Source of the DNA: Curvularia clavata
Taxonomy: Eukaryota
Reading direction: 5' to 3'
Assembly (NCBI GenBank): GCA_023920165.1
Contig: CP089278.1
Coordinates: 1-64,000, forward strand
Length of the DNA stretch: 64,000 nucleotides
Below are positions 1 through 64,000 of the stretch, one piece after another. Position 1 is the stretch's first letter. Every line of letters starts with the position of its first letter. A model generated the notes under the pieces. The model saw nothing but the letters and a program-made list of their open reading frames with translations, made no database searches and was not told where the DNA came from. The translations under genes and the position numbers were made by a program.

Positions 1-53
1 GTTACGTATTGCTAAGGTTAAAGAACGACTTCCATACTCGTGTGACAGCACCT
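1..53 (+). other. Oxford Nanopore ligation adapter end plus native barcode (technical artefact)
   Basis: GTTACGTATTGCT (1-13, adapter 3' end), AAGGTTAA (14-21, flank), AGAACGACTTCCATACTCGTGTGA (22-45, recalled as barcode 13), CAGCACCT (46-53, flank). Confidence 0.93.
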
Positions 54-60
54 CCCCCCC

Positions 61-150
61 CCCTAACCCTAACCCTAACCCTAACCCTAACCCTAACCCT
101 AACCCTAACCCTAACCCTAACCCTAACCCTAACCCTAACCCTAACCCTAA
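61..150. repeat. Telomeric repeat (CCCTAA)15
   Basis: 15 perfect CCCTAA units preceded by a short C run; the C-rich strand at the 5' end indicates a left chromosome end. Confidence 0.98.
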
Positions 151-164
151 CTGCCCTGTTCATC

Positions 165-320
165 TTCTACCACTCGTTCCGCCGGCGGCTCCTTTTTTAT
201 GGGAAATGGGGGGCTCTTCTATCTTGTCCCTTCTGCCATTTATTCTGCCGGTGGCTCCCTTTTTACAGGAAATGGGGGGCTCTTCTGTCTTGTCCTTTCT
301 ACCACTCGTTCCGCCGGCGG
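165..320. repeat. 66-bp telomere-adjacent tandem repeat, about 2.4 copies
   Basis: Unit TTCTACCACTCGTTCCGCCGGCGG...GGAAATGGGGGGCTCTTCT.TCTTGTCC starts at 165, 231 and 297. Confidence 0.85.
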
Positions 321-735
321 CCTATTCTTGTAGGTAATGGATTTCTCTTTTACTTACTCTATACCTATTTATCTTTTCTCTATTAATATTATCTATTTTC
401 CGTAATTTACTACTATTTATATAAATAATCTACTAAATTAGTAAACTTTAGTTATTAACTACGCTTAGTAGCTTAATACTCTTTTCTTTCTTTCTTAAAA
501 TAATTTCTTTACTACTCTTCTATACAAATAATCTAGCTTAGCTTATTCCTTTTAATCCCTCCCTATCGCTTCTTCTCACTCCCCCACCGCACCTACGCCT
601 TAAATACCCCCCTAATCTCCTCTAAGTCTATACAAAACTCTAGCCCCCTATCCTCCTTAATCGCCTACTCTATTACTTCCTATACTGCTAACCCTACTTT
701 TATTAACCCAACAATAAATACCTTACTAAGTACCC

Positions 736-3700
736 CTAAATACTAATACTAAACCTCTTTCTGCTTTTAATATCCCCCCCTCTATATATTAAACCTAAAG
801 CTCTCACATACTGCCTGCGGCAGCTAGCACCCATAGTAGTATAAATATAGCATAACCTACTAGTTATCCTGCAGCATCTTAAGTCCCTAAAGCCCTTTTT
901 TAGCTCCTTCCTCCTTACAGTCCTCCCACTTATACTCCCGCCTATCTCTTCCACTCGCTACACACCACTAACACCCTGACCCCCACTTTTTTATCACCCT
1001 AACTAGCTCTTCTATCTCTATCGCATTACGATACTGCCGCTCCGCTTCCACTATTTCTACCTACTGCCGCTGCCGTCCTTGCTGCTCAAACCCTAACCGC
1101 AGTCCTATCTCTTCTCTATCTTCCTCGTCTTCGTCTTCTCCCCCCCCTCTCTCCTCCTCCTCCTCCTCCTCTTCATCACTACTCTCCCACCGGCACCGCT
1201 GATATGCTACCTCATCCTCCTTACACATCCCCCGCTCCTCTCTATCTATTACCCAGTCAAGTACTGCCCGTATATACCCTAAGCCCTCGATAAATAACTA
1301 CATATCCTCTTCTACCTCTCCCCCCCCTGCTCTTATAAATATCTTCTTTCTCCCTCTCATCTAATATCCCTGCATGATAATCGCCTCGCTCTTCTCTCTA
1401 TCTCGTCCCGCCCATCCACTCTCCTGTGTATACTGCCGCATCTCTTGCACCCCTTCTACATGTACTACAGCCTAGATTCTTGGTGCGTCTACTTCTAGTC
1501 CTAACGTATTCGTTGCTGTAAACACTTGCTGCTGCCCACTCGTCAACGCCCGTACAATCTTCTTCTTCTCCTCTACTGTGCCTACTTCCTGGTAGTAATA
1601 CGCCGCCCCTAGTACTCTGCCTATCTACTTTGTCCGTGCGATCGTCCTATAGTACACAATTATCTGCCCTGGCAGCGGGTATCTCTTTTTCAACTTCTCC
1701 ACCAATCCCACAACTACCTTCTCCTCTTCCTCTGCCTTATACTTATGCACAGCATACCAGATGTTCTTGCGTGTCGTCTGCCCCCGGAACCAGTAGCACT
1801 TGCTCTTGTCAGGCAGTCCTATTACATCTAAAAACTGCTTCTCCTCCTTCGGCCGAAGCGTCGCTGTTAAATACACTATCTGCGTCTCCATCTAGAGCAG
1901 CTGTCGCAGTCCTAGTAGCCGGCTGCGGAATCCCTTGAGTGAGTCTAGTATTGAGTGACATTCATCAATCACAATCTGATCTAGCCGCCCTATCGACCGC
2001 TCCCGATTGATGTAATGCCTAAATGTCTCTCCTACCGCCGCTTCCGGCGTCACAAACATAATCTGCACGCTCCTATACAGACGCCGGCTATCCCACTTCC
2101 CACTAATAATCCCTAGCTCGTCATACCGTGTCTTTATATCAAATCGTAGTGCCACCAACAGCACTACTACAATCATAACCCCTGTCGACACTGATGCTGG
2201 TAGTATAAACAGCACGCTCTTACCAGCCCTAGTCCTCATAATTACTACTACGGGACTCTTATACCGCATAATCGCCTGCATCGCTGGCCGCTGTACACTG
2301 CGAAACTGCGCCTTACATCCCAGCAGCCGCTGCAGCTCACTGTCCACGTCCACCAGCCGCATCATCTTCTACCGCCGGTACTCCTCCTCCAACGCCTCCC
2401 TGCGCGCCTTGACAGCTAGCGGGCTCCGTTGCAGCAGCCGTAGCTTCTTCTCCTGCGCAGACGGGAGCTCTAAAAACCTGTGCCACTTGCTACTTGCTAC
2501 CCGGAACATAAACTGACAGGACCCGACACTAAATATAGCCTCATTCAGCGACCGTCTATAAATCGCACTAGAGACGCTAGTACTATACCCTATCTGCAAG
2601 TCAAATGCCTCGTCCTCTTCTTCGGATACCCTGTCTTCGTCTATGTCTAAGTATGCCTTACGCGCCTTAGGGTTCTAAATATACCGACGCCATATCGTCT
2701 TACATACATGCCGCTACCTAATTATATTTAGTTTAACGCTTATATACTGTAACGACGCCTTTTATATCTTAAGCTTAAGTCAGTTCGTATTCTACTGCTT
2801 ACTAGCAGGCTGCTAGTTAGTACGTATTCTACCCTCCTCTTCCCCATCTCGCTCTCCCTCCTCTTTACTAACCCCCTCACCCTTCTCGTCTGGCGTCTCC
2901 CTCTATACTATAGTCTTTACCCGGCTCGCTTTTCCTACTCTTCTTATGCCCTATAAGTCTGCACTACGCTTGCGTCCTCGTGTGGGTTCTTGCTAGCGCC
3001 GCTCGGGCTGTGGCTCCTATATATACCCACTCTCCTCCTCCGCCTCCCTCCACGCCGCCACTACCAGTCGCTGCCAAAATGGGCGGCAAAACCACAAGTA
3101 AAATACTACTAATTCGCCTACTTCACGCGGAACGTACTAGTGGATCATCTTGCTCTGCCCACTCTGCGTAATATTTTTGTGATATGTTGTCACAAAAACC
3201 ACCGCACTATCTTCGATAAAAATTCTACAACTATTCCCCTGTATATTATTTTGAAAACGGATCGTTAGTAACTTACTACTACGTGGTGGCGCACCTCCTG
3301 TTATATATATAAGTACTGCAAGTGCGTGGCGCGCTTGTTGTATCGCTTGGTAGTATGCCCAGATCCGCTCCTTCACCCACACCAGCCTACCACCCCCCGC
3401 TAGCGCCACACGCGACGCAGTAACATCCGCAAACTCGTATCGCAGTCGCTTCTCCTGCTGGATACGTCCTAGTAGCCAGCACTTGGGGTCTCCTACACTA
3501 GTAGCCTGGCGGTTACGTGCGTCTTCTATAAAACTCCACCCAGCCTATTGCGCAGCCGCATTGTCCACCAGCTTGTCCCAGTAAATAGCGGGACATGGCG
3601 TCGTCTCGGGCACCACCTCGCCCTCGCTGTCTAGCTGTAGCAGTAGTAGCTGTTTCAGCATGTCCTGCCGCGTGCTAGCAATTATGCCGTGCACCATTGT

Positions 3701-5341
3701 CCGCAGCTGCGCCATGCTAAACTGGATCTGCCTATACAACAACGTGTCGCCCACCCAGTCCACCACGCCCTCGGCATTCGTCGTGTACCGGATCTTGAAG
3801 CTAAATGCTCGCAGCCGCAAAATGGCGTCCATAGGCGTCGGCTGCCCATTATAGTCCGTCAGCGCCATGAACCGGTAGCACATGTCCTGCACCAGCTCAA
3901 AATGGGTTGCTGCCGTCGTGCTGGCCGTGTCTTCGCTGTATCCCCCAACTACTAGCTTGTTAATCTGGGTATTGCGCTCTTTGTGTGCTTGGTACAGCAC
4001 CAGCATGCGCGATATGCTGACTATAGCCGACTGCTTGGGGGTATACATAAGCGGATCCAGCCATGCCCTGTCCGTACTGACACCCAACACAGCCATACCA
4101 CTAATCAAGCCGCTCTCATACTCGCTGCTGGCCAGTTTATAATCCAACAGCGCAAGCATGAATGCAAGCACTTGGTCCTGCAACGCCTCGGCGTCTTCTG
4201 CATCCAGCGGCTCGTCTTCACTGTTACTGTCCCCGTGGCTGCCCCCCAGCTCTATGCTCCGCGCTGCGTGAGCTGCCTCCTCTTCTGGGCTGTACCCAGT
4301 CAAATCCTGCATCTCCTCTAAGCACGCCTTTTGCTCTCGCGTCAAGCGGTACGCTAGGCGTCTGCCCTGCACTTCATTGCTGGAATCTGGCGGGACGATG
4401 GGTAGCTTGTACGTCCGCCAGATGTACGCAATAACCTAGAGCCATACAGTGCGATACTTCTTTATCGTTGGCTCTATCTAGCTTGCATTGAACGGCTTTT
4501 CGTTGCTGTTCGTCCTATACTCGCGCCGGTTGATGTGCATCATGGCGGGCATGCCTACTACCTCTGAGTGGGATATCTGCTGTGCCCTCCAAATCACCAT
4601 CTCAGCAGCCTAGCACACATCCTGTAGTGCCCTTTCGTGGTAGCCGGGTGTATGTGCCATGTCTAGTAGCTATAGTCGGTCTAGTCCCTTCAAGTGCTGT
4701 TTCCAGCCGGCCCGGTTGAGCCATGACTAGTATCCCCACCGGCTGCTGTCTTCTTCAATGATGTTGCGGGGGTTTCTGCTTTCTACTATCTGGTCAAGCT
4801 GTAGTACGGACGCAGCTAGTGCATGCCTTAGCTGCGTCTCCTCCTCATCGCTGTCTGCTGGCTCAGCGGGTGCAGCGCCCTGGACTTCAAACAGCCGGCC
4901 CAGCGTGCTGGTGTTCTGGAACTTCTGGCACATGACAGTCGCCCACTTAGACCGCGTACTAGATGGTCGCCCTAGCGTCTTCTGGCGTGGGTAGATCCAG
5001 CTGTGCTGCTTTGAACCATGCTCCTAAATACGCTTCTCACTCCGATTGATATACCCACACTCTCGGCACTTCAAGCCGTCTATGTACACGGGCAAATGGG
5101 GCAGCGGCGCAGCATCTGGGCGTGGAAACATGACCTAGTCTGCACTATCGGCCCAGTTGCGCAGCCATGGCTCCTGGCTGGTGGCTTGTACTATGCTGCG
5201 CCGTGTGTGGGGAGCTAGCTCCTGGTGTTTAGTGTCTAAGTGGGTGCGCAGCTGCGATTTTACGACGCCTTGCTTATGGCTCTTGCATATCGCTATGCAA
5301 TGTGTAGGCAAATATACAAAAATCTCTCTAAATAGATCCAT
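736..5341 (-). pseudogene. Telomere-linked RecQ-family helicase (TLH), RIP-inactivated
   Basis: Collinear ORF fragments: N-terminal C2H2-like region (IAICKSHK...LRTHLDTKH), helicase motifs FRSVQRPAM, decayed Walker A MRTRAGKS, VTPE, IVIDECH, LTATL, QIIVY. Many TAG/TAA stops. Transcribed toward the telomere. The 3' end is approximate. Confidence 0.88.
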
Positions 5342-5675
5342 AGTAGTCAGTAATCACAGTATAAGCAACGTTGTGGGTGCTGCGTAGTAGTGAATTGTTA
5401 GCTATTTACATTTCTGTTTGTTTCAGTTAGTTATCCAACGTTACCCCGGTTCTCTTAGCAACAGCGTTGCTGGGGCCAAGCTATTGTCCAAATCTCACGC
5501 AACGACTAGTAGAAGAAAGATACCTGGGGGGTATCTAGAAAACTTTCCACAATACCCCCATCTAGCGTCGTTATTATATCCTATTACACTGCTATTAAGG
5601 AGAAAGTAATAGTGGGGAGAGTCGGGAGAGAGCAACAGTTGCCCTGACACCAGCCTCCCTAGTGGGGGGTCGCGC

Positions 5676-5906
5676 TGTTGAGTGTGCTACAGAATCCAGG
5701 TGCTCGATCATACCTGGATTCTGTAACCCCAGCTAATTAGAACTAAGCGCCAAGACCTACTCTAGGCGAGGTTAATACTCAGCCACCTACCTAATACAAA
5801 AAGCAATAGCAATAGCGCTTATAAGGTAGCGCGCCTACGTGCTGCTAGAAGACAAAATAATTAATACAATCTTCCCTACTATCAATTATCACAGTCTTTT
5901 ATCACA
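5676..5906 (+). mobile_element. Degenerate LTR-like relic
   Basis: Starts TGTTG, contains the AGAATCCAGGTG..ACCTGGATTCT hairpin shared with the TSD-bounded solo LTR at 10281-10635, and ends near TATCACA. No TSD found. Confidence 0.45.
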
Positions 5907-7036
5907 GTAATCCAAAAACCAACTCTTAATTAAAAAAACCTTAAGTAAGTAAAAAAGTAAGTAAAAAGCAAGTCCTTTAACTCCTTTTAGAAACTGTTGT
6001 ATATTAGTAACCCCTTATTCCCCCTCTTACATCCGCCTTAGCTAGTCATTATGTTTCTAGCCTAGAAACTCTTGAGCCACCTCACGAACCATATGTGGAA
6101 GTACTAGCCATAGCGGACTTAGAAGAAAGAACAGCTAAGAATCAAGATAGTGCGTAAGACAATCTCCCTCTAGACAGCAACCCTCATCGTCAATCTAGAT
6201 GCGACAGTACTTAAAGTAGGTAGTTGGCGAAGTCTTAGTACAGCCATTCTGTACGTCTCTAGGCGACCTAACTTAAGATTAATTTTAACTTTTTAAGAGA
6301 GGAAATATAAAGAAGATAGATACTCAAGAAAGTCGATATAGCCATCAAGCTAGAAAGCAGCTAAAAAGAAAATAGCCTTCTTTAGATAGATTTTGTAGAC
6401 ATCTCCAGCTATCTCAGTATCACCACCATTCTCTACTAGATTGATAGCGGGAATGTCTAGAAGTCGGTAGATAGCCTCTTAGAACTAGAGAACTATTAGT
6501 ATACTATTCTTTTTAGTATAGAAGAGCAACTTACTACAGCAGCGTAAATAGCAATATCAAGAGCGTCTGGAGTTGAGCTGTACACCTTATAATAGTAGTC
6601 CCGACACTCTTTATAATTAAACCAGCTTAGAAGGAGATAGCCACAATCAGAAATAGCTATAGTAGAATCGTATCTAAGTAGAAGTTAGTAGCCAGTCTAA
6701 GAGTAGAGAGGTAAAAGATTACAGATAGCACTTAGCCAGACTTTCTTTTTTGCTAGTCGCTTTTTTTTTATTACAGTCGTAGATTAAAGCGAAGCTCTCA
6801 AGTCGAGTTTTAAAAGTAGGTCGGCAGGCTTAATTAATAGGAATTTAGAGAATGTTTTGAAATATATAGAACTATCATATTTAGAATATTAAATTATCCT
6901 TAGAGATTTAATACATACATTACAGACCAGCTTTTCCCATTTCAAACGCTCATTTTGACGTGATATAAGCAGCTAAACGTCTCTTACTTTCTCTCACCTT
7001 AAACGCTTATTTTCACTAAGTCCATCAGAAGGGGCC

Positions 7037-7420
7037 TTTGACTGGTTTGACTGGTTTGACTGGTTTGACTGGTTTGACTGGTTTGACTGGTTTGACTGGT
7101 TTGACTGGTTTGACTGGTTTGACTGGTTTGACTGGTTTGACTGCCTTGACTGGCTTGACTGGTTTGGCTGGTTTAACTGGTTTGACAGGTTTGGCTGGTT
7201 TAACTGGTTTGACAGGTTTGGCTGGTTTGACTGAGTCCAAAAAGGGGCCTTTGACTGACTTTGAACAGCATTGGCTAGTTTGACTGGTTTGACCAAGTCC
7301 AAAAAGGGGCTTTTGACTGACCTTGACTGATTTAACTGGTTTGACTGGTTTGACTGAGTCCAAAAAGATGTCTTTAGCTAACTTTAACTAATTTAACTAG
7401 TTTAACTAAGTCTAAAAGGG
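7037..7420. repeat. 9-bp minisatellite (TTTGACTGG)n with higher-order units
   Basis: Near-perfect 9-mer array from 7037 to about 7230, then units punctuated by GTCCAAAAAGGGGC, increasingly G>A/C>T decayed toward 7420. Confidence 0.92.
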
Positions 7421-8678
7421 TGCCTTTAGCTAGTTTTATAGATTTTAAATGAGCCCTAAATAATACCTTTAGCTTATTTTGATAAGTATTAACTAGTATT
7501 ATATCACACGACGTCAATATAGATATAGAAGGCAGCTCTCAAGACTCTATTAGAGACCCCTCAGGCTAACAGCACTTAAGGAACGTGCAGTATATAAACC
7601 TAATCTAACCTCTTAAAGATTCGTCTTAATACTATCTTTAATATATTTATTTCTATCTACTCAGCCTCTTATATATTGCTGCTACGTAGCAGTAAATAGA
7701 TCGCTGTTTATATTTCTACTTGTTTTGGTTGCTCTGCTGACACAAATCTAGTCGTACGACGTTGCTCTAGTGTACAAAACCCTAATTCTGGGGTTAAGGT
7801 TAACTTGGGGTTAAGCCCTAACCCTACCCTACCCCGGGGCACGGGCCATATCAGCGAACACCAACTTTCTATTCTACTTCATCAAATATCTCGCGCTATA
7901 GCTGTCGCATCGTTATAAAAAGTAGCTCATTAAAATCACACGGGTTTTCTGGATCTATAGTGGAAGTTGCATGAGTTTTAAGCGCTGTTCCGACCTTAAT
8001 CCCAGCGCCTATGTAAATCTACAGGATTAAGGTCTGCAAACTCGCCAAGAAATCTGGGATTAAGGTCGATTTCGACCTTAATCCTGTCGGGGATTGATGA
8101 TAGGGTTTCCAATAGGTATCTCGTTCCGCTGGCTAACAAAGAGATACGATACAAGTGCTATGATAGCTAATGATATTGTGGCAACTATGGGAAAAGTCTG
8201 TTTCAGCGTAGTGAACGATGGCTCAGAAAGAAAATGAGGAGTATCTGATGAGAGTGGAATCGACATATTGAAAGACAGTAAGAACATCAATATCTTTATT
8301 GCTAATTGTACTGTGGATTTTACAGACTATATATATTATACATTTTTTGAAAACCTTTTAGATTGCCCGTTTCCAAAAACGATACGGACCTGGTAGTATC
8401 CCAGCCGGTGAAATTGGAATATATTGCGGATAGCGGATATTCTAGAAGCCGAACACCTGACATAGAAGTCCTTGCCAATATCAAGACTTAGCCAAGCAGA
8501 GTGTACAAGGTGACCAGCGGAAGTTGAGGCAGTAGGGCGGTGGCAAAACTCGGGATCATGTAATATACGTTATCAGACGAAAGGTTTCAATATATTATAT
8601 GCCCGCCTTAAGCAGTAATTACAGCCTTGTTACGGCGTTAGCAGAGATAGCAACGGACCAGCCGTTTCCAGGTGTAGG

Positions 8679-8996
8679 TGTAACGAGGTTACAACACTGC
8701 CAAGTATCGGACCCGTCCCGGAGTTGGGTCGGAGCAGATATCCGCCGCCCCCTTCAGCAGTCAATTATTCTTAAGTCGGATCCGACTTGGATCCGACTAA
8801 GGACGGGTATTTATTGAGATACCTCCTGTAGCTAGCTCTGTAGACTTTTTATATCCTTTTATATAAGGCCTATAGGTGTCTATTCGAATTAAGGCTCGTT
8901 TGATGTCCCACGCACTCCCATACGCCTCTGAGTGACACTACCGTCAATACTGATCCGAGTAGTCTTGCCTGCGCCGTTACAGCCTGCGCCGTTACA
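8679..8996. mobile_element. Solo LTR
   Basis: TGTAACG...CGTTACA termini; 5-bp TSD GTAGG (8674-8678, 8997-9001). Confidence 0.85.
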
Positions 8997-9567
8997 GTAG
9001 GAGGCCGGAAATCCCTGGGTGGCTGCTATGTTAGCTAGCGCTGTAACACTTCTCTATCTACTTGGCGCTAAGTTATAATAGTCTACTAGACCTCTTTTTT
9101 AGAGTAAGAGGAAGTTGAACTACGTTTAAGATCTGCTTGATAGAGAAACTAAGCTACTTTTTAATGAACTTGTATAAATAGCTAGCAACGTGTAGTATTT
9201 CAAGCTAGAGTCGCTCGTCGCGGGTAAGGTAATAATAGTGACGCAGGGTAGATAGAGGTATTACAAATATATAGTAAGAGGACACATAGCCTAAAGCTTT
9301 AGTTTTGAAAGAGATTAAGACGTAATATTACTGTGTTACAGAGGTTTTGATCCATCCGAAGTCTGACCGAACAAAATCTCACTATTTGCTCCACTGCCCC
9401 TACTTCCGCTGGTTACCCAGTACCACCGTACAACCTCACTAGTCTGAACAACCTGATAATGATTCTCAGATTTAGCTTCGATAATTGACACAGCATCATA
9501 AGTCCGCAAAATCGCCAAGCAGGTCGGATGTTGGGTACCTCCATCTCTTGCTAAGTGAAACGTACTA

Positions 9568-9706
9568 AGGCCCGTCCCTACGTGCCGAAAACCCCCTGTG
9601 TTCTGAAAACAACCAATCGGATCGCGACAGTTAAAGAGAAGTCCGTGATTCTTGCGATCCGATTGGTTTCGGCACACAGGGTTTTTCGGCACTTAGGGAC
9701 GGGCCT
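9568..9706. mobile_element. MITE (139 bp, about 55-bp imperfect terminal inverted repeats)
   Basis: AGGCCCGTCCCTACGTGCCGAAAA...TTTTCGGCACTTAGGGACGGGCCT flanked by TA on both sides; inner arms AACCAATCGGATCGC/GCGATCCGATTGGTT. Confidence 0.8.
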
Positions 9707-9824
9707 TATTTAACCCCTGTTATTGTTTTCCACTTAAAGAGTACGGACGAATATTGGGCCTTTGCTATGCAAGGTGACAATAACCGCCATATTGGTTTCG
9801 TCAACCTTATGTATATACACATCT

Positions 9825-9830
<6 letters not shown>

Positions 9831-9879
<49 letters not shown>
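9831..9879. repeat. Compound (AC)n(AT)n microsatellite
   Basis: Read directly from the sequence. Confidence 0.95.
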
Positions 9880-10280
9880 ATTTATTTACGCCCGGTAGCT
9901 GCACTGAAAAGGCTACTATCGCTAATCTAACTTCATACTTCTTGTGCTACGTCTCTATTATATAGGGTTATGCTTATACTTCCCTAAGTCTTAGTCTAGA
10001 CTAGGGCGAGATTGTAAAGGACTAGGCTCCAGGAGCAGATTGTTACACGGGGCTGAGCTATACTGGCCTAGTCTCGGTCTGGGTTAGGGGGAGAAGATTA
10101 AAGCGATAAGCCGTGCGATTGTCTGGCCGTTCGTAGTGGACAGGAGTTATGGATGTTAACCGATTGTGAAACGACAATCAATTCTATAATAAAATAACCA
10201 AGTATCCATCTGTGTAACGTCCGTCGCTGTGGGTTGAACATCCCTCGGCAAGGAACCACCAACATTGCTCAAGCACGTTA

Positions 10281-10635
10281 TGTCAAAGTATGGGGTAGCT
10301 ACTTGTTCTACTAGTAGTAGACTCAGAGGTAGCTTAATCAAAGACTCAAGTGAGTAGTATATGCTAGGGGAGAGAGTTAATAGATACAATTGACTTTGTA
10401 TAAACTGCTCTGGTTTCTATCTACTAGCTATTCTACTACTATATATATTGGCTAGAGTAGATTCTAGAAGAATCTATCTAGTAGTAGCTTGCGTAATCTT
10501 TAGCGTCATAGACAGATGTCTATAGATCGATTATAGTCTTGATAGATCGACTATAGATTAAGTTGATTGTAGAATCCGGGTGTGACTGAGCACCCGGATT
10601 CTGTCGTAGAGTAGCTGAGTAGCTTATCTACAACA
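10281..10635. mobile_element. Solo LTR (355 bp)
   Basis: TGTCAAAG...CAACA termini; TSD CGTTA (10276-10280, 10636-10640); a second copy starts at 34684. Confidence 0.85.
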
Positions 10636-11994
10636 CGTTACACCTAAGTCGCAGAGATTCTTAAATATGATTGCATCTTTCTATGCTCTTTAGATCTACT
10701 TCTATCGACTGCAGGTTTTGAATAGCAAAATTACAGCAATCCAAAAAGAGCGCATGAATCTTTCGTGTTGAGCGTTAGAGCTTCAACAACAATATACCCC
10801 TGTTCTATCATGCATAGCAGCACTGCTTACTTATTCGGATACTCTATGAAATTCAAAGTAAGTTAAAGAACTTACAGCGATTCTGTAAGGATATGCAGCC
10901 TTTGCCCAGGTGTGCTCTGAGTTGTTCCGGTCTGTTGCAGCTCTGGTTCGCTTTTTGCGAGACTTTGTATGCTGACATAGCAGATTTTGAACGATTAGCG
11001 GCCTGAAATGTACTGTTACAAGCAACAAGAAGGATTCTCTCCTTGACAAGTGACGAGATGGCTGGAAGCCTACGGACGTCCACGTCAGAAGGTAATGATC
11101 ATCGCGGAGCTAGGTCACGTGATGTGCCATCTCTCCAAGAGCAACCATCCGAGGGATAGTATAACGCCTTAGGAAGGCAGCTATCCCTAACATTATAACT
11201 ATCCCTAGGAAAATTAGAACAGATAGAATAGTAGGACTAGAGATAATAAGGATATGTTAAGAGTCTAGCTCGAGTGTGTAAGGGGGCTGCGCTCTGTGGA
11301 ACAATCGCGAGGTATGCAAGAGGTTGTGTTCGATAGAGAGCTAAGTAATACTACTTGCATGGTATTTGTTTACTTATCGGAGGAAGGTTACGCCGAGCGT
11401 CTGAGCGCGTCTTCTGAGCATCGCTCGGGTTGTCTATAGATTCTGGGTGCTCCGTAGCACCCGGATTCTATAGACAACCCGAGGTCCCATCGAGGAGCTA
11501 TCCAAAGGGCGTTCAGCCGGTTATAGAGTAGAAGTAATATTAGACTTCTAGTATTAAGCTTCTTATTAGTTAGTTTTCGTAGATAGAGAGATATGTTACA
11601 TGAGGGTTGGCGCTGATACTTCTCTATCTCGATCCAGGTTAGGGCGAATAGGAATATGATCGGCTCCGTGAGGTTTGTATGGCGATGCAGTGGAGTGGGC
11701 ATGCTTATAGAATAGAAGATAACAGGTTGACAAATACCTAATCTATATTGCTATAGACTAACAAGAATCAGTCTTTCTATAGTAAAATGACTAGTGAGAA
11801 AGTACAATTTGAGTTGACCATGTAATGCGCTGCGCCCGTGAAAGTGAAAGCACGTGATTGTGTCACGTGTCTACGTTACACCACTTAGTTAGAACCTTAC
11901 TTGTACGAAGAACGTAGAAGCAAAGGTATAGCGAGAGAGACGTCGTAAGATAACTTTGCTCTCTTTATCTTCCTTCTTCTGTAGTATAGGCTAA

Positions 11995-12203
11995 TGTCAG
12001 GACCTGGTCCAAATTGGGACATGTTGGTCCAATTCCCTCCTTCTTCACGCTAGTTAGTTAGCTAGGGCTTACCTAAGGCTATAAAGCCTCCACGATCGCT
12101 AGAGGTGCTTGATAGCGATTCGTCTCGTGAATATATGGCTGTTAAAGCATAGTTCTCTCTCATCTATCTCGTGCTGTACCTTCACGCCACTAACAGTCTA
12201 ACA
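11995..12203 (+). repeat. 5' LTR
   Basis: TGTCAGGACC...GTCTAACA; TATAAA at 12080; four transition differences from the 3' LTR seen by eye. Confidence 0.95.
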
Positions 12204-12235
12204 TTCGAATCGCTCTCCTCAAGTACACCTACGAG

Positions 12236-13470
12236 ATGTCAGAGAGAGCCATGCCGAACCCAGGTAGTCGCCAAACTCGGAGCCGCCCAAGGTCAACTCG
12301 AAATACGGTAGTAGGGGACTTATAGCCTACTCTAACTAGAGACTTAATCTAGCTATCTTCAAGTGAACTATCCGAGCCTGCCGTCACGGAGGCAGATCAG
12401 GCCGAACTGGCACAGAGAAGCCCAATTTAGGGCAGCCCAGCTCGACTTGAACCACCTCAGACTACTATTGCTTAATAGCTAGACGAACTGCGCGCTTGGA
12501 GGCAACGAGCGCTTGACGAGCAAGAACTGAAACGTCTCTAGGAAATTAAGCGTCGGTTTGACCAAGGTGATATGACAGCACTGACAGAGGACCTATATGA
12601 ACTATACCGTGCGGTGGGGATACAACTAGAACTAAACGTGGGAGCTCCATGACTAGAAAAACCAACACAGTTCACAAGCCGCGATCGTGCCGAGTACAAT
12701 CGCTGGGAACGCGAATGTGAGGCAACGTTTAGGGGAAGCCCTAAAACGTTCCAAATAGAGGCAGTTAAGATCGATTTTGGGTTTAGGTATATCACTGACC
12801 CCCTACGCTCTATATGGGACGCCTATTATCACGACTACTGTAGAAAAGATACGAATTGGACACCCACGTGGCTAGACCTGAAGACTGTAATGGTGGATTC
12901 ACTGGGACCACCAGAATAGCGGAAGCTTGAAGCCCACCGAGCTCTCAAACACATCAGACAGGACTGGTCTCAGGACCCAAACGACCTGTTGGCCAAATTG
13001 GACACACTTTGGTCCGAATTGGGCAATTCCTACTCGGAAGAGCAGAGAGTGAGGGACTTTATGGGCGCTTTGACAATGACAATATAGAAAGAGTTGCTTT
13101 TACTCGAACTAGGTTAAAGAAGTATAATCTTAGACCTAAACGCGCGAGCGCGACTTATCTGGGATAGAACGAAAAGAGAGAAGCCTAGCAACGCTAGAAC
13201 AACGCAGAATAAGTAAGCTAGGAGCGGCACACCACCAAAGAACACAAGAGGGTACGAAAAAACTCTGAAAAAATAAAGACGGAATCCTGCGGATACAAAA
13301 GGTTCATACGCGGCAAACAAGGTTCGAGGACGCGACGCAGAGGGCAAAATTGTCTGTTATAACTGCGGGGAACCCGGACACATTAGTAGGAACTGTAGTA
13401 AGCACAAATAAAGCCAAGCGGCACCTGAGGAACCCAAACTGGAAAAAGGTAAGGGGCGGAGAATCTAGTA
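12236..13470 (+). pseudogene. gag: Gag with CCHC zinc knuckle
   Basis: ATG at 12236 is in frame with CYNCGEPGHISRNC at 13355; multiple TAG/TAA stops. Confidence 0.8.
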
Positions 13471-13515
13471 GCCCTACTCTCCGCCTATATTGCAAGGCTA
13501 GAGCTAGAAGAGGAC

Positions 13516-16500
13516 TTGAAGACACTTCGCGAAGCAATGTTTAGCAAACCTAGCCTACTATTGACCATAACGGTGCAAATTGGCCAAGATCCACTCGAAG
13601 CGCTGATAGATGGAGGGTCTCAACTAAATCTACTCTCAATCTACCAAGCCAAGGATCACGATTTAATAATAACTCCTATACCGAACTTAGTGGCAGAAGC
13701 CTTAAGCGGCGCGGAGTTTGAGATTTATGGTACTACAGAGGTGACTATGAAAGTTATAGATATAAGAGGGAGGACTAAAGTCTAGAATATACTTTTTGTG
13801 GTGATAGAAATGAAGTATTACCTAGTATGCTTAGGTATGCCCTGGGTCGACTTCTATAAGCCCAAAATAAGCCTCCGGTCGCGTTGAGTGCTATTTAGGG
13901 GCGTGAAATATGTAGATAGGGCTTTATATGAGAAAATCGCGATAGAAAGCGCCGAAGAGTTTGAGAAAACACTCCGAACGCCCACGACGGACGTTTACGC
14001 GCTTAAAGTGTCCACTGTGATGGGTTGGGACCTAAGCGACGAGGAAGAGGACTGGGAGGGGTTGGAGAAGCCTAAGAACGCCCAGGTTGGCCCTGATTAA
14101 GCCAAGTTGCCTTAGTTGCCACTATAGTACGAGGACTTTGCGGATTTGGCCTCGGAAGAGGATGCCAAGTGCCTTGCTGAGCATGGCCTGCACGATTTGG
14201 TGATAACCTTGAAAGAAGGCACCACGCCACCACATCAGCCGCTATATGGGCTCTCGAAGAGCGAGTTAGCGCTACTCCGGGATTACTTGCGTGAGTATCT
14301 CGCGAGAGGGTGGATTAGACATTCGAAGTCGCCAGCAGGCGCACTAATACTTTTCGCGAAGAAGAAAGACGGCACGATGAGGTTATGTGTGGACTATAGA
14401 GGTCTAAACAACATAACGCTCAAAAACTGTTACCTTTTACCCTTGATTATGGAGTCCTTGGATAGATTGGCTGAGGCAAAATTCTATACTAAGCTAGACG
14501 TCCGAGAAGCATATCATAGGGTGAGGATTAAGGAGGGAGACGAGTGGAAGATAGCCTTCCGCACTAGATACGGCCATTTCGAGTATACTGTGATGCCTTT
14601 TGGCCTTATAAACGCTCCTGTACAATTTCAGGCGTACATATACTATATCCTTGCAGGATTGGTAGATGTGAGTTGTATTGTGTATTTGGACGATATCCTG
14701 GTGTTCTCTAATATAGAAGAGGAGCACGAGAGACACGTGCGCGAAGTCTTAAACAGATTGCGCGAAGCCAAGCTGTATTTGAAGACTTCGAAGTGTGAAT
14801 GGCACACCCAACACACTGAGTTCCTTGGCTATACAGTTAGCCCCGAGGGTATAAGTATCGACCCAGATCGGGCCAAAACGGCCCAAGAATGGCCAGAACC
14901 GCGTACAGTGCGCGATGTCCGCGTGTTTCTAGGCTTCATGAACTACTATCGTCGATTCATTGCTAACTTCTCCAGAATCGCACTGCCTTTAACTGAGTTA
15001 CTGAAAAAGGAGCCGAACGCCGCCAAAGGGGGCAAAGCTCAGCGAAAAGAGGAAAGCGTACTGCTAATTCTAGACGAAAACGCCAAGAGCGCGTTTAAGA
15101 CGCTAAAAAACTCCTTTATGGCAGTACCTATCCTAACCCACTTTAATCCAGACAATCAGACTAGAGTACAGGTCGATGCGTCGGGAGGAGCGATTGCTGG
15201 CATCCTAAGCTAGTACGTGCCCAAAGAGGCTTGCTGGAGACCCGTAGACTTCTACTCGCGCAAATTAATCGCCGCGGAGTACAACTATGACACGCATGAC
15301 TAAGAGCTACTAGCTATCGTCGCTAGTCTCCAACACTGGCGAAGATATCTTGATGGGATACACTTTGATCTAATTACTGACTATCGAAACCTGAAGTGGT
15401 TCATGGAAACCAAAACACTGAATCACCGCCAGGTACGGTCTTACTTAGCCCTATCAGGTTTTGATTTCACAATTGTACACTAACCTAGGAAAACAAACCC
15501 CGCCGACAGCCTATCGCGCAGACCCGACTACATAAAAGCCGCCCAAGAGCCAAAGCAGAAGAATAATAGCGCATATGTGCCATCGCTACGCCATCTGCTC
15601 AAATTCAATGCCGAAGGGACTGCTATAGCTGCAGCTACCACCACACGATCACAAGGACGGCAGAATACAGTAGCGAAGCAACATGAAGACCAGAGGCATG
15701 CAGCATTGGCTCAAGAGGCCGACTCAGAGACGGACGAATACACTTCGGACTCATGTAGCTCAGAAGAAGACGACGTGGCCAAACCAAGTCCACAAAGGCT
15801 CAAACAGGGCCACTCTGGCCCAACCGTGCCCAAGACGGCACAGGAAAAAGTAGCAGCATTAAAACAAGGTCACGACGACCCGCTTTCTGGACATTTTGGC
15901 GCAAGACGCACATTAGAGAAACTAACGCGCCACTACAAGTGGGCTGGCATGAGGAAAGACGTGGAAGACTACTGCAAATCATGCCTTATCTGTCAAAAAT
16001 CTACCCCGAAACGGCACCTGCCATACGGGCCCCTTGCACCATTACCACCACCTAATAGAGCCTGGGAGGAAGTAACAATGGACTTTATAACTGAATTGCC
16101 ACCAAGCAAACTGCAAGGCGTAGTATACGACGCAATCCTCGTGATAGTCGACAGACTGACCAAAATGGCCCATTACGTGCCAGCACGGTCCAATTGGGAC
16201 GGAGTAGACCTAGCTCAGGCATGGTTGCGCGAAGTAATCCGTCTCCATGGCGTACCACGCCGAATCATATCAGATAGAGGCCCTTTAATGAACTCCACCC
16301 ATTGGAAGACCTTTCTTCACTACCTTAACTCGAAACGTGTACTTACTTCGGCATACCACCCACAAACAGATGGCCAGACTGAACGCTAAAATTAGACTCT
16401 AGAACAGTACCTCCGCTGCTACTGTTCCCTAGAGCAGGACGACTGGGCATTATGGATCTCAGTAGGGGAATACGCGTACAATGACAGTGTATATTCGACT

Positions 16501-17170
16501 ACCAAGGTCACCCCCTTCCAAGCATGCAACGGCATACACCCAAGAGGCGCAGAATGGCCCAAAGACGCCCAAACTGGGGGCGAAAACCCCCTAGCGGCAA
16601 GTACTGCCTCAAGAATAATCGAAATATAACAAGAGTGCAAGAACAATATTCTAAAAGCGCAAGAGTACCAAAAACGGCACGTAGATAAGAAAAGACAACC
16701 TATTCCTTTTAAGGTAGGGGATAAAGTACTGCTATCTAATAAGCATATTAAATCCCTGCGACTAAAGAAGAAGATCGACTGGAAATACGTTGGCCCAGGC
16801 ACAATAACTGAGCAAATCGGCCTATCAGCATTTAAAGTAGATATGCCTGGTCTAAAAAACGTACACCCAGTGTTCCATGCATCCTTACTAGAGCAGTATC
16901 ACCCCCTAGGTGATATACCATATCCTGAAGTCCCAACACAACATGAACTAGGCGAGATAGGCGACGATGTCTACCTCGTGGACAAAATAGTGGGATATAG
17001 GAAGAACAAGGACGATTAGTGGGAATACTTAGTGAAATGGACTGGATACCCCGACTCTGAAAATATATGGGAGCTAGCCGCTAATGTTACTCAGAAAACG
17101 CTTTAAGAGTTCTGGAACAAATCAAATTAGGTCCCTCGACGCAGACGCGGGCCAAAACGGGCCAAATAGG
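13516..17170 (+). pseudogene. pol: Pol polyprotein (PR, RT, RNase H, integrase, chromodomain), -1 frame relative to gag
   Basis: LEALIDGGSQ (protease); LCVDYRGLN, MPFGL, YLDDIL (RT); VDAS (RNase H); H..GHFG..CLIC and MDFI/ISDRG/HPQTDGQTER (integrase); YLVKWTGYPDSENIWE (chromodomain); premature stops. Confidence 0.93.
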
Positions 17171-17457
17171 GCCAATAGGAGCTAAATTAGTATATGTACC
17201 TTCACCTACTTTTTTCCCCAAAGGGTTTTATAGGTGTTTAACGGCATAAGCTGATTAGGGCAACCTGGCCCAAATTGGTCCATGTTGAACTGACATTGCA
17301 CAACAAAAACCAAGGAATGGAAAAGTAAAGAAAAGAGAATTTCAATTATCACCTCTATCCTAATGCCCTGGGTATCTCATATGAAAGGGAAGAAAACCAC
17401 TATAGCCTATACTGACCTAATTTGGGCCAAAACGGACAAAACTAGACCCAACCACCC

Positions 17458-18523
17458 TTAATCACCGGCAACTGCGGCCTCGTACTCCTTGTTAAGCCTT
17501 GCCTTGGCTTTTTCCAAGTTCTTGATGTCATTGGTGATCTTCCTCTTGGCTTGACCCTTAGCCCCCTCCTTCTCAGACATTTTTTGCAAAATCTCTTCAT
17601 TAATGTCATTGATGCGCTTCTGAAGCTTATCAGTGACATCCTCGGCAACCTTGACCTAAAGAACCAAGTTAGTCCAAATTGGGGCAATTTGGCGTAAATA
17701 GGGGGGAAAAGGATCACAAATCTCCTTCTTGCGTCTACCAGAGCCATACTTAGACTTCTTGACCCTTGCCTCGACTAAAGTTTCCACCTCGATCTCATGA
17801 GCCTTCCTCTTAACCTCTTCATCCTTCTTAGAGCGGCTAAGGGCAGAAGTCTTCACACCAGAGCGGGGATCATCTTCCTCCTCGATGGCACCAGAGGAAA
17901 GAGACAGATGAGTAGCATAAGGCTTAAACCTACATAAATTAGTCCAATTTGGGCTAGATTTAGGAAAATTGGATCACTTACTTCTTAAGTGACTCAATAA
18001 TAGGCTTACTAAATATACTAAGCCTAGTAACAGCCACCTCGTACATTTCCCTGCGCTCAGCACGAACTTCAGCCTCATTAGCACCCTCGGGGATATCTTT
18101 GTCAATAGCATAGAAGGCATCCTCAACCTTCCCAATAAGCTGGCCAAGTCTCACCCAGTCGGGGGAGAACTTATCAGGAGGAGGCACCTAACCACTCATT
18201 TAGCTCCAAATTAGACCAAATCAGAGCAAAACAGGGCAACTTACCGCAAAACAGACACGGTTGATATAAGAGCAGCGAAGACACTTCATCACCTGCCTAG
18301 GCATACCGCCAGACTCCAGTTCAACCTTGTAGCCAGACCAAGCCTCAGCTACCTCAGAATTATCGATGTCCAACATAACGCAACCCGCTCTGCCAAAAGT
18401 AACGGGCTCATTATCCCTAAAGGCGTTCAGACAGCACACACAAGCGTAGTAAGACCTCTGGCCCTTGCGTACGAACAGGTTTGACACCGTACTGCGGTTA
18501 ACGGATCCAAGTACGTTCGTCAT
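17458..18523 (-). CDS. Spliced antisense accessory gene of the retrotransposon; about 296 aa, six-Cys Zn2Cys6-like N-terminus and charged helical C-terminus
   Basis: Exons 18523-18245, 18187-17982, 17929-17722, 17655-17458. Introns 1 and 2 have GTAAG donors, CTAA branch sites and TAG acceptors and join in frame. Intron 3 has a GACTAAC branch site and TAG acceptor, but its donor reads ATTTGT (probably mutated). No other stops. Confidence 0.75.
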
Positions 18524-19116
18524 GGTTCAAGTGGGTCTTGAAGGCCCCAATTTAGGGGTGTTTGGGACGAATCGGTCGAATCTGTCGCGAAATAGATCGT
18601 ATAGGAGGAAACAGCCTAAAAAGAACAGTCAGCAGAAAACTCCAAGTCCAGGGGAAGAACCTCAGAAAAAGGCAACAAAACCAAGGTCGACTGCAAACTA
18701 GCCCAAATTGGGCCAAACTGTTGCAAACAGACCGTGGGTGGAAGGTGTCGGGCCCAAACTGAGAAGACCCACAAAATAGGAGTCTACTTACCAAAGTGGG
18801 GTTAGTGGACTGTAGGGTGTACTGGGCTTAGTCAAAAACTGGCTATTGTATCCCTAGATCCGCACTAAATTAGCGCGTCACGTGACTCTTGGCGCTACCC
18901 AGGAGTACCCCGATGGGCCGGGTTGGCCCAAAGTGGGGCAGTCGGCTAGGCAGCAGCGCAAAACTCCGCTATTATGACGTCATAGCCCTGGGGCGGTAAG
19001 TAAGTAAAATACACCCTCCAACCCACACGGCGGCATCACCCAGTAATCGCTCAAACTAGGCGGCAAGCATGATAAGTTGCGCAGCTGGGACAGCTGCACC
19101 CTAAGAAGGGAGGTAT

Positions 19117-19325
19117 TGTCAGGACCTGGTCCAAATTGGGACATGTTAGTCCAATTCCCTCCTTCTTCACGCTAGTTAGTCAGCTAGGGCTTACCTAAGG
19201 CTATAAAGCCTCCACGATCGCTAGAGGTGCTCGATAGCGATTCGTCTCGTGAATACATGGCTGTTAAAGCATAGTTCTCTCTCATCTATCTCGTGCTGTA
19301 CCTTCACGCCACTAACAGTCTAACA
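19117..19325 (+). repeat. 3' LTR
   Basis: Direct repeat of 11995-12203, followed by TSD GCTAA. Confidence 0.95.
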
Positions 19326-20186
19326 GCTAATGCAAACTCGTCCGAAGGCCTCTTCGCCCATAACAGACCATAACGAGAGTAAATAATGAAATATATCTAT
19401 CCTTATATCCTTATTGCTTCTAGTCCTGTCCTCTAGCTAAGCTGTTGGTATCTCAGATGTCGCTGGTATCTGGAGATGTCTGGTCTTGGCGAGATGCCAA
19501 TCACGTGATCTTCGTCCCGCGATGATCATCCTACCCGTGGGGATCTCTAGTGGTTTCCCAACCGTTCATCGTCATATCTAGGGAGAGGATCCTTCGTACT
19601 GTTACTTGCAACAAGATAGTATATACTAGATAGTAACTTAGGCAAGTTTAATACTATATTAGACTTATACTTAGAACTTAAGTTAAAAAAGAGCTTAATG
19701 CCTAATGCTATAACGTAAAGTATTACCGACCCAGACATACCACCGAGCCGGACACTTTTTCTTAGCATTGCGAACTTCATGTACAAAACATTATGTAACA
19801 CAAACACTACCCCTTATCCGCTCTAGATCGGGCCCTTTCCGTGGTGTCCTCTCGTCTAGGTCACAAAAGCTTTTTTGAGTACAATACTCCGATGTGTTCT
19901 ACCATCGCAATTAAGCTGCTCTTCTCTCCTGTCTTGGTTGCTCGCCCTGGCCGTTCCTGCCATACGCTAGTCCGGTATGGTGGGTTAGCGAAGCAGTAAA
20001 CGTTCGATGATGACATTAGGCCCCCTCACAGCTCCTTCGCGCTGCGCCATCGCGCGCAGAAATCACGCAGGTCTAATTCTTCCTTGTCCGCGCTGCAAGA
20101 CTTAAAATACGTCAAGCTTAACTTTCTTCTGCTTCTCGCAGACCTCTCTTTCCCAACGTCCTCTGTAGTGCTTGGATTAGATCAAC

Positions 20187-21386
20187 ATGGTCAACTTTCG
20201 CACCCTCACTTCCTTCGCATACATGGCGCAATGCGGCATACTAGGCACGAACGCATACGACGGCAGTTCCCGGCTTCTGGACATCGTCCCAAAGCGCGAG
20301 GTTCTTTACGTTGGTGGGCGTTATACGAACATTACGGTAAGTCTCGAACCGATAAATCCGTATATATCTGAGACTGCGCTATAGGACAGTATTACCAATG
20401 TCACCTCTATGGCGATGGTAGGGCAAATTTACGTGGAAAAGCTTTCGCCACACCCAGCGCCAAGGAACCAACCACTACCTATCATCTTTATTGCAGGCGC
20501 AGCTCAAACGGGGACCAATTTCCTTGAGACACCTGATGGTAGGCCAGGATGGGCTTCATATTTCATCGACAAAGGCCATACAGTTTACCTCTCAGATCAA
20601 CCAGCACGTGGCCGCTCTTTCTGGTTTCCAGGACAAGGAAACGTCGGGACACTCGGGCCACCCAATGCCGTGTCTGACCTCTTCACAGACGTCGCAAACA
20701 ATGGCAACCAATGGCCGCAGGCGAAGCTTCACACTCAATGGCCTGGGACTGGTCGCATGGGAGATCAGACGTTCGACGCTTTCTACAGAAGCCAGATGCA
20801 GTTCCAGATTGACCCATTCATAGGCGAGGAACAAAATGCACAAGCATACTCGGCTCTGGTGGATATCGTAGGACCGTGCTACATTATCACTCACTCACAG
20901 GCTGGCGCATACGGCTGGAGAGTCGGAGACATGCGCTCAGACCTCGTCAAGGGGCTTGTCCAGCTCGAGCCGTCTGGCCCTCCGTTCACGTTCCGTCCAC
21001 CTATTGGAACTGGCCCAGCGCTCGCTTTTGGCCTCACTGATCTAGCAATTCAATACAACCCATCTGCAGGCAAAGATGCGAAAGATATTAAGACAGTTAT
21101 CGAGCCAGCAATCGACGCCAATCATTACGAATGCATTATGCAAAGTGCCCCAGCTAAGCAATTAACTAACTTAGCTAAGATTCCTGAGCTTATCGTCACT
21201 GGCGAAGCTTCCTTCCATGCGCCAACCGACTACTGTACTGTCAAGTATCTTAGGCAGGTTGGAGTAGATGTAGAGTTTGCGGATCTTGGCAAAGAAGGCA
21301 TTCATGGTAACGGGCACATGTTATTTATGGAGAAGAACAACCTCGAGATCGCAGACCGGGTATACAAGTGGCTGAAGAAGCACTGA
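20187..21386 (+). CDS. Alpha/beta-fold hydrolase, possibly secreted
   Basis: Exon 1 joined in frame through intron 20337-20384 (GTAAGT..TAG). TPDGRPGWA, DQPARGRS, nucleophile elbow THSQAG, C-terminal GNGHM. Confidence 0.85.
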
Positions 21387-22401
21387 GCAAAATCCGCGAA
21401 ACAATCAATGCTTTTGCTGCCTTGTTCCACAATATCTTCCCTCCGATAAAGGCATTAGCTCCTACCCTTTCATTCTCGTGATGTTCCCGTGCCATGACGC
21501 CATGATACAAGCTAGTCGGATTGACCCTACGCAAGCAAAAAGCAAGGATTTTCGCGCATCCATAGTCCCGTCAACTTATTAGCCACGTTTCGCGGTCCGC
21601 CTGACGTAATCCCGTCATACCTATACTTCATCCCGCTTCGCAAGGGAATTGCCGCATTCAGCGTATTGCATCCAAGCCGCGAAAGGGTCGTGTAAAGCTG
21701 AGCCGCAGTATCCCAGCATATTTATCGTAGTGTTATGCGCAGAGACTATCATCGCATCTATATTCGATACAAGTGATTGATGTGCGCGCCTCTAAGTACT
21801 AATCGGTCAATATCTGGATCAGGCAGCTACCAATCTAGTAAAAGAGCAAACTCAGACGACTTAAGCAGCTCCTTCTCTTTCAGAGCCTCTATACATTCGG
21901 ACTCAGATTCGGAAGCAGGCTTCTCTCTATCGAAGAGCAGGCGGTCCAAATGCTTGAGGGGAGATACTTCGACGTGTGGGTCATGAAGGCCTCTTTAACT
22001 AGATTTTGAACCTACATTCACACGAGGTGCCTGTTTATCAAGTGGTACCTCTATTCACCTTACAATGCTGGATGTATGTGACATCAATAGCGAGTTATGG
22101 TTAACCAATCGAACTTAGCAGTAACTGCGGATTAATCTTACCCATTCACTTAACAAGGAACTAGATTACGCTATTCTTGTTCCGTAATATTTGCCGTTGA
22201 ATTGAATCTTAACTACTTGATTGCCTGGTCACAGGATATCATACACCTAGAGTCTTAGAAGGTTATGCCATTTAATTTGAACAAATCCAAATCTCCCCAG
22301 ACGTCTACGTTTGTCATCAACAAGCCAAAATTAGGCTCTATAGTTTGATCACCATTCCTAGCCAACAAAATTAGTAAGGTAAAGTTTATCTAAGGTCTCA
22401 C

Positions 22402-24410
22402 TTACATCATCCTGATATCTTCGAGGATTTCTTTTAGACATTCGTCCGCATAGCTCTGTATCTTTCCCGGGTGTTCTTGTAGGACATGCCGCATGCTCTC
22501 CGCCTTTTCTTGTAGATCTGTAGACGATGGATTTTTCAAGATTCTCATGAAAAGAATCAGCGAAGTTGAGAGTATGTGATGTATGTCAAACCAGAATGTA
22601 TCTACCAGCAGACCCTTTGACTGCATCTCAATGATTATCTCGATAGATTGATCGCTGTTTTCATTGCAAATGTCAACATGTCTACTCGCTTTCCCACAAG
22701 ATAACGTGTAGTCCAGAAGAAACGGTCGAGTAATCAGCGCTAAGACGTAATGGTATCTGACACGAAGATAGAGGGTCGTGCGTGAGACGGAGGCTGGCGG
22801 CGTTGACCGAGTTAAATGATCGGGAAGCCCAGCCCACTAGGTATTCATATCGTGGAGGAGGGTATCCACTTCCTCTACCCTATAGGTCTTCTGCAAGAAA
22901 ATGTAATTGATGGCTTTCGAAAGAAATTGCGCTAGGCGTGCCGAGGCTGCTGCGTACATGGGCGGAGTCGTAATGCCTGTGGTGAAGTTCTGTATTGCAT
23001 AAGTCGATTGGAACTTGAGACTTCTGTTCATGAACACTGTCTTACATCGCAAGGTTCTGGAGCAGTCCTGATATCAATAGACATCTCTGGAGACTGCCCC
23101 AGAATGGTCGAGGTCCACTGATCCAGCTCGTACAAAGACCACCATAACCTTGTCTTTTGCTCCGCCATTATTAAGCTGTCTTCTTCCAATCTCAAGTGCA
23201 AGCCAAGTGACTGCATCAGCCTAATTGCATTACCGAGCATCACCCAACCTAGGTGGCGCTGATTCCGGTTCAGTCGGTAAAGACACTATGTAGAGAAATC
23301 AATGACACTATTGCACTTAGGTCAACACACCTACTTACCATAAGCATCATGGCCTGGATGCTATGTAGACTTCCCTCCTCAAGAACAGTTTCCATCTGCA
23401 AACGTGCCCTCTGGAAACTATCCGATGAGTTGCTCATCAGAGCCACAATCAAATGAATTATAACTTGGGTTGATGCTGTGGTACTCTCATCCCTGTAGGC
23501 AGTTTCGAGAGCGTTGAAGAACTGTTCGGGACTGAGAATATAGACTACACTGTTGATTTGACTTAAAAATGCAACGCCACACTGCTCACATAATCTTCTC
23601 GGTGGAAGCGCAGTAACTGGGACCGCTGGAATCGGCTGACCGTCCCTCAAGTCGACGTTGTTCTCCCTTTGTAGCAATACAAGACGCCAGAATTTGTCGG
23701 GGATTTGTGAGCACACTCTAGACTTTAGTACTGAGAAGCTTGAAGCACCATCAAAACCTAGACTACATTTAGTATGAATGGAGCAAGGCAGTTTTCACAG
23801 ACGGGGGCCCTCTTACGTTGTTGAAGTGTCGCGTCAGGTAGGAATTCACCCGCTAGACTGCAACCGGATACTGGCGTGCACTCATCTATAATGGAGCTTT
23901 CGTTATCTGCTTGCGTGCATTCTTCAATACCCAGATCTGATCTTGTTGGTACATAAAGCTGCAATGGAGGATTGGGGGTTGGTATGATTATGCTAGGCCA
24001 GGATGTTGACCGTTGAGGCGACGGCTCTTGTCTCGAGTTTGGAAATGACAACTCGTTTGTAGTAACATTTAGCCCAGAGACGTACTTTCTGAGATCTTCT
24101 ACGTTGAGTGAAGTTTCAGGCGTGAAATGACGAACAATCGTGGCCATGAGCTCAAATCGTTCTTTGGAGGTGTGGTAAAATGGCCGGGCAACAACCTCAT
24201 CAGTCACCACACATTCCAGGCCAATTCGTTCGCACCTCCGGCAATCCCTCCGGGATGATTTATCACACTGGCAGTCCACGAGAAAAAAACGTCAGTACAC
24301 TGAATGAGCGAGCTAGAAGAATTGATGGGGCTAGAGCTTACCCTAATCTTGCGACGTCGACAGTTTACGCAACTTGAGGGCAGTCGGCGTGGTCTGATAT
24401 CGGTGCCCAT
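22402..24410 (-). pseudogene. Zn2Cys6 transcription factor with fungal TF middle domain; one premature stop
   Basis: CVNCRRRKIR-intron-CDKSSRRDCRRCERIGLEC; AIRLMQSLGLH...RLWWSLYELD. In-frame TAG at 22839-22837 within an otherwise continuous frame. Confidence 0.75.
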
Positions 24411-24999
24411 ACTGAATGTGGATGCTATACAGCAACTTACAATGAAACGTGATAACCGCCTCTTTTGTTATTGAGAAACAAAGAAATGATGTGCGGGTGT
24501 CCTGGAGAAAAGAGGGGCCGTGCCCTGAGCTCCAGGATTCCCCGCTCCGGTAAGCTTGGTGGAGATGCGGGGAAAGAAATGAGTGTTTAGGCTGAACTTT
24601 CTGATAAGCTATTCGACAAGGTTTTGACCCACTCGTAGTTCCGAGCCATCCGCCAACACTAAACTAAGTAATAAAAATGCGCGATATCGTCTTGATGTTG
24701 GCGTTTTAGTGTCACGATACGGGCTCATAGGCGGAAAGGCCAGGCGCGAATATAGATCTTATCACTACGGAGTGATAGACGGACTCTTAGTACAGGTAGT
24801 GTAGAGTAGTAGACAGTACATAGCTTAAAGAGCTACACCAGCGTTGTTGAGGTAGTTTTACAGAATCCAGGTGCTCAGGCCCGCACCTGGCCTCTACGCT
24901 CAGCCAATTTGGTGACTGCGCGCCAGCTGTCCTAGCCAGCGCCGTAACTGGTATCGCGATCTATCTGAAGCTAACTAAAGCTATAGATGAAATAAAGTA

Positions 25000-25775
25000 G
25001 GCGAACTAATAGCGAGCGTGCTTACTATAAGGATCCTATCTCAATCGCGGCCTAGTATAAGCTAGTAGAAGATATCCGCCAGACGTATAGCGTTCTAGAT
25101 TGAGATATGTACAACTTTGACAAGACGAGATTCGCGATAGCCGTTGCTATAATGTTAAAGGTAGTTATAAGCTCTAAAAGAGTTAGTTAGGTAGTTATGA
25201 TACAGCTATGTTATTGTAAGTAGGTCATAGCAATCAAGTGCGTTAATGCGTCTAGCTGTCAGAAGCTCAGCTCTATACTATGAGGTTGTTGGTTCGATGT
25301 TAGCATAGTACGAGATGGACAAGAGAAAACTATACGTAAACAGTCGTATATTCACGAGACGAATCACTAGAGATCCTTTCTATCGATTACTAAAGGTTTA
25401 TAGTCTAAGCGCAACTCTTTATAACTAATACAGTAAGAACAAGGCCAGTTGGGACTGAATTGACCCAAATTGGGCCGGATCCTGACATATGCCACTAGGC
25501 TACTGCAACCAAAAGGTACGAGTAACAGCATTCTGCTGATCTCGGGCATAGAACAGTATATATACAGATGACCTCTGCTCTAGACTACCCCACACGTCAG
25601 CCTTGCCCAAGGGTCTGACATTAGCTAGTCTTTACTACTATTCGTAACTCTATCTAGTAAAGTTTACTAGGCTGGCTAGTATCACAATCTCCCACCTAAC
25701 TCGACTGTCGGTGTCTTAGACAACGGCTAAACAATAGACGAGCTTAGTGCAAAGTGGGTGAAGTACTTCAACTGT
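25000..25775 (+). mobile_element. Fot1/pogo-like DDE transposase relic, interrupted
   Basis: Decayed MYNFDKTRF (cf. YNFDETGF) near 25110 and LPPNSTVGV.DNG.T.DEL..KWVKYFN near 25690; split by a solo LTR. Confidence 0.7.
25279..25487 (-). mobile_element. Solo LTR related to the Gypsy LTRs
   Basis: 209 bp; reverse complement begins TGTCAGGATCCGGCCCAATTTGGG; flanks TATAC/TATGC fit a TSD with one RIP change. Confidence 0.82.
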
Positions 25776-26711
25776 AACAGTCCACCGTACAAGGCCCACT
25801 CGGGATGACAGCCGACATTAATCCGAACTAGATCTAAGTTAGGGGTGTACTTCTAGTGCAAGGGCTAACTTCCTTCTACTTCTCTTTAGTATATTGTTCA
25901 TATCCTTTTGTACTAGGCCTATAAGTGTCTACTGAATCTAAAGTATTCTTGCTATACCATTCGATTCTATGTACTTCTATTTGACACTATCTGCGAATAT
26001 AGATTCGACTGGTCTTGCTCACGATACTACAAGTACCATGAACCGCGCGTGAAATTGAGGCTCAATGGGCTTTTGTTTGATAGAAAGTAAAAATTGCTAG
26101 TTATAGGCCTTTTATACATTCACCAAACAAGTACGTTAGTTACATAGTTAAGTAGAAAGGTTTAACTTGCGCATAACTATTCCTAAAGTTTGAGTTCTCA
26201 TTGGCAACTACTACGCTTCTACATTTACCCGGGACAGTCATGTCGGGCGATCAAGGCCATGTTTTCTGATACGGGTAGGAGTGAGAAGGCATGATATGAT
26301 GCTGCTCAATTATCTTACAGCGCTAATGTCTGATATTTAGCAACAACTCTGGAAGCAGCTGCCGAATCCTCGGTCTCCGATGTCTACACTACGGCGACCA
26401 CTCAAGTGGAGTGCGACGGGGATTGTGAACAGACTCACGAACAGATTCAACTTGAATCTCCTCGCACCAGTATTTTTCGAGCTCTCTAATGACTGGAGGT
26501 GCGACAGTGAGGTTTAGGAGAACACAATGCAGACCGACTTTGCAATAATAGACTACGCAAGGCTTTGTATGAATTGTGAAAAGTAAGATCCTCCATTTAA
26601 ATCTAAATTGACATAAAATATTCGATAACTAACTACTCAAATCACACTGTTGAGCAAATGGCGGATCTGAAGTGTTTGCCACCTGGAATCTCCCAAGCCC
26701 CTGGCTTCATC

Positions 26712-28489
26712 CTACTTCAAAGCAGGCTTCACAACCGTGCCGGAAAATTGGTTACGAATCTGATCAGAGATACCAGACATGTCGCACAGATCCTTGTCGG
26801 ACGGGAACTCCGATCTGGGAACCCAGCTTCCATGGATTCCATTGCGTAGTCGGAACGGGAGCTCAATAATCGCAACCGGGCCTTTTGAGATATCGTTCGC
26901 ATCCAGAATAAGGATACTCGTCAGTTTGATATCGCGCCTGTTGGCCACAGTGATTAAATATCCGTCACCTTCATGGGCTATAGAGTGAGGGTCAATCTTG
27001 TGTAGCATTTCAAAACATGGTGCGCAAAAGACTCACCATCAGGGTTCTTTGGGATGAAGGCGACCTCGTGTAGAGCTGTATGCTCTCCAGCGGACCAGAT
27101 TTTGTATTTTCCCGTGTTGATATCAGCGACTACGAGAGAGTTATAAGTCCCACCGATCGGACTGTACGTTGCGTTCGGATCGTGAATGCAGAGAAAAAGT
27201 GTGTTGTACTTCTTGGTCAGAAACCGCTCGTCAATCTTAGGCATCTCGCCATCCAGATTGATCAGTTCAGTAGGCTGAACGTGGAAATCTGTTGCATTGG
27301 GATCAAGTTTCCAACGAACGTAATGGCTGTTTGGACGACCGTCGTTCTTGGGTTTGCTACTAGGATGGGTGAATGGATCTTCTCCCTGCGGCTCAAAAAA
27401 CCAGAACTTCCATGGAGTCAGCATTTGACTCTTTAGGTATTCCATATCCGTAACTGTAACTTGCCTTGTTGTAATAAGTCAATGGTGCGTCAAGATAAAT
27501 GCATCCATCCTCGCCTTCAAAAGCGTTTCCAGTGTGCCCGTAAAATGCGTTGTCGTAATAGAACCAGCGCACGTGTTCTGGCTTGGGGTTGCGCCGCGGC
27601 AAAATGCCGAAAGTTAGAGGTTTGTCCTCTGCCCAAGCGAAATTTTTTGAGCCCTTCTTGAGGAGCTCAACGGGTTGAGTTTCAAGGGGAATGAGAACGA
27701 AGACGACCCAGTTCTTCGTCGCTGACATGTCATGCATCATGCCCACATACGGGGTCTTGATCCAACATTCCTCAAGCTTATGGCCTTGTTTGTTGAACAA
27801 ATAATATGCAACATCATTTGTGGCGTCTCCCCGAGCCTCATAGCCCATAGTAATAAGTTCTCCGTTGTCAGGGTCAATCTTTGGGTGCGCAGTGAATGTC
27901 GGGGCTGTGTACTGTCCGCCAAAGTCATAAAGTTCTATGTCGCTGCTGTCAGATCAAATTACTAGTCTCATTCTCTAGTATAAGCTGATTTACCCTTGGT
28001 TTGCAGCGAGTCCGGGTCCATCGCATATGGCTTTGAGTCTTCTTTCAGTGCCAGTAGCTGATTCTCAAAGTAAATGACGTGCGTATTAGCTGTAGAGTGA
28101 ACCTCATGCTTCACTCTAGGATCATCTGTAAACCGGTTGCGATATTTACCAAAAACTGACTGCCTTGCGGCTCTTTCGATTAGGAATTTCTGAGTTCGGA
28201 CGTACTTTTGCTTGAAATCCGCATGGCCATCTCTGATCCGGATTGCATCGATAGCACCGTCACCATTGATGAAAACGTCATCATCATATAAAGGTGCCCA
28301 CGACCAATCAGGCATACATCGATAATACGTTCCATCAACTTCCTTGGGAATATTCCCTCGCACCACACAATTATAGATCTCTGCCTCGAAGCGGCAAGGA
28401 GCTTCGTGTTCACGAAAAAAAGGCGTATCCGGAAAGCCAACTTCCGGTGCTGGTGTTAGCACCTTCTCTGACTGGAGGATGCCGTCCAT
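26712..28489 (-). CDS. Carotenoid oxygenase family, lignostilbene-alpha,beta-dioxygenase-like
   Basis: GTYYR, INGDG, STANTH, LALKED, TAHPK, MMHD, GHTG, GIHGSW; three introns, one of them GC-AG. Confidence 0.9.
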
Positions 28490-28816
28490 GTTATATTAGA
28501 ATACAGGACGCGATATAAGATGATATGGAGTGATTATGTATCTGAGAAAGCCAGTCGTGAGTTTATATGTGACGATGATTATGGTTAAGCACTAGCGGTT
28601 TCCAGCTAGCTGCTGTAGCTCTCAATATTTTGGCCGAGATTTAATGATACCAAAGCCGAGGTTTGTTCGGTGACCGAGCTTTCTCGTGATTTGTCCATGT
28701 GAAGCCCTTGGTCTAACCTAATCGGTAGTGCGGAGACCGCCCAAACGATGCTGCATGTCTGCAACCTCCCGGTTTTTTAATGTAGACGACAGGAAGTCCT
28801 TTTCAGATTCAAGACT

Positions 28817-29971
28817 ATGCTTGAAGACAGTCTTGAGCCACGCACTGTGATAAGCTCCGAGATGCAAAGCAAAGATTATTATTTCAAGCAAGTAGATGAC
28901 AGCCACATCGGTGCAACTGTGCACTGGAAGCCAACAGAAGATGAAACAGTCACCCAGAAGTATGGAATATGTGAGTTATATCATAAACTACATGGCTAAT
29001 TCGCTGATTGCTCCAGGCCTTGCATTCCATGGAGGCGGCTTTGTTGTCGGCTCTAGACACATGATTCCCAACACTGAGGTCCACTATCTTTGCGATAGAA
29101 ATTACGTCGTTGTGTCGGTAGACTACCGCCTGTGTCCGCAGATTGGTCTACGTGAGGTTATACAAGATGGAGTTGATGCTTTCTCCTGGTGTCAGACGGA
29201 TCTCCCTAGCATAATCCGTGATGACGCTGGCATTGAATTGGATGTCGACAGGATTGTGGTACTCGGGCAGTCTGCTGGTAGTCTCTTGGCCCTGCACTTG
29301 GTAAGTAGAAGTGTCTTATTGCTAAATGCATCTTCTCCAGAAACTCAGATTACATTTTGGTAACACTTTACCAGGGAAGTCTTCCAGACCCACCCAAAGC
29401 AATTCTTGACTTCTATGGTGTTAAGTACATCAGCGATGACTTCTGGTACACTCCACTGCCTGCACTCAATAACCTGCCTTCGTTTGAGAAGGCCTTTCTG
29501 AATAGGATCCATGACGAGCCTACTCTAACCACAACAGCGACATCTTTGGAAAGAGTCGCTCCCGCGACAAGCGCAGCTAGTCAGAGACCCCAAAGAGGCA
29601 TGCCCGCACCAGATCTTTCGCTACCTCGGAATGCATGGCTCTTCACGGCGCTGAAGAATGGAGAGCACATGGCTGCCGTGCTGAAAGATTCCCTTCCGCA
29701 TGAGGTCGAGCCAACCTTGGCATTCAGTCCTCAATTCCCTCCAACTGTGTTTGTTCACGGTGAAGCAGACACCATGATACCTTGCACCATCAGTGAGAAA
29801 GCACATAAGGCCCTTGAATACCATGGTGTTCAAACACAGCTCTTGATCTTCCAAAACCAAAACCACGGATTTGATGCTGGCATAAGTAAAAACGAAATTG
29901 AGTGGGAAAAGGTCCAGCAAGCGCTTGATTTCCTCGTCTGCAACGGAAATCGAACAGGAAGTCAATGTTAG
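28817..29971 (+). CDS. Alpha/beta hydrolase (HSL-like esterase)
   Basis: FHGGG, VDYRLCP, GQSAG, HGEAD, HGFD; two introns; divergent from the dioxygenase. Start codon uncertain. Confidence 0.85.
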
Positions 29972-30619
29972 AAGCTAAAGAAAGCGAATTTAGGCAGAAG
30001 GGATCTTGATAGTTAAAGCTAGGGCGCGATTGAATGCTCTTTAGGACTTTAGGGTGCGTAGTGATAGGAAGAAGTCAAAGAACTAGAAGCGCGCTAAAGG
30101 GGGGAAACCGTCTCAATGGTGGTGTGGACGGTGCAATAGGACTAGACATAACGCGCAAACGTGTAAGTAAGTAGCAGAAGTGGTATCTGAATAATATCTC
30201 GTATCGCATTGCACTATACGGGCCTGAAGTAGACTGTTTTAGGCCATGTTATGGTAGTTTTGGTGAGGACTTGGCAAAAGTATCTGGCCAAGCCGTGAGG
30301 TACGTAGCTAATATTCCTGGCTGTATATAGCTTTACAAGAAACCTTTTAGGCGTGATTTAGTGGGGTTATAGTTAATCAAAGTACAAGAGGTGCGCAAAG
30401 TTGGTGAGGTGGCCCGCTCGCTTGTAAAACACGTTACAGTATAAGTAGCGCCGAGGTTCCGTTATAACCGCTTGTGGTAACCAGTCAATCAGTATATTCT
30501 GGCAATGCTTGTTGGGAGGATTAGGATGCTTAAAATGGAGACAGCAGATCCAATTCACGGTTCACATGACTTCGCAGAAAGACCTTATGGTGTTTGGCTT
30601 CAGCTATGCAGTACTATAC

Positions 30620-31225
30620 TTTGATATGTTGTCGATTCGCCAAAGCCGCAGCAGTAGATGTTCCTTCGTATGCCTAATGGTGATCTGGAGCTTCGAAAAC
30701 TTTCAAAAACACGACCATATCATGGATCTCGTACGTCCAAAGAATCTGATATTTACACTAAACTGCTATAGACGCCAAGGTGGTAGTGTGGTCAGTGACA
30801 TATCGACACCAAAAAACAAGCGCTGCCTTTTAGGCCGATTTTCTTCCATATGAGCCTTGTTGATGTGGTGCGCAAAGTAAAATGCGTATGGATATCAACA
30901 AGTAAGTAGTTACTCCCAATTTTGTGATCTGTTTTCCAAACGGATCCCAATCCGGCTAGTCATAAAGCAACATGTCCTTGTCAACCGGGCTTAGAGTTTG
31001 AGAGTCATTAATAACAATGCCTACCAGACCTAGTGTTTTCATAGACCTTCGAACTCCAGGTACAGTATTTGTAAGGACTTGAATGTTGGGTGACGCAATT
31101 CCAGCAAACGAGATAGGGTTGTTTGTTATGTCCGCTGCAAGACGGTCGTTTTCCTGTCTGGCCAGAGCTTGAACTTTAGGATCTCTCATACCTTGGGGCC
31201 CAGGAGATACCGGAGAAAGAATCAT
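30620..31225 (-). pseudogene. Amidohydrolase-2 family aromatic acid decarboxylase relic
   Basis: ILSPVSPGPQG..ALARQENDRLAADI..P.SFAGIA..R.MKTLGLVGIVINDSQ resembles dihydroxybenzoate decarboxylases; stop and frameshifts downstream. Confidence 0.6.
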
Positions 31226-31600
31226 GAACGCGAAATCACTTGTTTTCGTTCTTCCCAGTCGCCTTCTGTGGACATTGTAAGTCGCATGACTGTAATACGA
31301 AGTGGTCGTCTGGTAGTGATTCTAAAAGCCACATTAATGAGGCCAAGCTGGTTAGATATTGATTGTGCAGAAGTAAACTCCAAACATGATGTTTTGTATG
31401 TCTGATACATTGTATTGACGCACAATCCAATGAAATTTTCTTTATTTCTAAACTTCTGAGTTAGATGGAGGCATAGAAAACAAGTTCCAGATGGGTCTAT
31501 CCTTCGTCAAATGCTTAGAGCTACGATCATCGTGCCCGCCGAGACCCCCCTTAACCTGCAACTAAGTAGACAATACCAAGCTTAGCACTTGCTTGTCACG

Positions 31601-33416
31601 CTATGGCTGCCGCTTCTTTGCGACAACACGGACTTTGGGTCGAATCAACACAAATGAATCTGTCGGCGTGTATCCCTTAGTTACTTCACCTATGGGGTCG
31701 TCGAATTCCATGTCAAAATCTAATATAAGTACTGCAATGACAAGAGTCATCTCTATATACGCCATGCTTGAATGTAATCTGTCAGAGACTTATTCAAGAT
31801 CGTATACAGAGAAGGAAACTTACTTTCTACCCAGGCACGATCGTGGCCCTTTCGAGAAGGGAGAGAAAACATTCATATCTCTCATGGTTTTATCACCACT
31901 AAGCCAGCGCTCAGGGATGAACTCTCGTGGTTTCTGGAAATACAGAGGATTTCTGTGTAGTGACAAGTTGGAGACACCCACCTCAGTCTAGGTGTAGGTT
32001 CTGTGAGTTTGGGGCTGGCAACGTATCTCGATTGGTAGTCAACTCACACCAGGTGGAAGTATAACTTCGTGGAGAATAAATGAATGAGACGAATTAATGA
32101 CTTGGCGCGGAATGTATCCTGAGTTGGGCGGGAACATCCGCAGGCCTTCGTCAATAACGGCTCGAAGGTATGGAAGATGTTGAGCCTCCAGCCAAGTAAT
32201 CTCGTCAATGCATTTGAATTTGGATCTGACTTCCTCAGATAAAGTCTTGTAGACCTGTTTGTCAGCCATAAGGTGCCATAAAATAGTAAGTAGAGCTGTT
32301 GAGGTAGTGTCAGACCCTGCAATGAAGAGTATAATAGCTTCTCCGAACAATTCTTTGTCTGGAAACCCATGGTCGGTCCCAGGCTTCGTGGCTGTCAATA
32401 GGTATTGGAATATGTCTTCTTTACGTAGATCATTCTTCCTCTGCTTAATCATTGCACCAATGGCTCTCTAGTAGTTGTGAGTCCTGTGCCCGCATGAGAG
32501 GTGTGAGACTAACCTGAGCTGGATATCGGCGGGTTGTGAACTTATTAGACATCAACCTAATAACTTTTTGCAAGAGTGGCCACCTCCAAAGCGTCCCTTC
32601 CTATTTTGAGTGGTGGAATGAGCTTATGATTTACTGCGAACTACAAGGAGCATTGATACTTACCAATGACACCCATTTTGCAGCTTGCACCAAACCCTCG
32701 CTAACTCTCGCCTTCTCTGCTGGATTGTGGATCAAATCAAAGGTCTCACCAAAGCAGACGTCAGAGAGAATATCTATAGTCAGTGCCGAAAGCAAGTCAT
32801 CGAGGTATATCGTTTGTTGTAGAGCCATGAAATCGTAGAGGCGGTTTATATGTTTCATAAACGTTGTCTCCATCGCTTCCAGCTTTTTTTGAGCAAATGC
32901 ATGAGATATGATTGATCTTTTCTCCTTGAATGCATCTCCAACAGCCGCAAAGCTGCTTTCGAACCCGGGTGCGAAGGCCTTGTAGAATGGAGACTTGTTA
33001 ATTGGTGATGTTGCAGAAAAGATCTTCTGCAGACCTTCTTTTGAATTCACAGACACAGTGTTTGGCCCTATCCGAATGATGGGGCCTGCATAAAGTTCAG
33101 TACTCGCGCTTTGGCTAGGTAATGACATGGACTCACCATATCTGTCGTGAAGGTGGCAGAGTTTGATGTGGCGGGTTCCGGTATAGACCTGGTAGGCGTG
33201 CCAAAAGTCGGAAAACTTTGCGAGAAATGGCCCTGGAACTCGAGCAAGGGGATGAAAGGCGACACAGTAGAAAATTGACTAGACCGCCAAGTTAATGATG
33301 GAAGTGGAACACGTTGCCATGAGACTTACAATGCATAGCGCAGCTAGAAGGGAAATTAGAAGATTTCGAGTAGAGTCAAGAGGATAAATCTCGAACCTCA
33401 GAGACGGAAAAAACAT
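31601..33416 (-). CDS. Cytochrome P450
   Basis: HPLARVPGP, GPIIRIGPN, AGSDTT (I-helix), EGLR, FIPERW, FSPFSKGPRSCLG (heme); multi-exon. Confidence 0.92.
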
Positions 33417-33736
33417 AGCTGCTCAGGAGCGAGGAAAGTCAGTTAATGTCTTGCTATCTTAGCGATCCAACCTAGAATCATTCGAGGCTCTTTGCATATG
33501 TAGACGTGGTCTGGTGTCTCGGGGTTGCCTTCGGACCCACAAGTGCGGCTGCCGCTCATGGTCCGGAATGGAACGGACATGTGCTTTCGGTGTCCGCTCT
33601 GATTTGCACTCCCATCCTGCCTCCTGCATCCAGTAGCGGCCGATCTAAGCTACTCGCCAGGGGTTTAAACCATCCCTGGCTCCCATTCATCTGCTAGAAC
33701 CGAGCCACCGATCTTTATCTCGTGTTTCTGCTTTCA

Positions 33737-34560
33737 ACGTAACGTGACGCATGGGTAGTTAAGCGAGTCAGTCAGTCAGGTAGACAAGCGGGTCGGTTAC
33801 CCCACCAACTTTGATCACCAACCTCACTTTTGCATACAATGCCTAACCAATATAAGTGTTACAAACCTGACAGAGGAGGACAACGTAAGATATAGAAAGA
33901 GAATACGATAAAGTCTATATTACGACTTAACCAATATTGTAACTATGCATAGACCAAACCCTATCTCAGCCAGGATAGCTTATTAAGATCTAATAAAGAC
34001 CCGCACTTAGATATAAGTACTAAATACCTGTTATAGATATTTATGTTACGAATAAGCGAAGCTGCTTACGACCTACAGGGTAGTATTCAGTTTCGAGGAT
34101 GCGGCACAGAAGGTGCTACGCCGCAGCCGCCAGAATCCTTCTTAACCACGCCGCATATCACGTGACTGATCGTCCACGATCGGCTAACTGAGGAACCAAC
34201 CAGGAGTGATCGTACACGATTATACTACCGATCGTACACAATTACTATCCCCACTAATCAGAGTATACTATCTTTCTAATTGTGAAGGGCTTCGCCCGTG
34301 ACTTGACCAGAAGGTCATGTGATAGAAAGCCACGTGACTTAGGCCTACCTTCGTACGGCCGCCAAGCATCTACACGTGCCCCTACCACGTAACCTTACCT
34401 CTCGTACAAGAGGTACAAAAGGAGCTACGTAGATAGATCTTCTTTCTCTTTATCTTTCTTCTTCTGTATAATAGATGAATGCATACTCGTTAGCTAGGCC
34501 TCTCCGCCCATAACACTAATCGTACACGATTGCTGTATTAACCGTATACAATTACAACGT
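33737..34560. mobile_element. Decayed pogo/Fot1-like termini
   Basis: AAGCGAGTC/AAGCGGGTCGG motifs before ATGCCT; repeated ATCGTACACGATT motifs from 34170 to 34555, ending in ACGT; hosts a solo LTR. Confidence 0.4.
34281..34515 (+). mobile_element. Solo LTR (235 bp)
   Basis: TGTGAAG...CCATAACA; TSD CTAAT (34276-34280, 34516-34520). Confidence 0.87.
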
Positions 34561-34683
34561 TCACTTAGTATATAGCAATAGGCATCGAACTCTTATAGCT
34601 TGATGTGTTTAACTTAAGTTATAAGTATAAGTACAATATACAAGTTACTCGCAGAACTTTTATTCATCATACACTGTTGCCTT

Positions 34684-35055
34684 TGTCAAAGTATGGGGTG
34701 GCTACTTGTTCTACTAGTAGCAGACTCAGAGGTAGCTTGACCAAAGACTTGAGTAAGTAGTATATGCTAGGGGAGAGGGACAAAGTAGTCAGAGTAGTCA
34801 AGTTAGACAGTCTGTTTTGATTGTAGTGATCCGCTCTAGTTTCTATCTACTGGCTATTCTACTACTATATATATTAGCTGGAGTAGATTCTAGAAGAATC
34901 TATCTAGTAGTAGCTTGCGTAATCTTTAGCGTTATAGACAGATGTCTATAGATCGATTATAGTCTTGATAGATCGACTATAGATTTAGTTGATTCTGGGT
35001 GTAGTAGTACGCACCCAGATACTATAGATCAGCCGACTAGCTTAGATCTACAAAA
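34684..35055. mobile_element. Solo LTR, relative of 10281-10635
   Basis: Long near-identical blocks (TGTCAAAGTATGGGG...GATCGACTATAGATT); right end and TSD unclear. Confidence 0.78.
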
Positions 35056-35375
35056 ACTTCAACTTAATTTTTTCTATAACAATATATCGCAATGCTTTAT
35101 GATTTACACACAGATTAAAGAGCGTATTAAAATTGCTATCACTAAGTTAAATAGTAGTACCTATGTAAATATACGCGTAGCAACAGACTGTATGTAAGAG
35201 GTTTGGTAGGTAGAAATAAGAATATCAAGAATAGTATTAAGACGAATTCTTGAGGATTCCCCTAACCAATATGAAGCGCGATTCGTACCCCGAATCGCGC
35301 CTTATATTAGTGAGGATAATAGTGCAGAATAACCACGCGTGCAGGCTACTTTTCAAGTACTTATGGTGCAATATC

Positions 35376-36487
35376 TTAGTTTCTGACATGTATAGGTCCA
35401 GTCTCCTCAATCCTATACACATACTTTACAGCACTAGCTTTCCCATCCCGTAGATTCTGTAGACCTGTAATCACTCCCTTGAGCCCGCCAGGCACAACCT
35501 CGTAAGGGTGGCCCCTCAGCTTCCTACTCTCCAGTAATTGCTCCATATAGGTACTCCATACAAACGCAAAGTCCTTGTCTATATTGAAAATCCTCCCTAC
35601 CTTGATAGTCCTAGCCTTGACGCCCTCTGGGTACTTAAACGCCTCTTTGTCGCGCGCAAACATCTCTGGGGGCAACACGGTCGCTACCGCGCCGCCGTTT
35701 GGATCGATAATTTTTGTTGCAAGTTCTAGGGAGCCCTGCTCCGAGATAGCGTCGAATACAGTAGGAACCTTTCTTCCAAGTCCTTCTTGTTCCAATATTG
35801 CTTCGATAGCGGCAAGTACCTTAGTGTCGCTTTGGCGGTAGTCGATAACATAATCGACCAGAGTTATTGCGTACTCTTTAGCCCGTCCAGCGATGCCAAT
35901 GATGGGACTCATTCCCGCGAGGCGCGCGAATTTGGCGACAAAAGCCCCGACCGCTGTGGTTACACCATAGATGAGGAGAGGTCTCTTTTTGCCGGCTTCC
36001 TCGTCGGGCATGGGGATGAAGGGTGCACGGATGTCGAGGTCTATAAATAGCCCCACTGCAGCCGTAAAGGCTGCCGTAGGTATCGTAGATGCTTCTTCGA
36101 ACGACAAGTTGGTAGGAAAATGGGAAGTTGCCTGCACGGCTGCAACAGCATACTCAGCGTATGCACCGTCTGCAGTGAGAGGCTGGTGGTAAGCGAAGAC
36201 GCGGTCGCCGGGTTTGAAGTTGCGGACTGAGCCGCCGACAGAGTGGACAACACCGGCAACGTCGTCGCCCGAGTTGTGAGGGTTATTATACCTAGAAATA
36301 TAAGCCTCGCTGACATGCTGCATAAGCGTTGTAGGAATAGCTACCAGGCTGTCATTTTCCAGTCTTTGGGGTTGGAAGCCGCGGTGACTACTTTGATCAC
36401 AACTTGATCAGGCTTTGGTATAGGAATTGGGGTATCAACAAATTCAACAGCCTCGAGGGAGGTCTGAACAATGGCTTGAATGGGCAT
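35376..36487 (-). CDS. Medium-chain reductase, trans-enoyl reductase-like
   Basis: MPIQAIVQ..SNPKDWK, intron, GDDVAGVV, GAYAEY, LLIYGVTTAVG, GKASAVKYVYRI. Confidence 0.88.
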
Positions 36488-37980
36488 GAGGGCTGGCAGT
36501 GTTTCAACGGCCTATGACCCGATGTTGGGGTTTGAATGTTGTGAGGATGTAAGAAAGAGAGTAGCAAGAGGTACCTATTCCATCTGTTATGCACTCAAAC
36601 TGCACGCTTTATAGTTTTTATCTTGCCATGGACGATAAGATTGTAGTTATTACTTACTGAGTCGAGCTAACTCTCTGGTCTCATGAAGTGGTAGGAAACG
36701 CAATGCAATTGCGCCGAATTTCGTCCTTGAATCGTTATTCGTCCGAAATAGGCTGGCGAACGGATCTCCTACCTTGCGCTCTTTGCCGGGTTCGGTACTG
36801 CCCAGATTATATCCCAGAGAGTGTTCCTAATGGCACTGCAGTGGTTGAATGTTATGTAAGCTCCACTGTAACCGATCTTATACTAAAGATGCAGGCAATG
36901 CGCTGGCACCGACGAGACGGCAGTGGATTTGATGGTCATCGACGGAGGGGATAATAATTGGGAGCAGTTTGCACAATACAGCGAACTTGTGTGAATAGAC
37001 TTGAATTCCCCACGAATATCACGAATGCCACGCACGCCACGTATGCCATGTATTTCACATATGCATCGCGGACTACATGTTAAAGCCTTTAGCGCCACAA
37101 CTGATTTTGTATTACTTTGACTAGTTAGTTATGCAACAATTACCCCACACAGCTCTACCCATCTATCTTTACGCGCTTGCTGTAAAGTCACGCCGCAGGT
37201 AACGAGATGTCTTGCGTGACGAGAAATGCGTGGGGTACCTCCACTTCACCTAGAACCACACACGCTCAACATTATGTGTCGATGATCAGTCAACTTCCCG
37301 TGCCATTATTGTGCTTTGCACTGGATTACATATCCTCCGAGCTATATCAAAGGTTATGTAAGGCCGCAATAGCATTGTATAGCATGCATAGAGAAATCTA
37401 GATTAAGTTTAAGAACGTTTACTACATAAGTTGAGGAGTATTTTCGCTTTATACAAAAGCAGTTCTTTACCAGCAACCAAGATCCATCACTAACTCCTGG
37501 AGTCTCATCAGACACACCTAGCTGATCTTAAAAGTAACCTGTTCTGTTGCTTTATGAGTATATGCCAGAGAAATTCGTTGCATACAACTATGCTTTGTGC
37601 GATCATTGCATCAGGATGTTTGGTGTGTTTTCACCCAAGGAAAGAAATACTTTCGAGCTTCCGGAACGTCTCTTGTTAGTAAGCTTAGTATACCCTATAG
37701 TTATTCCGCCAGTTCAATCCCCATACCATATAAATTAATGTCGTAAAGAGAACTAGTCGGAATAAACGCACTAAAAGGCTAGTACATGTAATTCTACTTT
37801 CTAGAAGAAGAACCATATAGGCACATCTTATCTTATGAGATTCTACATGTATTACAGCCATCGAAGCCGAATAATATTCTTGTAGCGAGCTTGTAGTTTG
37901 GTATCAGGAGAGAAAGCTGAAATGCCGACATGCCGACAGGTCGGCGGTCTAACCGGTCCTCAAATCATACTGCTAGAAGT

Positions 37981-38056
37981 CGGACAGATTTTATCGGACA
38001 GATTTTATCGGACAGATTTTACCGGACAAATTTTACCGGACAGATCTTACTGGACA
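37981..38056 (+). repeat. 14-bp promoter tandem repeat CGGACAGATTTTAY, about 5.4 copies
   Basis: Units at 37981, 37995, 38009, 38023 and 38037; TATATAAA at about 38066; ATG at 38179. Confidence 0.92.
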
Positions 38057-38178
38057 TGTCAAGTTTATATAAAGAGTAATTTTCATATACTGAAGGTATA
38101 TCTTGCTGTAGTTATGTTACATTCTGTTCTCATCCATTAATTTTCTTTTGAATTCAAGTTTTCGCACTCTTCTGCAGG

Positions 38179-39222
38179 ATGGCCAAACCAAAAGTCCTAG
38201 TTGTCGGTTGTGGTGCGACAGGCATTACCCACGGTTACTATTTTTCTGCTGGAAATGAAGTGACTTTCCTCGTTCGGCCTGGTCGGAAGTCTGCCTACGC
38301 TCCACCAAAGAAGCTCTACAACTACGAGGAAGACGCACTGCATACCTTCTCCGACTATCGGATCATCGAGTCAACAGCCGAAGTACAAGGCACAGAGTTC
38401 GACCTTGTATTCAACACACTTGATATGCATATTGCACGCTCCAAAAGTGGTGCTGCTACGCTGCGCTCTGTTGGCGATATGATCCATAAAACATCATCGT
38501 TTGTTGTTCACAATGTCGCTGGTCCCGGGATGCGAGACTATTACGCAGACATAATGGGAATTCCAAAGGACAGACACCTTGTCGCACTCAGTATGCTCGC
38601 TCACCAGCCAACAACTAAGATCTCCTTCCCAGAACGTGCGGAGAGGAGCATAATCACCCAGGCGGACATGCTATACAGACCTCATGCCGGAGGCATAGGA
38701 CTCGTAGTGTTCAAGTCCAACGCGCACCTCGCCAAAACACTATCAAAGGTTTATTCTCACGATGACAATCTCAAAGTGTTGATTGTACCTGGATTCCTTG
38801 AAGTAGGCGTAGACGTATTCATGGTACAGCTTGCTGCGTGGTTCATCGATGGCTTCCGCCCGTTTGATCAGTTTCGTACAAACACAATACTTTGGACGCT
38901 CATGATGCGTGCTCAAAGCGAAGTCTTATGCTTGCCTAAACTTGGCTGGCTCGGCTGGGTGCTATCATGGTTACTTGGGTCACGGGTTACTGAGAAGTAC
39001 CTTTTTCCGCTTTTGGCAGATCCGATGGCACCTCTGCCGATGCATGAGTTTCAATCTTTTCATCATGGAGGCAAGGTATTACAGCAGGACCTAGAGTACA
39101 TAATGGGCTTGGTAAAGGAGGGTAAAGAGTCAGGAAGGGAGATGTCAGCGCTCGAGGAGTTAGCAACTAAAGTAGAGGCGAAAGTGAGATTGAGAGTAAG
39201 CGAGGAGAGGAAGAAACTATGA
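38179..39222 (+). CDS. Ketopantoate reductase-like Rossmann-fold protein
   Basis: Intronless 347 aa; KVLVVGCGATG..G.....GNEVTFLVRPGR; C-terminal FHHGGKV. Confidence 0.7.
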   Translation: MAKPKVLVVGCGATGITHGYYFSAGNEVTFLVRPGRKSAYAPPKKLYNYEEDALHTFSDYRIIESTAEVQGTEFDLVFNTLDMHIARSKSGAATLRSVGDMIHKTSSFVVHNVAGPGMRDYYADIMGIPKDRHLVALSMLAHQPTTKISFPERAERSIITQADMLYRPHAGGIGLVVFKSNAHLAKTLSKVYSHDDNLKVLIVPGFLEVGVDVFMVQLAAWFIDGFRPFDQFRTNTILWTLMMRAQSEVLCLPKLGWLGWVLSWLLGSRVTEKYLFPLLADPMAPLPMHEFQSFHHGGKVLQQDLEYIMGLVKEGKESGREMSALEELATKVEAKVRLRVSEERKKL

Positions 39223-39579
39223 ACGGAAAAGTAGTTATTTAGATTATCGTTGTGCCTGGGAGAAGCCTGAGATCTCCCTATTAGTTTGTCAGATTGTGAT
39301 GTTTTCAAGAACAGAATGCTTGCGATATTCTTGATAACTGTAGGAGTTGAATATCTTTTGAACAAATGGAGTTGCATTGAGAGGACTGATCCAGATCATC
39401 TGATTTCTAAAGTCAGTAAATGAATCAGAGCTATGTACTTCTCTACCTAGACTAGCCCTAATGCAGACACCATGTGATCCTAGCCCGATCCATTTATCTT
39501 AGGGCCTGTTCGGTGAAGCAACAGTTTCAGTTTCAGCTTCTGCAAGCAGTTAGTAACTGGAGCCGAAACTGCAACTAGA

Positions 39580-39786
39580 TGTTAAACTGCCAGCTCAATG
39601 GTGGCACAGCACGAGATGAACGAGAAAAAACTTTGCATTAACAGTCGTACATTCACGAGACGAATCGCTAGAGATCCTTCCTAGCGATTACTGAGTCTTT
39701 ATAGTCTAAGTTCTACCCTTAATGACTGACGTGGTGAAAGCTAAGGTAGACAGGGCTGAATTAGTCCAAAATGGGCCAGTTCCTGA
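39580..39786 (-). mobile_element. Solo LTR related to the Gypsy LTRs, inside a MITE-like relic
   Basis: Shares CACAGCACGAGAT, TTCACGAGACGAATCGCT, TTTATAG and CCAAAATGGGCC with the family. Confidence 0.8.
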
Positions 39787-40180
39787 ACAGATTCTACTGT
39801 TACACTTGCTATAGCTAGCTTTTAAACTGTACTCCCTTAAAAGTTGTTGTTTAACAAGTTCAATACTTTGTTCTTCTATTCCAGATCGGATTAATCCTCT
39901 TTGCTACTAATCAAGTCTCTATAGCTATTTCCAGTAGAATTACTCTGCAATCGCACGGCTTACCATTGACCTGCTGACTCGCCCTAACCCGGATTGAGTA
40001 CTAGAGAAGTATAGCCCAACCCCGTGTAACACAGAGGTCAGTTCTCACGGATAAAGCAATAGTATATTATGATTAAGAATTCTATAGTTAACTGTTGTTT
40101 TTCCTGACACCCTTGGCTCTATGTAGCTTATATTAATAGTATCTCAAGCTCAGGGTAATCTCTTGTACGAATGTCCTCCA

Positions 40181-42136
40181 TTAATAAGTAAAGTTTTCAG
40201 AAACGACAGACTGTCCAGCCAACCAGATCAACAAAGTCTTGGAAAGTTCAGCGCCTGTGCAGAGGTAGTATTTGGTGTTGCGTCCAGCGACGCTGCTCGG
40301 CGCCAGCACATCAGGCTCACTCATCCTGCGTGCCACGATCTGTGCTCCCATGTTCTTTACTTGTTCCAGCATTGGATCAGGGGAAGCTGTCACGCCAGTG
40401 ACGAATAGTGTCGTCCTTAATGATAGACCGGTAACCCTCATAAAGGTGTCTATAGCCAAGGGCAAGTCTTTTGCTCTGAGGCTCCATAGAACGCATAAGC
40501 TAGATTCGTTTTGGGTATCGGAAGCCAGAACGGCAGCAGCCTGTGACAGGAGAGGCGTGACGCCGACTCCGGCCGCAATAAAGACTACCTGATCAAGAGA
40601 TTGCGAGTGATTCTCATTTTCTAGTACCGCTGCGCTCGAGGGCAGCAGCCGAAAGCTTTCCTCTCCACCAAAGCCCAGTACCGGCAGCTTCAGCGGTGTC
40701 CGCATGCCATGAGCCCAGAGAAACTCCGTAGCGGGGCCATGTCTACGTACCGTTATCTCCAACTGCGTCCCATCGTCCAATTGCGTCTCTTTGTCATACA
40801 AATGTGGGGGCAAGAGGTTGGTGATAGTGAAAGTACGCACATAGTCATCGTTGAGGCTCTGCGGGTTGTCGTTATTCATGTGCATGTAACCCTGGTCCAG
40901 CTCGCTACTGAAGTCGAGTGTGACATGCTGGCCAGGATGCCAGGACTTAGCAGGGATCTTCTCGCCGTTCACCACCGTCGCAGCAGTAGATGAGTGCAGG
41001 GCGAATGTGAAACGGCTGATGCTGGGTGTAATCACCTCACGCTTCAACAACTCCGCAGTGACTAATGTTGCCGCGGATGTGGTGTTCTTCAGCACGCCAG
41101 GCTCGCTAGCAAGCGCACGCACGGGTGGGGCATACGGTGACATCTCACCAAGACTGCCGCGGAACGGCAGGCCGTCGGCAATGAAGCGCGCCGCTTGGAC
41201 CCGAACCTGCAATAACATCTTGCAGTGCGGCATTACTGGGGTTGCCTGTTCTCCAAGTAGCAGTTGTGCTGTCCCTGTCATGTAGAGCACATTTGATGTT
41301 TCGAAGTCCGGAACAGCAATGCCGATCTTGGGGTTGAGATAGAGATTGCCGAGACTCTGATACAGACGGTTGCCAGAGTATTCTGGATAGACCAGGACCA
41401 CACCTCCACTGCCGTCCTCTCTGATGGCTTCATTACTGGCAATGCGTATGAATCCGGCTGGGCCACCGCGATGATTGGTGTCCATGGAGTCCCCATTAGT
41501 CGATGAAATGAAAATGAGATCTGTCTTGTGGATGAGGTCAATAGCCCCCTGAGGTAAGGGCAGTGAGTCTGAGACGAGGTGTGGCGATGGAACGTGGATT
41601 TGAACATCTCTCTTGTTGATATACTTAGGGCAATTCCCCGTGCTTTCTTGGACAGCCATGGCCAGCTGTATCTCTCCCATATTGTCGCTATGGTCTCTGG
41701 CCTCACTGGTGAGCAGTCTCCCCATGACTTTAACTCGGTCTCGGGAATTAAAGTCGATGCTAAGGCCACTCATGAGCTTTCGCTGTGTCGTAACGGGCCG
41801 TGCGGACTCGCATTGCGTAGTTGAAGCTAGTAGAGCCTGCGCAACGGGATCATACTGATGGTCGACGAGTGTACGGATCTCGAGAACACCTTTGGCAATA
41901 CGCTTCGCGAAGCCTCGCTTACCGCCCCAGATGGTGGTCCACGGGCGGTCCTCGTCATCGAGGGCGCCTAGGCTGAGGAGGTGGTTGCTGGCGATCCGGG
42001 CGCCATGGGCTGGCGGAAACTCAAGCGATGTTGGGTTGGGTCGCGAGGCGGTAGAGACTCCGAGCATTTCTTGTATGGTCCGCTCCCCTGAGTGCCAACC
42101 AAAAGCTGATCGGCCTGGAAGGGGTGATGCTGCCAT
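40181..42136 (-). CDS. Oxidoreductase: pyridoxamine-5'-phosphate oxidase-like domains fused to an FNR-type FAD/NAD-binding domain
   Basis: 651 aa, intronless; WHSGE, GNCPKYI, NHRGGPAGF, YSGNRLYQSLGN, VRTFTI, AAGVGVTP. Confidence 0.85.
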   Translation of the reverse strand: MAASPLPGRSAFGWHSGERTIQEMLGVSTASRPNPTSLEFPPAHGARIASNHLLSLGALDDEDRPWTTIWGGKRGFAKRIAKGVLEIRTLVDHQYDPVAQALLASTTQCESARPVTTQRKLMSGLSIDFNSRDRVKVMGRLLTSEARDHSDNMGEIQLAMAVQESTGNCPKYINKRDVQIHVPSPHLVSDSLPLPQGAIDLIHKTDLIFISSTNGDSMDTNHRGGPAGFIRIASNEAIREDGSGGVVLVYPEYSGNRLYQSLGNLYLNPKIGIAVPDFETSNVLYMTGTAQLLLGEQATPVMPHCKMLLQVRVQAARFIADGLPFRGSLGEMSPYAPPVRALASEPGVLKNTTSAATLVTAELLKREVITPSISRFTFALHSSTAATVVNGEKIPAKSWHPGQHVTLDFSSELDQGYMHMNNDNPQSLNDDYVRTFTITNLLPPHLYDKETQLDDGTQLEITVRRHGPATEFLWAHGMRTPLKLPVLGFGGEESFRLLPSSAAVLENENHSQSLDQVVFIAAGVGVTPLLSQAAAVLASDTQNESSLCVLWSLRAKDLPLAIDTFMRVTGLSLRTTLFVTGVTASPDPMLEQVKNMGAQIVARRMSEPDVLAPSSVAGRNTKYYLCTGAELSKTLLIWLAGQSVVSENFTY

Positions 42137-44042
42137 GTCTGATGATGGCTACAAAAGGTTTCTGAAAAGTAAAGTTTGAATATTGTGAGAGCAAGTTTGA
42201 ACGGTCTACTCTCCAAGACTATTCAACCGAAACAACTAAGTATAATAGCTCGGCTGAGCGAAGCAGCACGAATCGGGTGTTCTAATTCGATCAAAGTCGA
42301 TTGAGTAGAAGTGGAACGTTCTGATTAGGATGATTGGATGGAGAATATGCGATGGTATGTGCTCCTTCCCGTTCATTGTTGCAAGGTCGCCGGTACCTAC
42401 AAAGGTCATCAATCACTGAGTTTAGTGATGGCTTACATTAAGGCTAAAAGTTGTAGTACCAAGCTCCTATAGGTCTTAGCGCAATCCTCCACAGTTGTGT
42501 CTACGCCAGCAACCGCTTCCAATGACTTGTTCCATAGGACAAGTGAAGAACACTACGCCGCGACAGCAGGAAGCTGCGCAGTGAGCGCTGGAGCCACGAA
42601 CAGCTCGATGGCGTGGTTTCCCGGACAGGTACCACCTTATTCGGCTAGTTCTAGACAGGGCCAGTACGTAGTCATGATTTGGTTATGCTTAGCAATCAGA
42701 CTTCTGCGCTTATCTATACAGGATCAGTATGTGTAGTACGTTGTCTCTCCGGGTAGCCATGGCTAGCTTGATGCTGTGCAGCCGTTGATGGCGAGCATCC
42801 ACTAATAGCATATCTCGGAGCCCCACTCTGACTAAGCACGAGCATGCTGCATGCTGACAGAGCGAGAAGACTGGTAACTAGTCCTTCGAACCTACGGAGT
42901 TGTGGCATAATCTTCTGAGGTCGACTTAACACTGGAACATATTGCTCCTGCGAGATCAGAATATAGAGACCGCGTAGAAGCATACCTTAACAGGAGCAAG
43001 ATGTTGTTACTATGGTGCATGTTAATAGAGTGATGGGCTATTCTGTGGTGCGGGCTGCCTAGTCAGTCCGGACGCTAGAGCATCATGTGACAGAGAACTA
43101 CTGATATATGTCCAAGACTTGAGAGACAAGCGCCATCTTTGCACGCTGATAAGGACCAACCAGAGATGCTTTGAGTATCAAGTAAGGTCCCAGCGGTGAA
43201 AAGATGCTAAAAGATTTGTATGAGCAGTAGAGTCTTATTGGCGTAGTGACACTAACTCCAATAAGTATATCATCCTCTTGCAAGCGGTTTAGGGGCTTGG
43301 AGTACCACCAAGATGTGAGCTGACAAAATGCATACACTCCATACCCCTCACCTCAGGCATACGCTGTGTCTCATCCGTGGGAAGTTGTAATTAATACTCT
43401 TTTTAAATTTGGCGAGGAATCATCTAAACAGGTGATATGGTGGATTTTCGTAATTCCTTGTCCGAATGGAGTCTTTCCAGTGCCTATTGCAACAAGACGT
43501 GGTTCTGATCAAATCCTTCCAGGCGCGTTGGGTCGTGCCCGCATTAAGGAGAAGCAATGGAGATATGACAATGACGTTGAAATTCTGCACTCATGCAGTG
43601 GCGCCGAGCTGAATACCTAATGCTGACTGAGCCGATGGCACGGTAAACCCGACTCGTATGCAGAGAGCGCACTAAAAATTCATTTTACGAAACTTACAAG
43701 CCCTCTCCTTGACCCCATAGCTTAGTCAAAGTGTGGCAGCATCGATGAAATTTCAGTCTGGCACATGACATAGGTAATGCGCGATGACTTTAGCGTAGGC
43801 AAGCTCCCCGACACGATGGTTCGAGGCAATGCAAAGCATGTCATACAGAGCACACTATGGCGAGATTATAATCATCAGTCAGTAAACGCAGAAGATTGCA
43901 ATTTCATAATCAGGTCATGTTCCAGCCATGTATAGCACATCACATTGAACCTTCAACTATAAGTGGTTAAGAATCGATTCGATATCTGGACAATCAGCTC
44001 ATTCCAGACTCTCCATCTTGCATATTATATCCTGTCTACAAG

Positions 44043-44483
44043 ATGCCTATTTCACACGTCATGATCAAGGCTTGCGCCAGCAAGCATGCTACCGTTGTCG
44101 ACTTCTACACCCAAGCTCTACAACCTCTAGGATACGAAAAGCTCAAAAGCTTCCCAAATGGCATAACTGGCTTCGGAAAACAGTCTCCTGACTTGTGGAT
44201 CGCCATTGACCCACAAAATTCACACTCGACCATTCACTTCGCATTTCAAGCCCCGAGTAAGCACATATTGCCAAGTCAAAGTTGACGTCAAGTCTTTTTC
44301 TCCTGACCCTGCGAGATAGATTCCGCTGCAGTGGATGCTTTCTTTTCCGCGGCTTTAGTGGCAGGAGCCAAAGATAATGGGCCTCCTGGACTGAGGCTTG
44401 GTATGGATCCAAAATACTATGCGACCTTCATCTTAGATCCGGTCGGTAACAACATTGAGGTTGGCTGTATGGTCGAAGAATAA
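44043..44483 (+). CDS. Glyoxalase/bleomycin-resistance (VOC) family protein
   Basis: MPISHV..FYTQALQPLG..HFAFQAP, intron, AGAKDNGPPGLR..YYATFILDPVGNNIEV. Confidence 0.88.
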
Positions 44484-45191
44484 GAAGCTGGCTAACTGTT
44501 TGTGATGTCTTTGATCAGCTTGGTTATCGGAACCTAGCGGGGAGATATTTCTCAAACCAGCCTTAATAAGGAATATTATTCACTAAGGATGAAATAACCA
44601 CGGGTAAATCCGCACACATCAATATTAATGCATAGATTGCTAGAAAGTCTAGTGAATAGGCGAAGAATAGTTCTATGCCCGACTTTATCGTCCTTCATGC
44701 CGTGTCTATTCTAGCTGCTTCCTGTAGCATGAAGCTACCGAGACTTTTTGCAGACCCAACAAGCATCTCAGCCTATCCTCAATCTCTGACAGGATTGAGG
44801 TCAGAACCGATCGTAATGCCAGATTTCTTGGCGAATTTGCAGACCTTAATGTTGAGGATGTAGGCTACTCAGCTAATATCAGAATTTAGATCTCTAGCCG
44901 TATCCGATCTCTGGTAGAATCTAGGAACAATAGCCGTGACTAATCGACCTGAAGACATCTATCTATAACGTCTAAGCTTACGCAAGCTACTACTAGATAG
45001 ATCCTTCTAGAATCTAGCTCAGTTGATATATGTAGTAGCAAATTAGCTAGTCGATAGAAGATAGAACACATACTAAGAGCGATTTAAATAGAGTCAGTTA
45101 TAACATTCAGCGTCTCTCCCGTAGCATCTTCTCTATCGTCTAAAATCTATCGATCACGCTGCCTCTGAGCCTACGAAGAACAAGCAGTAAC

Positions 45192-45400
45192 TGTTAGGCT
45201 GTCAGTTGCATGTGGGCACAGCACAAGATGGGTAAGAGGAAACTGTGCGTAAACAGTCATATCTCAACGAGACGAATCGCTAGAGAGTCTGTCTCGCAAT
45301 TACTGAGCCTTTATAGTCTAGGTTCTACCCATGATGACTAATATGGTAAGAATTAAGGTAAGCAGGACTGGATTGGTCCAAACTGGGCCAGATCCTGACA
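45192..45400 (-). mobile_element. Solo LTR related to the Gypsy LTRs
   Basis: 209 bp, TGTTAGGCTG...GATCCTGACA; no matching TSD. Confidence 0.85.
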
Positions 45401-46442
45401 ATTATGGGCTACAATCTATTAGAAGACTGTAGAAAGCCAAAAGTTATTGTATTGCTTGGGAAGTAGGAATGATCTGGTCTAGTGGATATTCTCATAGTAG
45501 TTGGCACGTGATGTTGACAATGAGCATTGTTATAAGATACAATGTTCATTACGAACTCGGACCGATTCATTGCGGGCCTACAAATGTGGCACCATAATGA
45601 CTATCATTTCTTTATGCCGCGCCTATCCGTATGTGGAGATTACAAGTATGTGCAGGCATTCATAGATACGAAGATGCGGGGATGCGGGGATGCAGGGGTC
45701 TAACGCAGTTCGGGGTGTGGGGACGAGCTCTCGGCCGATCAGTAAACCCGGATATATCAGAACAAGCAGGCTCGCCCACTAAAACTTGTTGTCCATACTT
45801 TAAAAAATCATCACCACGGCGACTAAATCTTTTATGAAAATCAGATAGAATAAAAGCACATCGTCTAGATTTACTATATCCAAGTATACTTTAAGCAAAA
45901 TACTACTCTGCAAGACTGTAGCGGAGTGGATATTTCTAAGCGGCTTTTACACTATCGGCGTTGGGCAATTTTAAATCTGACCTTACCAATCGGCCAAAAG
46001 ACGAGCTATGGCCTCAGACGTTTCTACTGTGTATATCTCAGAACTCCCGGCGTGCGGCAAATCGATCGACTCACTTTCATCCTTCACAAGAACAAACATG
46101 CTAATGACTAGTCAGTACCAAGAATGGAAGAAATTGTTCTAGACTGGCCGATGCCTGACATAGCCTACAAACCCTAGTCTTCAATGCTGTATGATACCAG
46201 TTCGCTAAGCCTGATCTTCTCCCATTTTCAACTGCCGAGTCCGCGCGTGATAGCCTTCGGGACGTGGAGGGAAAGCCTGTGACAAACCGATGGTATAGGA
46301 TTGGTATATTTAAAAGTCTCCTGCATTTTGTTTTGATGATTATTATCACCATGTAGGTCATGCTCCTCAATGCCAGAAATCTATCCTATCCATTAAGTCA
46401 GCAACACAATCGTCCTCAATTAAGAAGTACCTGAGATTAGCT

Positions 46443-48290
46443 ATGGCTACCAGGAACCAATCTCCTCAATTCACAGACGGTGCGGCATTAGATACCGTAG
46501 AAATGAGGGTCCGCGTGCATGCAAAGACAATCATAGCAGTGGCCGTATGTCATTTCCCACGTTGAGGAAGTCGCTAGCTTACAAATCATTCCTTTGAAAA
46601 GGCTGTCTGCTTCATATCTACTGCACAACTGACAACTGTCGTCGGATCTGGCGTTCTGGCCCGAGAAATAGCTAAGTCCCTAGGAGCACCAACTCTGTTC
46701 GCATGGTTTGGATCTATTATATCAATATTAACTCTCGCAACAATTCTTCCAACCAGTCAGGCCTCCGACTACTAGAGTAGGAGGCCCTTTATCTTAGTAT
46801 CCTGCAATTTCGGTATAATTGGATCTATTATTATATCCAGGTTAAAGAACATCGCGATTTGCCTTACAGGCTTCACCCTCTATGGCGTGGCATTTTCCTG
46901 TCAGGCTCTTTGCTACGCTATCCCTTCTGAAGTCCTATATCGCAAGTACCATAGTTATAGATAGGCTTCAGTCACTATTTCGGGAGGCCTTAGCGCGATG
47001 ATTGGAATCCTAATTAGTGGTGCTTTAACGCGGTCGAGCAATGGAGACTAGCGAATCTACTGGTATATATATTTCGCACTCTATGCTTTAGAGTTTTTAG
47101 ACATCTATTTTAGATACAATCCACCACCACGAGAGCTTAAAGTTACACTCAGCACAGCACAGAAGTTCGGCAAGATAGACTAGATCGGGAGCGCTGTGAT
47201 TGCTATTAGCTTTGTCCTATTCGTAGTCGGACTATAATGGTCTGGTAATCTTTATCCTTAGAGCAACAGTCACGTTCTTAGACCTTTCATCACTGGCGTA
47301 TATATGCTTTTAGTGTTTGCCGTTTGGGAATGGAAAGGCACCAACAAAGAAATACTGCATTACAGTCTTTTTAGACACAGGAATCTCCCGCTTTCAATAC
47401 TACTCATCTTTATAGAAGGTATAGCGTTCTAGATAATAAACAATTTCTTCGTCTTTAAGCTTATTATAGTTAGTTATGTCGGTTCATTCCCTACCATCTT
47501 TCAATTTGCCGTCCTATTCGCTACTTCGATTGTTACGGCAATCCTCACTAGATTTTATATTACCTAGTCAAAGCGGGTTCGGGAGCCGCTCGTGTGCGGT
47601 TTCCTCTTACTCGCTCTATTTCCCATATTAATAGTATTTTATCGGGCAAACCTTCCAGCTGCTAATGCATACGGCTATGCGGTCGTTGGTGGTTCGAGCC
47701 TTGGGGTAATCTTAACAGCTACAATCGTAGCTGCTCAAATAAGCACCCCAGCAGATCAGATTTCTCTAAGCTCAAGCCTTCCTGCTGCCGCCCGATCTCT
47801 TGGAGGTGCCGTAGGACTAGCGATCAACAACGCGATTTTTAACAACAGCCTAGATCAGAAAATGCCTCGCATGATTGCCGAAGCTGTGCTTCCTTTGGGA
47901 CTAAATCCTAATAATCTTTCTACACTGATCGGAGCGCTTGCATCTCAGAATCAAGCCGCTATATATACTCTTCCAGGAATCACACCAGCGACAATTAATA
48001 CAGCGGTTCAAGCCTTAACGGAAGCCTACAGGCTGACCTTCAGGAACCTTTAGATTGCATCTGCATGCTTCGCGGGTGTTAGTATAATTAGTCAGTAACA
48101 CATTTCTATTTACATTTACAAAAGGAATTTCGACCAATTTCTAATCTTCGAGTTAGGCTCCGCATTGCTCACAAATCCAACGTCGGAATTCACTGAACAC
48201 ATTGATGCACCAGCAGAGACAGAGGTTTTGCATGAACAAGAAGACATTGAAAAGAGATGTAAAACTAGGATTCTTGACGTAGGAGTTTAA
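46443..48290 (+). pseudogene. TRI12-like MFS efflux transporter, RIP-inactivated
   Basis: ASDY*SRR (from DYWGRR), AIPSEVL, YNPPPREL, ID*IGS, RSLGGAVGLAINNAIF; many TAG/TAA stops. Confidence 0.85.
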
Positions 48291-48487
48291 TAACATAAGG
48301 TTCCTCACAGCTTCGCCAAACACTCGGCTTCGCTGGACATTTTTGCTAAGCCCTTATTGAGACTACTGTATTATAGCCTAGAATAGCCCACTTTAGGCCT
48401 ATATAGTATATCATAACTTACGATATGATTTAGAGACTACTTGTACTACTTCCATATATTTTTATACGTTATATCTGGTCTTATCAT

Positions 48488-48700
48488 TATTAGACTATTA
48501 GTTCGATGTTCACACAGCACGAGATGGACGAGAAAATACTATGCGTGAACAGTCGTATATTCACGAAAGAAGCCGCTAGAAATGCTTTCTAGAGATAACT
48601 GAAGCTTTATAGTCTAAGTGTAACTTTCAATAATGAATTAATAGGGTAAGAACAAGGCCAATCGGGGATGAATTGCAACAATTTGGGCCGGATTCTGACA
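48488..48700 (-). mobile_element. Solo LTR related to the Gypsy LTRs
   Basis: TATTAGACTATTAG (RIP form of TGTTAGACTGTTAG)...GGATTCTGACA. Confidence 0.82.
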
Positions 48701-48870
48701 AACAGCGCTTACGTACGCTCGTCAGTCTCTGTATTTCGCGACACAGCAGGGATACTGGGTTACGAGAGCATTTTATAGTATACAGAGGTGCAATAAAATG
48801 CAGCGCGGAAATGGAAGCCTAGCCGGTCTGCTCTGTGATAGAGCTAGGTGAGATGAAAGCTACCTGGTGC

Positions 48871-50353
48871 CTATTGGTGATTTTGCTGGTTCTGCTGGCC
48901 TTTCTGGCCCTGGCGCTGCTGTTGGCCCTGATGCTGCTGTTGGTCCTGATGCTGCTGTTGGCCCTGATGCTGCTGTTGGCCCTGATGCTGCTGTTGGCCC
49001 TGGGGCTTTCCTGAGACCTCCGCCGCGGCAGAAGACGAAGCGACCAAAGAGACAGCATTGGAGACTGTAACCAGCGTCAAACCAGCAGCAGAGGTCGTAG
49101 CCTTGGCAGCATCGGAGACTACAGCAGAGAGAGCAGTGGGGATGGCGTTGGGGGGCGCAGCATCGGAAGGCATGGTTCCATTGCCAGTTCCGTTGCCAGG
49201 CCCGCCATTGCCGCCAGCAAGAGAGTTTTCACTGTTGGCAACACCGCCGCTCTCATAGTAGGTCGCGGCCACGGCGTAGTAATCGTCGTCCGAGTGGTCA
49301 GCACTGGCATTGACGCCGATCTGGATCCAGGCGAGGAGGCCGTCTGCGGCGCTGTCACCGAGGTACACAAACTGTGGGAAGGGGTCGTAGTTCTCGTCTG
49401 TGGCGACTATAGACCACATGTCCTCGTCGTTTGTGGTGCGCTCGACTGTGTTAGTGTTATAAGGTGCGTTGGTCTCGACGTCGGTGATGAGGTCTTCGGG
49501 ATAGAACAGCTGGCCGATGTGGGTGACAGCGCCACCCTCAGTGGTGCCGTTCTCGCGGAGAGTGACGTTGGATTTGGTCAACAGATGGGTGTGGGTAGCG
49601 CGACCATCATAGTGGCCTGGGAAGATGGTCTCGAAGGCAACGACCCCGTCGTCGTCGGTCTCCTGGATGCCGCGGAGGAAGGTCGTATTGAGGCCGCCCT
49701 GTTCGAACTCGACGCCTGAGTAGACACCAGTGGCGTTGCAGTGCCACAAGTCGACGTAGAGACCGCTAGCGGGCTCGCATGTGTTGATGTCAATGTATTG
49801 CACGTCGAGGTAGAGGTCCACACCAGCTTGGCCCTCGGTGACGTCGGAGCGAAAAAGTTCGCCAAGGACGTAATAGGGTCCAGCGGTGACTTCAGGAGCG
49901 AGAATGCACGAAGTGTTTGCGGAGAAGATGGTGGCCGGGTCAGTGTTCGCTGAGTAGTCAAGCTCACCAGTCATATTGTGGTTCACGGTCTCGAAGCTTT
50001 GCAGGTCGGTAAGATCACGGCGAAGCTTCCTGGAGTCTATATGAGTCAGAACTGGCGTCGAAGTGGAAATAGAGATATAAATTGCACATACTGACTGAGA
50101 TACCGCGCTTCTCACGAAGAGTCTGCAGAGCATTGGCGCGACGCTGGACAGACCTTGCCATTAGCTCACGGTGCTTGGGGGAGTTCTCGCAGGCACTGAG
50201 GGAGCGCTTGGCGGCAGCCGTTCGCAAAGTACGAGCATGGATCTGACGCTTGATGTGTGCATGGTCGTGCTTCTCGCCTGGGTGGGCAACGGCAGCACTA
50301 AAAAGAAGGGTCGCAGTCAGCGCGATGCTGGCAGTGGAAGCGAAGTTCACCAT
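48871..50353 (-). CDS. Secreted intradiol ring-cleavage dioxygenase-like protein
   Basis: Signal peptide MVNFASTASIAL..AVAHPG; one intron; EVTAGPYYV, WHCNATGVYSG, PGHYDGRATHTH, HIGQLFY; Q/H-rich tail. Confidence 0.88.
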
Positions 50354-52555
50354 TGCGAAGACAGCTCGAGATGCTTGGAAAGCGAGCGAATATGCAAAGG
50401 TGATGGGAAGCGAATGAAACAACGTGTTGATCGTGGTGGTAAACTTTGAGATGAACCCATCAAGGCTTTATAGTAGAGTCCAGCCCTCCTACGCCCGCCT
50501 CTGCCCTCAGGATCTTCATCGCGCTCATCTCAGATGACGCGGCAGGCGGCCCTGTGGTTAGTCGGCAATGTTGCTAGAATCCGTCTTGCTAGAGGAGCCA
50601 CTGCCTCGTTGGAATACCGTTTGAACGCATCCACAGTGGAGCTGAGCTCAAAAAACGTCGAATCATATGATACGTAATTATTACGCGTCACCACAATGCT
50701 GGCGTGGAAAAGCCAGGTTCTATGAGGTTATTGAAACAATGCTCAAGGTCAATGTCCGGGCTGATATGCGTTGGCGTCCTATTTAGCTATGCTTTATTCT
50801 GCTTAGAGTTGTTTTCAACAGGCTGGCTATAATTGGCCGAATCTATTCTCCTAAACCTCTTGGCAGGTGAAAGTTGTCGTAATCCTTTTGTCAAGCTTGC
50901 GCTAAAGGCCTTCGCCAAGATACCCCATGAGCTTCGCCATTGATATAGAAATGGAAGATTTCTCCGCATTCGAGATTTTGTCCCGTCCTCTATACGAAAT
51001 GATTGATCCAATGTGTCAGACCACCGCAATCTTGGGCGCTGTCCCTGCCATGGACTGCAACCGCTGCAGTCTTTCTGTTGTCATCTTTTACACCTTGAGA
51101 AATCTGGTCTTATTCCAGGCTGCACTGTTTATCATTTTCGCTGTAAATCTTAAGCGTTTGTAGCGTGTCGTAGAGGGTATAAAGTATTTATGGGCCGATG
51201 CCTTTAGTAAGTTGTCAATAAACAGTCCCAATCTCGAATACTACGTTGATTATAACCTGAAACTTTCGAGTCAATTTGTATGGCGCCTCATGGGCTATGG
51301 AACTGTAGTAACAAACGAACTGTGCTATGGAGTGCCTTTAGGAGAGTATAGTAAAGAGTCCTGCGCATTTTACATGTAGTAACTGAGTGATCTGTCTGCT
51401 ATTTTGAAGGGAGTCAATTCGTAAGGGTATACAGCTATGTTGATCCGGAGTAGTTTCCAGGCAACATGAGCTGTTCTACAAAATCTCGAACGTGCCCTTC
51501 AAGCCTCAGATTCTATGATACAGTCGCCCACTAGAAGAGCGATGAGCAAACGAAAAGTATCTTTAAAATTGTCTTACTGTACGCTATTTATTTAGCAAAA
51601 AAAGTTGATTTTGGATCTTTGAGATTCCCCAACCTCTGCCTAGTTTTCAACATTTGATGCGGAAACCTGGGTGAGCTGGAATCAGCCATTCAAACACAGG
51701 ATTATGACGGAATATCCGCTGACCGTGTGCTTTCATTGGTTCATTCCGGCCCACCGGGATAGACGTTAGTGAAACTTCTGAACCAGAACGCTAGAGTATA
51801 AATGAAATGTGGGTATACTTCATCGGAGTTCAGATCTAGAACTGGAAGACTTACAAACTAGGCTAAGTAAGTTGCGCGGCGTTGTTCTCTGCAAGGCTGT
51901 TGTATACGCGTCGCAGGTCTGTGCGCACGGTAATCGAAGAGGCCTTATCTAAAGCTGAATCACAACACATAATGTGCAAGCGACGGTTGTGCTAAGGAAA
52001 CGCCCTAGGAAAAACTGGAAATTTTGTTGAGTATGGAATAAGAAGGCCACTCTCATTGTATTCGCTGATACTACGGAATCGGGCGTGGCTGCGCAGGAAT
52101 GCATCTCGGATGTTCCAGCAGAAGCTCTATGTCTATGTCATCTTCTCTGATCCTGACCTCCTAAAATATCAATCTATGATAACTATGCGGTGCTGCTTTG
52201 AAATAAGCGCTAACTTCACTTTCCACATATCTACGCTAATTGCATCATACCCTTGTATGCGGCTGTCTGGCAGTGAAAACGTAACCGCATAACGTGACGT
52301 GTATTATGGGTCCTAGCTGGTGACCAGCCTCTGATACCAAGGACTCACTGCTTCAATTTTCTCAATATTTTCCTATGTGCAGCCTAATGACGCTAAGCGA
52401 CGCGTCTATCAAACGCGTCAGCTGAGATGCAGATTGCGACACAAGATTCTTGATATATGCATCATATCGCCGTAGTTGTGAGAAGGTTGTGTCCACTAGA
52501 CCTTTCGATCGTTTTGACTCTCCCTCGCTAATTTTCCTTTCTTAGTACCTTTATC

Positions 52556-54965
52556 ATGAGGGTCGTCTCACCATTGATTATAACCTCAGCGCTTGCGGCT
52601 CGTGCACTGGGCAAATCTGATGGTTCTTCTGGTCTTCTTTCGTCGGATTCTGGTACGTTGCTCTTGTATCAGGCACGTTTCTAGCTAACATCTACTTCAA
52701 GAACGTTTGGGAAACTTCGCCGAAGCCTATGAAAAGGCTAGAGCTTTTGTGTCTCAATTGACCAACTCGCAGAAGATCTCTATTATCACCAAGGGCGATG
52801 TTACCTCAAACTCTTCCTCGGCTTCCAATGTCTCATGGACTGCTTACACAACCAAAGATGCTATTGCAGGTATGAACAATGACTATTTTGTGTCTGGATT
52901 TTGTTCTGGGAATGCGTTATCCATGACCTGGGACCTTGACATGGTTCACGCAGAAGCAAAAGCATCGGGAGACGAATTCTATGGGAGAGGTTACGCCCTG
53001 ATCTCAGGACCCGAGGGAGGACCATTAGGCCGCACACCCTGGGCCGGTCGTCAAGCAGAAGCGATGTCGCCTGATCCATATCTATCAGGACTTATATTTG
53101 GCCAAGCTATTTCCGGCATGAACTCTGCAGGTGTCATTGGTGGAGGCCGACATTTCCTGCTCAACGAGCAGGAGACAAACCGAACATCAGGACTGGGTGG
53201 CTCCACCACTATTGCTTACTCCAGCAACGTTGATGACAAGACAATCCACGAGTTGTACCTTTGGCCATTCGCGGATGCGGTGCGGTCAGGTATGGCTGCG
53301 GTCATGTGCGCGATGAACCGTGCCAACAAGACGTACTCATGCGAGAACAACCGACTTCTCAACGAGCTTCTCAAGGATGAACTTGGGTTCCCCGGACTGG
53401 TCTGGCCTGATGTGGGAGGCCAGACCACAGCATTCGGATCTGCTAATGGAGGATCTGATTATGGCGACTCTAGTCTCTGGTCGGAGTCGACCATGGAGGC
53501 AGGCATTGCTAATGGCTCTCTTACACAAGCTCGTCTCGATGACATGGCGATTCGTAACGTAATTCCTTTCTATTTTGTTGGTCTGGACGATGGAAAACTT
53601 CCATCAAAGGCCGACACCACCGAGTACCGCGACGTGCGGGCAAACCATAGCAGCTTGATTCGCAACATCGGCGCAAATTCCCTTGTCTTACTTAAAAACT
53701 CGAACACTTCGGGTAACGGTCTCCCCCTTGACAAGCCGCGCGTAGTCAGCATCTTTGGTGCTCATGCTGGACCTGCTATGGCAGGTCCCAACATGGCCTT
53801 CAGTGTGCAGGGTACCGATGGATCAACATATCAAGGCCATCTGGTTTCTGGATCTGGGTCTGCTCAATTATCACTTAGTTACATTAGTACACCTTACCAA
53901 AGCATTATGAATCGCACTATCAACGATGGCGCCATGCTTTGGTGGGTGATGAACGACACATACTCATCCAACTCGGGAGGTATGGGTAACGGCTCACCTC
54001 CGTCTGAAATGAACTCGACTGGAGCAGGCAACTCTATGGATAGCGGTATGGGCGGGGGTGCTGGCATCGGACAATCCGGCACTTCCGTACTGCCATCCTT
54101 CAGCAACTACGCATCCATTTCAGAAGTATGCATCGTCTTCCTGAATTCTTTCTCTGGCGAAGGTGCAGACCGCACAGAGCTCTTCAACGATGACCAGGAC
54201 ACAATGGTCACGAGCATCGCCTCCAAGTGTAACAACACTATTGTCGTCATCAATACCCAAGGCCCACGTCTGATGGAAGCATGGATTGATAACGAAAATG
54301 TGACTGCCGTTTTGTATGGTGGATATCTCGGGCAGGAATCCGGCAATGCGATAGCTGACGTACTTTACGGCGATGTCTACCCAAGTGGCAGACTGATTAA
54401 TACTATCGCAAAGAACGAAAGCGACTATCCGGTCAGAATCTGCTACGATGCCGACTGCGACTTCAACGAGGGCGTATACATCGACTACAGGTACTTTGAT
54501 AAGTACAATAAGACAGTCCGCTTCCCTTTTGGATACGGCCTTTCTTACACTTCGTTTGAGTACTCTGAAGTCCAAGTTAAAAGCATTGACCTTTCCGCAT
54601 TGGCGAACACGTATCCTACGGGAATCGCTACCCTCGGTGGAAAGTCCGACCTGTTTGACACTATTATCAGCATTGACTTCATACTCTCTAACGCAGGCGA
54701 AAAAGCAGGCACAGAGGTTGCTCAACTCTATGTTGAGTACCCGGCTGCCGCCGAGCAACCCCCCAAGCAGCTACGTGGATTCAAGAAGGTTGCTATTGAA
54801 GCTGGCGGTTCGACTAAAGTTACCTTTGACGTTCGCCGCAGGGATATCAGTTATTGGGATGTCGCAGCGCAAGATTGGGCAGTCGCTAAGGGCGACTACA
54901 CCTTTCACGTGAGCTCGAACTCGCGTGATAGTAAGGGAACCGTAACAGTCACTGTCAAAAGCTAG
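52556..54965 (+). CDS. Secreted GH3 beta-glucosidase
   Basis: Signal-peptide exon from 52556, then an intron; PLGRTPWAGR, HFLLNEQE, HELYLWPFADAV, ELGFPGLVWPD, GEGADR, FGYGLSYT, QLRGF. Confidence 0.93.
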
Positions 54966-55178
54966 TACACACTTGCGAAGTGAAAGCTGGTAGAAACACT
55001 GATTGTGATGATGCAGCCTAAATAGTAGCTACTATGGCAGTATTACATCTTCCAGATTAACGGTTAGGCAGAGCAGAGACAGGTAGAGTCACAGTTTAGA
55101 TGTATTATGAAGTGAGAGCAGCGTAGTGGTTTGCTGGTAGTAAGAGATCTTGTTACTTGCAATATACTAGTTACAAAG

Positions 55179-56440
55179 CTAATCTTGTTCATGAAGATAA
55201 GCGATAACAGCGTCTCTCCAGTATACTGATCCTTTGTACCATTCCATCTCCTTGATGCTATGATTTTGTCCAAGAATTGCTTCTGCTAAACTCTCACCAA
55301 GGCCTTCGTCCTTAATTTTCCTTAAGCTGTACTGATAAGTTTTGAAAGTGAATACTAATGTATCGTCATTTTCCTGTAACCTATGCAGTGTCTGCCTTTC
55401 GCAACGCACAGTAACTTGATCTGGATCCAAGTCTTCAAGTCTCAATTTGGGAAGTCGACTTGGCAGGAACAGTTCCATCATCCATTTTGCCAGCTTCAAC
55501 ACGCACACGGGAAACATCATCAAGGGATTATGCTCAGGACTGTATAGGTTATGGTCCAGAGCTACGTTCCAGTTATGTCGTTTCACAATCTTCCCCTTTG
55601 GCAGAGATGCAAAAAAGCGATCCATAGACAGCTGAAGCTTCTTCTTGAACCCCGGCACAGGTTTATGAATTTCTGCCAGCGTAAGACCAATCTTTTCCCG
55701 GGGATCGAAACCGAATGGATAGCAGTCTATATACGCGCGTGCGATGTATTTTCTGTTGCCTTTGTACTTTCGGGCTTGTAAAAAGAAGAATTCGGCATCC
55801 ACATTCTCGGCGATTATACGCAAGATATCATGAGGCTCAGTCGGAGGTTCCAGCGGAAGTTTTGTCCCGTCAATGCTGCAGGTAATGAAGCCTCGTGTCT
55901 CGTTACTTAGATGCTGAGCCGGATAACTTCTGTATACGTTGGGATAACGGTTAGGTAGGTAATTCCCAATCAGCCACCTATAGAACTCCCTGATTGCGGG
56001 AACTGAACTCGGCATCGCAGAAAGAACCACCTCTTCGTACTTGCTAACAATCTTTCGCCGAAGTCTAAGCCGATCGGGTAACGTACAGTCTAGGGGAAGA
56101 TATTCCGAAAAACATAGATTTTGGGTCCCAAGAGTGAGATAAGACTTTGGCTTCCATGGATACAACTTTAGGGGATTCTCTTGCTTCAACTGGAAGTCAG
56201 GAAGCGGTCGAATACGATCATAGTCGCTGGGTAACTCTGGCTGAATTGTGGCCATGGGAACTTTCGGGCGAATGCTTGCAATCTATAGTTCATATTCATG
56301 TTGATATTCACCTTCTCAGAGCTTTTTTCTGCAGAGACGCTTACAAGATTGTATCTGAAGAGATACCACAAGACACCAGCAGCGAAGCACATGCATGATA
56401 GGACTGCGCTACAAGCAGTTATAGAGAATCGAGTTAACAT
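55179..56440 (-). CDS. DUF3445 / heme-dependent oxidative N-demethylase alpha-subunit-like protein
   Basis: Hydrophobic exon 1 spliced in phase 0; YLPNRYP, CYPFGFDPREKIG.TLAEIHKPVPG, KRHNW, RCERQTLHRL. Confidence 0.75.
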
Positions 56441-57227
56441 GGTCAAGGATGTACAGAACAGGAATGACCTTATGTCGACTTTTCAACGTAGAGTGTCTCC
56501 TTTTATGTTGGGAGAATCGAAAGGTTAAGAGATTAGACATACAGGAGAAAGGGGCGCTGTATGTTGCAACGCGTAAGAAGTTGGGGTTCGGAATGTCGGC
56601 ACGCCCAGGAAACCGAGTACGAACATTGTGCCATGCGGTTCCGTGCACAGTGCGGGGTAAGGTTCTGTTAAGCTAGAGCATAGGATGCTGAGAGATCCAG
56701 CCGATAAAAGGCGGAGTTTAGGGCCTATTCAGTTTCGCTGCCACAACAGCAACGACGCTAGCCGATACTGCTGGCAGAAAGATTATGGCGCGGTGAATTG
56801 TGGGGTCTTTCACCTTTGTTTAGCGCGTAATTTATGGATGCGAGAACATCGCGACTCCACGGATCCTTGCGATAGATTGATAGCCCTCAAAGTACGGAGA
56901 TGGCTTTCAAAAGTTATTGCCTAGAATAGCCAAACAGCGAATTAGTGAGATGTTACAAGTAACAAAAACAATTCTCTCCTTCACACAGGAGTCGAGGTTG
57001 AAGGCCAACCTATGGCCACATTAGAGGTAATGATTATCGTGGGACGTGGGTCACTTAACTGGTATCTCACCAAGCAGCAACACCTCACTAAGAGGATATA
57101 TGCCACAACGTCTAGAAATATTAGCGTGGGCGACTAACCCGAGTAGGCGGCCAACCTAAAGGGTAAGTCATATAAAAGAGAAAGTATAAGTGTAGTTATT
57201 GCATAATACGCTATATACTACTCTAAC

Positions 57228-58895
57228 TCATACACTAGTGCTGTCTAATTTTTCCAGTACACTGATCTTTGCATCATTAGCATGCTGCTGGAACTGTCTT
57301 ACTGAAATCTTCTTTGTATACAGCCAGTCGACTTTATCCATAGTCAGCCCATGTAAATCCGGCACAAGGAACCAGGAGCCGATCAGCAGAAGGATCGAAC
57401 TTCCCATGAACACAAATCCAGTGCGGGCACCCAGATTACCGGCATCAGTGTTATACATATAAGGTACAGTGAATGTGAATACCCATGTTGTCACTGCGTT
57501 GGAAATAACGCCAATTGATTGCGTCTTTGCCCGCAGGCGATACGAAGAGACTTCGGCCGTGATCACCCATGCAATAGACGTCATGGTAAGGATCTGCCAT
57601 GCGATTAGAACGTTCCTGCGACCCATTATTAGTTATTGGACATTAGCTGAAGATGAAGAGACAGAAACTTACATGAGGATAGCAACGGCCCAAAGACTAC
57701 TTTTAGATTTAGAATAATAAAGGCCGCCAATAACTGTCATGACTAGGGTGTTGACAGCAACACCCGCGAGCCAGATTGAACGACGACCAAATCTCTCCAT
57801 GAAGAACCAGCTGAAAACTATAGCGATGACAGCTAAGCCAAATCCACCAATGCCGACATCGAACGCGTGAACGGCAGGAAGTCCTGCGATGATGAGAAAG
57901 TACGTGTTTTGGGAGAGCAGCGACCCGCCGTTCAGCCCTGCAGCAAGAAACAACCAGACGACAGTAAGCGTACGCTTCACATTTGTGCCCCGGAAGAGTT
58001 CCAGATAGGTTGCATCGCCATATGCTTCGTTTTGCGAGCGTTCTTGCTCAATTTGCCTGCGTAAAATTGCAAGGCGAGCCTCGATATGATTGTTGGGTCC
58101 ATAGAGGCGAGCCAATGCTCTCTTCGCAGCATCAACCTTCTTCTTGCGTAGGAGAAAGACCGGTGACTCAGGCATGATGGTGAAGGTCAAACCGGCAGCA
58201 GTAGGCCAGATCCACTGCAATGCAAAGACTTTGCGGAAGGCCGATGTAGACATGTCTCCAATATAGATGCGAATCGTGACAAGACCAATTGCTTGCATTA
58301 GGACCATGAACAGCACGATACCAGACTGGATCGGACCACGGAGACGTAAAGGTGAGATTTCGGATGCCCAAGCCGTAGCCGATGCGAAGATGCACCCGAT
58401 GGCCAAGCCATTGATCATCTTTCCACCAAGTAGCATACCTCGGCTCGTAGCAGCGAATTGTACGCCAACTCCAACAATCGATATACAGGCGGCGGCTACA
58501 CAGGCCCATTTGCGTCCAATGCGATCAGATACGAAACCGATACTCAATCCGCCGAACGCTTGCAGCAAGTACGACATCGCGGTCCACATCGATGCCCATA
58601 TCGAAGGAACGAAAAGGGATCCTGTTGTATTATGATCGCCGAAGTATAGCAGAAAGGCAGGCATAGAGATAGACGCGCCGTTGATGACACTGTCGTACCC
58701 GAAGACGCCACCAGCTAGGAGTGCAGCAATGGAGTGAAGCAAGATCCGTTTGTGCGAAACAAATGAAGACCACAGGGTACTGTCCCGATCCTTTTCGACA
58801 ATTCCTTCACCTAGTCGTAGGTTGTTCTCATTATCGTCTACAGCTTCGATCATACTGGCGCTGGAGACCTCCTGCTTTTCGGTCTGGACCTTCAT
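57228..58895 (-). CDS. MFS sugar porter (alpha-glucoside/maltose permease-like)
   Basis: FGYD, SDRIGRK, SEISPLRLRG, PESP, ERFGRR, AEVSSYRLRAKT; one intron near the 3' end. Confidence 0.92.
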
Positions 58896-59230
58896 GTTGA
58901 ACGTGTAGCGTGACTGTGTATACTCTGGTGCAAGTGATTGTAAAAGGACGTAATCGGATCATCCGTGGTGTTGAGCCGTAATGTAAACTTGCTTTATGCA
59001 ACTAAAGGCTACGACTCTGGACCTTGATATAATAGCGGGATTAGCTGCGTCACACTAGCATGGGCGTCCGGGGAAGAATCCGGGGTAGCTTGATCGGCGG
59101 AAGATAACCGCAACCTCTCTTGGCGACAGGAGATGATGAAGAATTGCCGAAATGCTGCCACAATGGAGCTGGGTGGACGTGGTGGACGTGGGTGGACGGG
59201 TGCGGAAAGGCTCGATCCGGGGCGCGCGCG

Positions 59231-61810
59231 TCAACCTGATTGATCAGAAACACTTGGATGCAAGTGAAGAAGTAGCGCCAGATTTGAAGAGCAACCCCAG
59301 GTTCCTAGTTGCACCAAAGATTGGATTGCATGCCGGAAGATCAACTTTGGAGCGTTTGTGTCGTCGAGAGAGAACCCAGCTTCGATCACCTCGAGCAGAG
59401 AATGTGACACGCTTCCTTTGTTACGCAGATATTGGACAATGTGCATTTTCTGGTCTGGCAACGTTGCGCGTGCGAGCGACCACAAGATGACGTGACACAA
59501 GAAGAGGCCAATGATGCTGTAGGGATCATCTTCTCCTTGGTCAGACATGATAATATCTATACATGTCGACGCGTCTTCAACAGCTTGAATCATTTTCTCT
59601 GGATTCTGAAGAGCCCAGGACAGCAACCTACACACTGCTGCCTTGGCGTCTAAGAGTCCAGATCTTCCGAGACAATCTTGGATCTCCGAGATGGGGAAGA
59701 CTAGATACAATCGGGCGAGATGATATGCAATCATAGAGCAGCGGCCTCTGCGCTCCAACTCCGCATCATGACGAACACGGTACCTTTCTTGGTACGATTT
59801 CTTCCATACCTCAAGCGTATCAAACAAACGAGCTGCATTATCATCTGTGTGAAAAGATGTTGATGAACACGCTTCGCTCTCGTCGTACGTTCGTAGTAGC
59901 GCGAGCGTGTCTTGGTAATGGAACAAGTCTGTCATGATTGAAAGCAATAGTAAATGCAAGCTCCAAGTGTTGAGTCTAGGTAGTAACACTTGTTTCTCGA
60001 TGACCCTTTGGTTCCTCGCAGACAGCAATGAAGCAGCAAGGGATCCAAAAACTGGACAGGCAGGCTCAGATGCAGACCCTAAGCGATTCTTCCAGGATCT
60101 TGCAGTCGTCAATGTCCAAAATTCTTCGTCGCAGGGACACTCCCATTTTTTGATGTCAGTCATTGTCAACATACCGCCCATGCCGAGGAGGACAGGGAAC
60201 TGCGCGTCCACCATATATACAAACCAGGACAGTCTTTTCCGGCTTTCCCGCTTTGCCCACTGCGTCCAGACGGAGTCCAAACTTTTTGGTGACTTGGAGC
60301 ATCGAGTCCCGTCTGCATACTCAAAAGTCTCGTGTTGATCTCCATGGTACGTTGCGTGATCCGCATGTCTACCAAATGCTGGCATGCGTCTAACATAGGT
60401 CACTACTACCGCGCGAAAGGCCTCGGCCAGCTCGAAAGCGCGTTTGTTGCCGCACCAAAGCCCCATGTAGCATACGAGAGCAGAAGCATATATGATGTGG
60501 GGCTCTCGCATGAGACTGTTGTCTGCTTCTATCAAAGCAAGTAGATTTAGTCGTATGCGGTCCAAGACGATGATGCCAAATCTTCGTGTATGTCGTAATC
60601 TACTGTAGCATGAGCCGATTACCATCATGATCGCTAGTAATTCCGAAGGAAGCTCTTCCATGTCCATGGTTGGTCGATGTAGAACAGGCGCTTGGGGCAG
60701 GAATGCGTTGAAAAACAGACTGATGAAGACGTTAACGAGAGGCAGCTCGGGTAAAGTGAAGGTGTCCTCTCCGCGCAGCTGCTCTTTTGGGCTCAAGAAG
60801 TCATGTATACGTGAGAGGGCGGTTATTGTTATCGTGATATTAGGATCGATGGTCGCAAATATGGGGTGTCCAGGTGGAAGCACTATCGGTTTCGCCCTTG
60901 CTACGGCCTTAGAGCGCGGATCCCATGCAAATGGCAAACGGTCTTCATGTGAGGTCTCATTTGGTGGAGATGCGATGCGAGAAGAAGTTTCAGCACCCTC
61001 ATTTGGCTGCATCTCGGCCCCCGGGGCTCGCGCTGCCTCGCTACCGCTTGAGCGCAAAGGGACGCCCTGGTCGAAGAAGTGGTCAAAAGGCAATGTACTG
61101 TTCGAGGAATGCAACGGGTATGGCATAGTGGCACTCGAAGAATCATACCCAGTCGAAGAAGCCCCTGTTTGGAGAGGCGGACTACACGCGAGATCCGTCT
61201 CACGCAATGCATCGAAGAATTGAGATGAAAACCAGTCGAGGGTATGTTCCGACGAATAATTCCAGGGTTTCGCAAACGTAGCGTAGTCAAAGTAAGGGTC
61301 AAGGTCCATTGTTCCTACGTAGATGGCGTGGCTAAGGTTCTCGTTGAGCGGTACTGGCTGATGTTCTGGGAAGGATGATGCATTGACGTCCCCATCACTC
61401 ATCGATGCAACGATGGCCTGATCACCAAGAGAGTCGGGAGCTGTCAAAAAGCTGTCCATCTGAACTGAAGGCTCCGCGCGAGCTGACGCGATGCTAGAAC
61501 CGCGCTGTGGTTTCAGCGCGGCTCTGGTACCACTGGCGGTGGTTCGCGCATGTAGTCGCTCATGCTTTCTGCGCAGATCACTCCTGGTAAATCGTCTCCC
61601 ACATGTTTGGCAGCAATGCTTGTGGGTTGCATCGTCTATTTGTTCAAAACAGCAGTCAGCAATCCATAACCTACTCTGCCGCAGTCACTGTTGACAGCAC
61701 TTACGTATCTTTGCATGCCGAGCGAGGTTCTCGGGGCGCGTGAAACTCTTGTCGCACTGTGGGCAAAGCAGCGGCCGGGGGCTGACGGTGGCGTGACTTG
61801 AACTCGACAT
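59231..61810 (-). CDS. Two-finger C2H2 transcription factor with fungal TF domain
   Basis: CPQCDKSFTRPENLARH, intron, CQTCGRRFTRSDLRRKHERLH; PVLHRPT, RESRKRL, CPCDEEFW. Confidence 0.88.
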
Positions 61811-62176
61811 CGAGTGCAGTATGATCAGGTAGCTGCTAGGGAGACGCTGTTGATGAGCGTCCACTCGGTTGTTCATAGACGTCCACTCAGTAGCGTGGCC
61901 AGGCATGGATGCATGTCCACAATGTCCACCTGGAATGCCGGCCCGGCGCCGCTCCGATTGGGCAAGTCAAGCAGAGCCCCACCCAATGTCCACCCAAACA
62001 ACGCGCTACCCCAACGGTTTGCCTCTCTCCCCCTAGAGTTACGCCTTCTCGCCAACTACTGCTCGGCGCATCAACTCGTCCTACCCGAGGTCATCAGCGG
62101 CTCAGCTACGCGCCCTGTTCGCACATCATGGAGCTTCTCTTCCGTCCGCACTGCGCAGCTCTTACCACTCACTGTC

Positions 62177-64000
62177 ATGGCCGGTGATCCTCTCATTGAA
62201 CCGGCTCGCGTCTTGCGATGTGCTGGAAATGTGACGCTTGCCTTCAAACCTTCCACCTTCACATTGACCAACGATGGCGACGATGCCATCCACGCTGAAA
62301 TCATACTAGACTACGGACAATGCGAAGGAGGTCTCCCAGTTTTCAAAATAGCGTCTGCTTCTGGCAATCGTACACTAGACCTAACCGTTATATACAGCGA
62401 AGGCATTGAGGGAATAGCCCGCGCCTCAGGTGAGGAGACAGGACGAGACGATGACATGGTTGGACCGATTGGCTAAGAGAGATTAGGCGATGGCCCCTTC
62501 TTCCTATTCTCTAATGCAATGGACACCTATCGTAGAACCACGTTGAAGGTTCCTCCATCACCACATGAGCAGGTTGTGAGAGCTGTATACACCCAACGAT
62601 CGCAAAGATACCAAAAGATACGGCTGTCGACCCCACACTCAACTGTCACTTTTTCCGTCATCGGCTTCGAGCGTATCCGGCCAAGATACTTGGCAAATTC
62701 GACTTTCTCGTGCTCTAATCCACTGTTGAATCGGATATGGCAAGATGGTGTGAGGACTGTCGATATGTGCACAGTCGCCAAGGGCGAGACGTCTGCCGCA
62801 TGGGAAGTTACTAATCAGGGAACTAGGGTCCGTGGCCAGCATTGGGCACCATGCCGATTAGGCACAAGATGGGCGGATAAGACCGTTCGTTTCCAGGTTC
62901 GTATCGAACATGGAGGCGCGAGCTGGGCCATCCACATGGTGGCCAATGGACTGATCTTTTGTTTGGACGCGGCCACGAGGGAACTATATGCATGCGAAGG
63001 CCTTTCCACAGAACCAACCGTCTTTCCTGTTGCTGAGAGAGGTCGTTGGCACATTGGCGATCTGGAACTGGACGCCTGGCTCCAAATCGAAACGGTCACG
63101 CGCGGCGATACCGTGGTTGTCTCAGTACAAGGCCGACGACTTGCATTCATTGAGGGTCTGGACATCAACCCTATTCTTGGTGGAAGCCCGAACAACACGG
63201 GATCTGTCGCATTCGGCGGTCCATGTGAGTGGGTAGCTGTGTATCGCCACCTCAATGTACTCAGTCTTGGGGGCGAGACCCTATACCAGAATACCATGTT
63301 GCCTTGTGATCGAAGCCGAACACTGGCTGACTTCCAAGTTGGAACTAATGGGCTCGCTTGCACGATTGATGGTGCGAAAAGAGACCGTGCCTGTTTCGGC
63401 GGGGATCTTTATGTCATGGGCCAATCGATTGCCCACTCCATTATGAAGTTTGACGTGATAGCAGGCAGCATCGAGCTTCTGACTAGCCACCAAACCAGCG
63501 AGGGATATCTTGGCAACCTCTGTCCCATCCAGGCACCTGTTCATGAAGAGGACGAGGAGCCTCCGACATATGCCTTCTATTCCTTGTCGTACGCGCTGCT
63601 ACTCGTGGTTGCAATTAAGAATTACTGGCTACACACTGGTGACGCAACGATAAAGACACGCTGTTTTCAGCGTTTAGAACATCTCATGGCTTACGCAGCG
63701 AGACACCTCAGCGCAGGGATTATAGCAGCCCCTCCGCCTCTATCAAGTGAGTCTGAACAGGATCTCTCCAGCCAACAAGCTGACCGCCTGCAGTGCATTG
63801 GTTCCCACTTGGCGGCCCTGTTTTCGGTCCCTCGAGTTCACTGAATAATGCATATTACGAGGCCCTGCAAGCCATGTCGATCATGTCTGATGACCCAGAA
63901 GCCAAGCAAAAATATCTATCGGAGGCCAAGAAGCTTAAGGTGGAAATGCTGAATCGCTTTTACGATGCTTCCACCGGTGTCTACCGTCTGGGCGAACATC
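62177..64000 (+). CDS. GH78 alpha-L-rhamnosidase-like, runs off the window
   Basis: IILDYG, FSCSNPLLNRIW..GVRTVDMC, IDGAKRDR..FGGD; introns near 62430 and 63750. Confidence 0.82.

Follow-up and report, generated by a model that had tools for sequence, protein, structure and literature searches.

Why does a fungal retrotransposon carry the same short motif, once per helical turn, above all in its non-coding parts, and what might read it? The question is raised by an element copy in Curvularia clavata, within a window of 64 kb (the whole stretch of DNA analysed here). A sequence-only reading of this window had described palindromic sites, often in runs with a 10-bp period, in the long terminal repeats (LTRs), in the introns of an antisense gene and on both of its flanks, and had taken them to be targets of the element's own dimeric zinc protein.

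The element and its antisense gene

The copy is a Ty3/gypsy chromovirus, and its main parts are as follows.

11995-19325, plus strand: the whole chromovirus copy, 7331 bp, delimited by sequence, LTR pair and reverse transcriptase (RT) matches
11995-12203, plus strand: 5' LTR, with a phased array at 12002-12041, CCAAATTGG at 12009 and CCAAT at 12029
12236-17166, plus strand: gag-pol, with a chromodomain at its end; the intact homologue P0014 can be aligned as far as 17166
17458-18523, minus strand: antisense accessory gene, placed from open reading frames, homologues and the intron positions of a relative, L015
18523-18245, 18187-17982, 17929-17722 and 17655-17458, minus strand: accessory exons 1 to 4
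18188-18244, minus strand: intron 1, 57 nt, 86% covered by arrays
17930-17981, minus strand: intron 2, 52 nt, 98% covered
17656-17721, minus strand: intron 3, 66 nt, 86% covered; its donor dinucleotide is AT in the window copy
18524-19116, minus strand: region upstream of the accessory ATG, up to the polypurine tract, with arrays at 18546-18591, 18686-18736 and 18905-18946
19117-19325, plus strand: 3' LTR, with an array at 19124-19163

The copy is flanked by a 5-bp target-site duplication (GCTAA at 11990-11994 and 19326-19330), and its LTRs are 98% identical. Its RT has 100% identity over 361 aa to a named C. clavata protein and 96% identity to the intact 1603-aa polyprotein P0014, on which the chromodomain family PF00385 is recorded. 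Its lineage belongs to the self-priming chromoviruses of Tf1-like type that occur in Dothideomycete-type fungi. The copy in the window is dead: 41 stops fall in the pol frame (frame 2) over 12206-17100, about a dozen in-frame stops were counted inside pol, and the donor of intron 3 is broken; the TA/AT value of the copy is 1.21. No further copy of pol or of the accessory gene was found in the 64-kb window. A nested insertion with inverted-repeat borders was considered and dropped, as the inverted pairs are the palindromic motif itself.

In the accessory protein an N-terminal six-Cys domain is joined by a basic linker to a tail that is helical and rich in K/E. The six cysteines are invariant in all eight aligned homologues, and they are the sole basis for the putative 'zinc' label. 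The phase-0 position of intron 3 was deduced from L015. An exhaustive homologue search of 1.84 billion representatives returned nine matches, two of them spurious (repeat proteins); a word-based search found five proteins with the accessory alignment and none with exon 1. Among the homologues found only one is named, a hypothetical protein from Alternaria gaisen. No Pfam family reached the gathering score for the four exons or the eight homologues, and the weak sub-threshold matches, for exons 3 and 4 only, were of coiled-coil type. AlphaFold models of the protein were weak (pLDDT 63.9 and 68.8). A fold search with these low-confidence models gave a best Z of 2.3, and Foldseek no match at E <= 0.001; the best match in a PDB profile search had E = 8.6, and in the protein atlas the matches, at 0.91, were all unnamed clusters from bacteria. 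Protein-context search found no relative in metagenome contigs, and viral contigs yielded nothing with the queries P0012, P0004 and P0020. For the exon-1-only gene models P0006, P0008, P0009 and P0012, back-translation of the read-through tail can yield similar motifs in intron 1 of the same model; given codon degeneracy, this may serve as a lead only. An E-box palindrome and a CRE-like palindrome are also present in the accessory upstream region.

Phased arrays of a 10-bp unit

Set against shuffled background the motif is strongly enriched, with nine sites of CCAAATTGG in the window where 0.43 were expected and none of 100 shuffles reaching nine. The seven exact sites reported earlier (12009, 12993, 17270, 17674, 17944 on the minus strand, 18703 and 19131) all lie where they had been placed, and two more were found at 24904 and 25465; the five variants (12422, 18206, 18547, 18791 and 18928) are each a one-mismatch copy. 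The 10-bp runs are likewise borne out. Sites fall in register at 17152/62/72/82, 17417/27/37, 17664/74/84/94, 17934/44/54/64 and 18693/703/713/723, TRF assigns period 10 to 17148-17187 and 18206-18239, and 4-mer self-matches over 17100-19116 peak at lags of 10, 20 and 30 (z = 7.7, 5.4 and 6.0). A template-free lag-10 signal was rejected as a specific test, since distant chromoviruses reach up to z 5.6 and low-complexity purine and T tracts in these control elements score equally high.

What has to be given up is the idea of independent palindromes. The repeat unit is a co-oriented direct 10-mer, C-C-A-A-a-t-T-G-G-n, of which the palindrome is merely the best form, and the motif of L015 is not palindromic. 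An array repeats a 9-bp core, CCA-N-A-W-T-GG, three to five times in the same orientation and at a spacing of exactly one turn of the DNA. Scanning with a 30-mer against tandem CCAAATTGGG (at least 19/30 matches) gave 468 positions in the window, compared with a mean of 10.4 and a maximum of 35 in shuffles. These positions form 26 phased clusters, with 20 in the element, four in related solo LTRs and two elsewhere. The original observation is therefore confirmed and stronger than first described, and the proposal of a family-specific motif, one per helical turn, agrees with the 24 of 26 clusters that lie in the element or its solo LTRs.

Every stretch free of coding constraint is packed with arrays, namely the start of U3, the post-pol spacer, the 3' flank, the introns and the accessory upstream region. 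In the window element they cover 0.86-0.98 of each antisense intron and 0.00-0.02 of each exon, 0.47 of the sequence from the pol stop to the accessory stop, 0.24 of the accessory upstream region and 0.07 of gag-pol; outside the element the coverage is 0.00. The concentration in non-coding parts that had been claimed thus holds for the introns (86-98%), both gene flanks and the U3 edge, but it is not complete, as gag-pol carries nine weaker phased clusters. Within pol there are seven clusters where codon shuffling gives 0.34, and none of 200 shuffles reached seven. Segmental duplication of exon plus intron was dropped as a source of the similar introns, because the exon pairs are dissimilar (z <= 2.3) and the intron pairs are alike through the motif alone. 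Arrays beyond those already listed are given here.

12396-12449, 12982-13030, 13560-13592, 14069-14117 and 14854-14901: weaker clusters 1 to 5, in gag-pol
15004-15052, 15788-15845, 16165-16198 and 16542-16584: weaker clusters 6 to 9, in gag-pol
17137-17195, plus strand: array GGGCCAAAAC/GGGCCAAATA/GGGCCAATAG/GAGCTAAATTAG, overlapping the final pol codons
17247-17299, plus strand: array that includes ACCTGGyCCAAATTGGkmCATGTT, a near copy (24 nt) of the start of the LTR, 88% identical to 19124-19147 (repeat family D3)
17395-17454, plus strand: array directly 3' of the accessory stop codon
25438-25495, minus strand: U3-edge array of the solo LTR at 25307-25487, core CCAATTTGG in LTR sense
39744-39789, minus strand: U3-edge array of a related solo LTR, core CCATTTTGG
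45357-45411, minus strand: U3-edge array of the solo LTR at 45192-45402, core CCAGTTTGG
48655-48712, minus strand: U3-edge array of a related solo LTR, core CCAAATTGT

As had been noted before, the four related solo LTRs keep the motif, with CCAnnTTG at the same LTR position in all four (alignment A1). Across six LTRs, whose alignment columns are on average 72% identical, the core occupies one and the same place in U3.

A related element with a changed motif

L015 is an intact element. It has ORFs for gag and for pol (1282 aa), and its accessory gene has the same three intron positions. It is 69% identical to the window element in RT and 33% in the accessory domain, which evolves much faster than RT. 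The layout of its arrays is that of the window element, but the motif is CCAGAATGG. Coverage is 0.92-1.00 in introns, 0.00-0.04 in exons, 0.47 from the pol stop to the accessory stop, 0.31 in the accessory upstream region and 0.08 in gag-pol; the LTR, with a single CACAATGG near its start, falls below the array threshold (coverage 0.00). At 21/30 matches or more, each element prefers its own variant, the window element with 136 positions for CCAAATTGGG and 33 for CCAGAATGGC, L015 with 22 and 128 respectively. When a template of shared positions only is used, core position 4 is A30:G11 in the window element vs A6:G17 in L015 (Fisher p = 5e-4) and core position 6 is T24:A11 vs T5:A22 (Fisher p = 1e-4), units within an array being non-independent. 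The core common to both is CCA.A.TGG, and both have the 10-bp period with harmonics at 20 and 30. The core has changed in concert between the two elements (CCAAATTGG versus CCAGAATGG); as a cis feature the arrays are conserved, but with divergence between lineages.

Elsewhere the accessory homologue was absent, at E <= 1e-3, from all 16 other chromovirus contigs. Arrays without the accessory gene were sought in 15 distant, gene-less chromoviruses (94 kb; 35-44% RT identity), which lack such arrays; the template scan at 21 or more matches gave two clusters with variant A and none with variant B. Among viral contigs, exon 1 of L015 and the PPT/LTR-junction pattern matched L015 only, and a 16-sequence polyprotein alignment matched L015 and one distant element, L018. 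Covariation of motif and gene was thus found to the extent that L015 combines a homologous gene and the same architecture with a variant motif. It comprises two elements only and is inseparable from linkage by descent, which explains the co-occurrence of gene and arrays equally well because the two elements share ancestry and the controls are phylogenetically distant.

What may read the arrays

Our best guess, to which we give a probability of about 0.4, is that the element's own Cys-rich, coiled-coil-like protein reads the arrays in a manner similar to VANC, the anti-silencing protein of VANDAL transposons. We infer that a sequence-specific protein would bind them on double-stranded DNA, cooperatively and from one face, and the accessory protein, with its six-Cys domain, basic linker and helical tail, would be the likeliest reader. 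By binding, it may tag the entire element, promoters included, to be activated or to be shielded from silencing, as VANC proteins do for the VANDAL transposons of plants. Several observations count against this. The sense co-orientation of nearly all arrays is no requirement of a reader of double-stranded DNA, the LTR of L015 is below the array threshold, and the accessory protein has no Pfam family, PDB or fold match. The earlier argument that a palindrome implies a dimer is also weakened, since the L015 core CCAGAATGG is non-palindromic, with a G within the W block. A bolder version, which we regard as unlikely, is a private and fast-evolving pairing of protein and site. The Cys-rich protein would polymerise on phased sites that coat the element, its own introns included; specificity would switch jointly on both sides (CCAAATTGG to CCAGAATGG); and the coat would shield the element from heterochromatin, DNA methylation or RIP duplicate recognition, as a convergent counterpart of VANC.

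The rivals rank below our best guess, and the one that survives best, improbable as we take it to be, moves the recognition to nucleic acid of another kind. The sense-strand RNA or the minus-strand cDNA template would be read by a multimerising element protein, with the 10-nt period as the footprint of a protomer; candidates are the CCHC knuckle present in Gag, or the accessory protein as a Rev- or CERV-like export or packaging factor. This would suit the strong sense co-orientation, with 13 clusters on the sense strand vs 2 in the window element and 17 vs 5 in L015 (at 21 or more matches, 5 vs 0 and 10 vs 0), which extends even to the introns of the antisense gene, and all eight CCANAWTGG sites of L015 are on the plus strand. 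The arrays, about 20 over the 7.3-kb element, all lie inside the transcribed unit, the 3' U3 included, and CERV of Cer1, an LTR-element accessory protein described as required for genomic RNA export (PMC10309623), offers a precedent. However, both elements show a period of exactly 10 (harmonics 20 and 30), which is the turn of B-DNA, whereas single-stranded RNA predicts no particular period, and the window core is palindromic. Co-orientation would also be expected from spread by template switching or slippage, and an A-rich sense strand (367 A vs 227 T in the non-exon 3' part) yields it too. There were no Rfam matches, and so no known RNA family.

A reading that fares about as well as that one, and is just as improbable, is that the arrays are sites for a host transcription factor (e.g. 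the CCAAT-binding complex or a MADS-like dimer) and act as enhancers of the LTR and internal antisense promoters. The CCAAT pentamer is the consensus of the CCAAT box (HAP/NF-Y), and CC(A/T)6GG that of the MADS CArG box. The U3 array, which is in the first ~45 bp of U3, lies about 60-70 bp upstream of a TATA-like box (CTATAAAG, at ~12079-12086 in the 5' LTR) with a second CCAAT 20 bp beyond, CCAAT is present on one strand in 12 of 20 window arrays, and the E-box and CRE-like palindromes would fit such a promoter. Neither consensus accounts for the motif, however. CCAAT occurs in only 4 of 17 L015 arrays, is missing from the core CCAGAATGG and is not part of the shared core CCA.A.TGG; the window core is CC-W5-GG, and CC(A/T)6GG is found four times in the window element and not once in L015. 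Arrays are also found in introns, the 3' flank and coding DNA, and a concerted change of core would probably not be expected for a conserved host factor.

DNA shape alone is more doubtful again. Here AAATT-type tracts, phased between G/C blocks, would cause curvature or rotational nucleosome positioning and so favourable chromatin for promoters and introns. A 10-bp alternation of A/T and G/C is a classical positioning and bending pattern, which the arrays show, and the W/S-only template SSWWWWWSSS separates the element from its surroundings (24.7 vs 1.15 positions per kb at 25/30 matches or more; 36 positions vs 0 at 27/30 or more). In the arrays found by this template, on the other hand, S is specifically C on one side of the unit and G on the opposite side: position 2 has C:G = 41:10 and position 9 has G:C = 46:5, where chance matches outside the element give 39:20 and 29:25. 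The top enriched k-mers are specific words (GCCCAAA 37-fold, AATTTGG 26-fold), arrays of 30-50 bp are far shorter than a nucleosome, and L015 puts a G inside the W block. The bending or nucleosome signal, which had been named at the outset as the alternative, is therefore excluded in part only, as the W/S alternation is real but the base preference goes beyond it.

The least probable reading is that of neutral by-products, in which 10-bp, microsatellite-like repeats arise by slippage, are spread and homogenised by template switching of the reverse transcriptase and persist where coding allows; the arrays are tandem, co-oriented and alike across sites (families D1-D5), homogenisation yields concerted change within an element, and C-to-T or G-to-A changes account for many of the variants seen in the window copy (e.g. 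CTAAATTAG). Against this reading, several positions vary between the units of one array, so that the arrays are not recent expansions; the layout with three filled introns is the same despite 33% accessory-domain identity, a distance at which introns free of constraint should no longer be recognisable; gag-pol contains arrays contrary to the codon-shuffle expectation; and the core keeps its U3 position across the six LTRs.

Comparison with known systems

The VANC anti-silencing proteins target motif arrays in the VANDAL (Mutator-like) transposons of Arabidopsis, and binding and loss of DNA methylation have been demonstrated in the account of Hosaka et al., 2017 (PMC5735166). The VANC21 motifs described there lie in non-coding regions and introns, in one orientation and at high density, as tandem repeats. 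The likeness to the present arrays is considerable in these respects. A short motif of 8-9 bp is enriched only in its own family, as is the case here for 24 of 26 clusters; most of its copies fall outside coding sequence or in introns of genes that the element itself carries (here 0.86-0.98 of introns against 0.00-0.02 of exons); it forms dense tandem repeats in one orientation (here with period 10, 13 vs 2 in the window element and 17 vs 5 in L015); the motifs of related families differ at two positions (here core positions 4 and 6, in two elements only); and the accessory protein evolves fast. In contrast, the present carrier is a fungal Ty3/gypsy LTR retrotransposon, where VANDAL is a DNA transposon of plants. 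No relation of the accessory protein to a named family could be detected, its gene runs antisense, the units are spaced strictly 10 bp apart, and weaker arrays are also present in coding DNA. The element does not belong to VANC/VANDAL proper, as its carrier is a chromovirus and neither the four exons nor the eight homologues reach a Pfam gathering score.

Response elements for transactivators in U3 and an internal promoter are known from foamy-virus Tas, and from HTLV in the Tax-responsive 21-bp repeats. There too the element encodes a factor whose repeated target sites are located in U3 and ahead of the accessory gene itself, as proposed here for the reader, but those sites are few and confined to promoters, whereas these are also found in introns, the 3' flank and coding DNA, one helical turn apart. 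Bacterial parC/ParR partition sites consist of co-oriented 10-11-bp iterons that are bound cooperatively on one face of the DNA. These are likewise direct repeats at the helical period, suited to cooperative binding from one face, but they belong to another domain of life and form a single locus, compared with about 20 dispersed arrays here, and we know of no relation between ParR and the accessory protein.

In its layout the element resembles the Boty type, which is also a chromodomain Ty3/gypsy element with an antisense gene (brtn) between pol and the 3' LTR (here 17458-18523). The source study cited for brtn is reportedly that of Zhao et al. in Virology in 2011. As an additional antisense gene of Boty-like elements, brtn is described from Botrytis and Sclerotinia (PMC8365987; PMC7264820), and motif arrays are not mentioned in the available portions of those accounts.

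Implications

In plants and fungi alike, LTR retrotransposons can carry an extra antisense gene downstream of pol and ahead of the 3' LTR, and the function of such genes is given as unknown in the account available (PMC7264820). No description of arrays such as these was found in the open-access literature, whether by exact motif or by topic. Here the antisense extra gene is accompanied by a conspicuous, conserved and lineage-divergent candidate cis-partner, which turns 'function unknown' into a testable question, namely whether the protein binds the array of its own element and not that of a sister element. The layout, together with the changed motif in an intact relative, suggests an undescribed system of private recognition, and introns that lie antisense in a retroelement can carry the element's own signals. 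If the protein does bind its own element's array and not the sister's, it would be the first example of VANC-like self-recognition beyond the DNA transposons of plants, and fungal retrotransposons may have in it a means of coping with silencing. If the private pairing of protein and site is true as well, the antisense 'extra genes' of LTR retrotransposons would thereby gain a function for the first time.

Structure and state of the host element

The first 12 kb or so of the window have a RIP-like composition (TA/AT 1.25-1.59). The start of the window is a chromosome end, where 15 copies of the telomere repeat CCCTAA (61-151) precede 2.4 copies of a 66-bp unit (164-321). At 7037-7448 a separate array lies within a decayed repeat and consists of a 9-bp unit, TTTGACTGG, repeated 22 times, and then repeats of 61-62 bp, each holding GAGTCCAAAAAGGGGCC, a CC-W5-GG word that resembles the motif of the chromovirus copy discussed below. 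That copy and four related solo LTRs are placed as follows:

11995-19325, plus strand, LTR retrotransposon; 209-bp LTRs, 98% identical; 5-bp target-site duplication GCTAA
25307-25487, minus strand, solo LTR
39603-39710, minus strand, solo LTR
45192-45402, minus strand, solo LTR
48514-48623, minus strand, solo LTR

The element encodes a Gag with a CCHC knuckle and a Pol with protease, reverse transcriptase (RT), RNase H, integrase and chromodomain, and a polypurine tract immediately precedes the 3' LTR. This copy is dead, with about a dozen in-frame stops in the pol reading frame and a TA/AT ratio of 1.21, typical of RIP-type decay. A 361-aa open RT stretch is 100% identical to a Curvularia clavata protein named by NCBI; an intact polyprotein of 1603 aa from that species matches it at 96% identity, and therefore intact copies of the family exist. 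Just 3' of the 5' LTR, positions 12206-12214 (CGAATCGCT) form a candidate self-primer, complementary to a conserved LTR stretch at 12114-12122 (AGCGATTCG) that lies about 30 bp downstream of a TATA-like box.

Arrays in the element and the window

The sequence-only reading had proposed that palindromic motifs in 10-bp-phased arrays concentrate in the non-coding parts of this element. The exact motif CCAAATTGG is indeed enriched (nine in the window against 0.43 expected, seven of them inside the element), the variants listed for it are all one-mismatch copies, and the runs it named resolve, when read in register, into 10-bp tandem units. The unit that repeats, on the other hand, is the direct 10-mer C-C-A-A-a-t-T-G-G-n, and the palindrome is its most regular form. 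When every 30-mer of the window was compared with a tandem CCAAATTGGG template, 468 positions reached the cut of 19 or more matches, where composition-matched shuffles gave a mean of 10.4. They form 26 clusters, of which 20 lie in the element, four in the solo LTRs, at their U3 edges, and two elsewhere, both only at threshold score. A plain lag-10 statistic was rejected as a specific test, since purine-rich coding tracts and T-rich LTR tracts lift distant chromoviruses to similar z-scores; template scans were therefore relied on.

Concentration in non-coding DNA holds for the antisense accessory gene, whose introns are almost filled while its exons are almost empty (see the table below), but nine weaker clusters fall in gag and pol, and the arrays are thus not confined to non-coding DNA. 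Seven clusters lie in pol, where 0.34 are expected under codon shuffling and none of 200 shuffles reaches seven. With an orientation-informative template, nearly all arrays in the window are co-oriented with gag-pol (13 clusters vs 2), and those inside the introns of the antisense gene likewise point along gag-pol. The solo LTRs, 69-78% identical to the LTR of the element, represent related but distinct families, each with its own variant of the core, always at the same place in U3; no full-length partners of these four families were found in the window.

An intact relative with the same architecture

An IMG/VR scan with a related polyprotein recovered L015, an intact relative among viral contigs; scans of metagenomes for relatives found none. 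The 7117-bp contig has one LTR, its ends (1-123 and 6995-7117) are identical over 123 bases, and it is either a collapsed assembly of a two-LTR element or a one-LTR circle. It carries a gag ORF and a 1282-aa pol ORF, and shares with the window element the polypurine tract/LTR junction and a Tf1-like self-primer logic. The same complementarity is present in L015 between ATCGAACAG and CTGTTCGAT, at about 1055-1065 and 1169-1177, which suggests that both elements use Tf1-like self-priming rather than a tRNA primer. Its antisense gene is homologous to that of the window element, with introns at the same three positions. Identity between the two elements is 69% in RT and only 33% in the six-cysteine domain of the accessory protein, which evolves much faster than RT.

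The non-coding part of L015 is periodic at the lags also seen in the window element, 10, 20 and 30 (z = 7.3, 4.5 and 5.8 in L015), and its commonest words are CAGAATGG and GCCAGAAT. Coverage by feature is almost identical in the two elements.

Array coverage (fraction of each feature) in the window element and in L015
Feature; window element; L015
Accessory-gene introns; 0.86, 0.98, 0.86; 1.00, 0.98, 0.92
Accessory-gene exons; 0.00-0.02; 0.00-0.04
Spacer, pol to accessory stop; 0.47; 0.47
Region upstream of accessory ATG; 0.24; 0.31
LTRs; 0.22; array threshold not reached
gag-pol; 0.07; 0.08
Remaining window; 0.00; not applicable

The unit itself differs, being CCAAATTGGG in the window element and CCAGAATGGC in L015, where the core, CCAGAATGG, is non-palindromic. 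At a cut of at least 21 of 30 matches, the window element yields 136 positions for its own template vs 33 for that of L015, and L015 yields 128 for its own vs 22 for that of the window element. Within the shared-letter template CCA.A.TGG., the first variable position is A30:G11 in the window element vs A6:G17 in L015, and the second T24:A11 vs T5:A22; units within one array are not independent, so p-values for these positions are flattering, and the differences at both are seen across many separate arrays. Several of the weaker pol arrays occupy homologous protein positions (14854-14901, 16165-16198 and 16542-16584 in the window; 3779-3831, 5130-5163 and 5506-5551 in L015), for example in the RT stretch ...DP(D/E)R.KT.Q(E/D)WP..., and their origin may lie in inheritance or in a bias set by the amino-acid sequence, not in independent selection.

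The antisense accessory gene

Between pol and the 3' LTR, the minus strand carries the four-exon accessory gene. Its product combines a cysteine-rich N-terminal domain, basic clusters and a helical K/E-rich tail, and two structure models reach low to middling confidence. Exon 1 (93 aa) has only nine matches among 1.84 billion representatives, two of which are repeat proteins that we regard as spurious, and there is a single named homologue, a 309-aa hypothetical protein from Alternaria gaisen. Invariant across all eight sequences are six cysteines along with two glycines, one asparagine and one arginine, and the domain was not recognised in Pfam, PDB-sequence, fold and protein-atlas searches. 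By homology with L015, intron 3 should start in phase 0 at 17720-17721, which reads AT rather than GT, and the sole nearby GT (17717) would shift the frame. Because of this AT and the stops in gag-pol, the gene is probably non-functional in the window copy. Upstream, an E-box palindrome (GTCACGTGAC, 18877-18886) and a CRE-like palindrome (TGACGTCA, 18975-18982) would fit an internal promoter served by ordinary host factors in addition to the arrays.

Fifteen other chromovirus contigs (35-44% RT identity; 94 kb) hold two variant-A (window-type) and no variant-B (L015-type) clusters at 21 or more matches, and no homologue of the accessory gene was found in 16 such contigs at E <= 1e-3. In several, the two ends share a T-rich LTR-like sequence, which makes these contigs complete elements that leave no space for the gene; all of the controls are phylogenetically distant, and phylogeny therefore confounds the lack of arrays as well as that of the gene. 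Core and six-cysteine domain both differ between the window element and L015, as co-variation of motif and accessory protein would predict, but in this comparison of only two elements linkage by descent would explain the pattern equally well.

Possible readers of the arrays

With 33% identity between the products of two genes, their introns are expected to be saturated with change. The phased architecture is nevertheless kept in each of the three introns and in the flanks and spacer, with a core that has shifted in concert, and because of this combination the comparison argues for arrays under constraint and a reader of shiftable specificity. An element-encoded reader fits better than a conserved host factor, and the accessory protein would be the natural candidate. 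A period of exactly 10 bp speaks for reading along one face of double-stranded DNA. To recognition of such DNA by the element's own protein, as the sequence-only reading had proposed, we give a tentative probability of about 0.4.

Recognition on the sense strand, in genomic RNA or its cDNA, would account for the near-perfect co-orientation of the arrays, which a DNA reader does not need, but the exact period favours double-stranded DNA, and we consider it unlikely. A host factor is rather unlikely as reader: CCAAT, found in 12 of the 20 arrays of the window element but in only 4 of the 17 in L015, is not the shared core, nor is the CArG form CC(A/T)6GG, which occurs four times in the window element and not at all in L015, and the core shifted in concert between the two elements. 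A template of W and S classes alone separates the element from its surroundings (24.7 vs 1.15 positions per kb; 36 vs 0 positions at the strictest cut), as recognition of DNA shape alone would predict. However, the S positions of these matches are C-specific on one side and G-specific on the other, in which chance matches outside differ; the motif is therefore base-specific and also carries a bendable W/S rhythm, and shape alone appears improbable. Neutral spread by template switching, with which co-orientation also fits, is more improbable still, given an architecture that persists in introns where 33% protein identity implies saturation.

Recognition by the element's own protein would share its logic, that of an element protein with its own motif arrays, with VANC and the VANDAL transposons of Arabidopsis, whose arrays are described in excerpts of one report as tandem repeats of one orientation in non-coding regions and introns (PMC5735166). 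Carrier and protein both differ here, and the element is not a member of that family. A search of a collection of open-access literature, by exact motif and by topic, turned up no account of a fungal LTR retrotransposon with element-wide, helically phased motif arrays, nor of such arrays within an antisense accessory gene's introns. Antisense extra genes are already known from fungal chromoviruses, with brtn of Boty as the case given in excerpts of two reports (PMC8365987, PMC7264820), and the novelty is the arrays, not the antisense gene itself.

Follow-up and report, generated by a model that had tools for sequence, protein, structure and literature searches.

The copy of a Ty3/gypsy chromovirus at 11995-19325 of the window, the whole stretch of 64,000 nucleotides of Curvularia clavata that was analysed, carries between pol and the 3' LTR a spliced gene on the opposite strand, the predicted protein of which begins with a domain of six patterned Cys residues. 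We hold it to be probable that this copy, inactivated by RIP, comes from a family in which the antisense accessory gene is a general possession, and its protein may act on the DNA or the chromatin of the element. Comparison with relatives indicates that the gene is real and conserved, that it belongs to the element and that it recurs in other copies and in a related family.

The host element

The element has a length of 7331 bp and both of its borders are complete, with LTRs, a 5-bp target-site duplication (TSD) and a polypurine tract (PPT). Its parts are the following:

11990-11994 (left) and 19326-19330 (right): target-site duplication GCTAA, read from the sequence
11995-12203, plus strand: 5' LTR, 209 bp, TG..CA ends, palindrome CCAAATTGG at 12009
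12204-13450, plus strand: leader and gag, CCHC knuckle CYNCGEPGHISRNC, 13 stops in frame on translation
13453-17106, plus strand: pol, 12 premature stops in 1218 codons
14359-14838, plus strand: RT of pol, in which a protease is also present
from 15073, plus strand: RNase H of pol
15850-16362, plus strand: integrase of pol
16717-16902, plus strand: SH3 domain of pol
16972-17094, plus strand: chromodomain of pol
19103-19113, plus strand: polypurine tract AAGAAGGGAGG, conserved in the metagenome relative L001 (see below)
19117-19325, plus strand: 3' LTR, 209 bp, TG..CA ends, palindrome at 19131

The translated pol matches the Pfam families RVT_1 (E 2.4e-36), RT_RNaseH_2 (4.9e-08), Integrase_H2C2 (1e-19), rve (8.6e-08) and SH3_Tf2-1 (2.1e-13), and the match to Chromo (E 7.3e-13), with one internal stop read as X, scores 48.7 bits against a cut-off of 25.1. 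The presence of RT, RNase H, integrase, SH3_Tf2-1 and Chromo, together with the LTRs, the TSD and the PPT, places the element among the Ty3/gypsy chromoviruses, and the earlier note on this DNA, which had taken the host for a Gypsy chromovirus, was right in this respect. The 5' and the 3' LTRs are 97% identical over 216 aligned bases. The spacer of 2 kb between the end of pol (17106) and the start of the 3' LTR (19117) is filled by the antisense gene.

About 1 kb past the 3' LTR lies an open frame of 333 codons on the plus strand (20385-21386), probably a neighbouring host gene, with a sub-cut-off match to Abhydrolase_6 (E 0.0015). Elsewhere in the window, a strong negative GC skew (-0.55 to -0.34) accompanied by a negative AT skew is observed over 1-3000, and a dinucleotide microsatellite at about 9800-9900, which translates as THTHTH/IYIYIY and CVCVCV on the two strands.

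The antisense gene and its predicted product

The gene is read on the minus strand from an ATG at 18523 to position 17458, and its four exons join into 891 nt, a frame of 296 codons that stays open up to the terminal stop; the exon coordinates and the stop-free frame agree with those given in the earlier note. The gene and its surroundings, in the direction of reading, are composed as follows:

18524-19102, minus strand: 5' UTR and presumed promoter, RNA-library contig at 18472-18699, palindrome-like sites at 18547, 18703, 18791 and 18928
18523-18245, minus strand: exon 1, 279 nt, 93 codons, conserved six-Cys domain
18244-18188, minus strand: intron 1, 57 nt, GTAAGT..TAG, position as in L001, palindrome-like site at 18206
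18187-17982, minus strand: exon 2, 206 nt
17981-17930, minus strand: intron 2, 52 nt, GTAAGT..TAG, position and phase as in L001, palindrome at 17944
17929-17722, minus strand: exon 3, 208 nt, conserved KP(Y/F)..L.L.SGA motif and basic stretch
17721-17656, minus strand: intron 3, 66 nt, ATTTGT..CTAAC..TAG, palindrome sites at 17674 and 17684
17655-17458, minus strand: exon 4, 198 nt, 65 codons and stop, K/E-rich helical hairpin
17107-17457, minus strand: downstream region or 3' UTR, RNA-library contig reaching to 17423, palindrome-like sites at 17162, 17270 and 17417

The sequence bears out the description of introns 1 and 2 as canonical, with branch sites of the CTAAT/CTAAA type, and of intron 3 as aberrant, its donor being AT although its branch site, CTAAC, is good and its acceptor is TAG. 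The product would consist of about 296 residues, in which a six-Cys domain of 93 residues is followed by a charged linker that includes a basic stretch, and then by a helical hairpin at the C-terminus; K and E account for 63 of the 296 residues. The basic stretch, encoded by exon 3, suggests a nuclear location for the protein. The Cys residues occur at positions 28, 30, 31, 48, 81, 84 and 91, and apart from the extra Cys at 30 their spacing is CX2C-X16-C-X32-CX2C-X6-C, the pattern that had been read earlier from this sequence.

Relatives and conservation

Exon 1 was searched exhaustively with HMMER against 1.84 billion protein representatives, and the nine matches obtained comprise seven true relatives (92-309 residues) and two repeat proteins. 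A word-indexed protein search with exon 1 gave no match among longer proteins and none among proteins of nearly the same length, while the family profile, used in a word-indexed search, gave four proteins, three of them already known; a scan of viral contigs found no relatives. Matches in the Protein Atlas (P0005 at 0.76, exon 1 at 0.91) are bacterial hypothetical proteins with few common features and were discarded as noise.

Ten sequences with 26-45% identity to the window were aligned, and ten columns are invariant (N15, C28, C31, G44, G47, C48, C81, R83, C84 and C91), among them all six of the patterned Cys, so that the Cys pattern seen in the window holds for the whole alignment. Short ORFs make up six of the seven relatives; they end a few residues past the last Cys, mostly in 'AVS', as read-through of GTAAGT would give. 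P0005 is an annotated hypothetical protein of 309 aa from a 351-kb contig of Alternaria gaisen, and the spliced protein of the window (residues 8-285) matches it (residues 7-306) at 26% identity with an E-value of 6e-23, in a single alignment that passes over all three junctions.

The only relative with flanks, and the only locus from a narrower metagenome scan, is L001, a metagenome contig of 2189 bp. Its exon 1 measures exactly 279 nt and is followed at the same place by an intron of 62 nt (GTAAGT..TAG); its exon 2 ends in the phase seen in the window, and its intron 2, of 57 nt, is again at the same place. The 166 codons available are free of stops, and the protein is 35% identical to that of the window over 182 aa (E 1.6e-41). 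The upstream flank of the L001 gene contains, placed as in the window, a PPT homologous to that of the element and an LTR that shares its termini, TGTCAGGA...AGTCTAACA. The two loci agree in exon length and in the position and phase of their introns, while these introns and the UTRs no longer align well. The dN/dS comparison proposed in the earlier note gave, for the window against L001, a pN (0.44) that is smaller than pS (0.69), and the ratio of about 0.35 is a rough value since dS is saturated. A chance ORF was considered as an explanation of the frame and was rejected, as homologues exist, the Cys are invariant and the intron positions are conserved.

Transcripts and splicing

The run X13 is a metatranscriptome library derived from a 96%-identical relative, other than the genome under study. 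In its record 17, a contig of 260 nt (depth 4.1, 10 other letters), the stretch 17423-17657 is followed by 25 further letters. As judged by eye, 21 of these 25 are identical to the terminal part of exon 3 (17724-17748); two more, at 17734 and 17736, are the letters of other copies, which brings the agreement to 23 of 25. The bases 17656-17657 of the record are identical in both readings, and the contig joins 17655 to 17722; intron 3 has therefore been removed exactly as predicted. No comparable joint at intron 3 is listed among the 1040 contigs of the DNA run X1.

Other X13 contigs cover 18472-18699 and 18363-18499, and a gap in the X13 cover extends over 17658-18362, introns 1 and 2 included. 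The cover at 18472-18699 implies a 5' UTR of at least 176 nt. Record 18 (depth 2) joins 18416 to 18473 and thereby skips 56 nt (18417-18472) bounded by GT..AG on the minus strand, so that the frame shifts and C28 and C31 are lost; another X13 contig reads through the same interval, and the skip may represent a minor, cryptic or regulatory splice isoform. One contig of X10, guessed to be an RNA run, is unspliced through intron 3, and contigs of X8 enter intron 3 and pass intron 2 unspliced; these contigs may stem from DNA or from sense-strand RNA. We infer the splicing of introns 1 and 2 from their conservation and from the gene model of P0005. The spliced antisense transcript proposed in the earlier note is thus indicated for intron 3, in the relative, by the junction in one X13 contig (depth 4.1), and for introns 1 and 2 it is suggested by conservation.

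A transcript of this kind could also matter as antisense RNA, by feeding dsRNA or small RNAs or by controlling the copy number, with the ORF being secondary. LTR retrotransposons are strong sources of small RNAs in Botrytis cinerea, where the expression of sense together with antisense BcGypsy3 RNA yielded moderately more small RNA than that of the sense RNA by itself, according to the available portion of the report (PMC8365987), and the frame-breaking skip of 56 nt in exon 1, seen in one contig, would agree with a role for the RNA. An RNA-only role would, however, preserve no protein, and we regard it as improbable since ten residues including six Cys are invariant at 26-45% identity, the exon length, intron positions and phases have outlasted the divergence of introns and UTRs, and pN is smaller than pS.

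The six-Cys domain and the C-terminal region

None of the exons matches a Pfam family above the cut-off, and exon 1 has no match at E <= 1. The zinc-cluster models of Pfam, including PF00172, match none of the 10 family members at E <= 10, and the same is true of the DUF3716 profile; no bZIP match to Pfam was found in the antisense protein. Against the PDB the family profile finds nothing but a PHD finger of Pygopus (E 1.1), and no Gal4-type chain at E <= 10. An AlphaFold model of the six-Cys domain, built from the 10 sequences and free of metal, has four helices (pLDDT 76, pTM 0.63), with both CxxC pairs at helix N-termini. For this model no match was obtained with Foldseek against the PDB at E <= 0.001, with VIA-align among 48,161 chains at Z >= 2, or in BFVD.

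For the C-terminal region, exon 4 gives weak, sub-threshold matches to coiled-coil hairpin families, and the model of P0005, with the same N-terminal pattern and long helices, has a C-terminal helical hairpin, homologous to exon 4, at pLDDT above 90; its structural matches are generic helical hairpins only, at Z 9.5 or less. The helical C-terminus expected by the earlier note agrees with both observations.

The Cys of Gal4-type Zn2Cys6 clusters are spaced CX2CX6CX5-12CX2CX6-8C, and in Gal4 the CxxC pairs lie at the N-termini of short helices. The antisense protein resembles this class in having six Cys, invariant here, with a second half of the form CX2CX6C, a coiled-coil-like part downstream and, in the model, CxxC pairs that are likewise at the N-termini of short helices; a genuine Gal4-type transcription factor captured from the host is nevertheless quite improbable. 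The spacing rule fits only the second half, whereas the first half is CX2CX16C and the halves lie 30-34 residues apart, with the long gaps kept in 10 of the 10 aligned sequences, and the profile and fold searches described above are negative for this class. The label 'Zn2Cys6-like' of the earlier note is not supported on these grounds. Instead, the comparisons indicate that the N-terminal domain is probably a zinc-binding six-Cys domain of an undescribed family that stands outside the Zn2Cys6 class.

Occurrence in other copies and in a related family

Contigs of four public runs were aligned to 15500-19500 for the comparison of copies. From X1 1040 contigs were aligned, with all 30 bins covered from the end of pol to the LTR. 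The end of pol, the gene and the LTR are covered in X1, X8 and X10 alike, as is the spacer, and the gene is covered in X1 by many variant contigs, just as pol is. L001, which represents a second, diverged family, has the gene at the same place, and the gene is counted as a regular part of the element. The view of an antisense, spliced and element-borne gene is supported in this way by the PPT and LTR flank of L001, the intron conservation, the RNA junction at intron 3 and the cover in other copies. That an ordinary host gene lies inside, or was recently picked up by, one element family is very improbable. The annotation of P0005, on a contig of 351 kb, is simply that of a hypothetical protein, and in some fungi an ordinary host copy may exist; but in the far-diverged L001, the one relative locus with flanks, the gene occupies the corresponding place with a homologous PPT and LTR at its side, many variant X1 contigs run over the gene as over pol, and the protein searches gave no close host paralogue.

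Decay of the present copy

The copy in the window has been inactivated by RIP. The differences from other copies are considered here for the best 40 of 209: 38 of these best-supported differences are T or A in the window against C or G in other copies, with a CpA context in 33 of the 38 cases, and 17 of the 40 fall in the antisense CDS, where 12 are synonymous and 5 nonsynonymous. The antisense protein of the window accordingly differs from the family majority by five amino-acid changes. Among the 40 listed differences, those of RIP type are strand-biased over 15671-19148, with T in place of C as far as about 17935 and A in place of G beyond about 17560. The best public run contains a share of 0.45 of the sampled words of the window, as is expected when the copy is RIP-mutated; runs of two organisms that were guessed to be RNA contain almost none of these words and carry no weight here.

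At place 17721 other copies have the letter that gives GT, at a depth of 1032.5 out of 1114.6 in X1 (8 contigs) and of 3.7 out of 3.7 in X10. Since other copies carry G at the odd donor and the differences follow the RIP pattern, the AT donor of intron 3 is one of the mutations of the window. Owing to this mutation the protein would terminate in the retained intron, and the antisense gene of this copy is probably dead or crippled, as far as its sequence tells.

The earlier note had set the absence of stops from the antisense frame against their abundance in gag-pol. The contrast itself is true, with none in the antisense gene, 12 in pol and, in the gag frame, 13 between the 5' LTR and position 13450, some of them perhaps upstream of the gag start. 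As evidence it is weak: 12 of the 77 stop-prone Q and W codons of pol have turned to stops, and with only 8 codons of this sort the antisense gene would, at the rate of pol, be free of stops with a probability of about 0.26. The stop-free frame is thus uninformative on selection, and the absence of stops, expected about once in four, was rejected as a sign of it. The copy is a decayed relic, of value only as a witness of its family.

Palindromic sites in and around the antisense gene

The palindrome CCAAWTTGG occurs nine times in the window against 0.43 expected, a number that none of 100 shuffles reached, and seven of the nine occurrences are within the element. The sites in the element are as follows:

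12009, 12993, 17270, 17674, 17944, 18703 and 19131: exact palindrome sites
17162, 17417, 17684, 18206, 18547, 18791 and 18928: palindrome sites with one mismatch

With up to one mismatch allowed, the 2-kb spacer holds 11 sites, a density of 5.5/kb against 0.19/kb outside the element (29-fold). All 11 are non-coding, with three downstream of the gene, four in introns, four upstream and none in exons, and each of the antisense introns holds at least one. In each LTR a single site lies 15 bases in from the start. The flanks of the palindrome extend the symmetry to half-sites of about 7 bases.

L001 has five sites, where 0.43 would be expected and none of 500 shuffles gave as many:

1113, 1409, 1539, 1891 and 2084 of L001: palindrome sites, three upstream of the gene, one in intron 1, one in intron 2 and none exonic

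The LTR of L001 is without a site. In four of the five introns of the window and L001 taken together, a palindrome directly precedes the branch site.

Of the 11 palindrome sites outside the element, five adjoin solo LTR-like fragments of related families. Four LTR-like fragments, at about 25300-25490, 39600-39770, 45190-45380 and 48510-48680, are 78-84% identical to the LTR of the element, in opposite orientation, and have a palindrome-like site close by in each case; from their sequence they look like solo LTRs of related families.

Proposed role of the antisense protein

The account favoured here supposes that a multi-copy family of Ty3/gypsy chromoviruses carries the antisense accessory gene between pol and the 3' LTR as a regular part. 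The gene would have an upstream region of its own, beside the 3' LTR, and three short fungal introns, which survive retrotransposition because they are antisense in the genomic RNA. In the protein the six Cys would bind zinc, and the protein would act on the DNA or chromatin of its own element and so regulate transcription or silencing. The palindrome of the LTR and of the non-coding parts of the gene is the most likely candidate for its target.

A more specific version of this account can be formulated, in which the six-Cys domain is the first of a new family that binds zinc and reads DNA, and the protein pairs by way of its helical C-terminus and recognises CCAAWTTGG, so that the element would mark or regulate itself. 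In this detailed form the proposal is speculative and rather unlikely to be correct. If it were true, the palindromes would sit in the introns because these are the only free places inside the gene, and a retrotransposon would be regulating its own copies through a self-encoded factor, by activation, anti-silencing or a limit on copy number.

Relation to known antisense genes of retroelements

By its place between pol and the 3' LTR, its opposite orientation and its occurrence in other copies and in L001, the antisense gene belongs to the class known from plants as aORF-3R and from Boty as brtn. Boty has an LTR much longer than 209 bp. The earlier note did not recognise the gene as characterised in fungi, and on this point it has to be corrected, since Zhao et al. 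published in 2011 an antisense gene of the same kind, brtn, from the Boty-like Ty3/gypsy elements of Botrytis cinerea and Sclerotinia sclerotiorum, as cited in the accessible parts of later papers (PMC8365987, PMC7264820, PMC4227169, PMC5987419). According to an excerpt of one of these, brtn is missing from the latest B05.10 annotation (PMC8365987). Both cases concern a Ty3/gypsy chromovirus of a filamentous ascomycete with an extra opposite-strand gene between pol and the 3' LTR; they differ in that the LTR here has 209 bp and that a six-Cys domain and a palindrome array go unmentioned for brtn in those excerpts, and the likeness is one of kind. No protein named BRTN was among the relatives from the protein searches.

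In plants, aORF-3R genes between pol and the 3' LTR are listed, in the accessible part of the source, for maize Grande1, rice RIRE2, Silene Retand and Phaseolus PvRetro13 (PMC7264820). The likeness extends, as far as these excerpts go, to position, orientation and conservation within the family and is drawn without a sequence relation; the plant genes belong mostly to non-chromovirus lineages, whereas the fungal gene described here has splicing documented by an RNA junction. Some fungal chromoviruses are marked with 'additional ORFs of unknown function' in a figure legend, the part of that paper available to us (PMC2864245). Full-text searches of the literature gave, besides brtn, no fungal case with a described protein, so brtn stands as the one published fungal precedent in the material accessible to these searches. 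What is new here is the undescribed protein family and the candidate cis-motif.

The best functional analogy may be offered by HBZ of HTLV-1, a spliced minus-strand gene of a retroelement expressed from the side of the 3' LTR, which encodes a nuclear bZIP protein; this protein has a basic region and a coiled coil, and it modulates transcription of the sense strand. HBZ differs in being the bZIP protein of an animal retrovirus, whereas the antisense protein has no bZIP match and its six-Cys domain is without a counterpart in HBZ. The VANC proteins of the Arabidopsis VANDAL DNA transposons, to which the earlier note had referred, are anti-silencing proteins that recognise short motifs spread over their own element; the resemblance lies in the idea of a transposon-encoded factor that reads such motifs, and to our knowledge there is no sequence relation between VANC and the antisense protein. 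An anti-silencing activity of the latter, suggested by this analogy, is pure conjecture.

The accessory genes of LTR retrotransposons are poorly understood, and the plant antisense ORFs and brtn are still without an assigned function in the accessible parts of the literature. The present locus adds a well-delimited fungal example, with a six-Cys domain that is in no family library, intron positions kept across diverged element families and a direct RNA junction, and the palindrome, as a candidate cis-motif, makes a concrete binding test possible.
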